Assembly (NCBI GenBank): GCA_021613535.1
Contig: CP075496.1
Location: forward strand, 4,526,001-4,590,000
DNA: 64,000 nucleotides
Direction: 5' to 3'
Source: Adineta vaga
Lineage: Eukaryota > Animalia > Rotifera
Shown here: positions 1-64,000 of the stretch, piece after piece
Layout of the letters: each line of letters opens with the position of its first letter
How positions within the stretch are numbered: position 1 is the stretch's first letter
The notes under the pieces: generated by a model
Seen by the model: the letters and a program-made list of their open reading frames with translations, nothing else
Database searches by the model: none
Told to the model about the DNA's origin: nothing
Translations under genes and position numbers: made by a program

Positions 1-3000
1 ATTGATTTGTCTTATAGTCGACGAGCATCACCCAAGTATCAGTATTAAACTCGTAGGAGATGCAATCAACTTGCGTGTGTGCCACCAGTCGTAAGGAAAT
101 GATAATCGAATAATCGATGACAAAACGCGCTAGAATATGTCAGTAGAGAAAGCAAAAAAAACCGAGTAGAATCAATGCTTCTTTAATGGTAACAGGAGAA
201 AGTAATAGTAGAAGAAACTGCATTATTCAGTCTGTCTGATTGCTTCGGCTCATTGACATCGTGGCTCGTTCTGGCTATTTGAGAGACTAGGAGCACATTT
301 TGAGTGTTTCTAAATGATTCGTTCAGAACTCTGATTTCTGGCAAAGCATACGTTATGAAAGAAGAAAAAAAAGTAGAAAATCATTAAGAAAAAAAACCTC
401 GAGTAATAATATATAATTATCAATATTTTATATAACTTCGAACGTACGTTAGAAAATGATACAAAGCTGGCGCGTTTGAAAGAAAAAAGAAATTGTTTAA
501 AAAAAAGCAAAATGCCTCATTTTCCTCCCTAAATATAAACTATCGATATTTGACTTGCCGTTATTCTCTTTCACAGAAATGAGTGATGTGTATGATGACA
601 TGTGAAAGAAGCTAGCGAGAAAGACGCACAGAAATGCACATCTGTAATGAGAAGACAACAACACAACGAATAAGAAGAAGAAAAACTCGACATCTGAGCC
701 GTCTTCATCTACAAAACAGCAGGTTGTCATTAATATGAGACACACTTAGTTAAAATGAAGATAACAAAAACAACAACAACAACGAATATTCACATCATTT
801 TATCATTGAAAATAAACTCCTAGATGACCAAGATCAATTATCCTCGAACATGTTTAATGATTACAAAAGCAAACTTTTGCTTTATCTGCTTTTTATCCTT
901 CTTAACATTCTGACATGATCTAAAATCGAATGATCCAATATGAATATTTTATCGATACGTCTACGTGCCAAGATTTTCTTTTTGCCTCGTGCAATATTAT
1001 TACTCGTAGAGCTGAGTAGTCGATCAGATATGCATCAATGAAATTATATGACTATCGTTGATGCAAAACGAACTCTCCTATGTTTTGTTTGTTAATAATT
1101 AAAATCACGTTCAGACAAGTAGCAATACATTCACACAAACACCCACATTGTTTTCTTTTGTATTGATATATCTATTGATTATGAAAATATTCCGATAAAA
1201 AATTCTATTCGATTGATAATAAGCAACTATTTTTCAATTAAGCACAATGTAAATATAAAACATTTGATTGTGATATTTTATTGTGATCATCATGATCTAT
1301 TATTATAACATTAATGTCTTCCTTGGATTCCTCTATTGTCTGAATAGGCAAGGTTAAAAATCGGAAATAACTTATGATAGATTATGGCTGTTGTTGTTAT
1401 TGTTTGATAATGCGTCGTTAATAAAGATATTCGTCGTTATTATATTGATGAAGGTAGATACGTTAGAATTCTCCTTTAGTAATGTTTGTTGTTGTTAAGT
1501 ATCATTTATCGAAAAGTCAACGGATATGTCATTGATATTAATAGTGATATTATCATTGTTACAATTGAGTACAGATGTATCGATTAACGAGAAAATTATG
1601 GAATAGAAATCGTTATTTAATGAAGAGTTGATAGCTATCTGCTATGCTTTATTGTTTCTTGTTTGCAATCATAACTATGCAAGAAAGCAAAGAAAATCTA
1701 GTATTTATTCATGAGAACAGTTTCTATTTTGTCTTTTGAAATAATGTTCTGTTAATTTTTACTCTTAGATTTGTTAATATGTGTATATATTAGTTATTAT
1801 CGACGAAATCACTGAGGGATTGAAATGAATAAATGTCTAACTATCAATCCCATATGGGATTAGTAAACAGGAAATGAATATTTTATAAGCAAAGATTATA
1901 TAATTATGTTCGAAAAAAGAAATTTATGGACGAGACTTGATTTATAATGATCAGGCGCTGCTAGAAAAGTTTGACAACTACTACGTAGTTGATATCTTGA
2001 GCGTGGGCAGGTTAGATATCAAATGACAACATATTATTGATTGTTTTTCTTATGCTTCAACCGATTTCAATGAGTTCCTCAAGAATGTACTTTTCTTTCG
2101 TTCTGGGAGAGAAACTCACTAATGGCAAAATGAAGAGGAAATTGTATTGATTGCTAAAGTGTTCTACTTTTCTTCGGAATAAAATCATTGCTTGAGATTT
2201 CTTTTGATATCACCAAGACTATTTAAGTTTTATTTGGTTGTGTCGATCGAGTCACTGTTGCTGCTATCAATTTACAATCCTTTGTCAAGAATACTTGACT
2301 TTGTTTTCCTGGTTTTAACTAGATAAAAGTTTTATATGGAATAGTCACTACATACATTTGTTTATAAGGCTTGTTAAATATCACTATGATCTATTGTTTA
2401 TCTATTACAGAATCGAAAATAAATTATTCTTTTCGAGTCTATGTCTATGAATGTTATACATGAGTTTCCTACATTTGAAACATTTTCATCTCTATAAAGA
2501 TAACTGAAATTTTCTTGATTTTTACAACATCAATACTATGATCGTTAATATAACAATTAGTATTTTATATTATTGATAAACGATCTCTGGTGGTAGATGT
2601 GAGTGTATATCCAACTTCTATTATATGCTCATTTAAACCCTCAAAAAAAACTGAGAATAATACCAAAAGAATATTCTTAACTATTACTGGCAAAACTCAA
2701 AGAAATTTTTATTTGTACAAGCAGATCAGTCATAATTAAACGAAATAAAATGTGAGCAATTGTTTCGTATAATAAAATATCTAGTTTATATAGTTTCGAT
2801 CCTTTTACAGATCAGAAATTGTTTTTTGCAATCTTACTTTCCGATATTATGTAATTTTGCTAATGATTCTTTTTGCTAATGAATTTTTTTCGTACAAATG
2901 ATACAGATGTGTATGTACATACTCAATTGATGAAGTTAATAATTGGACAGACGAATAAGAATAGCGACACTTGACAAACACTAATCGTACAGTCTTACAC

Positions 3001-3276
3001 TTTTTCGGGTCTTCGCGCCCTGTTTTTTTATCTTTTTTAAATTATCGAATAATTGCCTTCTACCACTTATTCCAGTGAGTGGATGATCTTGGATATGTAG
3101 CTTTTCTATTTCATGTTTTTATCAGAAATCACCTGACTAATATTCAAGGAAATATGTCTTTTTAGCAAATAAAATATTATTTATTTTCATTGACTTGCTA
3201 TTAAATGGGACTGATTAAAATTGTATTAACTATTATAAATGCAATATTTTTTTCTTCTTAATTCAGAATTTAAAAA

Positions 3277-3411
3277 ATGAATACAAATCGGAGATGCAGG
3301 CTTCAAGAATGTATCGATCATATTGGTATGAGCCAATTTCAATGGCGCTTTATTGTAATTCTTCGTTTTTGTTTAATGGCTGACGGGACAGAACTGCAAA
3401 CAGCTTCTTAG
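3277..3411 (+). pseudogene. Isolated N-terminal fragment of an SV2/SVOP-like MFS transporter
   Basis: Manual translation MNTNRRCRLQECIDHIGMSQFQWRFIVILRFCLMADGTELQTAS* resembles the SVOP/SV2 N-terminal pattern (IGFG-x-FQW...MAD-x-x-E). It ends at TAG or at a possible GTGAGA donor. No downstream transporter exons are recognisable. Confidence 0.5.
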
Positions 3412-5582
3412 TGAGAACGCTTATTGGAGTATTTATAACAGTTAGTCGGCAAAGGTCAGTAGATTTCTATGAATCAAAGATGTGAGGCAATAGAATAGTC
3501 TTTCTATGAAATACGAACATTTGGTCTGAAAAGGGTCCGTGAATTTCTTCTACGATAGCTCTCTATGTTTGAAAATTGAAAACCACATATTCCAATATAG
3601 ATTTGGTTAATTGTAAACGAGACATATACCATGAAAAGTCATTCATTAAGAATAATGTGTGAATTCTGTTTTTGGTATTATTAACTTGATGAAGATGAAT
3701 CTATCATAATCAACAGGAATAAATAGTGAACCGTTCGTATAGCTCTATTATGCAAACAACTATTATATGATTTCAACCACTATATTTGCTCTTTTTTCAT
3801 CCGTGTAGTCTTCCTCTAATCCTTGAATATTTACAAAAATCTGAGTGTATGGGTGTAGTTAAGTAGAAAAGGCTGTAGATGTTTTGAGAACGGTAGCTAC
3901 AATAAATGATCGATCATTACTAGAAGGCAAACTAATGGATGTCGGTACTGAAGTAAGTCATCATGAATGATTTTCAGAAGAGATATTTTGTAATACTTTC
4001 ATGTTGTCTTTGAACAAATAAGAAAGACTGATGTTATTGACTTGTGTGAGACACAGCATAGATGTGAAAGATTTGTAAATGATGTGTAGTTTAATGTTTT
4101 TCTATTGATCTATTTTGATAATATGTCTAATACGTGTGAGTTTTACAATGTATATGATTTAGTGAAACAGTTGTTTCATGTGGAATATAGAAAAAGTAAC
4201 ATTTCTTCTGGCATATATGTGGTTTAATCTATTTTTTGTCACTATCGTTTTATTTAACTAACTCCACAAAGTATGGTATGTTAGCAACAAATGATTATAC
4301 CTCTTTGATATTTATAAAATTTGGTGAAATACTTAGCTTTCCATTATAATTTTTTTCATTTCACGTTTCAATCGTCGAACAATAACCATTATGCAATATT
4401 CTTTTGTAACACTTTGTTTGACAATGTTTGTTCTTATATCTCAGTATGAACGGAAAAATATTTAATATCAACACATTGTTCATCTGAGCAACAAGAGAGT
4501 CAAGTAATTATTCTATACAATAACAAATGGAATCCGAATATCTCGTCCTTTTGAAAAATTAGTTACTTTTTCAGAAAATTCCTTATTTGATTTTAATGAA
4601 TATTGTGTTTACATACCACAAATAGTTTCTTATTTTTGTTGATATACATCGTCTAATGAATCTTATTTCATTTAGACGTAAAATGAACATTCAAACTTAT
4701 GAAGTCTTCTTCTAGACAAAAACTTATGTCTCTCACTATGCGAAGCAAGGAGTAGGATAATGTTGGAATGAAGAATATAGATTGTTCAAAAAGAAATGAA
4801 TGTGTTTAGCATTGTCTATACATCATCATATGATCTTTCAGCTGTGAAATATTTGTTGAATGAAAGTTGCGCCTAACATTTCTTCTGAACACCTTCATTT
4901 TAGTTATCTCAAAGGCTTGAATTGTCTTTTTCTGAGACATATTGTATGCGAACAGAGTGTCATGATTAGATGCGGATAACAAATGTTCTCAATTGAGTCT
5001 CGATATTTTCGTTTCGCGTTTGAATTATGTTTTTTTCCGATCTACCGTTTGTAAGATCATCGCATACAAAATGACGTAAAATGGCATAAAAACATGCGTA
5101 GATGAAGGCCTACATAAATGCTTATGCTTATCGTATCGCATTAATAACAATTTTTTTCATTAAAGTCAACTGTTAGGAATCAAATGAAATTTTTTCATCC
5201 TCTGTTCATTTTCTCCTTGGTTTCTTTGCATTTATTCAAACAGTTGCATAATATCAATCAAACATAAGATATTCAGATTCAATTCATAAACGAAACAATC
5301 ATTAGATGAAAGAATATTTCTTCTTTTCTTACTGCAAAACGACACAAGAAATATATAGTAAAATATACATACACACGCACATAACAAACAATATAAATTG
5401 ACGCACAAATGAAGATGCCTAATGCCTAGAGTTTTTACTTTTCACAAACAAATTGAATAAAGAAGAAACCGGTTGTTTGTTCTCTTTTTTGGTATAGTCA
5501 GAAGAAGAAAAAAAAGACGAAGAAGAAGAAGAAGAAGAGTAGAGTTCTTTACATTATGATACAAAATTAATTGTGAGTTTTA

Positions 5583-6348
<766 letters not shown>

Positions 6349-6891
6349 TGAATATTGAAGATATATATATATCTTTTTTTTGAGCAAAAAAGAAGAAAAA
6401 CCTGTGTGTATTTATAGAGAGAAGAAAAAAAATTCACCAATGAAGTATAGCAGTTGTACTGTAAAACACAAAGATGAAAACGAGTGTTCAGATTTAATCG
6501 AACCAATCAAAATAAAAGTGAATATTTTAGAAATATTTTCTAGAATAATTTTATCAAAAATCTTTAGAACTCGATGTAAAAACGTAATTAGATTAATTAA
6601 TTGATATATTACTCAATAGATGTCGTTGAAAGTTGGAAATCAAACTACAGTATATTATAGTTTGAATATAAACCAATAGAAAACTTCTATGATTCGTTCT
6701 ATTCATTTTTATACACTAAACTAGATGATGTAAGATTAAATAGATGGTTAGATCTACAAAAAATCATTCGTTAAGAATAATACTAAGAAGAAATTGGAAC
6801 TCATCCTTCCCTAAGATCCATAGAATTGCCGAAAATGTCAATACAAGTTAGAATGAGTACTAAATATCTATAAAATATTAATTTTTAGATC

Positions 6892-9800
6892 ATGGCTCTA
6901 CGAGTATTGTTATCGAATCGTATAATAATCCCTCAACGTGCATCATTGACACGTTTTTGTCGTTATTATACACCTTTAACTTTTGATCATCGTTCCTGCA
7001 TTACTCCATCCTCGGCAATCAATTCTTCTCTCTACTATCAACCATTGAAAACAAATTCTATATTATTATCAAAGAATTCTACACATTTTCAAACATTTCA
7101 ATTTGCTTCATTATCATCATCGTCATCGAATTCATCATCCTCATCCAACGGTAATACTCCATCATCTCCTTCGGATGGAAATTCATCATCATCATCATTT
7201 TCATCTTCAAACGATGGAAAAAGTCAAAATAATGATGATGATGGAGGACATGAACAAAACGATCATACAGTACCAGTTGTTATTCAATCAGGAAATCCAT
7301 TAATGCCTGTTGAAGTACCTGAAAATTATCCGATCGTTCCATTAATACCTGTTTCACGTCATCCATTATTTCCAAAATTTATCAAAATGCTTGAAATAAC
7401 AAATAAAGATCTAATGGATTTAATTAGACGAAAAGTAAAATTAAATCAACCTTATGCTGGAATATTTCTTCGTAAAGAAACACCATCACCAGCAACAACA
7501 GCTACTGAAAAATCATCCACAGCAGACCTGAAAACATCATCATCAACAGATTCGAAATCGTCAACAGAATCAACGAAAGAAAAAGAGAAAATTCCGAATA
7601 TGATAACATCTGATGTGATTAAAAATCTTGATGAAGTTTATAATATTGGTTCATTTGTACAAATTCATGAAGTACATGATATGGGTGATCGATTACGTAT
7701 GATTGTTATGGCTCATCGACGAATTAAAATCGTTGGTTTAGTATCCGATGAAGTAGTCATAGAAGATATCGATCGAAAACGTCCACCGCAAAAATCCAAT
7801 AATAATCGAAGACGACAACGACGAAAAGGTAAAATGCATTTAAATCGATGATTCATTTAGTCTATTTGCTCTATAGATGAACCAGTTATTGGAGAAGATC
7901 CAGTTCCTGAACCCACTCCATCAACACCGACGCCACCAGTATCACCGAATAATAATGAACCAATTGTTGTTAATAAAATTCTATTAGTCAATACAGAAAA
8001 TGTTACTCATAATGAATATACACAAACACCAGAATTAAAAGTATGATAATATCTAATGATAATCTTATGAGGAAATGTGTTCGATTAGTTCTTTCTCTGA
8101 AGTCTATCAAGAAATAGTATGATTCGAAATTTCATTGCATTTTAGGCATTAACTGCTGAATTAGTGAAAACTATTCGAGATATTGTTGCATTGAATCCAT
8201 TTTATAGGTGAAATAACACTGATAAAATATCATCTATAATATGAAAAAATGACATATTTTAGAGAATCAATAGCAGCACTTATACATAGTGGACAACGTG
8301 CTGATCATCCGGTTTATTTAAGTGATTTAGGTGCAGCTCTTACAAGTGCTGAAGGTGCTGAACAACAAGCTGTTATGGAAGAAATGAATGTATGATAAAA
8401 CGAATTTATCAGAGAACAAAAAAAACAACGCATTTCTATTTGATCTTTATAGATTCCAAATCGATTAATGTTGACATTGAATCTATTGAAAAAAGAATTA
8501 GAAATGAGTCGTCTTCAACAAAAAATTGGTAAGGAAGTCGAAGAAAAAGTCAATAAACAACATCGAAAATTTATGTTAATGGAACAATTACGTATCATCA
8601 AGAAAGAACTTGGTCTAGAAAAAGATGATAAAGAAGCAATGAATGATAAATTTCGTGCGAGATTGAAAGTAATTTTTATTAAATTTTTGTTTTTCGAAAT
8701 GTTTAGTTATTATTTCCATTTAGGAACTTGTTATACCACCACATGTAAAAATAGTCATTGATGAGGAATTAGAACGATTGAATGTTCTTGAAAAACATTC
8801 AGCTGAATTCAAGTTTGTTGATTTAATTCATTTATCTTTTGGGAAATAAAAGATGTTTAATTTCGTTTAGTATTTGTACGAATTATTTGGATTGGTTAAC
8901 AAGTCTTCCATGGGGAAAGATTAGTGAAGAAAAAACAGATCTTGATCACGCGCAAAAAGTACTCGATGAAGATCATTATGGAATGGAAGACATAAAAAAA
9001 CGAATTCTTGTATGACAATCATTTTCATAGCAAAAATCGAAAAACTATTTTTCGTTGGTATATTCACAGGAATTTATTGCCGTTAGTCATTTGAAAAAAT
9101 CAACACATGGAAAAATTCTTTGTTTCTATGGACCACCAGGTGTTGGAAAGGTAAAGAGATATGATTAAGTTTATACATACAAAACAATTCTCATTTTTAG
9201 ACTAGTGTTGCTAAATCTATCGCACGTGCATTGCAACGTGAAGTATGACATAGATATTTTGTTGGAATAGATTGTATCTCGTCCGATGTTTAGTATTTTC
9301 GATTTAGTGTTGGAGGTATGCATGATACAGCTGAAATTAAAGGACATCGTCGAACGTATGTTGGTGCAATGCCTGGCAAAATGATTCAATGTTTGAAAAA
9401 AACGAAAACAGAAAATCCATTAGTATTAATTGATGAAATTGATAAAATTGGTCGTGGTGGTTTTCATGGTGATCCATCTGCTGCACTTCTTGAAATGCTT
9501 GATCCAGAACAAAATGCTAATTTTCTTGATCATTATCTTGATGTGCCAATTGATCTCTCGAAAGTACAGTTTGAACTAAAATCAATATTTTGTTGTAAAA
9601 AATAAACTCTTTATTTCAGGTATTATTTATCTGCACAGCTAATGTGCTTGATACAATTCCCGATCCATTAAAAGATCGTATGGAAGTTATTGAAGTATCA
9701 GGATATGTTGCCGAAGAAAAATTAGCTATTGCAAAAGTAATTTTTTTGTTTGAAAATTTAGTTTTCTAATTAATAATTAATTCGATGGTTTTTCAGAATT

Positions 9801-10913
9801 ATCTGATCCCACAAGCTATCAAACAAACAGCTGTTAAAGAAAATAATATTGAAATAACAGATGCCGCTCTGATGAGATTGATCAAAGCATATTGCCGTGA
9901 AAGTGGTGTTCGTAATTTACAAAAACATATTGAAAAAGTAATTGAGTTATTATTCAAGTAATAGTAAACAAGTTTTTATTATATTGTTTAGATCTTTCGA
10001 AAAGTAGCTTTTAAAATTGTGAAAGAAGGTGATAGTAAAATCGTCGTAGATGAAGGAAATCTTCAAGAATTCGTTGGTAAACCAATATATACATCTGATC
10101 GAATGTATGAATTAACACCACCTGGTGTTTCTATGGGTCTAGCTTGGACAGCGAATGGTATGTATAAACCATTTCAATCAAATAGAATATTTCGATATAT
10201 TTTTTTTTATTCTACAGGTGGTAGTGTTCTCTTCATTGAATCAAGTCTTATTAATCCTGTAGAGGCATTCGATACATTAAATACTTCATCAAAAGATGAT
10301 AAGAGTAGTGCTTTAACTGGTAGTTTAACATTAACAGGTAAATTAGGTGATGTTATGAAAGAAAGTTGTAAAATTGCGTTAACTTATGCAAAATCATATT
10401 TACAACAAATTGATCCAAAAAATCGAGCATTGCGTGTCGGTCATATACATATTCATGTACCTGAAGTGAGTAGGAAAATAGTTTTTCTTTCCTTTTTTTT
10501 TTTAAATATGCCACAAAAAAATATGTGCTTTTTCCTTTAAGGGTGCAACACCAAAAGATGGTCCATCAGCTGGTTGTACTATCGTAACTGCACTTCTGTC
10601 ACTTGCTTTGAATAAACCAATTAAACAGAATGTTGCAATGACTGGTGAAGTATCATTAACTGGTCGAGTTTTACCCGTTGGTGGAATAAAAGAAAAAGTG
10701 ATTGCTGTAAGTTAAATACTATCATTTACAAGCTTCTGTTAGTATTTTATTTTATAATTTTCTTAGGCAAAACGAGCGAATGTTCATACAGTTATTTTAC
10801 CACATGAGAATCAAAAAGATTATAATGATTTACAAGATTTTATTAAAGATGGTCTAACTGTGCATTTTTCTAAAACATATGATGATGTTTACAAAATTAT
10901 ATTTGAAGATTAA
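6892..10913 (+). CDS. LONP1: Mitochondrial Lon protease, multi-exon
   Basis: Arg/Ser-rich presequence; Lon N-domain (PLFPKFIK); Walker A GPPGVGK/TS; [17 protein letters not shown]; Walker B LIDEIDK; catalytic PKDGPSAG and GGIKEK motifs; stop TAA at 10911-10913. Confidence 0.96.
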
Positions 10914-11140
10914 TAAATTTATGCTTTCCACGCTCAGGAATAGAAACTATTGAATTTCCTCATATGATCTTTGTTATCCCTGTTTTTTGTTTCATTCTAA
11001 ATATACATGTAGTTTGCATTTTTTTTGTTAATAAACAAGAAAAGAAAATATTGATACAATAATTTATCAATACATCAACTACTCGGATCGTCAAACCACA
11101 CCTTCTCACAGTAGAGTGTTTTAATATTTTCTTCCTTCAT

Positions 11141-11148
11141 TGACGTCA
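11141..11148. promoter_or_regulatory. Palindromic CRE (TGACGTCA) about 490 bp upstream of GDH copy 1
   Basis: Exact 8-bp CREB/ATF consensus in the Lon-GDH intergenic region. Function untested. Confidence 0.3.
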
Positions 11149-11514
11149 TGCCAGGTTGTTTTTTCTTCTTCTTCTTCTTTTCCAACGTTATGATTTCAAT
11201 GGAACGACTGAAAGAACGGAAGAAAAGAAATGACACCAAAGACTTGTTTCTACAGAAATAAAACGAGATGTATAAGGCAAGCAAGGCCGTTCGCTCGTTT
11301 TTCTTTATTTTTCTTCACGACAAAAAAGAAAGATGATTGTCTGGCATTATTTGTTAACAATATTTTTGCGTGCACTCTCTCTCATTTCTTTTACTGTACA
11401 ATTCAAGAGAAAAAAACATCAAAATATATTCAGAGAAATATTTTTTCTCTTTTACCACACTTGCCTACTGAATCCTAGCAAATGCAATGAAGTAAGCGAA
11501 AGATGAAACAGGGA

Positions 11515-11538
11515 AAGAGAGAGAGAGAGAGAGAGAGA
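11515..11538. repeat. (GA)n microsatellite
   Basis: agagagagagagagagagagaga run upstream of GDH1. Confidence 0.85.
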
Positions 11539-11633
11539 ATGCAAACTAAAAGAACGGTGCACCTTTCTCTTGCAAATCATAAGAGTATTTGACTTGGATA
11601 TGAAAGTTTATTTTCTCACTTTTTCTTGTAGAA

Positions 11634-13658
11634 ATGTCGATTTTATCGCGAGTCGTATACAATCAGGGCACATCATTAAAATTAAATGCAGGAATTAATC
11701 ATGTGCAACGTTTTGTACGTAGTTTACAATCTACGGCAACAGATTCAACGCCACAAACGATGAATTTAGATAGTGAAAGTCAACAAGAAGATCCAGGGTA
11801 TTGATTTTAGATTTCAACTGCTGTTTTGTTGTTTGAAAAGATTCTATTTTTGATAGATCGGGCTTTTATACTATGGTAGAAAGATTCTATGATCGTGCTG
11901 CAAAGCTTCTTGAAGAGAAACTAGTTGATGACATGACCAAAACAAAACTAACTGAAGAACAAAAGCGTATTAAAGTACGTGGAATATTAAACATAATGAA
12001 ACCACCTAATTATGTATTAGCAATCACATTTCCTGTTCGACGTGACAATGGTGAATGGGAATTAATTGAAGCTTGGCGCGCTCAACATTCATTACACCGC
12101 ACACCATGTAAGGGTGGTATTCGATATTCTAATGATGTTAATCTAGATGAAGTCAAAGCATTAGCCGCACTTATGACCTACAAGTGTGCTTGTGTTAATG
12201 TTCCTTTTGGTGGTGGAAAAGCTGGTGTCAAAATCAATCCAAAAGAGTGGTCCGAACCTGAATTGGAACGTATTACACGACGATTGACGGTTGAATTGGC
12301 GAAAAAAGGTTTTATTGGACCTGGTATTGATGTTCCTGCACCTGATATGGGAACTGGTGAACGTGAAATGGCTTGGATTGCTGATACCTATTCATCGACA
12401 GTTGGTTGGGAAAATATCAATGCAAATGCATGTATTACGGGTAAACCCATTTTACAAGGTGGTATTCATGGTCGAACATCAGCGACTGGTCGTGGTTTAT
12501 ATCATGGTGTGAATAATTTCATCAATGAAAAGTATTATATGGATAAAGTTGGTTTAACTCCTGGTCTCGCAGGAAAAACTTTTATCGTTCAAGTATGAGA
12601 AGTTTGAAAAAGAGAAACAAGCTTTTTATTTCTTTATGTTTCGAAAGGGTTTTGGTAATGTCGGTCTTCATTCATCACGTTATTTGACTCGTCATGGTGC
12701 AAAATGTATCGGTGTGCTTGAATGGGATGCAGCTGTTATTAATCAAGATGGAATTGATCCTAAAGCACTTGAAGAATATAAATTTGAAAATGGTACAATT
12801 AAAGGTTTTCCAGGAGCGAAAGCATATGAAAACTCCGATAAACTTGAATTACTTTGTGAACCATGTGATATTCTTGTACCAGCTGCAAGTGAACAACAAA
12901 TCACATCAAGAAATGCTGGCCGTATTAAAGCTAAAGTGAGATTCAATATTTTCATCTCTCTTTCATCTTCATGATGATTGTTTAGATCATTGCTGAAGGT
13001 GCCAATGGACCAACAACACCATCTGCAGATCGAATTCTTCTTCAAAAGAATGTTTTAGTTATTCCAGATATGTATGTGGTATGTATTTTTGATTGTTCAA
13101 ATTAAGTGAGAAATCGCATTTCACTAATTACTTCGTTTTTCTAAAGAATGCTGGTGGTGTGACAGTATCTTATTTTGAATGGCTTAAAAATCTCAATCAT
13201 ACTTCCTATGGTCGATTAACTTTTAAATATCAACGAGATACAAATTATTCACTTCTTGGTAGGATTAATTTTCTCTGGAATTGCTTCTTTTTATTCAACT
13301 ATTGTTTTTTGAATATTTTTAGAAAGTGTTCAAAGTTCATTAGAAATGAAATTCGGTCGTATGGGTGGTAAAATTCCTATTGTAAGTTATAACACTATTG
13401 TTAACATCTGAAATTAGGTTTTATCTTATTTCCTGATAGATTCCTAGTGATAAATTTTATAAACGTATGGCTGGTGCCTCAGAAAAAGATATTGTCCATT
13501 CAGGTCTTGAACAAACTATGGAAAAATCAGCACGAGCTATTATGGAAACAGCTCAAAAATTCAATTTAGGTTTAGATATACGTACTGCTGCATATGTAAC
13601 TGCATTAGAAAAAATTTACAATACCTATTCAGCTGCCGGTATGACTTTCGGAGTTTAA
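11634..13658 (+). CDS. GDH: Mitochondrial glutamate dehydrogenase, copy 1 (7 exons)
   Basis: [86 protein letters not shown]; animal-type C-terminus [12 protein letters not shown]. Confidence 0.96.
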
Positions 13659-13853
13659 TAATGAACAAATATTATCGATAATAAGATATTGTCATTGATT
13701 CATATGTCGAAGTTTTGTTTTATGAAAATAATCATAATAAAACATCAATCGTTTGTTTGTTGTAAAACAATTTAGTTTTCCAAATTTATTTCAATAAGAT
13801 CAACCCATAGTTGAATGATTGTACTTTTAGATTAAAATCAAACAAAGGAAAAT

Positions 13854-15894
13854 ATGCTCAAAGTCGCATTACGCAATAATCAATCATTATATCAAATTTC
13901 GACACAATCCTTCGTTCGTTGTTCGTCACATGCATCAACATCGGCCCATCAACAAAATGGACCAGGTCAATTTGGTTTCTATCGTCAAGTAGAATTATTT
14001 TATGATCGCGCTGCAAAAATTCTCGAAGATAAATTAGTTGATGATATGACCAAAACAAAACTAACTGATGATATAAAACATAAAAAAGTTCGAGGAATAT
14101 TGAAAATTATTAAACCATGTAATCATGTTTTGGAAATACGTTTTCCTATACGTAAAGATAATGGCGAACTGCATATTATTGAAGCATATCGTGCTCAACA
14201 TTCACAACATCGTACACCATGTAAAGGTGGTATTCGATACTCAATGGATGTCAATTTAGATGAAGTCAAAGCATTAGCTGCACTTATGACATATAAATGT
14301 GCTTGCGTTGATGTACCATTTGGTGGTGGAAAAGCTGGTGTCAAAATCAATCCAAAAGAATGGTCCGAACCTGAATTGGAACGTATTACACGACGATTGA
14401 CAGTTGAATTGGCGAAAAAAGGTTTTATTGGACCTGGTATTGATGTTCCTGCACCTGATATGGGAACTGGTGAACGTGAAATGGCTTGGATTGCTGATAC
14501 ATACGCATCAACGTTGGTTGGGAAGATATTCATGCTTATGGTTGTGTTACAGGAAAGCCTATTCTTAGTGGTGGTATTCATGGTCGAACATCGGCGACAG
14601 GTCGTGGTTTATATCATGGTGTAGATAATTTTGTTAATGAAGCTTCCTATATGTATGAATGAAACAAAAGAAAAAAGTTAAATAGTTCGACAAGTGTATT
14701 TTTTTGTTTAGGGGAATGGTTGGTCTTTTACCTGGTCTTGCTGGTAAAACCTTTATCGTTCAAGTAAGAAACATAAAAATGATTTTTATTTACAATGATT
14801 ATTCTATTGTTGTTTTTTATTTTCAGGGTTTCGGTAATGTTGGTCTTCATTCAACCCGTTATTTAACTCGACATGGTGCACGTTGTGTTGGAGTACTTGA
14901 ATGGGACGCAGCCATTGTGAATCCAGATGGAATTGATCCAAAAGCACTTGAAGAATATAAATTAGAAAATGGTACAATCAAAGGTTTTCCAGGAGCAAAA
15001 CCGTATGAAAAAGAACCGAAAGAAGAATTACTTTGCGAAAAATGTGATATACTTGTACCAGCTGCTAATGAACGACAAATTACATCAGAGAATGCAGCTC
15101 GAATTCAAGCTCGAATCATAGCTGAGGTAAAGCATTGAAATAAATTTTCAATTTTAATCTTCCACAAGCAACATGATTGTATATCTAGGGTGCCAATGGT
15201 CCGACAACACCAGAAGCTGATGCTATTCTTATGAAAAATAATATTCTTGTGCTTCCAGGTATGAAGATAAATACCTGTTTTTCGAAAAATAACACAAACG
15301 ATTATCTTGTTTAGATTTGTATATCAATGCCGGTGGTGTAACTGTTTCTTATTTTGAATGGTTAAAAAATTTAAGTCATGTCAGTTATGGACGATTAACA
15401 TTCAAATATCAACGTGATACAAATTATGCTCTACTCGGTATGTTTTGAAACAGTTACAATAATTCAAGAATTTCTTATTATTTTCATTTAGAATCGGTTC
15501 AAAGTTCATTGGAAGCAAAATTTGGTCGAACGGTAATTAAATTAATCATATACAAATTTTCAAATCATTTTTCTCTTTGATTTTTTTCTTCTTTCTAGGG
15601 TGGAAAAATTCCAATTGTAAGTCAAAATAGGTTTATTGTCTAGGAAATATTTATAATTTCATCTTTTGAAAAAAGGTTCCAAGTGATGATTTCTTCAAAC
15701 GTATGGCTGGTGCTTCAGAAAAAGACATCGTTCATTCAGGTCTTGAACAAACGATGGAAAAATCAGCACGAGCTATTATGCAAACAGCCATGCGTTATGA
15801 TCTTGGTCTTGATATTCGTACAGCAGCATATGTAAATGCGATTGAAAAAATTTATAAAGTTTACGTTAGTGCGGGTATTACATTCGGATCATAG
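13854..15894 (+). CDS. GDH: Mitochondrial glutamate dehydrogenase, copy 2 (8 exons), with an apparent 1-nt frameshift at about 14511-14520
   Basis: Same motifs as copy 1. The frame slips at acgttggttggg; homology ([31 protein letters not shown]) continues in another frame and the downstream exons are intact. Confidence 0.92.
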
Positions 15895-17349
15895 ATAACT
15901 GAAATATCTGTTTTTCATTCCACAAAAGAACAAACAGTGGATATATAGAAATTTTCTTTTATCCGTTTTCAATAATCAATAGAAATAAAAAATGATCGAT
16001 GTAAACTAGATGTACAGATTTTTTGTTCAACTGAATGGTATATATACTTCTTGCATAGCTAGAAGCAATTGACTAAATGAATTTATTGAAATCTAGTTAT
16101 ATTCTATTTCTCTATCACATATAATTCATAATTGAATTGATGTATTAAAACATAGGATTGATTGAATTACATGTTTGAATACAATTCAATTATATGTTGA
16201 GAAGTAGGTTTCATTAAATCGTATGAGGTCAATGAGGGGTTTCAATAACGTGTTAATCGTTATCTTTGTTGATATTTATTATAGCATTTCGAGAATTTCT
16301 TTTCTCCCATTTATCATAATTGAAGTTGATGCTTTCTTCCGCAAGCGACTAGTATTTGATAGAAAACCATCATCCATCAAGGTTATCACTAATAGCCATT
16401 TATTTAAGAATAAAGTAAATAAAAACAATGAGATAACTTGCCATTAGCAGATGATAATCGCTATCTATGAATATACAATGTATTGATCAAACTGTAATAA
16501 ACACTTCGCACTAGTATAAAACAAACAGAAACGGAGTAGCAAGATATATGCTTGTTACAAGTAACTGTCATGAGAACTTGTAGTTGATGATAGATACACT
16601 ATATCTTTTCGTGATTATTTCTGATTGTTTTGAATTTCGAAAGGTTTCGAAGATAATATCGAAGATGGTTCAATTCATCGGCGAAGTTATTCAATTCCCT
16701 TTGAAATATATAATCATTTTCTTTTCTCATTTCTTTGTTATGCGATTATCAAGTGTATTATGATGTAATCGAAACAAATGAATACTAAGTATGATTATGC
16801 AAATAGTCATTCATATTCAAAAAAGAAAATGAGAAACTTCGATCATCAATTGCTGTACGTGTTGATAGTTAAATATCCAATATAAATTTCATCGATATGT
16901 CTACGAGATTAATGTTGAACAAATGTGATTAGACAGGAAACTGATTATTTGATAATCTATCCAAGTCAAGTAAACAATCCTAATCAAATCATTGATTCAA
17001 TTCTATAGATTGAACAATTTTATTACATGCATTTGATTTATTTGAATATTATGAATACAAAGATTACTTTATACATATAGAAGAATAAAAAAGCAGAAGC
17101 AAAAAAAAGGATTGTATTGCAGAACTATTTAGTGAGAAAAGAGAAACAACGAACAGGTAGACAAACACACAATAGATAGTGAGATAAAGGATTAACTAAC
17201 AGCCATAGGAGAAAAACAAACGATGTATAATATTCACCGGTAATGACTGTTAATATTAAAAGAATTTGTTTTGTTTTCTAATGAGATAATTAAAAACAGA
17301 GAAAAAGAAAGAAGACACTATTCTACAAATTTATTGAAAATTTCAATGT

Positions 17350-18453
17350 TCATTCATCATACGGACTGGTATGAACAATAACATATTTTTTATTATTCAC
17401 ATGTATACGTAATTTTGATTTGTCCGATTGTAAGGCACAACAAAAGCAACAGCTGAGAATTGTTGTTAATAAACTTGCCCCAATAGCAGCAACTGTTAAC
17501 CAAAAAGCTAAACCTAAACGTTCGACATTAATTAGCCAAGGATTAAATGCAATAATTAAAGATTCTGTTTGTCCTAATTCAAAAGTATAATCAGGTCGAT
17601 GTAAACGTTCTTGAATCCATTCATTCAGAAATAGACCTAAACCACCAGCACCACTAAGAAATGATGTCAATGAAAAGAAACTAACGAATACAAATGGAAT
17701 TGAATAAAATCGATCAACACAATTGATACAAAATAATATTAATAAAGCCAGAAATGTTAATAATGGGGCAGCAACGAATAAGAGAAGCATAATTATATGA
17801 CGAATACGTTTGGTATAATGATATAAATCACGTGGTGATGATGATGATGAAGAGGAAGAATCAAATGAGAAATACTTTTGAATACCTTCATAATCAAATG
17901 AGATGACTTGCCTCCATATACATTTATCTTCTTTCCAATAATAATGTGTACGATTAAAGATATGTTCACATCCTTCTTCATCGATGTAAGATGGACAAGA
18001 TGGTATACCATCGCATTTTCTTTCCTAAAAACAATCAAGTTTTTTTGTTTTAGATTAAATTTTAAAAAACAAACAACATACACAAGAATTCTTTTCATGA
18101 CAATAAATGAATGAATCATTACATGATTGTGAAGATAATATGGGATATAGTTCCATACGATCAATACTATTTTTTTCTGTTTTAATCGTATGTAAAGTAA
18201 TCCATTTGTAATCTAGACAATAACCAAATAAACTTAATCGTGAACGAAATGCATGTTGAAGAAGATGAGTTTCTAATTGAACACTTTGATTATTTATTTG
18301 GAAATATTCTCGTTGTTGATTTGTTCTATTGTAATGATCAATTAAATTATCATCAATCGAATTCCAACGAGTACTTAGAAATGCATAACAATATAAACCA
18401 ATTGATACAATCATTGGAAGGACAATATTAACAACTAAAATACTGACCTTCAT
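17350..18453 (-). CDS. Claudin/PMP22-like four-TM protein with an LDL-receptor class A-like module in the first extracellular loop (2 exons; intron 18025-18081)
   Basis: TM1 at the N-terminus followed by STRW and SLFGYC (claudin W...GLW-x-x-C-like). Spliced CNDSFIYCHEKNSC/ERKCDGIPSCPSYIDEEGC. Three further TM helices, LGLAFWL before TM4, and a CCFCC cluster. Confidence 0.72.
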
Positions 18454-20487
18454 CGTTGATCTTTTTATCTGAAAAAAAGAGAAGAAGAAATAAATAATAC
18501 AAATCATTCTAATAGATATAAATAATGATCGACATATTCCTGCTGCGTAGATTTCGAGTATTGTGATGAATATGACATATCATTATTTCTGTGGAAAGAT
18601 AGTTTTTTCTCGATGACTCTAGAACGTTAACCTTTTTCTTCCCACTTTGTTGTTTCGTATTCGTACATAAAAAAGAATCATCGAATGCTTTCTTTTTCGT
18701 ACGTGTTCAATAAATCAATACTTCAAGCAAGAAGAAAAGACATCTGGAGAAGAAACAGGACGTTGTTGTAATGCTACTGTTCCTGTTCAATCAAGCACTT
18801 AAACAAAAAAAGAATGCATAAATATTCACAATACGAGCGAATAATCGCATATATATATGTAGGCGTGCCTTGACCCCCACTGACTGGTCGTCACATCTAT
18901 CCATACATATATATGAAGTCGATTACGTATTCATGATTCAATATTAAACCGTCGGCACATACAAAATACAATGAACGGTTCATCTAATTCATTTGTGTAT
19001 ATTCAGCCCTTAGAGATCGGTGTGTATGTATACACATAAATGTATGTATAGGAAAGGTAATTTGACGCAGACTGAGAAGAAATCTAAGAAAAAGGGAGAG
19101 AAAGAGAGAGAGACAAAAAAGTGCGTGACCGAAAATTTCTTTGTTCATGAGAGAAGATGGAAATATGAGAATGATTGATAGTGAACAATAAGGATAATCA
19201 ATGTTCAAAAAAGGAAATATCAAATTATTGAAAAAATAAATCTCAAGCTAATATCATAATACTTCTTTATATGGCAATGTACAAAAACACAAAAATAAAT
19301 GCCTTTTGATGATGAATACGATAACATGAAAAACAAACCATGTATACTGATAGCCACAGATAGTCAGAAATAGAAGAAAAGAGTGAGTAGTCAGCTGCGA
19401 AAGCACTAGAGAATAAATGAGTGATGAAAGAAAGAAAGGCAGAGAGAGACAGAGACAGAGAAGAGAAAAACAGAGAGACAGAGAATGAAGAAAAGAATCA
19501 GATAAAGACACCAATCGAAACTATGTGAGTAAGAATTGACATATATGATAGTGATGATACTGTTATCATAACGTTTCATATAGTAAATATCTTTTACCCG
19601 CCTAGAGAATTATCTTATTAGATTAATTCTAATTATAACAATCGAATGTTCATGATTGATTCCAAGGGAAATCATAAGAAATCTACCTTTTTTCCTATTA
19701 ATTCAACATATGTTGATTAGATAGAATTTTGATAAATTGTTGATACAAAAGTCAAAGCTTTTGATTATCGTTATTACAAGATTAATGTTAACCTTGATCA
19801 TGCCATGCCAGACATCGAGTAATTCGATGATCAATAGCACGTTAATGAGACTCTAACCAACACGATAGCAATACAAAGAACATATCATGATTTAGTCTTC
19901 AATTGTATGTATATATTAAATCAAAGTATAAAGGTTAAATAGAAAAAAAACTCTTACACCCAGCGGCATATTCATACAAAAGAAAAAAAATCTTATTTCT
20001 ATTTGTTTAAATAATCCTTGGTAGAAGTATAGAAGTGTATTGTGAGTAAAAGATTTTTCAAGTTCAATATCAATACTTCGGTAGAGATCAGACGAATAGT
20101 TTAATACATCAAATTTTTAATGAATTCTAATCTCATTGCGAAACAAGATAGTTTTCACCTTGTAATCGATACAAATCTCTTTAATTTCATAGAAATCAAT
20201 GACATACATACATACTCACTCACATTTTGTATAAAAAGGATATTTCACTAAATATTTATACAGATATAATTTTTATTTTGAATAAATATAATCAAGTCGA
20301 TGTGTTTGTTAACTAGCGCCGTCTGTTGATTTCATTATCGGTTTGGACAGATAGACACCTCTTATATTTCAAGGAAAAGAAAAGAGAAGAAGTGAAGCAA
20401 ATCGAGTAGATACAAACGGTCATTCATTCATTGTGTTTATTTATTTACGTTTATCAATAGCTATATTTAGATATAACATATCGGAAA

Positions 20488-20877
20488 ATGACTGATGCAC
20501 GAACACTTTCATCATCATCTTCATCAACAACAAATCATGTGAATGGAACTAATACAACTCCATTATTACCTCCAGATTTAAATAATATTAATGGTTTAAC
20601 CACTTATGTAAGTGTTTGTTCAATCTATAAGTTTCATTGAATAAAGAGGTTCTTTTCTTTTTCTTATTAGGTTAATACAATTTTCCATCAGATGGAAGAA
20701 AAATTTTTAGCTGCAAGTGATCAAGTAATGAATCGTATGAATGAATTAGGTAAAAGAATTGATACATTAGAATCGAATCTTGGTGATATTATTTCGCATC
20801 TACCAACTGAAGAAACATCAACATCGAGTTCATCGCCAAGTATAGCACCATCATCACAACAACAAACAAAATCATGA
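20488..20877 (+). CDS. HSBP1: Heat shock factor-binding protein 1 (2 exons)
   Basis: LTTY/VNTIFHQMEEKFLAASDQVMNRMNELGKRIDTLESNLGDI matches the HSBP1 coiled coil. Confidence 0.88.
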
Positions 20878-21471
20878 TCAAATTTTTTACTTTTTCTTGC
20901 AATTTTCCTCGTCACGATTAGAATGTTCATTCTTCTTATTCTTATTCAAACTATGCATGGGTTAGAGATGTAATTCATTTGTATATTATTAAATAAACAG
21001 ATATAACTGTACATCAAATGTTTTAATCTTGGAAAAGGATCTCATCTAATATTTATAATTGCTAAAGAATACCCAACAATAGATTTATTTGATTGATACT
21101 AACAATTCAATACGATCATAATATCAAGGGATAGTTTATCAAAATTCTTTCAGTTATATCCTATTGAATATTTTCATCTATATAAGACATAGCTATAATT
21201 TATCTAAGTGGAGATACAAATTTTTTTTCTACCTATCGAACTATTTAGTATTTCATAGAATTTTTCATTTAAAGAAGACAAAATCTGTTTATCATATCAA
21301 ATACTTCTCTCCTTATCTTCACATATATAAACTTACCTTTTTTTTATTAAAGATCTTGTCGCATATATTTCTGTTATAGAGTAGAGTTTATGACGACCTT
21401 CTATTAAATTATTTTACAAAAACCAAAAAAATGAAAATCGAATCGTCCTATTTTTCAATATTTATTTTCAG

Positions 21472-24389
21472 ATGTTTGTCAATATCTTCTATATCGTTAT
21501 ATCATTTGTAACGATATTTGCTCATAGTACAAACGAAGATGACTTACCAAATTTAGTTGGCAATTATTATATGCCAATTCTAGGCAATAATAATCAATAC
21601 GTTTTCAATATTGATTGGTCATATTCTCTTAATCGATATGTAGTTACTGTTACCGGACAGACATTAGCTTGGGCTACAGGTACATTAAGTATAACTAATA
21701 ATGCTTCTGTTAATCTTCTTTGTGATAATGGTGATAATTTATCGGGTGTTGTAAGCTATTCAACTGATTTACCAACAATTTGTTGGCCTACATTCAAAGA
21801 TTTTACTTGTTGGAAACATCTTCTATCAAATGTAACACGAATTCATGTGATAAATATGTAAATGATCGTTTTCTGATGAACAATGTTCATTATAATTGAT
21901 TATTTGTTGTCTTTTAGGAATCATTTAGACGTTGGTTACAATGGTATTCCAATGACTGGTTTTATAAATAATATTTTGAACATATATTTCCATCAATATT
22001 TTCCTCGTGCAGCTATTTTAGCTGAACAAATCCGTCATATTTCTCCGGATGATGCATTTGTATATACAACTCATCCTTGGTTACTTAGTATGTTTTTCAA
22101 CTGTCCAACAAATTTTGTTTTGGCCGGAATTTTATTAAAATGTCCATCAAATGACGAATTAGAATTAATTGAACGAGCTATCCGAACGGGTGCTATAACA
22201 TGGCATGCTGGTGCTATGAATATGGAATATGAATGGATGGATGAACGAGCATTAAATCTTTCGTTAGATTTATCTGTTTCATTAGCAAAGCGTTTTAATG
22301 TTCCTGTTCCATGTGTAATCAGTATTCGTGATGTTCCTGGTCTTCCAATAACCATTGTTAGATCATTAAATCAATATTTTGCGCAATATTGTTCATTTAA
22401 ACCTATGGTAACCGTTGGTGTCAATGCTGGTAAATAGAATTTGTTATACTTTTTTTTTCTATAAAGAGCAAAAACATAATAAATATTCTGATCTTTTCTA
22501 GCGGTAACTGATGTTGATATTCCAAATGGTTTATTTCGATGGGGAACAAGTGATGATTCAAGTGTACTTGCTACATGGCATTTCTATGGTTTGTATTCAT
22601 TTCCTAGAATATAAATTATTAGAAGACAAAGATTTACTCTTCGTAGGCTATCCAAATAATCCTGGTTCAACATTTGGTAATCCTGGTGGTTTAGGTATTG
22701 ATGATATTGTTGTCATACCTGAAGTAGGTGTTGGTTTAGCATTTGCATTTCGTACAGATAATCAAGGTATTATTTGAATTGAATCTTATCGAAATAGTTT
22801 ATAAATAAAATTTTCAGGTCCACCAATGTCCATTGCTGAAATTCGTCAAAATCATGAAATAATTCGTCAATCTTACCCAGGCGCTCGAATAATATCATCA
22901 TCATTTCAAAATTTTCTCGAAGATATCGCTGGTATTGCACCGGACTTGGAATTATTTGATCGAGATATATCTGATTCGTGGTTACAAGGCATTGGTTCAG
23001 ATCCAAAACGTGTTCAACAATATCAAGCATTACAGAGAGCATTAAAAACATGTTTTGATCGTAAATTATGTACAACAGAAGATGATCAATTGAAAAATGC
23101 AAGTCGATTTCTTATCAAAATTCCAGGTTACTTTCAAATACTTAGTTTCATTTTTAATAATTATTATTTATTTAGAACATACATGGGGTTTACCATCTTT
23201 ATATGATCAAATTAATTGGACTAATAAACAATTTGAAACTGTTGTTAATACGGGGCAATCCTATAATAATTGTCGCTCAGCATGGCTTGAACAACGAGCA
23301 TTTTTCGATATCTATTTAGAGACAGTTAAAGATCATCCAGTTTATAATATCATTCAACAAGAACTTCGTTTAACATTTGATAATGTCAAACGACCAAATT
23401 TAGATAATTTCAAAGCTGTTTCACCAACGGAAGCATTTGTCTTATTTCAAAAATCAGCCGAACCAATTACTGTTTCATTTGATAAAAATCTAGGATCAAT
23501 CTCGAATTTATCACGTAGTGAATCTATCTATTGGACTAACGAAAATTCTCAATTGGGAACTTATGTTTATATTACTTATAACGAAACTGATTTCATTCAA
23601 TTATCAAATACATACGGCAATCCAGGTATGAAACAGGTTCAAGCTTTAGCTTACAGAAAACTAATAATATCAATATATTTTTAGGTTATGATAAGCCGAA
23701 CTCTACAGTAAATGCAAGTCCAGATTCACGTACATGGTTACCAACATTAAAACGATTCTTTCGATCTCGTAATGATGAAAATGTTTTTCTTGCTTTGTTA
23801 AATCTTGATAATGAAGTTGTGGATTCCTATGGTGGTTTCAATGAAATCTGGTTATTATATAAATTCATTGATGAAACCTCATTTACTCTTGAATGGATCG
23901 GTTTAAATAAAACGGCAACACGTCTTGCTGAAGCATCGATGGTTAAATTTCTTCTTCCTATGCAACCATCTTGTTCTTTAATTCAATATGATACAAAAGT
24001 TGATGTTCAACAAGCAGCAACGAAATCATCATATTTTCAACGAGGTGTGGATTCTTTTTCATGTCAATCAACTTTATCAGCAAAATGTTTTGTTACAATT
24101 GATGTTAAATCTTACGATGCACCACTTGGTTTGTTAACAGATTTGATTTTCTTTTCGTTAGATAAAAAAGAACTTGTTTTTCTTTTCAGTATGTCCAATA
24201 TTGAAAGGTAAAGAACCAACAGCTCTTCCTTTTCCAGCACCAGGTGATTCTCCACCCTTAGATGGCATGGCTTATAATCTACATAATAATGTTTGGGATA
24301 CAAATTACATTTATTGGTATCCACTAGTTGCAGGTGATGAATCATGGCGAGCTCGATTCTTAGTTACATTCGATGGATCATGTAGTTAA
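21472..24389 (+). CDS. Secreted DUF5054-type / GH38-N-terminal-like putative glycoside hydrolase, multi-exon
   Basis: Signal peptide; IHVINM/NHLDVGY, YFHQYFPRA, FVYTTHPWL, AIRTGAITWHA, TDNQGPP, DISDSWLQGIGSDP, IPEHTWG, WIGLNKTATRLAEA, and C-terminal GMAYNLHNNVWDTNYIYWYP. Confidence 0.75.
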
Positions 24390-24764
24390 TAGATATTCGA
24401 TGTAATTTATTTTCTATCCATATACTTAGTAGTATACTTTCGTTTTTGTACTTCGTGATATTCTATTTTATTTTCTTATTCTTTTTCTCTTCATTCTAAT
24501 CTAATGTAAACTATAAACTGTAGTCGCGCTTCGTTTTCGAAACTTCTTTGAATAAACGAATCAATAATAGAAAAGAAAATAGTGTCATCTATATCTCATT
24601 GATTTTCTTTCTTTTATCGGAGACTTATAAACATCATTCATTTGAAAATAAATAAATATCTCTTCATCATTTTCGATTGGATAGAAAGAAAGGAAATTTG
24701 TCTTTCTTTTTTCTATACAATATTTTCCATTGCCACGTGCTACTTCTACCCGTAAATTCTTACT

Positions 24765-26539
<1,775 letters not shown>

Positions 26540-26585
26540 AAAGTTAACTGACAGTATCTCTTCTTTGTTGTACGTGTTTGTTATT

Positions 26586-27223
26586 CTATTTGGAATAAAG
26601 TGATGTGTCCGTGGAAGAAGATAAAAGAGTTTTACGTGTTCGTTCATGATCATCTTCACATAAAATTTGATTATTATATAGGAAATATCGATCACCAACA
26701 CAAAATCTATTATTATCATGAGAAAAAGTTCTTTTAATTCTAATAATAAAACACAATTAACTTACTTTTGTTGACATTCATAACATGAGAAACAATTTAA
26801 ATGATAAACAAGTTCTCCACAACGCATAACTAAATCAAATGCAGGAACTATAACAAATAAATAGAGAATGAATGTTATTTCTTAGAATACAATAATTCAA
26901 ACACTTCTTACTTAGTCTTTGACAACTAGCACAATGGCCAGTCATACCAAATAGACGTAAATAATCACGTTTACAAAGTATTAAATTTGCTTTTAAATAC
27001 AATGTTGAACCTGTTTCACCAAGACGACAATCGCAACAAGCACATTTCAAACAATCTTCATGCCACATTTTATCTAAAGCTAAACAATAGACAAGAAGGA
27101 ATTTTTCGTTATCAGAAAGCAATCAATGTCTATACCTTGAAGCATATAACGATCATTAATAATTTGATTGCAATTAGCACAAATATAACTTTTATTTGTT
27201 GGAAGAATGTTTGTATTTGTCAT
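26586..27223 (-). CDS. LMO: LIM-domain-only protein (LMO1/3, Beadex-like), 4 exons
   Basis: [60 protein letters not shown], second LIM domain [16 protein letters not shown]...[23 protein letters not shown]...LCEDD. Confidence 0.93.
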
Positions 27224-28542
27224 CTGAGTGAAGAAAAAAAATGTCAGAAGTGAAATCTTGATTTGTCTGAGAACAAGAAGATGAAGAAGATGAAGAAGAA
27301 AATTTGATTAAACTGACAGACAAAGCACAGAAAGGGAGAGAGAGAAGAAGAAAAAAAAGATGAATGATGGCATTCGGAGGGGGTCCTGTTTTTAATTAAA
27401 ATAAGTGTGTATAGGTGTGAGGATTCCATCACGGTCAATTAAGAGGAGAAAAAGAAGAATGAGCCATCTGTCGCACATATTATATTCTGGTGAACATTTC
27501 AATTTTTTCTTTTCCTATCAATGATGACAGTAGACAAAATAGAAGAAAGGTAATAAAAATGACAATTTCATTTGTCATATTTTATTTCATTTTTCTCATA
27601 TACACAATCAATACGTCCTATGGATCATTGTGTCGACCATATTGTCATCTCATCCAATTTCTGCTTCCTCTTCTTCTTCTTCTTAATTCTCATGAGAGAT
27701 ATTTTCTTTTCTTCTTGTCTTCTCTGGAACAACTAATTATAAAGAAAAGCACAATGATGGGCAAACGATGATAACTGCACCGTATGTGAATGTTATGCCG
27801 GAGAGAAATTGGAAACGGCGTCCATCAATGACAAAAGTAGCAGTAGTTCGAATGGATAGCAAAGAGAGATAATTCATTCCCGCAAACCAATTAACGATTA
27901 GATTGAAGAACTAGAAAGATGATTACTTATTGCTTTTTAACAACAGACGTGCGTGTGTAAAAGAAAATGAACGAGACGCGTGCTACACGCAAGAAAACTA
28001 ACAGACTAATTTTCATTAGAACATCAACAACACAAACTAGAAAGCAATTGGTCAAGTTAATTTTGATTTTTTTTATCTACATAGAGGCAAATGTATCCGT
28101 TCAGAGAAATCTCGTTGGATTTGATATAGTATTAAAAGAAGTCACAATAAAAAAAGAACTACAAAATAAATATCAAGGAAATCCGTAATTAAGATCTTTG
28201 TTTCTTTACAAAAAGAACATCATGAATAGTTGGCTGCTCGATACAAATTTCAATTCATTAAATGACGTTATTAATGTTGTTTGTTTAGTTGATTATCTAA
28301 ATGCAAATAATTATTATATAAAAAAATATTTTTTATTTATATAGATCGTAGCTTTTCTAGTTAATAAATCAATCAGAGTGATCAGATTTCACAATAAACA
28401 TAATCGTTTCTTCATCATTTGTTAATGTGTCATTGTTGATGTTATTACGCAATAACATCGAAATCACATGAATATAAAATCGTACCTGTTTACATATATT
28501 TTTATCTTCCTAGTTCTTTTGCAACGCATATTAAGAATATAC

Positions 28543-29222
28543 ATGGCGTCATCATCAACTAATTCGATACAGCCGCAAGACTACGATTATTTTCTTGTCT
28601 TGGACTTTGAAGCAACATGTGACGATAAAACAAAACTAAATCAACATGAAATTATCGAATTTCCTGTTTTAAAAATCAATGGTCGTACATTTGAATGTGA
28701 ATCAACTTTTCATGCATGTTAGTAAAATAAATCGTGAACAATCTTGTAAATATATTTGATTTTTCGTTAGATGTAACTCCAACATTGAATCCCCAGTTAA
28801 CCGAATTTTGTACGAAACTAACTGGTATAACTCAAGATATGGTAAGTAATCAACCAAATCTTGCTGCTGTTCTCGAAGATTTTGATATATGGTTACGCAA
28901 AGAAGATCTTCTTAAAAAAACAGTAAGGTTTATTTTTGTTACTTGTGGTGATTGGGACTTATATACAATGCTACCTGGTCAATGTGATTATTTCCATTTG
29001 CCACGTGCAGAATATTTCAATCGATGGATCAATATTAAGAAGTCATTTAATAAAGTGATAAGAAAATATCCACGCAGTGGTATGGTGGGTATGTTAGGAG
29101 ATCTGAATATTCAACATCAAGGAAGACATCATAGTGGTATTGATGATTGTAGAAATATTGCAGAAATCTTAAAAGCATTAGCTTTACGTGGACATGTTTT
29201 TGAAGAGAACAGAAAGAAATAA
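28543..29222 (+). CDS. ERI1-family DEDDh 3'-5' exoribonuclease (ERI3-like), 2 exons
   Basis: YFLVLDFEATC, EIIEFP, LTEFCTKLTGITQDMV, FVTCGDWDL, WINIKKSF, GRHHSGIDDCRNIA. Confidence 0.92.
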
Positions 29223-29476
29223 AAATACAAAGTTTTTTTTCTTTTCATTAGTTTTTTTAAACAAAATCTCATGATGAATTTGTTGTGATGAATAAATGGA
29301 TTGAATAAATAATGATCTGATAGTTACAACAATTGAAAATTGTGCAAGAATATTTTTTTGATCAAAATATTGTCAAGCCAAACGATCATGTATAGTAGTG
29401 TAAACTAGGACGAAGAGAGCGATATCATACTAGTGAAAATAAAATGAGTTATTATTCAAGCTCTTTTTTGTACTAA

Positions 29477-30058
29477 CGAGGAAGGTTCACCAACTTGCAA
29501 ATCCCTTTTGGGTTCAAACATAGTTGGTCATAGGCAATCGACCATGCTGAATCCGAATATCATGGTCGTTACGGCTAATGCTATGCCAGAGAACCGCTTC
29601 TCTGAAAGCCGAGCTTCCGGAGAACCAACATTTTCCCAAATGTTGTTTTCCATTGCCTCACGTTATAGAGCACATCGAACTGTGTGTGAATCAATATGTG
29701 TTTTTTTCTTGCAAGAGTGGTTTCCACGAAACCAAAAGGAACTTTTGTTTTTATATGAAAATGCTATGGTATGCATCCATCATATGAATTTAATTAACTA
29801 TCTGTCTTAGAAAAAATCGATATGAAATAAAAACAATTATTGTATTGTAGACACTTCGATATGCTCTATAATCTGAGCTTATAAAAAACAAAATTCGAAA
29901 TTTGTTGTGGTGTTCTAGAAGCCCTGTTTACAGAGAAGCGGTTCTCTGGCATAGCATTAGCCGTAACGACCATGATATTCGGATTCAGCATGGTCGATTG
30001 CCTATGACCAACTATGTTTGAACCCGCAAGAGATTTGCAAGTTGGTGAACCTTCCTCG
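29477..30058. mobile_element. Non-autonomous DNA transposon (MITE), 582 bp, with about 128-bp terminal inverted repeats and a TAA target-site duplication
   Basis: 29477-29604 is the reverse complement of 29931-30058 with 3 mismatches. It is flanked by taa|CGAGG...CCTCG|taa. No transposase inside. Confidence 0.9.
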
Positions 30059-30703
30059 TAAGTTCATAAGAAGAGATTGAATAGATTTATGTGGACATTG
30101 AAACCAATATACTCATTGATTAGTACAACTTCACCACAATGGAATTGTTAATATTTACTGCTGATCGATATATTTTTATTTTTCATCTATCAAAGAGAAT
30201 TGTTTCTGTTTATACTACTATCAAAGGAAAAAGTCGACGCATCTAAATATACTAGGAAATGAAGAATGGGCGTTGACGATACTTGATTCGGACTTTACTC
30301 TCGAATAAATCACTAAATTTTTACTACGGTAAGTTGTCTATACCAATCTTATGTGTACATTGCTCATCAACAATTGTAACGAAAGTGTAGTCTTAATCCC
30401 ATAAAACAAATGCACAATAACAATAGCAATATGAACAACCGCAAGAGAGAAAGTAAACGAGTTGAAAATTGACAGAACAAACGTAATCACATTAATCCTC
30501 AAGACAATACTATCAACCGATCGAATAGTAAAGATTTCGTTGTCTCTCTTTCTCTCTCTCTCTTTCTTTTTACGTCACATTTCGATCGATTTATACGTCT
30601 AATCGATGTTTCATCATTATTGTTATCGAAAACGAAACTATTCTATGATGTACCATATTGTTTTAAATTATTGATTTTGATTAAAAGACAATAAGTCATT
30701 CTA

Positions 30704-33700
30704 ATGATTCTCATACGATCCTTTCTTGTGATATTCTTTATAAAAAGTATGTCATTAATTTTTGTTTTCTTTGTTAAAACTAATAAAATATTTGAAAATT
30801 TAGTTTATTTTCTTCTTGCTGCTGAACAAAAATTCAAAATTGTATGTTACTTCTCCAATTGGGGTAGGTTATTTATTTCTATTTTGATTTCAATATCAAC
30901 GATACTTCATAGCGGTAAAACGTCCCGGTGGAGGTTCAATGACTCCTGAAGATATTGATCCTTGTTTATGTACACATGTTATATATGCTTTTTCGGAAAT
31001 GGATAATAATCAGTTGACGCCAATGGAAAAACATGATTTGAAAGATGGAAATCAAGCAGGTAGATTCGAAGAGTGATCATATATGATGGATGCTTGTTTA
31101 TATTTACAAGGTTTCTTTGAACGATTCAATGCTTGGAAGAGTGTGAACAAGAATTTAAGAACTCTGCTAGCTGTTGGTGGTTGGGTATGATATTTTTGAG
31201 AAGTGAACATTGAGTAGAATTTGCCTGATATTTGTTTAGGATATGGGTATGAAAGATTTTGCAGGTAAAATACAACTTGTAATCGTTTGTGGTAACTAAT
31301 AGGAATATATTGATTTGATAGGTATTGTTAAATCGGAAAAGACAATGGTAAAATTTGCTGAAGCAGCAATTAAATATTTACGAAAGCATAAATTTGATGG
31401 TCTTGATCTTGGTAAGTGATTGATCAGAAAGTTTAGTAATCAAGAAACTTTATTCATCTTTATTTAGACTTTGAATATCCTGGTAAGAATTTGTCAATCG
31501 ACAAAGCATCTACTATGTTTTGAATAAAATAAATAGGAGTGGATTGGCGAGATAGTCCGAAAGAAGATAAGCAGAAATTTACAAGAATGTGTGAAGTAAA
31601 TATAACAACTGAAATAGAAATGTTTAGTAATTGAATTTTTCAATCAGATTCTATATGAAATGTTCGAAAAAGAAGCAGAAAAAAGTGGAAATGAACGTCT
31701 TCTTCTTACTGCAGCTGTAGCAGCTGCGAAAATTAACATCGATAAAGCATATGAAGTGGATAAACTTGTTCCGTAAGTACAAATATTCCTACTGAAGAGA
31801 ATATCAAAGTTATTTTCATTCATGACTTTTAGAGTGATCGATTGGTATAAGAAAATGAATATCAAAAAGTTTAAAATGATTTTATTTTTTGTTATAAAAA
31901 AGGTTTAATTTAATGACTTATGATTTTCATGGATCATGGGATCAAAATCGTGCTCATCATTCATCATTAAATAGCAAAGATAATGAAAAAGATGATACAA
32001 TGTATAGTGTATGTATTAGAAAACATTTAAATTCAATGATATTCATTCGAGATTTATTCTAGGATTTTGCTGTAAAATATTTTCAAAAATTAGGTATGCC
32101 TGCGAATAAAATGATGTTAGGTATAGGTACATATGGACGAGGTGATACACCAGCTATGCCATATACTGGATTTAAAGGTGAAAGTGGTTTTGTTGCGTAT
32201 TATGAAGTAAAATAATCTTGAATTCTTTTCTTCATTTTTCATATTCGATGATCTTTTCTTTTCAACAAAAAAGAGTTGTATTCAAATTGTTTGTGAAAAT
32301 ATGAAAGAAACATGGGATGCTAAACAACTTGTACCATATATTGCTGGTCCATATAATCAACCAAAAGCAGGTGTAGAAAATGTTCGAAGTATCAAATATA
32401 AAGTAAGAAAGACGATGAGAAATGTCAAGATGTGTTAGAAAAGATGTTTTGTTTTTTCGAGGCTAATTATATCAAACAAAATAATTTGGGAGGTGCAATG
32501 ATTTGGACATTGGATATGGATGATTTTCGTGGTCAGTTCTGTTGTCAAGGAAAATTTCCTTTGATTAAAACGATAAAAGCTGTTCTACATGGACAATTGA
32601 AATTATTACCAAAGGAAAAAATCTGTTCAACTTGTCCAACCAAAGAATATAAAGGTAGTAAATTCATTGTGATGTAACTAAACTTGAATTGAAAAGGAAT
32701 GTATATGCAGATTTTAAAGCTAATTCACAATCACAACCACAAACTACTGAAAAGCCAACAAAAAAACCAAAGAAATCGAAACGTGATGCAGAAGGACCCA
32801 GTAAAGATAACTTTGATAAAAGAATAGTAATGGACAGCATATTTTCGTTTTGTTTATTTAGCACCCGAAGATGTTTGTGAAGAGTTAAAAGATGGACAAT
32901 GGCCAGATCCATCTGATTGCAAGAGTTATTTTCTATGTCGTGGTGTAGGTAGTCAATGGGGAGAACAAAAACGTGAAGTTTGTTATGCCGGTAAGACTAT
33001 CAACCTGAACATCGGATGCAGAAGAATAGCGTTAGGAGTATAGGATTGATAAAAAGGTGTAAGATGCGACTCTAGAAAGTTATTATTTTTCGTCAGAGAA
33101 ATTAATTAAAAAAAAACGATCTTTGTTCTAGGTTCTTATTTTGATCCTAATGAAAAAACATGTAAATGGGTTGGTGCTGATAAGGTTTGTTTATTTCGAT
33201 CGTTCTTCGAGTTACATCTGTAAATTTATTCTTTCAATTTCTTCAGATTAATTGCGAAGAACTAGTTGAAGGATATGAAAATCCTGTTGCTGGTGTAACA
33301 GGAGCACCAGAAGATGGTGAAGATGAGGGTGAAGATGAAGATATAACAGGTGATATGGGTACAGTATCACAAAAAAAGAGTAAATCATCGTCATCATTAT
33401 CAAGTAAATCCATGTCAATTCTGAGTCGATCAATATCTGAATTTGATACATGTGCACCTGAGAAATCTGTTGAATTTGATCCTGTTCAAGGTAATTGATA
33501 ATTTTCCTAGTTTTTTTATTTTTCATGGCTCGCTTCATCTTGTATAGCATTCTATAGGTATGCTTTGTTACTCTTGCGAAAGTCAGAAGGAGAACAGCGA
33601 ATGTCAAATCAATCCCAATCAGACAACGACGATGATGTGCGACTCGAAACAACAAATTTGTTACACCAAAAAAATCACAAACGGCGTCGGTAAGCAACTC

Positions 33701-34066
33701 AGATGATATAAGTTCTCAGTTTCGTTTATTGTATGAAAAAAATAATTCTTAGGAAAACTAGTACAGCTCATTCGTGGATGCATAATACCACCATCATCGA
33801 CGGGCAATCTCACTCAACAAACACCATGTCAGTCAAACAAAGTCGAAGGAAAAACTACATGCATGAAATATTGTCTCACCAGCTTGTGCAACAATCAAGA
33901 CATAAGGTTAATTTTAATTGAATGAAGCAAAATTTCGAATATTTTATTCTTTTCTTTTTTTTTCAACAGTGGCGCTCCGGCACTAACAATCAATCGATTG
34001 ACATCCGTCATTTATTACCTTTTGGCTCTTGTACTAATACTCCTATCTACACAAATTTGTTATTGA
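30704..34066 (+). CDS. GH18 chitinase with CBM14 chitin-binding domain, acidic linker, Ly6/uPAR three-finger domain and GPI-type C-terminal signal (many exons)
   Basis: Signal peptide; KIVCYFSNWA, DIDPCLCTHVIYAF, KTLLAVGGW, FDGLDLDFEYP, NLMTYDFHGSW, LGGAMIWTLDMDDF. CBM14-like CEELKDGQWPDPSDCKSYFLC...CYAGSYFDPNEKTCKW. Ten-Cys LCYSC...RGC...CLTSLCN, then a hydrophobic tail. Confidence 0.88.
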
Positions 34067-34911
34067 TCATAACATTTTTATCAGCTATTCTACTGCATAT
34101 ATAAACGATTGAACGAGAACAAAATTTTGTTATCTGTTTTTCTCTTTCACATCTATCTATCTTTTTCTTGTTTAAAAATAAAATTATCATCTATGTCAGA
34201 TGAAATTATACTGCGATAGAAAAAATTTTTTGAAAAGACTTGTACAATCTATCACATTTCTTCTTTCAAATGTCAAATAGAAATGTCATTTATCTAAAGA
34301 AACTCATTAACTTTTGTTATTTTATCTTCTTTCATTAACAGATTTTTTTGCGTTTCGATTCTTTTTTCTATTCAATGTAGTTAGATGCCATGTTCTTCTC
34401 TTGGTTAGTGAACATTGCTTATGTCAGGAGATTCAATGGTAACTAAGTCTTTCTTTTTTTTTCGTTTTTATTCACTAGTATAACAGAAATCTTGATAAAA
34501 AAGTGCAAGAAGAAAAAAAAGAACGAAACATGTCCTTTACTTGTATAAATACATATGTGTGCGTGCACAAGCCTGTAAACGGCTGATGATTACCTTTTGG
34601 CCTTGCTAGTATTGTAAGACACTTCACCTCTCAAACTTTTCTTCTAGAGAAGAAGAAGAAAAAGAAAAAGAAGAAACTAAAGGCACTCTTTGAATAAAAA
34701 AAATGTCTTATACAATGTCACATACTTTTCTCTCAAATGCATCTGGATTTCTTCGTTGACAATGATCTGATGTTTTCTTTATGATACTTTCATTTTTTCT
34801 CTTATGCAAACATTTTTATTGTTATACATCGTATGTTTTATTTATTATAGATACTTCATGTATCTAGTACGTTGATAATAATTATATTTAGTAGAAGAAT
34901 AAAATATCACC

Positions 34912-35626
34912 ATGTCGATTGGTGAAATTGATACTACGGCATTGATAATGTAAGCAATGAATATTTACGTTAAATGATTTTTTTTGAAGATAATTCTCTC
35001 TTTAGTTGTGTTTGTGTAATTATTCCAGCAGTAGTTGCCATTAGTGTATGTGCAATTCTCTATTTTTCACATCGTAATAAAGATCGAAAATTACATCGTC
35101 AAACAAGTATGTACTTTACTAAAATTTATATATTTCTAATAAAAAACGAAAATATCCTATTTACATATTTATATTCTGTTTACTAGTTGGGTTAAAACAC
35201 TTGAAAAGTAACGATATAGGATCAGGTTTATAAAATACTGATTGAAAACTTTCATTATTATGTTATTCCTTACGACAAACAGATTGTTTATGTCTAGATA
35301 GATCATCTTTATATGAATATGATTCTTCACATGAACGACAAGCTCAAGATGCTTATATAATTGATTTTACACGTACGAATCGTTCTCAACAACAACGTCG
35401 TCCACGTGGACCACCACCGGTATTCGAACAATCACCACCTGCATATGATACGACAATCATTCCAACACGACGACAACCAGCTTCATTCTATTTACCCGTT
35501 CGTACTGGACCTTACTCAAAAACTGCTCGTCAATCTCCATCTACAATCACACCATCAATACATTCAATAATGCCACCATCTTATGCCGAAATATTTTTAA
35601 CACCTCATACTTTATCAGATGAATAA
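34912..35626 (+). CDS. Small single-pass membrane protein with two PPxY motifs (4 exons)
   Basis: Short N-terminus, TM IVCVIIPAVVAISVCAILYF, basic stop-transfer segment, cytoplasmic SPPAY and MPPSY. Confidence 0.7.
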
Positions 35627-35782
35627 GAATTGATCATTCATGTTTTTTTCTTTAATCTTGTTTACAGAAAACAGGAATGTTGTTTTTATATTTTTTTACA
35701 TTCTATCTCGTTTCTATTCTTTTTCTCATTTACATGTATGAAATTTTAAGAAAAAGAAAACACAATAATGATAGAATTATGC

Positions 35783-36504
35783 TCAATGAATGTTTACTGT
35801 TTCGTGATTGTGATTTGATAAATATTTGATCGTATTCGATCGAAATGAATTCTCGCGACAATAGGAAACCTAAAACGAGGAACATATATACAGTTTTATA
35901 AAGATCTATTGATAAGAATTATTTCAATATTTACCACACGAACTATTGAACATATAAAATCGACAAATGCTGCTATGACTGATATTAAAAATATTATCCA
36001 TGACCAATCAGCAAGTCGACTGTCGTTATATGTAATTACGTATATTCCAATAAGACTAGAAAGGCAAGTGGGTATGAGAAATACCAAAGTCAATAGAAGT
36101 GAAAGTTCTTCTACAAGGGAACAAGTTATTAGAAATTATCTGTTATTTTTCTTTATAAATTTACCTAGAATAAGATTTATACGAGATCGAGTTCGCTTCC
36201 ATAATAAGATTGTATTCAATATTTCGAATATCAAATTCAATAGAACAAGTGCACAAAAAACCCACAAATACTTTTTGGGATGATTATATTCATAACATCG
36301 ACTACCATAATTGTAGCAATGTAATTGAACTCCTTTGAAATCAAATAAATTGTTTTTATAAATAAACTTAGTAATATTTACCATAATGACTACTTTCATC
36401 ACTTTCTCTTATGCCCAATAATGAGTATTAATTGCAATTATAAATGCAATAAATACCATTAATTTGCAACTAATGATATAAGTATTTAAAAGTGGCCAAG
36501 ACAT
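35783..36504 (-). CDS. Small claudin-like four-TM protein, paralog A (4 exons; apparent missing G in exon 1)
   Basis: MSWPLLNTYIISCKLMVFIAFIIAINTHYW, loop GVQLHCYNYGSRC, three more TMs, ADWSWIIF before TM4. Exon 1 reads through only if tattgggc has one extra G. Confidence 0.6.
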
Positions 36505-36737
36505 TTATTTTATAAGTTAATCTCTACTTTCATATGATCGAACAAGATATACTTCTCTATTTAAAGGCAAAGTTTTTTTTTTCTTTGCGATAAGCATCCA
36601 ATTACAAAATATTAATCATTTTCTGATCATATATCATTTAATCAAAATCAAATTTCTTTCGACATCAAGTCGCTTGAGTACGACTTATCTTTTATTTATA
36701 GAATATCGTTTAAAAAATCCAACAAAACAAAGTTTAA

Positions 36738-37468
36738 TTAAATATCACTATCGACAACTGATTTCTGTCGATATTTATAAACATGTTTGACTTGATTTCT
36801 TTGTTCATATTGACAATTATTCATCTAGAAGAATTCTTTTTGTTTGCAAAAAACAAACTTCTCATTTACGAAATCATCAACATACCATTCTTGCAATCGA
36901 ACAAACACAATCAATTGGAAGAAGAATTGTAACTAATCCAAAAGCATAAAACGTCCAATGAAGTTGTATTTCAACAATTTCAATAGCAATACGAATATGA
37001 ACAGCACTAACCCATGTACAATGAATTGTTATAGCAAATGATAAAGCAATACATGTTTGTTCTATATAACATAAACATATCTATATATATATTTCACTTT
37101 TATAAATTTACCAAGAAAAAAATTTAAAATTGATCGAATATGATAATCAGAGAAATATAATAAACTGATATCAATAATTTCCAATAGAAGATCGATTGCA
37201 GCTAATAGACATGGTAGTATAATAACTAGACGAGGTAATGGCATCGGATCTTTTGTACTACAAAATGCGCCATAAGAAATACATAGTTGTTCAATTAAAT
37301 GTGAATCAACTAGAAAAGAAAAAGAAAAATATTTATCGATTTATTTTTTATTTTACCTGTCCGATTATCGATTTGAAACCAATGATATGAATAGAGCGAT
37401 ATGAGTAAACAAATAAATGATATAATTTTACAAGAAAGAATCAAAATAGATAAGTAGATAGGAGTCAT
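36738..37468 (-). CDS. Small claudin-like four-TM protein, paralog B (4 exons)
   Basis: MTPIYLSILILSCKIISFICLLISLYSYHWF, loop LCISYGAFC, LHWTFYAF before TM4, DCVCSIARM (paralog A has DFICSIVRV). Same intron positions as paralog A. Confidence 0.65.
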
Positions 37469-39743
37469 GTGTTGTTTTGTCCAGAGAAGAAACACAAAAC
37501 AAGCCTTTTTTTTCTTCAAAGATGATAATTGATAAATATTCTGTTACAAATTGATACGTTTGATAAACATACCGATTGAATTACCTAAAATAAATAGGAA
37601 ATGATTACAGTTCGGTGAACTGAATAAACTTTCACTAGAGAGAGGAACAAGGAAACTAACAATGAAGCTTTTTTATGTAAGATAGATATAAAAATGACTA
37701 TATCATGATAAAAATAGTTTTTTTTTCCTTAATAATTATGACCAAATACGAAAAAGCTCTAGAAACGAACGATATTTCTGACTTTACGTAAAAAAGAAAA
37801 ATCGATTTGTCAATTTTGTTATCCGATAAATGTAAAAAACAATTTTTATTGATACAAAAAAGCGTGGTTAAATCAATGAAATAAACATGTAACTCATTCG
37901 ACTATTTCCGCCTATTTTTCTCTTATAATTTACATGACGCGTTGCTAAGAAGTCCGTAACTGGAAGAGAAAAATCGTCAAGTTGTTTAGCATGATTCATT
38001 TGTTATTCTACTTGTTTACCATTTATGGAAACATATCGACATATGAATGCCAACACTTCTATAGTTATTCAACAAATTACATATGAAAAACTTTCTTCGA
38101 CCACTCTCAGTGAAACAAAACAATGATCTACTTTTTTTCTCTTTATCAAATTGTAATATGTAACTAAATCCTAAATATATTGTTTTCCTCACATATTCAG
38201 AGAAAATAACTCGTTCGACAAATATTGAAAAGGAGAAGAACATTCATTATCTACTTACAAAAATAGCTTGTTGAAAAGAACATCGACGTGTTTTTCATTT
38301 AGGATTAAGATTACAATACTTAAATGAATGTCTGTTGAAGAGAAAAACGAGCTAGTTTTCTTCGTTGATTCTAATTTTCATCTTGTAGGTTATGTTTGTG
38401 TAGTGAGACGAAGTCAATGTTCATAGAATATTTATAGTGATACTATTTCCGAGTTTGTTTAAGGAGAAAAGAGGGAAGAAAGAAAGAAAGAAAGAATATT
38501 TTGCAACGAATAGCTCTTCAAAAAGTGATTATTATTAAATGATAATTCCTTTTCTTTCCTTTCCTTTCCTACCATATTAATCAAAAGCAAATAGTTTATT
38601 TCGTCATTTATTTTCCAAATGTTAACAAAGAATAAATCCTTGATAATAATAAAAAAGAACAGAAATTCTATTCTATCGAGTTTATAAATAAAACTAAGAT
38701 AACAGTTGAAAAGAAGTATATTACCACACAGTTGATTGTATATATAAAGAGACAGATAGAAATCGAGGTAGACTGATTACAAGCCTCAAGATACGATAAA
38801 AGAAGATATAAAAATAGACAATCAATGTATGCCGATATTACATATAGATGAGAAAAAAAACCTTCTGTAGAATAACTAATGAACGAACAGCACGGAGAAA
38901 ATCAAAAGGCATGCTGCAAAGAACAAAGCTATCAGAACATTTATTTTATTAGAAAAAAAATTCGCTCTCCTTTATCAGCTAATGCGTAAAGGATCGATAG
39001 AACAATCGAATGAAGTTATATATTAACAGAACTTGATCTTTATTCTTTTAGTGCATTATTCCATTCTATGATGACTCGAGAGAATTGTTATTGATCAATG
39101 AGTTTGTCAATATTTTTCATCTTAGAAAAAAAATATAACAAAGAATGTCAGTTAATAAATTAGCATGTCGGATGATTTCTAACGATTCAGTGTGTATTAT
39201 AATCATCATACGCAAAAGAATCGTTTGTTCGAATAGCAATGTCCTTTTTTTTACACTTCCTTTTCATTTCTACCTGACATTGTTCGATGCACAATTCATA
39301 AAAACAAGAAAATATCAATGCTTTCTATTCACAAGTTATGACCTCACCGATATTTTATTATTAACCCGAATAATCTATGATTGATCTAAAAAAAGTACAT
39401 CGAAACGATTCCAATCTCGCGTCTCTCTAATTTATTGACAAAATATTGACGATGCTATTCAAGTCTCTCTCGATGTGTCTATATATGAAATATACATAAT
39501 TATTTCTAGATCAAGACTTTTTTCGACATTCTCTTCTATTTTTCATTGATTTATGTTCGCGTATATTTATAATCATAGTGCGTTCCTCAACGAAAAATCA
39601 TGGCAGATGAAAAAAAGAGAGAGAGAAAAGAATCCATAATTGATGGTAGTTAAATGTACTCTTTCGCTATAACCTATTCATTCATTCAATCGATCCTGTA
39701 GACTTTAAAGGTACTCACGATTTAGTTGGAAAAAAGTACAACT

Positions 39744-40386
39744 ATGCACAAGTTTGAAAATATAAAATCAGTTAGATTCAACGAATATTCTTCAAATTTC
39801 AATAAAGAAGATATGTCATCACCATTATCGAATTCTCAAAATAAAAATCCCAAACCAGAACATTTCGATGATGATAGAACACCATTAAGACCTGCGGTAT
39901 TGAATGATAATGCACCTGTATTAATGTAAGATTGAAAAAAAAATTTATTTTATTACATTATAATAAAAATTTCTTTTAAAATTTTTCTAGAAGTTTAGTG
40001 ATTATTATTCCAGTCATCTTTGTTATCCTTTTATGTTTATTAACATTTTGTATTTATCGATGGCGAAAGAGACGAAACGAACGACAAACAAGAAGTTCAT
40101 CAATAGGTAATTACAAATATTTCGAAATAAGTTAGAAGATTTTCTTATTTTATTAGTTACAATCTATCAAGAAAATAATGATTTATCATCATTATCTTAC
40201 AAAAATTTACATGATACAACAGATTTACCTCCATCATATTCAAAAATATCCAAAACAAAAGAAAATCTACAACCGATAACATACAATAATGATACTATTA
40301 AAGAATATCCACAATCGGGAATAAAAAATGAAACCACTTTTACTTCAACATCAAATAATTCTTATCCTATTAATACAGTTCCATGA
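39744..40386 (+). CDS. Single-pass membrane protein with PPSY motif (3 exons; start may be the downstream Met of MSSPLS)
   Basis: TM LVIIIPVIFVILLCLLTFCIY followed by RWRKRR; cytoplasmic DLPPSYSKI. Confidence 0.65.
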
Positions 40387-40981
40387 AAGAACATCTCTAT
40401 CGTAATAAAATACATACTTTAAAAAAAAATCTGTTTCTTTTCTGTTAATCATTATTCATCCAAGTGTACAGTTTGAAAAATAAAATAGCTCTTTGTTTTC
40501 TAATTGAACTGATAGATTCTTTTCATTTTCTATAGCATCGTAGTACAGAAGAAATATTTTCTCATTATTTTAATTACATTTAGGTAAATATGAGTTTCTA
40601 GGGAAAACTCGATTTCCTCTTACTTATTAAAGTTTTTTTAATCAATTTTCATAAATATATTCAATGAGTTCTTTTTTCCTTGTCATTGACTCGAGAATGA
40701 CAAAAGAATGAATTTCTTTATTTATATTCTTCGTTGATTTCTAAAAGCATTGCCTATATAACAACTAGAAAAAAAAACTTGGTCTTCAAAAAGAAAAAGA
40801 GAAATAACAGAAGAATTCAAATGTTCGTCGTCGTACTTTTTTCTTGTGCAAGAAAAAGTACAATAGTGAAAACGTGTATCAAGTAGAAGAGAAGAAGAAA
40901 AAGAAAGAAAACGATTTTTATTATTTTTTCCTTGATAATTTCAAAGCAACAAAACGCTTGAAACCATCATTAATACCTCAA

Positions 40982-41792
40982 ATGCGACGATTGATCAAAC
41001 AAATTGGTGTGCCTCTATGTATCCTTCTGTTTCATCCTATTTTTCTAGTAAAACTTTAATTTATTTCATATTCTTTTTTATCAATGAAGTTTTATCGAAT
41101 AGATTCAGTCAACTGACATATGCTATTGGCGAAATCAAACAAGTCTTCTTATGATAAGGTACATTTCAATCATATCTGAAAATGAATAGTTTCCTTTTCA
41201 TTTTTTAATATAAAGTTGTAACGACGGTTGTTGTATGGGTATTGCTGCATCACCACAATCAGCTTGCTGTGCTAATACATCGTGGACTACCTTGTAAATT
41301 AAAGAAGCCTTTGATGTTGATTTCGAAAACTAAAAAACATGTTGTTTTGTATTTTAGAGCAATACCAATTTTTTTAGTTATCGGCATTTGTCTACTTGCA
41401 ATTTGTCTCGTCTATTTTCGACCATTGTTAAAAAATTGTTTATGTGGCGGATGTGAACTACCATGCGAACATCGAACTCGAAGTATTGATATTTTATCAT
41501 TGATTCAGATGAATTTTTTCTATGATTCTATTTTATATTAGTTACTTCGGCGAATTCAATGTCAGCAAATGCAAATCCTGTTTATAATATAAATAATGAT
41601 GATTTACCAGATTACGAAACTATCAGTAAGGATTCACGACCAAAAGATATAACACCTCCACCATACAACTTTGTTACAACACATCCAGGAGATTTTGGTC
41701 TTGAATCACGTGTTCCTAGTGCACCACCACAATATCGCTCAAGAACTAATTCAACGACTACAGTAAGACCTATACCTCCTGTTCAATCATGA
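40982..41792 (+). CDS. Shisa-like/WBP1/VOPP1/TMEM92-type Cys-rich single-pass protein with PY motifs (5 exons)
   Basis: Signal peptide; ectodomain DICYW...SCNDGCCMGIAASPQSACCA; TM; juxtamembrane Cys residues; LPDY, PPPY and PPQY. Confidence 0.7.
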
Positions 41793-44700
41793 TAAGACAA
41801 AATTTTGTTTATTCGTTGAGAAGTAAATTTTCTTCTTGGTGCTTATTTGAATCTGTATTATTTTTAAAATAAAGTTTCTTTCTTTTTTTGATAATATTTT
41901 CTACATGCATATAATGTACATATATTTGTTTTATGTATTAATTCTGCATCGGTAGGTCTTCTTATGTGACAAAATATAATATCAATAATCTTATCATCAA
42001 TAGTGCGGCACATGTGTGCCTCTAGAAGAGAAAAAAAATCAATTGATACGTAAAGAGACGGAAGACGATTTTTGTTTCTTCTGGCTATGGTTAAACGAGA
42101 AAAAAAAAGCAAAATCAAAGTGATCATTGATGGATAACAATTAGAGAGTTGGCAGAAGTGTGAAATCAGAAAAAGGAAGAAGGAGGAGAAGCAAACAGCA
42201 TCAATTCCCAATACAGAGGAAGTACACTATGTCTTTGATCGACAATGATCACTTCATCAGATTTGACACATTCGCCTGGTCGATTACTCTGATCATCATC
42301 ATCGTTGATTAATTCTGTGAATTGACAGAAACGGATGTACACTAGTGATTTCTTTTTCTTTTTCTTTCGTTTAAAATTTTTGTTAAACTTTGATATTTCA
42401 AATCAATCTGACACCTCTACAGTAATAAACGACGCGTGCTTGACACAACTGACGATTGTACTCATTCATTTCTTTTGATTTCTTCTCTACTTAGCAATTA
42501 AGTGTTACTTTTCTAATGCTTCTAGTAGTAGAGTCAACATCAAACTCATCAATGTATTTTCTTCTTTGATCTCATCGCTTCTTCTCAATTCTATTGATCA
42601 CATTGAACTAAAGACATTGAGTACACATCGACATGAAATGTACAACAATACATGTATCAGTTGATCAGCAAAGAAATAACTAATCAAGTTAAAGTACCAT
42701 GAAAAAATTTTCTACATTATTTATTGAACGGAAATGAAGTTTGTTGTTGTTCTTAATCATGATCATCGATTCTCATTATGACAATTAGGGAAAAAAGAGC
42801 AATGAAAAATCTTCCTCTGTCTGTTTATCCATGCTGCCAATATACTTGTAAACACATTGTATACGTGCGTATGGCTTATTTCATATAGACACAACGACGC
42901 CTATGACATGCTGTTTACAAGAAAAGAAAAACGAAATAGATAATGATAATAGGCGGGAAGAGAAGAAGATATTTATCCGTCGCGACGATTTGTATCCACC
43001 TGCAGTCGACGCCAAGATGCAATTAGATTCATTTCTAATTCGAACATTACCAATAGACCAATATTATTCTTATCCGTTTTGTTCCTTTACTTTGATTTAA
43101 AAAGAAGTAGCCATCTTTTTCTTTCATATTTGTTAATGAATACACACAACTTCTATCATTCCCTACTGGATACTATGTCTAGTCATCATCTAATCGGCAT
43201 CTCTTTGAAATTATACACAAATACATACATTGAATAGAAAGAAAGAAAGAAAAAAAGTAGAACGCGTGGCAGTTTGCAAACATTGACAGGTATATAAAAT
43301 GAATGCGGAATAACATCAAATAAAAGAAATACGGTCAATTGAGACACGAAATTCGAATGAGTGAGTGACTATAAGATCATTTGTCTAGATTGATCTCTTT
43401 TAGTAACAGAGAACAAAGCAAAAGACAGTATTGAAAAGGTGAGAGTCTTTCCAATGAATAGCTCATTGTTTTACACTATCCAATCTATTCATATTCATTC
43501 ATGCATATGTGTACCGTATTGTTTGTTATTCATCCATTCATTGACTAAACGACATACTATTGATTCAAGATATCGTTCTTTAGAAAGCAAAACAACAGGA
43601 AGAAACAATTGAATATGAAATTCAATCAATTACTCCGCCTATCAACATGATCGATTGCCATTTCACGTGTCTAACATATTCGTGTGAATTAACATAGAAA
43701 AGGTAGAATGTATGTGTATAACAGTTAATCCTTTTCTCAGCTCATCTGATAATTAATTCAATTTGATTTTTTTTTGCTTGCTATATTAATGATTGATGAT
43801 ACTAAACATGAATTTCACTGACGTGTATAAGATATATTTACTTTTCTCTCATTCAATTTTAATGCTAAAGCAATTAAACTAGAAAAAAAATGATGCTCAT
43901 GATGAGAACAATAAGTGTCAAAGACACGTGTATTCACTTCAATAATTTTATTCATTGTATGCACCTGTATATGTTGTTAATAGAAAAGAGATAAAATCAA
44001 CAATAATTCAATTGTTTTCCAAAAGAACTAGGTCAATCAAACACTATTGTCAAGATGATCGGCATAAATAAGTGAATCAAAACATTACTTTGATATATGA
44101 TCGAAGAACATTAGATAGCTTTTTAACGCAGCATGAATCATCTATCAAATATAAAGTAACCCGATGTATAAACATTTTCAAGATCAAACATATCGATTGT
44201 TAATTCTTTTCTATTGCCTTTTATTTAATGGAACATTTTTTTTAGTACCATTGCTATTTATCGATAGATTCTTGATTAACATTCCAATTGATTCACTTCA
44301 TTAACATATGTTCCTCCCTTGACACATACTCTATCTATCTATCTATCTATTCTACTTAACACTCAATTATCTACTAGTCATCATTCTCGGATAACATTGC
44401 TAAATGTTTTGTTTCACTTAGTAAATACTAAAGGGATTACTTGTCTCTATTCAATGATTATATTTTTGAGATCATTCTCTTGTTGACAGAGTGTTTCTAT
44501 TCATGAATCTTAGATCACCATTATGTAAGAGTATTGTTTTGTCATGCCACTTCTGATAACAATATGAACATAAGAGTACACACTTGTATGTGACATGAAC
44601 AAGAAAAGATTGAGAAGAATGATGAATGGAAACAACAAGAAATGATCATATTCACACGTCTGTGTAAATTTCTCAGACATGGAAAAAGAAACGAAACAAT

Positions 44701-45468
44701 ACCAGTATGAGAATCTAATGATGTCATCGAATCACACTTGAAAGATCAAATACGTGAAAAATATTCGAAACAGAATAGCTTTTCCAAGAGAATTAATTTC
44801 GATCGCTATGGTAATATAAAATAGAACTAATCCATTTGATTTATTGGCTTTATTCATTTACGAATCCTTGACCACCCTTAGTTAAGGATAAGGACAGAGA
44901 GAGAGAGAGAGAAAGAGAAAAGACGCGCGTATTCACAGATGGGGGGCGACATCAGTCTAGTAAACGAGAGGGAGTAAGTAGCGGTCAAGTTGAAGTGACG
45001 CCAGAGAATAATTATAAGGAAAGAGGAGGAGGAAAGAGAAGGTATTATTAAAGTAGCTTTTCTGTTGCCAGACGACGCATGCGTGCGAAAAGTTGACCTC
45101 CAGGATAGGAAAAGGAAAGAAACGAAAAGTGAATGGTATCCACGCCATGAAGCTGATAGAGAGGCGACCTCTCTCTTTCTCCATGTTTTTGTCTTCCTCT
45201 CATGTTCAATACAATATCCGATCATATCAAGAGAGAAAGCGAGCGAGAGACACGAAGAGAAAAGGAAAGAGAACACAATTATAGATTGTTTCTCTCGTCG
45301 TCCACAAACATAAATTAGAGAGTAGTGACCCTCAATCAGTCATTCTATCAAAAACACGATTGCTTATCGGACACGACACTTTTCCTCTTCCTTGTATCGT
45401 TCACGAGCGACACATTGACATTTCGATACATTACACCATCTACACGTGTGAGGCCGCTACTATACCTT

Positions 45469-45973
45469 ATGGCTAATACAATCATTCTTCCCTATACTGT
45501 TATCACAAATCCTCATACGCCTAAACGACGACATTGGCGTCGTTATACAACAACAACAGCTATCTATGCTCATCAAAAACATCAATCTTCATCATCATTG
45601 ACACATTTTGTACATAATTCCACATCTAATCTACCTGATATTGTCAATGATTGTGAAAATCGACAAGAGAATCGAATTCATACAAATTCAGAATTAAAAT
45701 TAACATGCAAAGAAATTGCTCAATCATTGCGACTTGTCGCTGATCAAGTGGATAAAAAATACTGTCAAGTAAGTGTGAAATACTTTTCATTAATCTATTC
45801 ATTTTCTTCTTTTCTTTTCTATTTAGGATGCCGATTTTAATCGAAATCTTCATTATCTATCAATACGCTTTGTATTTCATGCAACACATATGCGAACCAT
45901 ACTTTACGCCTTATGGACACGATCATTTCTACCATTAATTTTACTTGTTTTCAAGACAAAAACATTCTTTTAA
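45469..45973 (+). CDS. Candidate BH3-only pro-apoptotic protein (148 aa, 2 exons; intron 45769-45826)
   Basis: Low-complexity N-terminus, EIAQSLRLVADQVDKKY BH3-like helix, C-terminal hydrophobic-then-basic tail ILYALWTRSFLPLILLVFKTKTFF. Confidence 0.68.
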
Positions 45974-46322
45974 ATCGAACAACAATGAAAATTGCAATAT
46001 GGTTTTAGTCATTCTGTGTGTTGCTGCTGATTTTATTTCTACGATATATTAAAAGATATAAGTTCCATGGTTGCTAACATTTTTATTTGTTTGTTGTTCG
46101 AAGAACAGTGTGTCTTGTATGTTTGTATTAGTTTAAGTAACAAAATAATAATCCAAGAAGAATACATTTCAAATAAAAAAACAATCATTCATAACTAGAT
46201 TTACTTTATGAATAACAGATACATACAAGCAATAATGAAGTTTACATGATGAAATAATCCTACTTGACCTGTATATTTTGTAAATAGAAATCAATTGATA
46301 GATTTATATTTCTTTTCTTATA

Positions 46323-47480
46323 TCACATAAGTAAATAACCACACAATACACTTACACCAAATACAGCTAACTGAGCAAGTCGTTTCAATTTATGTCTTCT
46401 TCTCTGAGAATTATCATTAATTTCAAGATGAGTTAGAGAATTGTTCGACAGCATAGAGTCGACTAGTCTTCGTTTCAATTCTATTGAAGAGCTCGATTGT
46501 AAATGGTTATTTTCATTTGATATGGTGTTGGGTAAATATTGTTCGACCGAATTTTGTTTTGTTGTTAATTGAATATTGAAATTAACGGCATGTAGGACGA
46601 CTGGACAAGTCGATGGTGGTAAAGGAAGAAGCTGTGATGTCGAAGGTGTATGAATTGCATTTGTTGATACAGTTTTCAATTGATCTTCGAAAGCATTGAA
46701 AATAATATCAACAATAGGTTGTACCATTTTAACAGCTGCTTCCATAGAATGCGTATTACTGACTAATGATTCGTTGTTTAGTGAGGATGATGAGATTTCA
46801 TGTGGATCTAATTGATTAATATCGATGGTATCATTATCCATAGGTAACGAAGAGTTTAGGAAACGATCAAGAGTAATGATTGAATCATTTGTAGAAAATT
46901 GTAATTGTTTTGTTGAACTCGAATGATCTAAAAGCATGAAATGTTTGATATAATTCGATAATGAGTTCAAAACAGATATACATGTTTGCTGTAAAATATT
47001 ACTATTTCTTGCATTATTTACATTGAGCAAGACATCACGTGTTTTAGTTTGAGATGATCGACTTGTGAGACTTTCACATGAAGATGTTTGATATTTTCTT
47101 TTCTTTTTTTCAATGTTGAGTACGGTGACATGATTATTATTCACATCAGCCATTGTTTGTATCGAAGTGTTTGATATTGATGGACATAAGAAAGCGCTTT
47201 CAGTAGTTGAACTTTCCAAATGTCTTGTGTTTGATTGGATACATTGATGAGTATTATTGAACTTCATCGGATAAGTATAGATGGTTGATTTTTGAAGAGG
47301 TAAAACTACATCTGGATTATCTATTGATGGAATAGATTTCTGATTGGTTTTGAATTCAGTTCGAGATCGTTTCCATGAACGAAGACGTTTACGATATAGA
47401 TCGTTAGGATCTCTACCATCGTTTTGATTCATGTTTGGTTCTGAAGAAAGATGATCTTTTGCATTGGATTTTCGTCCCAT
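46323..47480 (-). CDS. Intronless 385-aa Ser/Thr/Asn-rich orphan with a C-terminal membrane anchor
   Basis: Long uninterrupted ORF; basic clusters RKRLRSWKR and KKKRK; ends RRRHKLKRLAQLAVFGVSVLCGYLLM*. Confidence 0.7.
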   Translation of the reverse strand: MGRKSNAKDHLSSEPNMNQNDGRDPNDLYRKRLRSWKRSRTEFKTNQKSIPSIDNPDVVLPLQKSTIYTYPMKFNNTHQCIQSNTRHLESSTTESAFLCPSISNTSIQTMADVNNNHVTVLNIEKKKRKYQTSSCESLTSRSSQTKTRDVLLNVNNARNSNILQQTCISVLNSLSNYIKHFMLLDHSSSTKQLQFSTNDSIITLDRFLNSSLPMDNDTIDINQLDPHEISSSSLNNESLVSNTHSMEAAVKMVQPIVDIIFNAFEDQLKTVSTNAIHTPSTSQLLPLPPSTCPVVLHAVNFNIQLTTKQNSVEQYLPNTISNENNHLQSSSSIELKRRLVDSMLSNNSLTHLEINDNSQRRRHKLKRLAQLAVFGVSVLCGYLLM

Positions 47481-47706
47481 TCAAAATAGTTTTCTTATTC
47501 AAAATATGAATCAATGTTTTGTTTTATAGAGGAAAAAATAATAATCAAATTCTATAGCTACAAAGGCGGGATATGGAAAAGTATTCATTTCTAGAAATCA
47601 GCTATTCATTACATACAATCATTTGAAAAATATGACTATCAGAAAAATTTTATTGGTGAATAAAAAAAATGCAAGTTCAAACAAGAAAAAAAAGTATTAT
47701 AATTAT

Positions 47707-48788
47707 TCAATGTTGAACCATACTGCGTTCGATTCCTTTGCTTTGCCAATGACGTGCATGTTCAAAGCCATTTTGACATAATTGATAATCTTGCATAGCT
47801 TGTCGAATTTCTAGAAGAACGAAATAGAAATGAGAAATAATTTCTTTCAATTAATAAAAGGATAATATAATTACCTTCTTGAGTATTCATTACAAATGGA
47901 CCGCGTTGAACAATAGGTTCGTTAAGTGGTTGTCCAGCAATAAGAACAAATCGACACTCAGTACTATTACTTGTATTTCGAAAATCAAGTCCATCACCAT
48001 TTTGTGATAAGATAAGTACATGATGTGCATCAGCAGATTGTTTTTTCGAACCAAATTCACCTTGTCCACTAAGGATATAAACAAATGCATTCCATCCTTT
48101 TGGTATTTCTTGAGTAAATAATGGTGAATGAGGTTTAAGTGTAAAATCGAGATACATTGTTGGTGTACGAGTATAAACAGGAGATTTTACTGACATTGAT
48201 TCACCGGCACTAAATTAGACAACAAGTAAAATTATCATTTCAATCTTAGATCAATGGAAATACATACATAATTTTTACTTGAACTAAACCATCGGGTGTT
48301 GCTGTGCGTGGAATGTCTTTATCAAGTAATTCTTGATAATTAGGTTCAACCATTTTATATTTTTTACTGAGATTCACCCATAATTGAAGACCATGGCCTT
48401 CTCCCGAACCAACACCTGGCATTTCACAATGGACGATACCACGACCAGCAGTCATCCATTGTAGATCGCCTGGATTAATTACACCTCGTCGTCCAGTAAA
48501 ATCTTCGTGTTCTGTACTTCCTTGTAACATATAAGTTACAGTCTCGAAGCCTCGATGTGGATGATCAGGAAAACCTGCCGGTGCTGATAATCGAAATTCA
48601 TCGAGCATGAGAAAAGGATCGAAGTTTTGTACCTATGAAAATTTATCAATAAATATTCATATGAAAAGAACAAGAAAATTTAATTTGTGTCTACATACTT
48701 GTGAAGTTCCAATCGATCGACGTACTCGTGCTCCAACACCTTCACTTTGTTCAATGCTAAGAATCTTCTTTTCAATGTAACGTGTCAT
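47707..48788 (-). CDS. PIR: Pirin (bicupin iron protein), 4 exons
   Basis: EQSEGVGARVRRSIG, DPFLMLDEF, GFPDHPHRGFETVTY, GDLQWMTAGRGIVHCEMP, GLQLWVNL, FVLIAGQPLNEPIVQRGPFVMNT. Confidence 0.96.
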
Positions 48789-48831
48789 TTTTGTATTTTT
48801 GTTTATGAATGATCGGGGAATATGAACAGTA

Positions 48832-48966
48832 TTTATAGGGAATTTTTGTCGATGTATATGTTCATGCTAGCGTATATATGACGATGCAGAAAGTTTCATG
48901 AGTCATCCATTCTAACTGACAGTGCGAATATTTGACTCATATATTATTCAATAAGCGTATGAGTCA
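48832..48966 (-). promoter_or_regulatory. Pirin promoter: TATA box plus a cluster of ARE and AP-1 sites
   Basis: TATAAA on the minus strand at 48832-48837; ATGACGATGCA 48878-48888; TGACAGTGC 48917-48925; TGA(G/C)TCA at 48899, 48933 and 48960. Confidence 0.6.
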
Positions 48967-50106
48967 ATAGAGGACTCTATCTTCAGTAGTAATGAAATCA
49001 TTTAAAATCAAGTCTGTTCAGATTTGCATGACCGAAAAAATCAGATGCTATGTGTAGATTTAACCTATTCAATCAGATTATTTTGCATTCCAATACGTGT
49101 TAGTAATGAAATTCGAATATCAAACTTCATTGCCTTACCATCCACCTTCTTAATTAGTGATAGAAACATAGTTGCAGAAGTAATATTACTACAATGAACA
49201 TACACACATATCGATTGATCCCCTTCTTATTCATCTCTATATCTTCAGTTACTATTTGTTCTTTTTGAATAATCTTGCTTTTGTAGACAAGAAAAATTGC
49301 AATAAAAATCAAGATCTCATCATTGTGTGAAATTAATAAAATGTCTCAATACAATCGGTATATTTCAACAAGATAGTTATCCTTTATGAAAGAACGTTTT
49401 TCATGAACACAAATATGTACTCGTTGAAGATATTTGCTATTTATACTTCTCTGATCAGATATATCTTTGATAATGATAACTATTTGTACGAAGTTAAATG
49501 AGCAAAACTTTTCGAATGATTATCATCTAATTTTAAATCTATTGAAATTGAATGATCAACTGATATTACAATCTATGAGGCAAAGTTACAAATACAGAAT
49601 GCAATACAAGCAACAAGTATGAACGATATAAAATATAAAATCAAAACTACGCTATTTATACTTCCGATAGATGGCGTTGGATTATATTTTAATCTTCGAC
49701 TATAAATGAAATTATGAATTAAATTATTTAATAAAGTCTTTTTGATGTGATGAACACAGAAATCTAATGAGTTTCTATTTAAAAGTTTTTTACCCTCTTC
49801 TAATTGGTTACATGTGCTGTGTACGACCTCAACAAAGATCAGAACAAGCTATAAGTCGTCATCGGCAGTCGATTCATTCTTCTTTCGTTTAACACACATT
49901 TGACTCGTCGAGAAAGGTTGTTTTTCACGTTTTTTCTTCTCTCTTTCTTTCTCGTTTGTCTATTATTCAACTATAAAAACCCAAAAATCCTTGACAACAA
50001 TCATAGTCAATTGCTTCTCTTCTATTTACAAGATTGTTGCACTTGCATACACATTCATATACGCGCTTATTTTTATTCTTCGTTATAAAAAACAAACAAA
50101 TAAACC

Positions 50107-51497
50107 ATGGCTGACGCTAAAATTGATATGGCTTTAGGTAAATCTAAATGGTTTTATTCATTTTCGATTAAATCTAATAGTTGAATTATTTTAGACGATA
50201 TTATTAAAAAAAATCGTAATGGACCAGGTAATCGCCGAGGTCGAGGACGTGGAGGTAATATGATGCAACGACGAGGTGGAAATAATCAACGTGGAAATCG
50301 TGGTGGTCGTATTGGAAAAAATAACAATTTTGGTAATAACAATAACCGTAGCCGCGGTGGCGGTAATTTCCGCCGTGGTGGAGGTCGTAATTCCTTTAAT
50401 CAACAAAATAATAATCGTTCAAACAAGTATGCATCGACATCAGATGGGCAATAAGAAGCAAATTTATTTCCATCTCTTCTAGTTTTCGTCAACAACGAGG
50501 CAGAGGAAATACAATTCCAGGTTTTAATCGACGCAATCAAGGCAGTGATAAACCTACTGCAACGGTAAATCATTTAATCAACAACTATTATATGCTTTAA
50601 ACTAGCTGCCGTCTAACATCCGATCTTTTCTTTGAATTCTTATGAAATATAAATTCATCTATAATATGTATAATCGAGTTAATCCAAACAAATAATATCT
50701 ATATATTTCATTTACAATGATTTATATACATATATATATATAAACTACTTTCGACGTTTCCCCGCATATATGTACGAGTGGTACTATGATAATGAAATAT
50801 TGTGTGTGATAAGTATAATATATATGGATAGAGGACGGCAGCATTAAACTTCGTCTTGACTGGTTTCTTATTCGTTCCAATTAGTACAATCCATTGAGTC
50901 GTGATGCCAATCCAGGATCATTCAAACAGCAGCCACAAATTCAAACAGCTCCACGAAGACAACAAGGTCAATATTCAATCGATTAATTTCATCTTTTAAT
51001 TAAACTCAAATAAAACCCCCTTATTATTCAATAGGTAGTATATTTAACAAGATTCAACCAAGACAGAATGTCACTGCACTTCGACGTCGTATGGTGGCTG
51101 CTCAACGAGCATTAAGTCGTGCAACGAAAACACTTGCTTCAATACCAAGAATTCGACAACAACGTCAACGAATTCTTCAACAGCCACAAAAACTTGTAAA
51201 TTTAGATTTTCTACAATAGAAAACTCATACCGTGTTTCATTCGTATATTTAGAGAAATATTATTACACGAAATAAACTTGCTAGTGCTGGTGCTGGTGCT
51301 GGTGGCATTCGTAAAAGGTAAGATAAATGAAAAAGAGATGAATTTCTATAATACATATTTACTCATATTTTTGTTTTAGATTAGGTACAGGTCGAAAAGT
51401 AAGTTCATTGATTATCGTGATCATTTTATCTAAACAATTTCCGTATTGATTTTAGTTAACTGGCCGTGGTGGTGGTGCCCGTCGTATGTTTGTTTAA
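50107..51497 (+). CDS. UAP56-binding-motif mRNA export adaptor lacking an RRM (UIF/FYTTD1-like), 8 exons
   Basis: N-terminal MADAKIDMAL/DDIIKKNR matches the UBM (KIDMSLDDII) of ALYREF/UIF. The rest is RG/RGG-, Asn- and Gln-rich with no RRM. Confidence 0.75.
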
Positions 51498-51898
51498 AAT
51501 TGTTTTGCCAATATTTCTACATCAATAAACATTCTTTTTTGTGTTTGTATGCGCGTGTATCTATTTGTTAATCTTGAAAACTAAACAGTTGTTCTGTATC
51601 ACTTGTGTTTTGTTTTTGCTTTCGCGTTTATCTTTTGTCATTTACATATTGTTCAAAGTCTCCCGACAAGTAGCTTCTGAAACTAAGAAAACTTAATATA
51701 TAAATCTGTCCTCATATTTACTCTCTCTCTCTCTCTCTTCCTGAACGTGTGTAAGTGTATATACACATATATATATATATATATCAAGAAGAATAAAAGA
51801 AAATTATTATCTTGGATTTGTTCATTTCTTTATTTTTGTTTGATCTCGAAAGATAAATATCATCAAATCATTTTTTTAGATATAAAGACAATAAGAAA

Positions 51899-54800
51899 AT
51901 GTTTGATGATATTAATCTAGTATATTTATTAAGTTCAACTAAACCGATTGAAATAGCTCGTAAACTAAGTGATCAACAGATTCGTTCGATATTGCCATCA
52001 TTGCTTTGGCTTGGATTACAACAATGTCCGAAAAATCATCGTTTAACTATATCAGCACAACTTTTACAAATTGTTTCACGTTTTCATGATATGGATACAA
52101 TTATTGAATTATTTGAAATTGATTTTCATGCATTAAATCTTGAAATTAAACGTTTACAAAAAATTAAACAAAAAATTTTAGAAGGAGGACAACAGAATAG
52201 TAATGCTTTGATAAATCAAGAGATAATTGCATTTGAACAAGCAACTGCTAGAGATAGATGTAGAATTGTTGCACAAATCTTATTTGATGATAATGAAAAA
52301 GATCAACAATTGCTAATAAGTAAGATTCAGTTTTCTCTCTTTTCTTTTTGCATATTTTAAGATGAATAGATAGTCGAGAGACGTTTGTAGACATTCTTAG
52401 TAGTGCGTGACCACAATCATTGACTAGGTAGAAAGGAACACCTTCATTTCAAGGAATATTTATTGTACGTGTTACTATCTGATCTATTGAATGAATATAT
52501 TTCTTAGAAAAACTTTATCACACATTCCATCGTTCTCATCTCTTTTTGTTTTGAAAAGATCTTCTGGATGAATCCAATCATGTTCGAATCGTTGGTGATG
52601 TCCTTTGTGTTCTCATTCTTCATTTATCTCATTCGTTTAAATTCGATATACTGATTTCAAATCTTCTTCATTCAAAATATGCATATGAATATGTAATTCG
52701 TCTGATTCTCAACATTCCAACATTAAAATTAACATTTGCTGAACTTATTATACGTTGTTCAGCAAATGATGATGGTCGATATCATATTCTTCGAACATTA
52801 GTTAAATTATATCCCATACATAAATTACATCTTCTACGTTTATGTCATCAACGACAAACACTTTTATCATTAATTCTTGATTTACTTGATCATTCAACTG
52901 TGAATATTCTTCTTCTAATTCTTTCTAATCAGAAACAACGAACATGGTTTAAAAAATGTCAAACACCAGAACTTGTACATAATCTTATTAATAAACTTTT
53001 TGAACTCTATCGACAAAAACAATGTTCACAACATTCGATTTTGAAAATAACAGCTATTTTACATGTTTATTGTAATGTTAAGTAAGATAACAATGAAATA
53101 CTCATGATTGTATTTGTTATTCATTTGTCTTTTTGTTTTTCAATGTAGATTTTCATCAGATGAAGTTCAACAATTACTTGCTTTATTACTTTTACCAACT
53201 ATGGATGTTACATTAGGTTTATGTTATCTATTTATGATTCCGTCTTTAGTTGAACATAATGAACAAAGAATAATCGAATGGTTAATTCCAACGATGTCAT
53301 CATTAGAAACAGATGATAAACTACTAATGATCGGACTGTTTTGTATAACAAATTATAATGAAGTAAAAGAACGAACGTAGATTTTTCATAGACATTGAAC
53401 TTCTTTTTAATATCTATTTATAGCCATTAAATGCACTTGCTTCTTCGACACTAGATTTTCCTTGTCGAATTGATCCTGGTCCATTTCATCATTCACGTCT
53501 TTTACTTATTCAACGTGTTTTTACAAATGATCTACTTGTTCAACGTTTTGCAACTATACAAATTACACTAAATCTCAATGCAACTATGACACTCAAACAT
53601 CTACCAGCACATTTTATCTGTTATCTTCTATCAAAAGGTCTTTGTAATCAACATCATGTTCAAATGAGTCCATGGGTTTGGTCGCAAATCTTACAATGTA
53701 TTACACCAATTCATCCAATTATATTAACACTTATCAATGAATTAGTTACAACAATAGTCGATGCTCGATATACATGGTATTTAGCACCGATAGATATCCA
53801 AACTATACATGATTATCTAGTATCATCATCATCAAATGATCATATTTCAACGAAAATGTTAATTTTACTTTATTTATTGACATTAAATGATCAAGCAACT
53901 GGTGATATAGCTATTCAATATATTCAATCTGCTCGAATACTTTTTGATCTTTTGCCATTACCACATCTTGTCGAACAATTAACAACAAAAGATTATGATG
54001 CTATAGCACCACAACTTGGAAGGTAAGATTATCTTCTTCATCATTCGAATTCTAAAGGACAGAATTTCATGTACAATTATTCATTCGTTCTGTTAAGATT
54101 AATGATGGAACAATTACCACAAATCTTTCTTGCCGATCATGCACTTTATTTGGAAACAGGTTTGTATTGTTGATTTTATTAACAATCAATCTAAATAGTG
54201 TTATTTTTATTTAAGATTCTCAATTGATTTCATTACATCATGTTTATAAAGCAGATATGATTGAAAGTCTAGTAGATCAACTAAAAAGTACACTTGTCAA
54301 TGGTATTTCTCGAAAACAAGCAGATGAATGGCGTCGAGGATGGTTTCGTGTTTATGCATATCGTGGACAATTGTAAGCAAAAATTCATCTTTGTTCATCA
54401 ATTCTAATCATTGATTTTGTTTTTGTACAGATTAACATTGAAAACAGCTCAGACTTTATTAGAGAATAATCAATTAACTTACGATGATCTATGTGCTGAT
54501 CCTCATTCTTTACTTCGATTTTCATTTCAAGTTTATAAGTAAAAATATACATGTTTAACTTTCATAGTTTAACTATTCATTTACCTATACATTTTTAGTT
54601 ATCCATCTATAGTACAAATTATCTTATTTATTATGAGAGAATTACTTATTGCAAGTCGTCATCATTTTGAACGTATTATTAAAGCAAAACAACAACAACC
54701 AACTCCATCAACAGGCAAGAGATATTTGATTTCTTTTTTCTATGAATTTTCAGAGTCGTTTTTTTTTCTATAGATATAATTCCTTTACAAGAAGTAAAAA

Positions 54801-55717
54801 ATAATCCATTATATGAAAAATTGATACATGCTCAAGAAGCACTTGTTATTCAAATTTTACTTGATGTTTTACATGAATATAAAAAGGTTTGATTGTGTAT
54901 TTTTTTTGTCTTTCAAATCTCATAATGCATTTATTTTGAACTTTTTAGACAGCATGTTTACCAGCTTATCGTGAATTACAAGGTGTAATATGTTCATTTG
55001 TTCATCAAATGTTTATTACAAATCCTGAACTCGCAAGACATGTTCATTTTCAAGTAATTTTCTAAAAACGAAATCAATGAATAACTGATATGATTTTATG
55101 TTTTATTCAAGGGCTATCCATCAGATCAAATCAAACCTCTAATATATAGTGTGCCATCAATGCATATTTGTTTAAATTTTATTCCACGAATGTTGGAAAC
55201 AAATGAATTAGATACTCAGGTATGTGAAATATTCTTTTTCAATCAAATAGATTATCATTCGATTTTTGTTTTTGATAATTTAGATATTTGCCTTTGAATT
55301 ACTTACTGATCTTTCATCATTTTATCCTATTCGAACGGCGTTACTTGTAGTTAAACTTGCTCTACAGGTTTATGCAACATTATTACGAGGTAAGACAAAA
55401 ACAACAAGCTCTTTATTCATTTAATTGATTATCTTGTAAAATGTTTGTCTTATCTAGTTCTTTCAAATGAAGATCGTCTTCGTTTTTTCTCACGTACATA
55501 TAAATTTCTTACTCATATGAGTTCAACATTTCCACCATTGACACAGAATTCAGTTTATGTTCTACAACAAGCAATACGTGCATGTTCTCTTGTATGATTT
55601 GTTTCTTTGTTACATCTAAATTTTCCTGAATTCAATTTGTTTTAGCCACCATCAAATTTACCACAATTAAAATGGACATCAGATTCTCTCGGTCGACCAA
55701 GAAGAATTGATATTTAG
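51899..55717 (+). CDS. INTS2: Integrator complex subunit 2, multi-exon
   Basis: LSDQQIRSILPSL, FEIDFHALNLEI, HLPAHFICYLLSK, ITPIHPII, and C-terminal ICSFVHQMFITNPELARHVHFQ/GYP...VPSMHICLNFIP. Confidence 0.88.
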
Positions 55718-55855
55718 AAAATACAGAAAGAAAATGAAATTATTCATTACTGTTAATTTGAATCAAAGCACTTTAAAATAAAATTTCAGAATAAAAACCA
55801 ATGTTTATAAACAACTTCGTTATTCTTATGTGTGTGTAGTGTGTGTTTTCATCAG

Positions 55856-58800
55856 TTATGTTTGAGCTGTTTTTGTTGATACAGCTGAACGTCGTTTGCT
55901 AGATAAGGATGGTGTAACAGATTGTAAACGACTATGAGCAGTTTTGACACGAGATGATGATTGACGTGTGCTTGATAGGGATCGGTGATGAACTTTACAT
56001 TGAGAAAACTAATCTAGACAACAATTTTCAAGTGCAATTTATTACATACCTGAAGATGTTGGTCGAGATTGAATTAGATGAAGTTGAGTATGAACACTAT
56101 TCAGATGATAGAGAATAGATTAGAAATGAATAATGTTGTTATGTGTACCTGTCGCTTGGTAAACCTTGTGCTCGTTCACTTTCAAAATACGAGACAAATT
56201 CTGGTGACATACATGAACGTTGACCGTATGCAATAATTTTATCATAAAGTTCTAAAGATAGACAATATGTATTCAATGATAGAATTTTTTGTATAATTTC
56301 TTACTTGGATCACGACGAACAAGGTTATAAAGTAGACGAAACGCTGTTTTATTATAGGTTAAAGTACCGATTGCTACAGCACAGGCACGATACATTTCAT
56401 CAGCATCTCCTGCATCTTCACTACTTTGTGGAAGAGTTGGTGCATCGAGTTTCTCGATTAAATGTTCAAGAACTTCACAAGAAATAAAGGCATCACTGAT
56501 ACCTGTTCGAATACGAGCCAATGATGAAATATATTTAGCTAGAAGAAAAATAAAACAAGAATATTAATGATATAGTATACTTCGATTCAAACATTCATTT
56601 CAATTGTAATTACCTATTTGTGTTACTAAACCTGTATTTGTATGCAATAGAAGATCTGAAAGTTTTGTAACTGCTTTTGCTGTCAATGCTACTTGTTCAT
56701 CTTCACTATCAGCAATAACTCGTGTAAGAATAATAATCTATATAAATATTCAATTAGTAGAAATAAAAATTAATTCTTGTAGAGAAACGAGATAGTTTTA
56801 CTTGAAAACAAGCCGTTGCTACATGAACTGCATTCGTTGATTCCATAAATGGTCGAAATGAATCATAGAGAATAGCATTTGTTCGTTTTAAAGTACTTTG
56901 ATTTTCCAAATTATTATAAGCAAATAAGCATAAAGCTAATAAAGCACGTAATTTCAAACTCGGTTCGACAATATCAATAAATTTGTAAATAACTTCTTCA
57001 ATATCGAATGCATTTGCAAAATGTTGTTGATTTTCAATGTTATTCAATACAATTTTTGATAAAGTTAAACAACATTCAACCTATTTCAAAGAAATAATGA
57101 AGCAAAATCGATTCTTCTTTCACTCTTTCGTTTCTTACTTTAACATCAATATATTCTGTGTTAAGTAAAATATGAATCGTTACAGTCATAACATCTTCTT
57201 CAACAACAGCATTTTGTAATAGAGTATTTGGTACAAGTGCTACACCTTTAAATCAGAATAGAAATTAATTCGACAAAATTTTATGATTTTAACTATACCA
57301 ATACAAATAACACCAAAAACTCGAATAAGAACGATTAAAACTCGATGTGATAATTGTTCATAATGTTTAAGTAAACGAAAAAGTGGTGTAAGTATATTCT
57401 CATTGTATAATCTCTTTTGATTATGTTCATCTTCTTCGGTTAAAGCAACAACAGCATTTAATGCAACATATTGTAATTTTTCCGATGGTGATAATAACAT
57501 TGTTACTATTTGTGGTACACCAATACATTCGGCTATTAAACGTTGTTGTGATTTAATTTGACCACCAAGTGCCCATAAAGACAAAGCACCTTGTTCACGA
57601 ATTTCTAATGACCATTCGCCAGAACTACGAATCTAAATTGATGAAAATTCAGATGATAAATTACTAATCGAAAGAAATAGATTGAAAGAAGCAAACACAA
57701 AAACAACAACATTCGAATTTAGTTGTGAAACATACAAATATACGAAAAACTATGTGAGACCAAAACAAAAGAGACAACGGAATGGAATTCACTTACGGTG
57801 GCACCAACATAATACATTTTCTGTAAAAAACAAAGTATTAAATATCAATCAATATAGTTTTAATCTAACAGAAAGCATCATCATCTGTATAAATAAATTG
57901 ACACTCTTTGTTTCGTCTTTTCTCAATGATATTTATTATTACCTCCATTAATTCATTCAATGGTTTATGTGCACTGAGTCTTTTCGAGAGAAATTCTTGT
58001 TGATTATTCATATTATTCATTGCTAATGCTTCGATAGCTAATGCTGATTTATATCGTATACCAAATTCTCGATCTTTCATAAGATCAACAATTCGTTTTA
58101 ATGCTCCCATAGATGATGCTAATGTTTGATTATTTCGATTATCATATGTAATCGATGCCAATGCTGATGCAACAGTTCCTTGTAAGACTTCTATTGAATA
58201 AAATCAAAAACATACGAATAAATATTTTCAAAAATTCGTTTTGATCTACTTGAATCAAGTAAAAGTAAATCTGTTAATTGTTTAATAATTCCATATTTAG
58301 CTAATTCATTTTGCATATATTCATTTTGACGACAAAGTAAATCAATTGCATTACAAGCATTAACAAGAACATCTTCAATCGTTGAATTCAACATATTTGA
58401 TAATGCAACAATTGCATTGGATTCAACAAAACGTTCCTAAAATAACACATATAAATTTCTATTTCAATTAGAAAGAGATTCTGACTTGATTCGATGGAAT
58501 AAAACATATATCAGCAATTAATATTGCTGTTTTCGAACGTATCTCATCTACATTAGATTGTAGTAAATTTGAAAGTGTATTACATAAATTTTGATCGGCA
58601 TTAGATATTTCTTCACGAACTTCTGTATTTGTTGATATATTGCACAGAACAGATAGGATCAATAATAACAAATTATTATCAGTCATTTTAAGTAAGCCTA
58701 TCAATCTTTTAATACCACCTGATAAAAAAGGAAGCAATGAAATGATTAATTAGAGAAATTAATAAAGAAAATCAAAACCTGTTTCTAATAAAGGATACCA

Positions 58801-61768
58801 AAATTCTTCTCCATGTGTTGTCATTTCATGTAAACATTGAGCTAAAGTACATTTCACAGATAAATCAGGATGACTTATTAAATCTTTAAAATAATCAAAC
58901 AATTCATTTAAAACTTAAGAGAAAAATGATTCATATTACCAACAAGTATACGCCATGTGGGTACTAATGGGTTATTCAATTGAATAAAATATTCAATGAT
59001 ATTTGTATGCACATTAGTAACAGCTAAGTGTATTACTGTATATGATGAAGTATCTTTATAGGCAACATTAGCACCTAATGAAACCAAACATTTGCAAGCA
59101 TCTAATGCACCTGATGTTGCTGATAATAAAAGTGGTGTAGATTGACGACTAGATGTACAAATCTCGTATCTTTAAAAGAATCTATTTGAAAACAAACCTA
59201 TCTTTCGTTGTTTGTTCTAATAATTCAGAATATTTATTAAATAGAAGTCGTATAAGTGGTACATGATCACAATAAGCAGCATGATGAATAGGCGTCCAAC
59301 CTATGATGAAATTTCTTTGTTTTTTTTAATCAGAGATTAGATAAATCAAAGGATATACCTTGATGATCAGCTTGAATTGCTGCCATATTTCCAAGAAGAC
59401 ATGAGGCAGCATCGAAACTACCATGACGACAAGCAGAATGTAATGGAGTTCCACCTAAATACAATTTCTTCTCAGACAATAAATTCCATCATTGATTACT
59501 TACCAATAGCTGAATAATTTACTTCTGCTTTAGAATTAACATCAATACCTAATTGCAACAATATACCAATAATAATTGGACGATTGTAAATAGCCTAGAA
59601 ATTAACAGTGTCAAAGATACTTTGTCTTTCTAAAAGTAAATTCAGTCGTACGGCATAATGTAGAAGTGTAAGTCCATCACGATTATTAGGTTTACTCAGA
59701 GCAGAAGCAGGTGTTTTCCGTGTTAAAGCTTGAAAGATACATGTAAGACCTCGTTGAGCAGAAGCTCGTAAACCATGTTCAGGATTCTGTATAAGAACGA
59801 AATATATATTTAAAGAACAATTTTTATTTAAAAAAGAAAGCATACTTTGTAATTCGTTGCTTTTTTTCGACCAAAATATTTTTTATAAGTTTCATAGATG
59901 ACTGTTTCATTGAGAAATTTCTTCTTAGCTGCATCTTCTAATGGTCTCTGAATAACACGTAACCATATTGGATGTAAACCATAGTATGGTTCAATATCAA
60001 TGACTAAATGATAATATCTATCAAACAATCGAAACATGTCATCTTCAATATCTATATTTTGAAATATACTACTTTTTCCCATCAATTTCTACAATAGGTA
60101 AATGGTATTCTTCCGTCAATGGTGTATTTGGCATATCTAAATAACCATATAAAGTTCGTCGTGATTGATCAAGTAATCCCGGATTTTTTCCATTGAATAA
60201 TCTTGAAAATTAAGAATAGGAAAACAAAATGAATTATTTCTACTTTCATCTATTTACTAAACATACTGAGGAAGATTGTCATTCAAAGATGAAGTTTCAT
60301 ATTCAAATTGAATTCCACCATGTAAATGAAACATCGTTTCACTTTCAATCGGAAATATAGGTTTTGATGATGCATTTTTATAATATATAAATGGTGGAAG
60401 TTCTCGTTCAGTACGAACTTCATCGCCTAAAAGAAGACAAAAAAATGATGATTTTCTTAAGTTTTGTTCTTTTTTTTTAAGAATTCATTCTCACCAGTTA
60501 GCATTGGTAATAATCGATTTATATTAGGAATTTTCTTCATTCGACGTTTTAAAGCAATAAGAATAGTAAAGAGAAAACAAACAAGTTCGAGAAGATAAAT
60601 ATATTTTCGAACTTCATTTTTTAATGGAAATGTTTTTCGAAGATATTTTTCATGAACTTGTAACATTGCTTTTAAACGTTGAAATTGTTGATTATCTAAT
60701 CTATCTTGAGTTGCTTTGATTTGTGATTGAATTATATGATTTCCATGAAACATTAAGCAATTTTTCCATTGAGAAATTTGATCAGAATATACTGTTAAAA
60801 CCATAGATAAATCTTCGATGTATGAAAGAAAAAATTGTTCATCGGAAAGAGTTTGTTCTTCGGATTTAACTTCTGGACAAAATGATTTATTAGCATTAGT
60901 ATAATCTGAATCTTGATTTAATTCTTGTAGACCTATAAACAATGAATATTTTTATCGATTGAATATATTATTTAAAAGAAAATATGTATACCTCCTGTTT
61001 CATATTCATGTGGTATGGAACGTGTACTTGTTGGATCAGAAAAATGTCGCCAACGATCAGCAAATTTACTTCGTTTTTCTCGTGGCATAAAAACTCCGTG
61101 CCAAACTGATTTCAACCATGAATCACAATTAATCATAATCTGTCCAAGACGTGTATCAATATAAGCTAAAACACATATATACTATTAGAATTGAAATTAA
61201 CGAGATAAATTGAATTACCTGTTGGCATTTGACATGTTGAACTAATATCAAAATTAGCTTCAAGACTCAGAACTGGATGAGCATTAAGAGAATAGACACC
61301 GATTGTTAATTCACGTAATAATTGATGAATTTCACGAACATCTAGATGTGCAATATTTTCATCAACAGGAAATAAAATATCAATATGAGAATCATTAAAT
61401 GGTTGTAATTGTCTTACTAATCCATTTGGAAGTTCACTTGGTGTCTATAAACAAAAGAGAAAAGAACTGAAGTTCTAAAATTCATACGAGAAAAAAATGA
61501 CTTTATAAATATCTCCACTCGTTAAAAACCAATGTGCATCACGTGATGCAAGTAAATCACACATTTCTAATTTATCGTATTTTTCAAGAAAACCAAGAGC
61601 ATTTTTAACAGCAACATCATCCATCGATTGTGAAAGAAGAACATCAGGTCTTCCATCTTCATTCGTTGATGATGAATCTAAACGTATACGACTCGAACGT
61701 TTCGAGGATAATCGACGTGGAACACTCATAGATGTTGAGGGCCGTTGATTAGCAAGTACTCCTTCCAT
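55856..61768 (-). CDS. ANKAR: Ankyrin and armadillo repeat-containing protein, many exons
   Basis: LDVREIHQLLRELTIGVYSLNAHPVLSLEANFD...AYIDTRLGQI...WHGVFMPREKRSKFADRWR; ankyrin repeats (GLTLLHYA, GTPLHSAC, GWTPIHHAA); multiple ARM repeats. Confidence 0.9.
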
Positions 61769-62944
61769 TCTTTTCAAGAAACTTGATCTTTACGTTTTCT
61801 TTTTTGATTTAATAACTCTCTATTGACTACACACACATTGAAAGCAACAGTTACTTTCTTTCTTTCTTTCCTTTTCTTTACTGTAACCATCTTGACTTCT
61901 TTCGTTCTCTGTTGAGCAGGAGTACCCTCTATGCAATAGTGATGTCAGAATATACAGAAAAAAAAACATCAAAGACAAATCAAAATCTTTGCGTCGCTAT
62001 TTTCGATCTTGTGCACATATGTTTCTCTAGGAGATTCAAATTCGTAAAAGCGCTTTTCAATTGAAGATTTACAACCAATACCAATATTCGTTTAAAACAA
62101 TATTGACAAATCTTATCAACTGTTATTCTTTGTATGAGAAATATGGAACTTTAACATATGAGTAGCATTGAATAATTTATGCAATTATTTTCTATTGATG
62201 AATATATGATATTGAAGTGTCTTTTATTTATGAATTTTCCAGTGAAATATATGAGTTCTTCGTAAACAAATCGAAAGAAACAAAATTAGAGTACGAAAAG
62301 TGCAGATGAGAAGACATAGAAGAAAAAACAAAGAATTTTTCTCATTCGATTAGAGTTTATTTTTTCAAGTCAATATTTAACATATATACATCAATCGTTT
62401 CGTTTCTTTCTCTGCTATGTTGCCAACTAATGAAATGAAAGATTGTCAAATATTCACATTCCGATTTAACAGATATTCAGTTCCTTTTCTTTTTACAAAT
62501 ACAAGCACATAGTCTGTATTTGAAAACTTGTCCAAAAGAAGGATTAACTCGTCTTCTATAAGTAATAAATTTCATTCTGAGATATCATTCGAAGATTTTG
62601 AAGTATTTGAATAATATATATCATGGACAGGAAGATCTAAGCAATAAATAATAATCAGATTTATAAGTAAAAAGAAAGTATTGACATTCGCTCTGATTAA
62701 TCATAAGAATTGAAAACATCAAAGTGAGTTTATTCGATATTTTTCATCCTGATTTTCTTCAAGGATATGTATTATGATCTAATATTATTTCAGTGGAATC
62801 TATCTTGTGTTGTGTCTCATACATAAATCCATATATTCATGTCTTTGTCTATTGACAATTGAAAAAAAAATATACATCGTAAAATATAGTCTGTATCTTT
62901 CTGTATATAATATCGGATGTCATTCTAATACAGTTTGTTGTTTC

Positions 62945-62995
62945 TTTCTCTCTCTGTCTCTCTGCCTCTCTCTCTGTCTCTCTTTCTCTGTCTTT
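62945..62995. repeat. CT/CTGT-rich microsatellite
   Basis: tctctctctgtctctctgcctctctctctgtctctctttctctgtc. Confidence 0.75.
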
Positions 62996-63725
62996 CTTGA
63001 AAGAATCTGGCTAGATTGCCTTTGATGATAGATTGGTTTTAAATGATAACACCTTTCTTTCTTCTCATTTAGGTTTTTTTCATTCATTCCTGCACGATAA
63101 TATACGAATAAGGTAATGTTGTTGTTCACTCTGGTTCTTTGTTCCATTCTCTCTCGGACATTGACTGTATATGAAGTATCAGATCACATCCATCTATTAT
63201 CGAGTATTGCAGAATGTGTATTTCATATATGAAATAAATTTTTTTTTATAATTTCGTAATTGCTTGAAAAATTCATGTTAAATTAGTAACGAAAACTGAT
63301 TATCAAACTACTCAATAGACATTCAATATTAGACAGTTATATGATCCTTCCTATTTCTTTTCTCCTTCATTTCATATAGATGAGTCAGGTGGCTTAATAT
63401 CACTTTTTTAATTGTCTTTTTTCCCTCTAATACTGGCCTTGTCAAAAGAGTGTCTGATACAAGAGTTAATTTACTTTATATGTCTAACGTATGTTAAAAT
63501 ATATTCCGATGTCAGCGAAATATCAAATTTTGTATGTACACTTTCTAGCGACGAACAAGATCTTGTATGCTTTTTTTTTAGAATATCCACTTTTCTTCCT
63601 CTTCTATACATATAGTCTCTTATTTTTTCTTTCTTGTCATTTTTTGTATTCTTTTTAGATCAGAGACAGAAGAAGAGAAATTGAAAGAAACGATTAATCG
63701 TTTAAACCATTCAAATACTTCCAAG

Positions 63726-63819
63726 ATGGTGTTCGATAATATTTTTGTTTACAATTTTTGCATTTCTATCTTATTATTGGGATCGATCCATTTCACATTA
63801 ACACAAACTTCTACTACAG
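63726..63819 (+). CDS. Probable first coding exon (signal peptide) of a secreted or membrane protein continuing beyond the window
   Basis: MVFDNIFVYNFCISILLLGSIHFTLTQTSTT followed by a G|GTAAG donor; upstream ttttag acceptor near 63658. Confidence 0.45.
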
Positions 63820-64000
63820 GTAAGTTAAAAACAGATATACTTTACGAAATAATACCATACATATATATGATTCATTTTGATTTTAACGAGTATTTGTATC
63901 TCTATAAACAGATGGTTTGTATTAGTCGTTTGAATTCTATCGTACGAGAGGTCATTTTTGAATTGATAATATTTTACAAATATATTTGTTCCAAATCTCA

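Follow-up and report, generated by a model that had tools for sequence, protein, structure and literature searches.

A bdelloid rotifer gene that probably joins a GH18-CBM14 chitinase to a Ly6/uPAR domain, with a second open reading frame behind a tandem splice acceptor

Acidic mammalian chitinase (AMCase), chitotriosidase and the insect chitinases share a plan of signal peptide, GH18 domain with the DxxDxDxE motif, linker and six-Cys CBM14; they stop after CBM14 and are secreted. The gene described here, from the bdelloid rotifer Adineta vaga, has the same plan, but its protein adds an acidic/Ser linker, an LU (Ly6/uPAR) domain and a hydrophobic tail. With CD59, the Ly6 family, Quiver/Sleepless and Lypd6 it has in common the 10-Cys pattern ending in C-N, the three-finger fold, the phase-1 introns and the inner intron at loop 2, and in those proteins, too, small residues and a hydrophobic tail come directly after the LU domain. 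GPI-anchored proteins with a single LU domain are small and stand-alone, with a signal exon of their own, whereas the rotifer LU domain has no signal exon and lies behind a 575-residue enzyme; moreover, Cys 8 and Cys 9 are adjacent in the former and three residues apart in the latter, and the rotifer gene, unlike theirs, has an extra phase-2 intron that separates the tail.

A review of the family judged the LU domain "probably not a bona fide mobile module" because it is almost always found alone, in LU repeats or on TGF-β-type receptors (PMC6600238). The new LU partners named by a survey of 2026, which covered 387 invertebrate genomes, are Kunitz, C1q, Ig, MAM, thioredoxin, permease and others; no glycosidase is among them, and the rotifer entry reads only "LU, RK" (PMC13719153). 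Our literature searches on chitinases with Ly6 or GPI, on bdelloid chitinases and on GPI-anchored chitinases found no description of a GH18-CBM14-LU architecture. An earlier note on this DNA had called the architecture uncharacterised, which holds as far as these two surveys of LU architectures go, neither of which lists a GH18 partner. As neither survey has a glycosidase partner, the conserved and expressed GH18-CBM14-LU gene clearly exemplifies exon shuffling that brought an LU domain to an enzyme.

The gene lies on the forward strand of the window, by which we mean the whole stretch of 64,000 nucleotides that was analyzed (contig CP075496.1 of assembly GCA_021613535.1); all positions count from its first letter. 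The splice model, checked on the sequence, has 20 exons between 30704 and 34066 (+), with introns that are all GT-AG and 49 to 141 nt long. The main isoform comprises 702 aa in an unbroken frame whose sole stop is at 34064-34066. The domain order is signal peptide, GH18, basic linker, CBM14, acidic/Ser-rich linker, 10-Cys LU and hydrophobic GPI-type tail, and the features are as follows.

30704-30746, 30804-30863, 30913-31059, 31111-31184, 31240-31264, + strand: exons 1 to 5 (model, RNA contigs, ohnolog)
31322-31411, 31468-31482, 31537-31595, 31648-31772, 31903-32008, + strand: exons 6 to 10 (model, RNA contigs, ohnolog)
32063-32206, 32274-32402, 32462-32654, 32711-32800, 32862-32990, + strand: exons 11 to 15 (model, RNA contigs, ohnolog)
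33132-33184, 33247-33490, 33558-33689, 33753-33906, 33970-34066, + strand: exons 16 to 20 (model, RNA contigs, ohnolog)
30704-30823, + strand: putative signal peptide of ~21 aa, hydrophobic, split by intron 1 (translation read by eye)
30824-32654, + strand: GH18 catalytic domain of animal AMCase/chitotriosidase type, exons 2 to 13 (PF00704 matches, solved relatives)
31396-31482, + strand: catalytic motif DGLDLDFEYP (DxxDxDxE), split by intron 6 (translation, conservation)
32711-32800, + strand: basic Thr/Pro/Lys-rich linker, exon 14, with KKSKR at 32770-32784 (translation)
32862-33255, + strand: CBM14 (peritrophin-A) with 6 Cys, exons 15 and 16 and the first 9 nt of exon 17 (Pfam)
33256-33490, + strand: linker, acidic (D/E run) and then Ser/Lys-rich, ending EFDPVQ, the rest of exon 17 (translation, X1 record 3)
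33491-33557, + strand: intron 17, 67 nt, phase 1, with tandem acceptor AG at 33546-33547 and canonical AG at 33556-33557 (six loci, RNA contigs)
33558-33892, + strand: LU three-finger domain, 10 Cys, ending C-N, exons 18 and 19 (Pfam, AF2 model, conservation)
33905-34066, + strand: putative GPI-type signal, last 2 nt of exon 19 and exon 20 (hydropathy, six loci)
33548-34104, + strand: alternative frame, with exon 18 starting at 33548, 143 codons after ..DPVQ and a stop at 34102-34104 in the last exon (X6 record 18)
34177-34182, + strand: AATAAA polyadenylation signal (sequence; RNA contig end at 34210)

Spliced RNA contigs from runs X5 and X6 cover many junctions of the gene; run X2 was dropped as a transcript source, its content being unspliced DNA. 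Intron 17, which separates the chitinase part from the LU exons, has the donor CAAG/GTAATT at 33490/33491 and the acceptor CTATAG/GT at 33557/33558, and the in-frame, phase-1 splice to 33558 that the earlier note had proposed here is confirmed both in the sequence and in X5 record 15. This contig (576 nt, 0 to 3 differences) passes from exon 17 into exon 18 at 33558 and on through exons 19 and 20 as far as 34149 in the 3'UTR; its opening 108 letters, which are unlisted, fall on 33381-33488 by depth, the value in bin 33394-33520 being 3.94, or 5.26 x 95/127. X1 record 3 gives unbroken cover of 33256-33490, and X5 record 14 extends from exon 13 to about 33348 (by depth accounting). X1 record 4 reaches 34210; as it starts at 33556, the acceptors at 33548 and 33558 are not distinguishable from it. 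The linkage of GH18 to LU is carried by overlapping contigs that meet inside exon 17, no one contig spanning the whole mRNA. Among the RNA contigs, none enters exon 18 from anywhere but exon 17 and none retains intron 17. The earlier note had also suggested that an intron 17 stop could yield a secreted isoform. The window gene does have this stop (33496-33498), but the suggestion finds no contig with a retained intron, and the stop is not conserved: an ORF from another species (P0005) reads through, and in the C1 copy described below the retained intron would contain no stop.

The ohnolog of the gene, on another chromosome (C1), has the same 20-exon plan with every splice site kept, at 83% amino acid identity and dS 0.79. 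Its transcript shows the canonical join as well, with a loose end reading ..EFDPVQ before 33556, and another loose end, in X6, shows its exons 1 and 2 joined. Between the window gene and the ohnolog, dN/dS is 0.04 for GH18, 0.03 for CBM14, 0.23 for LU and about 1 for the tail. The same architecture, again with all splice sites, is found in four other bdelloid loci, making six in total; on three bdelloid contigs other than those of the window gene, the ohnolog and A. steineri, GH18 exons lie upstream of the LU exons. Across the 33490/33558 junction the frame is kept in all six loci, with indels in multiples of three only, and the A. steineri gene model CAF1489957.1 ("unnamed protein product") has the same exon 17-LU junction. 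A search of representative proteins with exon 18 as the query returned nine proteins, seven of them either fragments from bdelloids or ORFs called across introns in prokaryote style; none of the nine is a full-length protein of ~700 aa, a length that is also beyond the reach of a second homologue search.

The GH18 domain was searched exon by exon against PF00704. Seven exons match the profile collinearly (positions 18-48, 51-74, 84-111, 134-169, 176-201, 206-256 and 299-317), at 15 to 26 bits each and every exon alone below the 29.6-bit cut-off; among proteins of known structure, the GH18 exons come closest to acidic mammalian chitinase, chitotriosidase and insect chitinases, one 64-aa exon reaching an E value of 2e-13. 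Micro-exon 7 (15 nt, 31468-31482) holds the catalytic Glu codon, 31473-31475, and both the micro-exon and the catalytic motif are kept in the C1 copy and in loci L007 and L008. Judged by its sequence, the domain would be catalytically competent, with chitinase activity. Downstream, KKPKKSKRD of exon 14, which includes the KKSKR that the earlier note took for a possible site of release of the catalytic domain, is identical in the C1 copy and in the A. steineri ortholog P0003 (CAF1489957.1; 62 to 86% identical). The CBM_14 profile (PF01607) gives 21.6 bits with exon 15 alone, against a cut-off of 22.1, and passes this cut-off on P0003, with 32.1 bits. The exon 17 linker has no Pfam match, and its length differs between copies in multiples of 3.

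In the LU domain the Cys residues occupy positions 3, 6, 15, 27, 34, 53, 69, 80, 84 and 89, the last followed by Asn, and all 10 are kept in the aligned bdelloid sequences. Exon 18 alone gives weak matches to DUF753, UPAR_LY6, QVR and Toxin_TOLIP (E 0.005 to 0.03, 16.8 to 18 bits), and exon 19 alone has no Pfam match; searched apart in this way, the window LU exons are below Pfam thresholds, and the scores for the joined domain come from P0003. On P0003 residues 172-275, QVR (PF17064) reaches 28.9 bits against a cut-off of 27.3 (only 24.7 on the whole of P0003) and UPAR_LY6_2 26.4 bits against 31.5. An AF2 model of the ortholog LU domain has six strands at moderate confidence (mean pLDDT 66). 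When the model was compared with the PDB using Foldseek, all of the 50 best matches were three-finger proteins (best E 2.6e-3, TM by target at most 0.6); they include uPAR, TGF-β RII, C4.4A, GPIHBP1, Lypd6, activin receptors, Lynx1, PSCA and a three-finger snake toxin. The model and these matches suggest, with moderate confidence, that the LU region folds as a three-finger domain.

The gene structure is also that of the family. In LU genes, phase-1 introns flank a pair of exons and the inner intron falls at the tip of loop 2 (PMC6600238); exons 18 and 19 follow this rule, introns 17 and 18 both being phase 1 and intron 18 falling between the model strands 36-44 and 49-57. With this family gene structure kept, the LU-GPI part has the look of an LU gene that once stood alone and was captured with its signal exon left behind. 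The LU exons are under purifying selection (dN/dS 0.23 at dS 0.75, window versus ohnolog), and the constraint therefore goes beyond the Cys framework. The single gene put forward in the earlier note, with signal peptide, GH18, CBM14, acidic linker, LU and hydrophobic tail, is borne out by the RNA junctions, the six loci, the LU dN/dS, the QVR score above threshold on the ortholog and the three-finger fold. We consider it highly probable that one expressed bdelloid gene, in the genus Adineta, has the GH18-CBM14-linker-LU-tail architecture.

The tail begins with S-G-A and continues, by hydropathy and by eye, with an 11-residue spacer, a 14-residue hydrophobic run, the five uncharged residues TQICY and the stop. 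This layout is kept in six of six loci despite the drift in sequence (dN/dS about 1). A true GPI anchor is the reading that we favor, if with some reserve. The competing reading, possible though rather doubtful, is that the hydrophobic run is a membrane-spanning or retention segment, giving a type-I-like anchored or intracellular-membrane chitinase. It draws on TcRtv, an LU protein from an insect, which PI-PLC failed to release in spite of its predicted GPI signal (PMC3561106), and on the AF2 model, in which the tail forms a single long helix. Against a membrane-spanning segment, the run is short (about 14 residues), it lies at most six residues from the C terminus, and the end residues are uncharged. 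S-G-A or S-D-G-A placed five to six residues past the last Cys-Asn and followed by a spacer of ~10 residues is the usual layout of GPI-anchored LU proteins (PMC6600238); in addition, the tail is near-neutral in sequence and yet stays hydrophobic, which is how cleaved signals evolve.

The earlier note had proposed a cell-surface protein that degrades or senses chitin; the working model that we think most likely is of a chitinase tethered to the outer face of the plasma membrane. The protein would enter the secretory pathway, with the LU domain followed by a GPI-attachment-type signal, and the flexible linker would let the GH18-CBM14 head reach chitin close to the cell. It could act on the trophi, the egg shell or ingested or fungal chitin, all of them candidate substrates. 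The LU domain would be a membrane-proximal module, possibly protein-binding or regulatory. A more specific proposal, which we regard as tentative, makes it a functional partner of the enzyme and not a stalk: it might bind chitin or a chitin-organizing protein, a role suggested for insect Retroactive, or, together with the acidic stretch, serve as a GPIHBP1-like capture module. The constraint beyond the Cys framework is consistent with such a role. Retroactive is an LU protein linked to chitin organization and to protection from chitinases (PMC3561106), while GPIHBP1, one of the fold matches of the AF2 model, combines an acidic disordered stretch, an LU domain and a GPI anchor and keeps an enzyme at the cell surface (PMC6600238). 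There is, however, no sequence kinship to Rtv or GPIHBP1 beyond the family level, and the alternative isoform described next loses the LU domain and retains the rest.

At the 3' end of intron 17 two AGs stand exactly 10 nt apart in six of six loci, although the remainder of the intron has diverged. Both acceptors are found in RNA, 33558 in X5 record 15 and 33548 in X6 record 18 (582 nt, 0 differences), which has the +10 junction; each form is represented by one contig of one run, and the contigs give no isoform ratios. The conserved tandem acceptor and the second open frame that it opens through the LU exons are new here and do not figure in the earlier note. The product of the +10 form would have 718 aa, and its second-frame tail is basic and polar, with a terminal hydrophobic run. 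Upstream, the second frame has 75 stops in 571 codons (1 per 7.6), and downstream none. Across the last three exons it has 0 stops over 127 to 130 codons in all six loci, against 8 stops over the same region in the remaining alternative frame. When synonymous codons are permuted within the region, so that its codon set is unchanged, this openness has P values of 2e-5 to 2.4e-3 per locus in the six loci. The frame also stays open for 11 to 19 codons beyond the main stop and has a hydrophobic end in every one of the loci, and GC3 goes up from 0.17 to 0.41 exactly over exons 18 to 20. Nonsense-mediated decay of the +10 mRNA is not expected, because the second-frame stop sits in the last exon.

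Two C-terminal variants are thus very probably made from overlapping frames, the translation of the second being putative, and we think it somewhat probable that the second frame is functional. Our overall reading, to which we give a slight preference, is that exons 18 to 20 are a conserved dual-coding cassette: a choice of 10 nt would swap LU-GPI for a frame-shifted, basic and differently anchored tail, both products would be made and selected bdelloid-wide, and the LU domain would have been shuffled onto the enzyme. A competing account takes the +10 acceptor for noise, produced when splicing meets two neighboring AGs below one branch point, and the open frame for one that yields nothing useful; we hold this account to be unlikely. 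In its favor are the lack of any Pfam match among the second-frame pieces, the high second-frame dN/dS (0.4 to 1.1), a main-frame dS over exons 18 to 20 that is not reduced and the occurrence of the +10 junction in a single contig. It is opposed by the frame that is free of stops in all six loci, the permutation values, which argue against chance openness, the coincidence of the GC3 rise with exons 18 to 20, the AG spacing kept in diverged introns, the run into the main-frame 3'UTR with its hydrophobic end and the position of the stop, which would spare the mRNA from decay. What looks constrained in the second frame is only that it stays open and ends hydrophobic, not the sequence as such.

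That the Ly6 exons form a separate downstream gene, with the chitinase ending at the 33496-33498 stop, was rejected as extremely improbable: the intron stop does lie two codons past the donor, and exon 18 does open with a Met codon from which prokaryote-style callers give stand-alone ORFs (P0001, P0002, P0010), but an ORF from this Met has no signal peptide, every contig that reaches exon 18 arrives from exon 17, the junction frame is kept in six loci with indels in multiples of three, the A. steineri gene model joins exon 17 to LU, and the intron stop is not conserved.

Among described systems, GPIHBP1 is alike in layout only, with an acidic disordered stretch, an LU domain, a GPI anchor and a hydrolase at the cell surface (PMC6600238); it is confined to vertebrates and binds lipoprotein lipase non-covalently, whereas the rotifer enzyme is in the same chain. 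Insect Rtv is an LU protein with a C-terminal hydrophobic segment predicted to be a GPI signal, and it is tied to chitin and chitinases (PMC3561106). It is, however, a stand-alone protein of 150 residues that helps protect chitin, whereas the rotifer LU domain is fused to a degrading enzyme, and we claim no orthology. The GPI-anchored GH18 chitinases of fungi (the term is used for Aspergillus, Candida and Neurospora) have the surface tethering by a GPI signal that is predicted for the rotifer protein, but they have no LU and no CBM14 and belong to a different GH18 subgroup. With the rotifer gene, animals would gain a membrane-tethered chitinase (GPI anchoring being predicted), of which descriptions have so far come from fungi. 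Both the LU fusion and the second frame are missed by ORF callers and by public annotation, which has "unnamed protein product" and CBM_14 only.

For the second frame, the known parallels are CDKN2A (INK4a/ARF) and GNAS (XLαs/ALEX), loci where the same exons are translated in either of two frames and evolution has kept the two open. Compared with these, the rotifer switch is a 10-nt tandem acceptor within one gene, and the putative products share their first 575 residues. An overlapping second frame that hangs on a 10-nt tandem acceptor and is open in every locus examined would make this gene, its translation being putative, a compact animal example of dual coding.

The chitinase-LU gene comprises 20 exons on the plus strand (30704 through 34066) of a window that is AT-rich (30% GC) and has very short introns; three-frame reading and a coordinate check give a 702-residue product in an unbroken frame, and all introns are GT-AG and 49 to 141 nt long. 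The architecture proposed in the earlier note, a chitinase followed by CBM14, LU, and a hydrophobic tail, is supported, and the splice that it placed between linker and LU domain is real. The features at the 3′ end are as follows.

Intron 17, plus strand: donor after 33490, acceptor before 33558; phase 1, 67 nt, a typical length for the gene.
34102 through 34104, plus strand: stop codon of the second frame (entered at 33548), in the last exon.
34177, plus strand: polyadenylation signal AATAAA, from the sequence; an RNA contig ends at 34210.

Domain searches of the spliced gene model were made one exon at a time. Seven exons match the Glyco_hydro_18 profile collinearly (profile positions 18 through 317), and among solved structures, acidic mammalian chitinase, chitotriosidase, and insect chitinases are their best relatives. 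An intron interrupts the catalytic motif DGLDLDFEYP, which is intact; the second half of the motif, carrying the catalytic Glu (DFEYP), lies on a 15-nt micro-exon (31468 through 31482), which is kept with its splice sites in the copy on contig C1 and in two metagenome-derived bdelloid loci (L007 and L008). Exon 15, searched alone, matches CBM_14 with 21.6 bits. By sequence, the head of the protein is a standard animal chitinase and is presumably active. A lone cysteine, Cys 563 (EFDTC; 33433 through 33435), sits in the linker shortly before LU, outside both the CBM14 and LU frameworks; Adineta steineri and the C1 copy retain this residue, which may be free or engaged in an interchain disulfide. 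On contig L007, a PRMT-like open reading frame (PF22528; L007:1103-1531) lies upstream of the chitinase.

Four sequencing runs were aligned to the gene. X5, X6, and, in part, X1 contain spliced contigs and are therefore RNA, and X2 is DNA, since introns are present. Contig 15 of X5 (576 nt, 0 to 3 differences) leaves exon 17, enters exon 18 at 33558, and continues through exons 19 and 20 into the 3′ untranslated region; its listed pieces start at 33556, and its first 108 letters, unlisted, are placed on 33381 through 33488 by the depth table (3.94 = 5.26 × 95/127). Within exon 17, contig 3 of X1 extends from 33256 and stops exactly at 33490, and depth accounting takes contig 14 of X5 from exon 13 via exons 14 through 16 to about 33348. 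Combined, these three contigs connect CBM14 with the LU exons; the full mRNA is not covered by any one contig, and no contig enters exon 18 from anywhere other than exon 17. A secreted isoform ending at a stop within the intron, also suggested in the earlier note, finds no support, intron 17 being retained in no contig. Contig 18 of X6 (582 nt, 0 differences) instead joins 33490 to 33548, using an AG 10 nt upstream of the 33558 acceptor; each splice form is represented by one contig. Run X2, labeled as a different organism (B), contains near-identical unspliced DNA of the gene (0 to 1 differences in some 151-nt contigs), reflecting either a close relative or a matter of labeling or contamination. 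Other, distant GH18 paralogs have far more abundant transcripts, which align at conserved motifs only (31905 through 31939 and 32464 through 32500; depth at this joint 345 in X5 and 199 in X6), and in contig 2 of X1 the two stretches are separated by 414 other letters; other chitinases are much more strongly expressed in the animal than the chitinase-LU gene.

Searched alone, exon 18 gives weak matches to four Ly6/three-finger-type families, and exon 19 and the tail match no family. The joined LU domain of the A. steineri ortholog (P0003:172-275) gives a full-length match to QVR (28.9 bits; cutoff 27.3) and a match to UPAR_LY6_2 (26.4 bits). An AlphaFold2 model of this region, built from a bdelloid alignment, is of moderate confidence (pLDDT 66) and has six strands followed by a tail helix; all of its best 50 PDB matches are three-finger proteins, namely uPAR, TGF-beta receptor II, C4.4A, GPIHBP1, Lypd6/6b, activin receptors, Lynx1, PSCA, and a snake toxin. 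The window exons also fit the gene-structure rule of the LU family, in which phase 1 introns lie before and inside the domain, the inner one at the tip of loop 2 (PMC6600238). Small residues 5 to 6 positions past the final Cys-Asn are followed by a spacer of ∼10 residues, a hydrophobic run of ∼14 residues, and five uncharged residues before the stop. This is the usual layout of a GPI signal, and the protein is probably GPI anchored; TcRtv is an example of GPI prediction failing (PMC3561106). The tail part reads as a GPI-type LU module of the standard kind. Elsewhere in the genome there are at least 21 further QVR-like LU loci (e.g., C4:5130396-5130662 and C1:7677613-7677879), mostly as single open frames and several at matching positions on paired chromosomes.

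A search of the genome (100.8 Mb, six contigs) finds, for each of exons 18 and 19, exactly one other match, on C1. In this ohnolog (L005), all 20 exons are present and their boundaries are conserved; protein identity is 83% and dS is 0.79. Indels are in multiples of three only, and all ten LU cysteines are retained. Between the two copies, dN/dS is 0.04 for GH18, 0.03 for CBM14, 0.23 for LU, and about 1 for the hydrophobic tail. The ohnolog transcript, the more abundant contig series (about 89% identical to the window gene), is likewise joined to the LU exon (its loose end reads EFDPVQ). Both ohnologs carry the fusion, which is therefore older than their divergence. Against 1.84 billion representative proteins, exon 18 has only nine matches, seven of them bdelloid fragments. 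One, CAF1489957.1 ("unnamed protein product", A. steineri), is a correctly spliced partial gene model, ended by the contig edge, with CBM14, linker, LU, and tail and the same linker-LU junction; the remaining bdelloid matches are ORF calls running through introns. In their DNA (L007 through L009), the exons for GH18, CBM14, linker, LU, and tail follow one another on a single strand in the order of the window gene, with the catalytic micro-exon in L007 and L008. These matches place the source organism among the bdelloid rotifers, in or close to the genus Adineta.

Splicing at 33548 shifts the frame, and the shifted frame is open across exons 18, 19, and 20. Over the first 571 codons of the coding sequence it has 75 stops, and after them none; in the other alternative frame, 8 stops fall within this open stretch. 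The C1 copy shows the same pattern. When synonymous codons are permuted within the region, the mean is 4.7 to 7.9 stops, with a probability of zero stops of 2 × 10−5 to 2.4 × 10−3 per locus across six loci; with codons drawn from the rest of the gene, zero stops were never reached in 200,000 trials. GC3 climbs from 0.17 to 0.41 over exactly exons 18 through 20. All six loci have tandem AGs 10 nt apart in introns otherwise diverged, and all six second frames begin AFYRYA, extend 11 to 19 codons past the main stop, and finish in a hydrophobic run. The last ∼25 nt of intron 17 (33491 through 33557), a cttcatc-like stretch and then the two AGs, are conserved among the loci, the rest differing even in GC content; the conserved stretch may hold a branch point that sets up acceptor competition. 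The second frame has no Pfam match, its dN/dS is 0.4 to 1.1, and main-frame dS over exons 18 through 20 is not reduced, all of which disfavors a strongly constrained second protein. In our reading, the openness, length, and hydrophobic end of the second frame are under selection, most of its sequence is not, and it is presumably translated. One way to explain this pattern would be that either acceptor choice must still yield a membrane-held enzyme.

LU domains occur predominantly alone or in LU repeats, as a "proto-module" at most (PMC6600238), and a survey of 387 invertebrate genomes lists no glycosidase partner of LU and, for the single rotifer that it includes, gives nothing beyond "LU, RK" (PMC13719153). 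The functional neighbors of the chitinase-LU protein are GPIHBP1, in which an acidic stretch, LU, and a GPI anchor retain an enzyme at the surface (PMC6600238), insect Retroactive, an LU protein of chitin organization (PMC3561106), and fungal GPI-anchored chitinases; all three are analogous to it in layout and theme, without kinship. The novelty is the combination of an animal chitinase head with a GPI-type LU module, and the finding is widened by the conserved two-frame C terminus.

Follow-up and report, generated by a model that had tools for sequence, protein, structure and literature searches.

The BH3-only proteins start mitochondrial apoptosis and are nearly invisible to homology searches; to our knowledge, only a few invertebrate lineages are recorded as having them. 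EGL-1 of C. elegans and the candidates from schistosomes and Hydra are alike in being small and lineage-confined, with nothing but the BH3 recognizable in them. BID carries an Asp-containing caspase-8 site upstream of its BH3, and in Bim the BH3 is followed by a hydrophobic C-terminal segment containing an arginine. The bdelloid rotifers are animals that survive desiccation and very high doses of radiation. A review of the evolution of the Bcl-2 family counts the bdelloid Adineta vaga among the animals that have Bcl-2 proteins but gives no BH3-only protein from it; it further holds that lineage-restricted BH3-only proteins are not findable across the protostome branches by sequence search (PMC8998228). 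Our own search of the literature found no paper describing a rotifer BH3-only protein.

The gene considered here lies in a window of 64,000 nucleotides—i.e., the whole stretch of DNA that was analyzed—corresponding to C4:4526001-4590000 of the A. vaga assembly (100.8 Mb in 6 contigs, C4 being a chromosome). It occupies positions 45469-45973 of the window on the forward strand and has two exons (coordinates without a contig name are those of the window). The first exon (45469..45768, +) opens with the ATG at 45469 and provides 100 codons for residues 1-100, which comprise a disordered basic N-terminus, an LPDIVNDC motif and a BH3-like helix. A phase-0 intron of 58 nt (45769..45826, +; GTAAGT..TTTAG) separates it from the second exon (45827..45973, +), whose 48 codons encode residues 101-148, with a DxxFNRxLxxLSIR linker and a C-terminal hydrophobic tail, and are followed by the TAA stop at 45971-45973. 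The exons were delimited by translation and by the corresponding exons of an ohnolog on C1, together with the alignment in the case of exon 2. Searches of the spliced model were run exon by exon, the whole-protein steps used a database record (P0001), and the exons were joined only in the local codon alignment of the ohnologs that served for dN/dS. The 148-aa product is 100% identical to that record, the deposited A. vaga hypothetical protein I4U23_018519, which has the same exon model; hence, the gene, which the sequence-only reading had taken to be unannotated, was already on deposit. In other respects the translation of both exons bears that reading out, as it had placed a 148-aa protein, a BH3-like motif and a tail at these positions. 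A frame of 171 codons in the ORF list (45325-45840) was set aside as an artefact of the open upstream frame and of read-through into the intron.

In the definition of PMC9171138, a BH3 has four hydrophobic positions, HP1-HP4, of which HP2 is an invariant Leu; HP1 and HP3 are each followed by a small residue, and HP3 and HP4 have an acidic residue between them. I4U23_018519 supplies all of these, with I83 as HP1, the small A84, L87 as HP2, V90 as HP3, the small A91, the acidic D92 and V94 as HP4, so that the core I83-V94 falls at 45715-45750 (+). The core had earlier been quoted as 45715-45762; the motif is indeed there, but this interval spans I83-Y98, and the 17-mer written out with it (EIAQSLRLVADQVDKKY, residues 82-98) begins one codon earlier, at 45712. 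Around the core runs a conserved amphipathic helix, C80-Q100 (45706..45768, +), marked out by the ohnolog comparison (dN 0.06 vs. dS 0.82), by a predicted helix at 74-99 and by profile matches to the BID BH3 in the PDB; the most amphipathic 18-mer of the protein is residues 79-96. A second conserved motif, LPDIVNDC (residues 55-62; 45631..45654, +), precedes it, with a short predicted helix at 58-65. Toward the C-terminus lies a hydrophobic segment presumed to be a tail anchor (residues 124-142; 45896..45952, +), which, as the best 19-residue Kyte-Doolittle window, reaches a marginal 1.73 against the usual threshold of 1.6 and has an internal Arg (R132) and a basic flank (K143 and K145).

The AlphaFold2 model built with the family alignment, which is of low confidence (mean pLDDT 50), has residues 1-57 disordered, followed by helices at 58-65, 74-99 and 106-147, without a bundle of the Bcl-2 type. 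The earlier description of the protein as largely low-complexity is loosely worded: residues 1-57 are predicted to be disordered, and are basic and rich in S/T/P/N/H/Q, whereas helices are predicted at 74-99 and 106-147. Pfam searches of both exons and of 12 family members matched nothing meaningful, with no BH1, BH2, BH4 or Bcl-2 fold domain.

BH3 patterns have been described as being of little predictive value (PMC9171138), and a census of the A. vaga genome agrees. A loose pattern, [FLIMV]-[AG]-x-x-[LF]-x-x-[FLIMV]-[AG]-D-x-[FLIMV], written as DNA, is matched once in the window, where 0.06 matches are expected and 6 of 100 shuffled versions contain one; genome-wide it has 111 matches, compared with 92 for the reversed control. 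In 100 of the 111 contexts, 17 have stop codons, and ~20 other open frames carry BH3-like 12-mers. Thus, the motif alone is no more than chance would give, and its significance comes from conservation and context. The census did recover its positive controls, namely, the BH3s of both BAX-like loci of the genome (IAQRLRMIGDEL and IAYRLRLIGDQL), which lie ~110 bp and ~240 bp upstream of the respective BH1-BH2 matches. A prospective third relative, LAQSLLQVADQV at C5:12359975, sits in a frame of 34 codons that ends right after the motif and was judged to be a chance match. Another BH3-like 12-mer, IAQRLQALGDDI, was seen in a short open frame at C2:10993263-10993296 (L049). The chance-level frequency of the loose motif and the lack of any Pfam match both lend weight to a different reading of the gene, wherein it encodes a lineage-specific tail-anchored protein whose helix binds a partner without a Bcl-2 fold—e.g., as a membrane-trafficking, organelle-dynamics or regulatory micro-protein—and its resemblance to a BH3 is coincidental.

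In the A. vaga genome, each exon finds a second locus, C1:8069481-8069882 (-), with 50% and 60% identity and a like two-exon layout; this is the ohnolog I4U23_002578. A word-based search collected 49 relatives, all the named ones being bdelloid (A. steineri, A. ricciae, Rotaria socialis, R. sordida and Rotaria sp.) and the rest coming from environmental assemblies, while a word search with a profile of the superfamily gave 135 matches in bdelloid genomes and metagenomes, every named one again bdelloid. An exhaustive profile search of 1.84 billion representatives returned 15 matches, all of them bdelloid-type family members; it found no relatives outside the bdelloids, and neither of these two profile searches linked the family to monogononts or other animals. 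The order of the BH3-like gene, a ~390-aa gene (-) and a Pirin gene (-) is common to the window, R. socialis and the locus of a divergent member (P0057). The Pirin gene of the window (47762-48608, -), with Pirin and Pirin_C domains in two ORF pieces, is a syntenic marker that is also present at the Rotaria locus and on L012. Between it and the BH3-like gene in the window is a 385-aa Ser/Asn-rich ORF (46323-47480, -), whose C-terminus is basic and then hydrophobic, as in a tail anchor, and which has no Pfam match; R. socialis has a 397-aa gene in the matching position beside its BH3-like gene.

The intron is found at the same codon boundary in the C1 ohnolog, in the A and B copies of Rotaria and in a divergent environmental contig of 40% GC (L011). 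It is precisely missing from a B-type copy (L015 3001-3366) on an environmental bdelloid scaffold of 36.8 kb with B-copy neighbors, where the ORF runs straight over the junction at which the exons of the other copies are predicted to meet. The splice model is thereby confirmed, as the intronless ORF reproduces the predicted junction exactly. Introns that vanish precisely are usually explained by way of reverse-transcribed mRNA, and the loss in L015 may be taken as indirect evidence of a spliced transcript. These comparisons also bear on the possibility that the frame is spurious, or the model mis-annotated, and does not code for a protein. Such a reading might appeal to its shortness, to the lack of a Pfam domain and to the absence of the gene from the examined part of the expression tables of PMC10809525. 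However, the two exons, the intron phase and the frame recur in ohnologs and in different genera, at a near-saturated dS and with a dN/dS of 0.07 in the helix; the intron sequence has diverged between the ohnologs while the exons have been kept; the intronless ortholog reproduces the exon junction; and more than 130 related proteins exist in bdelloid genomes and metagenomes. By these conservation data, the spurious-frame reading is essentially excluded, and I4U23_018519 is, as judged from its sequence relatives, a real and conserved gene.

Purifying selection is concentrated on the BH3-like helix, and the N-terminus drifts freely. Between the ohnologs, for which the overall coding dS is ~0.86, i.e., near saturation, residues 77-101 with the helix have a dN of 0.06 and a dS of 0.82 (dN/dS ~0.07), followed by residues 53-64 with LPDIVNDC (dN 0.13, dS 0.76; dN/dS 0.17) and by the linker and tail, residues 102-148 (dN 0.29, dS 0.99), whereas in the N-terminus (residues 1-52) and the spacer (residues 65-76) dN is at least as high as dS. 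The same picture emerges across the family of I4U23_018519 and its ohnolog (hereafter family 1), wherein constraint is strongest on the helix and 59 of the 60 sequences compared carry the signature C/S-K-[EQ]-[IV]-[AG]-x-[SA]-L-R-x-V-A-D-[QHE]-[VMI]-[DE]. The lone exception, P0059, is a 51-aa fragment from which the first half of this helix is missing. P0060 (VGRSLRQVADEID), which has diverged the furthest of the members, has conservative replacements at signature positions (I to V, A to G and V to I), and its non-contact positions vary freely. The sequence-only reading had staked itself on the motif being kept in orthologs, and both the 59 sequences and the ohnolog ratio show that it has been. 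Constraint is also visible elsewhere, as the tail residues LWTR..L..L..K.K are invariant across family 1, and the L, P, D and D of an LPD[IL]xxD motif are invariant in 17 sequences drawn from both this family and the one described next.

The genome-wide census also led to a second pair of genes, with matches at C1:3488238 and C4:10788416 lying in small two-exon genes. These are I4U23_001036 (104 aa; C1:3488072-3488441, L024 835-1204) and I4U23_020601 (138 aa; C4:10788157-10788637, L091 742-1222), which we term family 2 and which are conserved in Adineta and Rotaria. Their layout consists of a conserved N-terminus, which bears an S-P site and a patch of basic residues, then the motif LPDLLNDIF, a spacer, the helix IVNIATxLRKVGDQMDEQLQ, an intron directly after the last Q of that helix, and a short hydrophobic C-terminus, the tails being less hydrophobic than that of I4U23_018519 (Kyte-Doolittle 0.97-1.42 vs. 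1.73). One metagenome protein of this family from JGI (P0066) bears the name 'late competence protein required for DNA uptake (superfamily II DNA/RNA helicase)' and looks like a mis-annotated rotifer gene.

A search of the A. vaga genome with the family-1 profile did not recover family 2, which came to light only through the DNA-pattern census. Directly compared, the two give a BLASTP E of 1e-5; in hhalign the probability is 90% when a profile is set against a sequence and 94.7% (E 5.6e-8) when two profiles are compared, part of this score arising by construction, as family 2 was chosen among ~100 candidates that share the motif. Even with this selection allowed for, the two families are likely to be homologous because they additionally have the LPD[IL]xxD motif and the layout in common. 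Across both, LPD..D, I, A, L, R, V, D, Q, D and the last Q stand in columns that are invariant or nearly so; the V is in every case followed by a small residue (A, G or S), HP4 is occupied by V, M or I, and the R after HP2 and the Q and D flanking HP4 are kept as well. The alignments thus suggest that deep divergence has spared mainly the pattern of BH3 contacts, and on the strength of them I4U23_018519 is one of four bdelloid genes that have a common layout and fall into two families of one ohnolog pair each.

When a joint 29-column helix profile of both families (A6) was run against all 177,635 distinct PDB sequences, in what was the fourth PDB search of that kind, ranks 1-7 were taken by BID BH3 peptides (E 9e-4 to 0.05). 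Lower matches included full-length BID, the designed Bfl-1-binding BH3 peptide dF4, a designed MCL-1 binder and a BAK-type peptide. The family-1 helix profile by itself ranked dF4 fifth, at E 0.02, with a BID peptide reaching E 1, though most PDB matches of this profile and of the single helix were designed coiled coils; the whole-protein profile gave only noise in the PDB (GDNF and complex I subunits, E > 0.3). Feature neighbors in the ESM Atlas, to be treated only as a lead, were clusters of BMF, PXT1, Bim and Bik (scores 0.87-0.79; the first of these has 190 of 256 features in common with the protein), and the structural neighbors of I4U23_018519 in the Atlas were long helical proteins with TM < 0.5.

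These results cut both ways for a partner without a Bcl-2 fold. The numerous designed coiled coils imply that the helix is in part a generic amphipathic one, the Atlas structural neighbors are long helical proteins at TM < 0.5, and the strong conservation of LPDxxxD and of the tail (LWTRxxLP..K.K) is not obviously needed by a simple BH3 ligand. Yet the columns kept across both families are the four hydrophobic positions, the two small ones and the Asp of a BH3, all in register; the joint profile puts BID BH3 peptides first among 177,635 PDB sequences at E 9e-4; the language-model neighbors are BH3-only families; and a helix of ~26 residues is too short for a coiled coil of the SNARE type. On balance, a coincidental resemblance seems to us less likely than a genuine BH3, though it is the strongest of the competing readings.

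As to the known BH3-only proteins, the core of I4U23_018519 aligns position by position with those of Bim (IAQELRRIGDEF), Bmf (IARKLQCIADQF) and Puma (IGAQLRRMADDL), which had been quoted in the sequence-only reading in agreement with the table in PMC9171138; it has 6 of 12 identities to Bim and 6 of 12 to Bmf, with the A-D-Q triplet as in Bmf. Membership in these families could not be demonstrated: the window protein is unmatched above noise by the Pfam models of Bim (Bim_N and Bclx_interact), Bmf and Puma (PF06773/PF08945, PF15185 and PF15826), BMF reaching E 0.13 in one of the 12 members searched, and the nearest solved BH3 by profile is that of BID. What it has in common with Bim is disorder and an Arg-containing hydrophobic C-terminal segment following the BH3, while its sequence differs from Bim and Bmf in having no TQT dynein-light-chain motif.

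The likeness to BID consists in the best PDB match of the joint profile, with I, A, L, V, D and D shared in register by I4U23_018519 and ~10 of 18 helix residues, as counted from alignments, common to family 2. It extends by analogy to the conserved Asp motif 15-25 residues upstream of the BH3, which may be compared with the caspase-8 site of BID. However, BID itself is a ~195-aa globular helical bundle without a C-terminal anchor, whereas I4U23_018519 is largely disordered and predicted to be tail-anchored; neither BID Pfam (PF06393) nor the BID bundle was matched, the similarity being limited to 18 helix residues, and it may be convergent. From EGL-1 and the schistosome and Hydra candidates, the bdelloid proteins differ in adding a predicted tail anchor, the LPDxxxD motif and a set of four genes.

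The LPD[IL]xxD motif lies 15-25 residues before the BH3 in both families and could be a cleavage, docking or autoinhibitory element. The motif departs from the usual form of mammalian caspase sites in its hydrophobic P3 and, in family 2, its bulky P1', and cleavage of the caspase type is best treated as hypothetical because of these atypical positions. Upstream of the coding region of the window gene, three blocks on the forward strand are conserved. U1 (GTTGCCAGAC ... GAAAAGTTGACC; 45061..45098, +), ~380-410 bp before the ATG and presumed to be a promoter element, is kept in the A. vaga ohnologs, in Adineta, in Rotaria and in the divergent L011. U2 (ATTATAGATTGTTTC; ..CTCAATCAGTCATTC..AAAACACGATT; 45264..45369, +) has a TATA-like CATAAAT at 45309-45315, followed by the presumed start region and 5'UTR, and is near-identical over ~100 bp in 7 of the 7 loci aligned despite a coding dS of ~0.86 between the ohnologs. 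U3 (CACCATCTA ... ACGTGTGAGG; 45425..45460, +) is conserved just 5' of the ATG. Taken together, the blocks are nearly identical between the ohnologs and between Adineta and Rotaria, and are present in part in the divergent contig. Such conservation suggests that transcription or the 5'UTR is under strong control, although the parts assigned to the blocks as promoter and UTR are putative. Compared with family 2, the family-1 blocks are not shared, and a by-eye look for p53-, FoxO- and NRF1-like sites in them gave none that was convincing.

Potential partners of a BH3 ligand are present in the genome. A search for Bcl-2 domains found five loci, among them a C5/C2 ohnolog pair of BAX-like genes (E 4e-11, with intact NWGR and GGW) at C5:8869405-8869840 and C2:9733947-9734512 (L006, L007, L043 and L107), whose own BH3s are IAQRLRMIGDEL at C5:8869807 and IAYRLRLIGDQL at C2:9733947. 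A second C5/C2 pair with the Bcl-2 fold resembles A1 and Bcl-xL, and the fifth locus resembles A1 and Mcl-1, making three pro-survival-like loci in total. Set beside the BAX-like BH3s, the candidate (IAQSLRLVADQV) is identical to IAQRLRMIGDEL at 6 of 12 positions and conservative at most of the others; however, the BAX-like BH3s sit in multi-domain proteins of the Bcl-2 fold with BH1 (NWGR) and BH2, which I4U23_018519 does not have. The caspase domain (Peptidase_C14) has 70 exon-level matches in the genome, suggesting a large expansion of caspases. No p53 DNA-binding domain was found in the genome, a weak result, as the control of that search matched nothing anywhere, although one that agrees with PMC10809525. 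That paper, on radiation in A. vaga, reports p53 to be absent and argues that apoptosis is unlikely after the DNA damage caused by radiation or desiccation.

This argument from PMC10809525 favors the possibility that the protein is a genuine BH3 ligand with a non-apoptotic role, i.e., in mitophagy or autophagy, mitochondrial dynamics or calcium control, after the manner of BNIP3/NIX or Beclin, in a eutelic animal. The lack of a p53 domain in our genome search, its control being likewise blank, points the same way, and BH3 motifs with roles in autophagy and mitochondrial fragmentation are listed in PMC9171138. Nevertheless, a BAX-like effector pair has been kept with an intact NWGR and its own BH3, along with a large caspase repertoire; no LIR-type or BNIP3 domain was detected with Pfam; and the closest solved BH3 is that of BID, which is a direct activator. 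We accordingly consider a purely non-apoptotic role to be improbable.

The reading that we prefer, and hold to be somewhat better than an even bet, is that I4U23_018519 is a lineage-specific, predicted tail-anchored BH3-only ligand of the bdelloid Bcl-2-fold proteins. Of the sequence-only reading, the BH3-only nature of the protein has thereby been favored by every sequence-level test that was run—the constraint on the helix, the distant second family, the BID matches in the PDB and the partners in the genome—but membership in the Bim, Bmf or Puma families could not be demonstrated. In the mechanism that we envisage, the tail would fix the protein to a membrane within the cell, in the likeliest case the outer one of the mitochondrion, and helix 74-99 would put I83, L87, V90 and V94 into the hydrophobic groove of a Bcl-2-fold protein, with D92 set against the conserved BH1 arginine. 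As a result, either the pro-survival-like proteins would be neutralized or the BAX-like pair activated, upstream of the expanded set of caspases, with cell death as the probable outcome. Such an activity might be tightly regulated, to judge from the conserved LPDxxxD motif and from the strong conservation of the presumed promoter and 5'UTR. A bolder version, which we regard as speculative and quite unlikely in its entirety, is that the four genes form a bdelloid superfamily of tail-anchored BH3-only proteins wherein LPD[IL]xxD acts as a switch, either for a caspase-type protease or by docking, and which provides a p53-independent trigger of BAX-dependent death comparable to membrane-bound tBID.

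Thus, despite having no detectable p53 and an argued lack of apoptosis after damage (PMC10809525), the bdelloids keep BAX-like and pro-survival-like proteins, many caspases and four constrained candidate ligands. These four genes are the first testable candidates for cell-death triggers in rotifers. If they do bind the Bcl-2-fold proteins, a full three-part Bcl-2 system would exist in Rotifera, and the control of cell death in a damage-tolerant eutelic animal would become testable with named genes, residues (L87 and D92) and partners.
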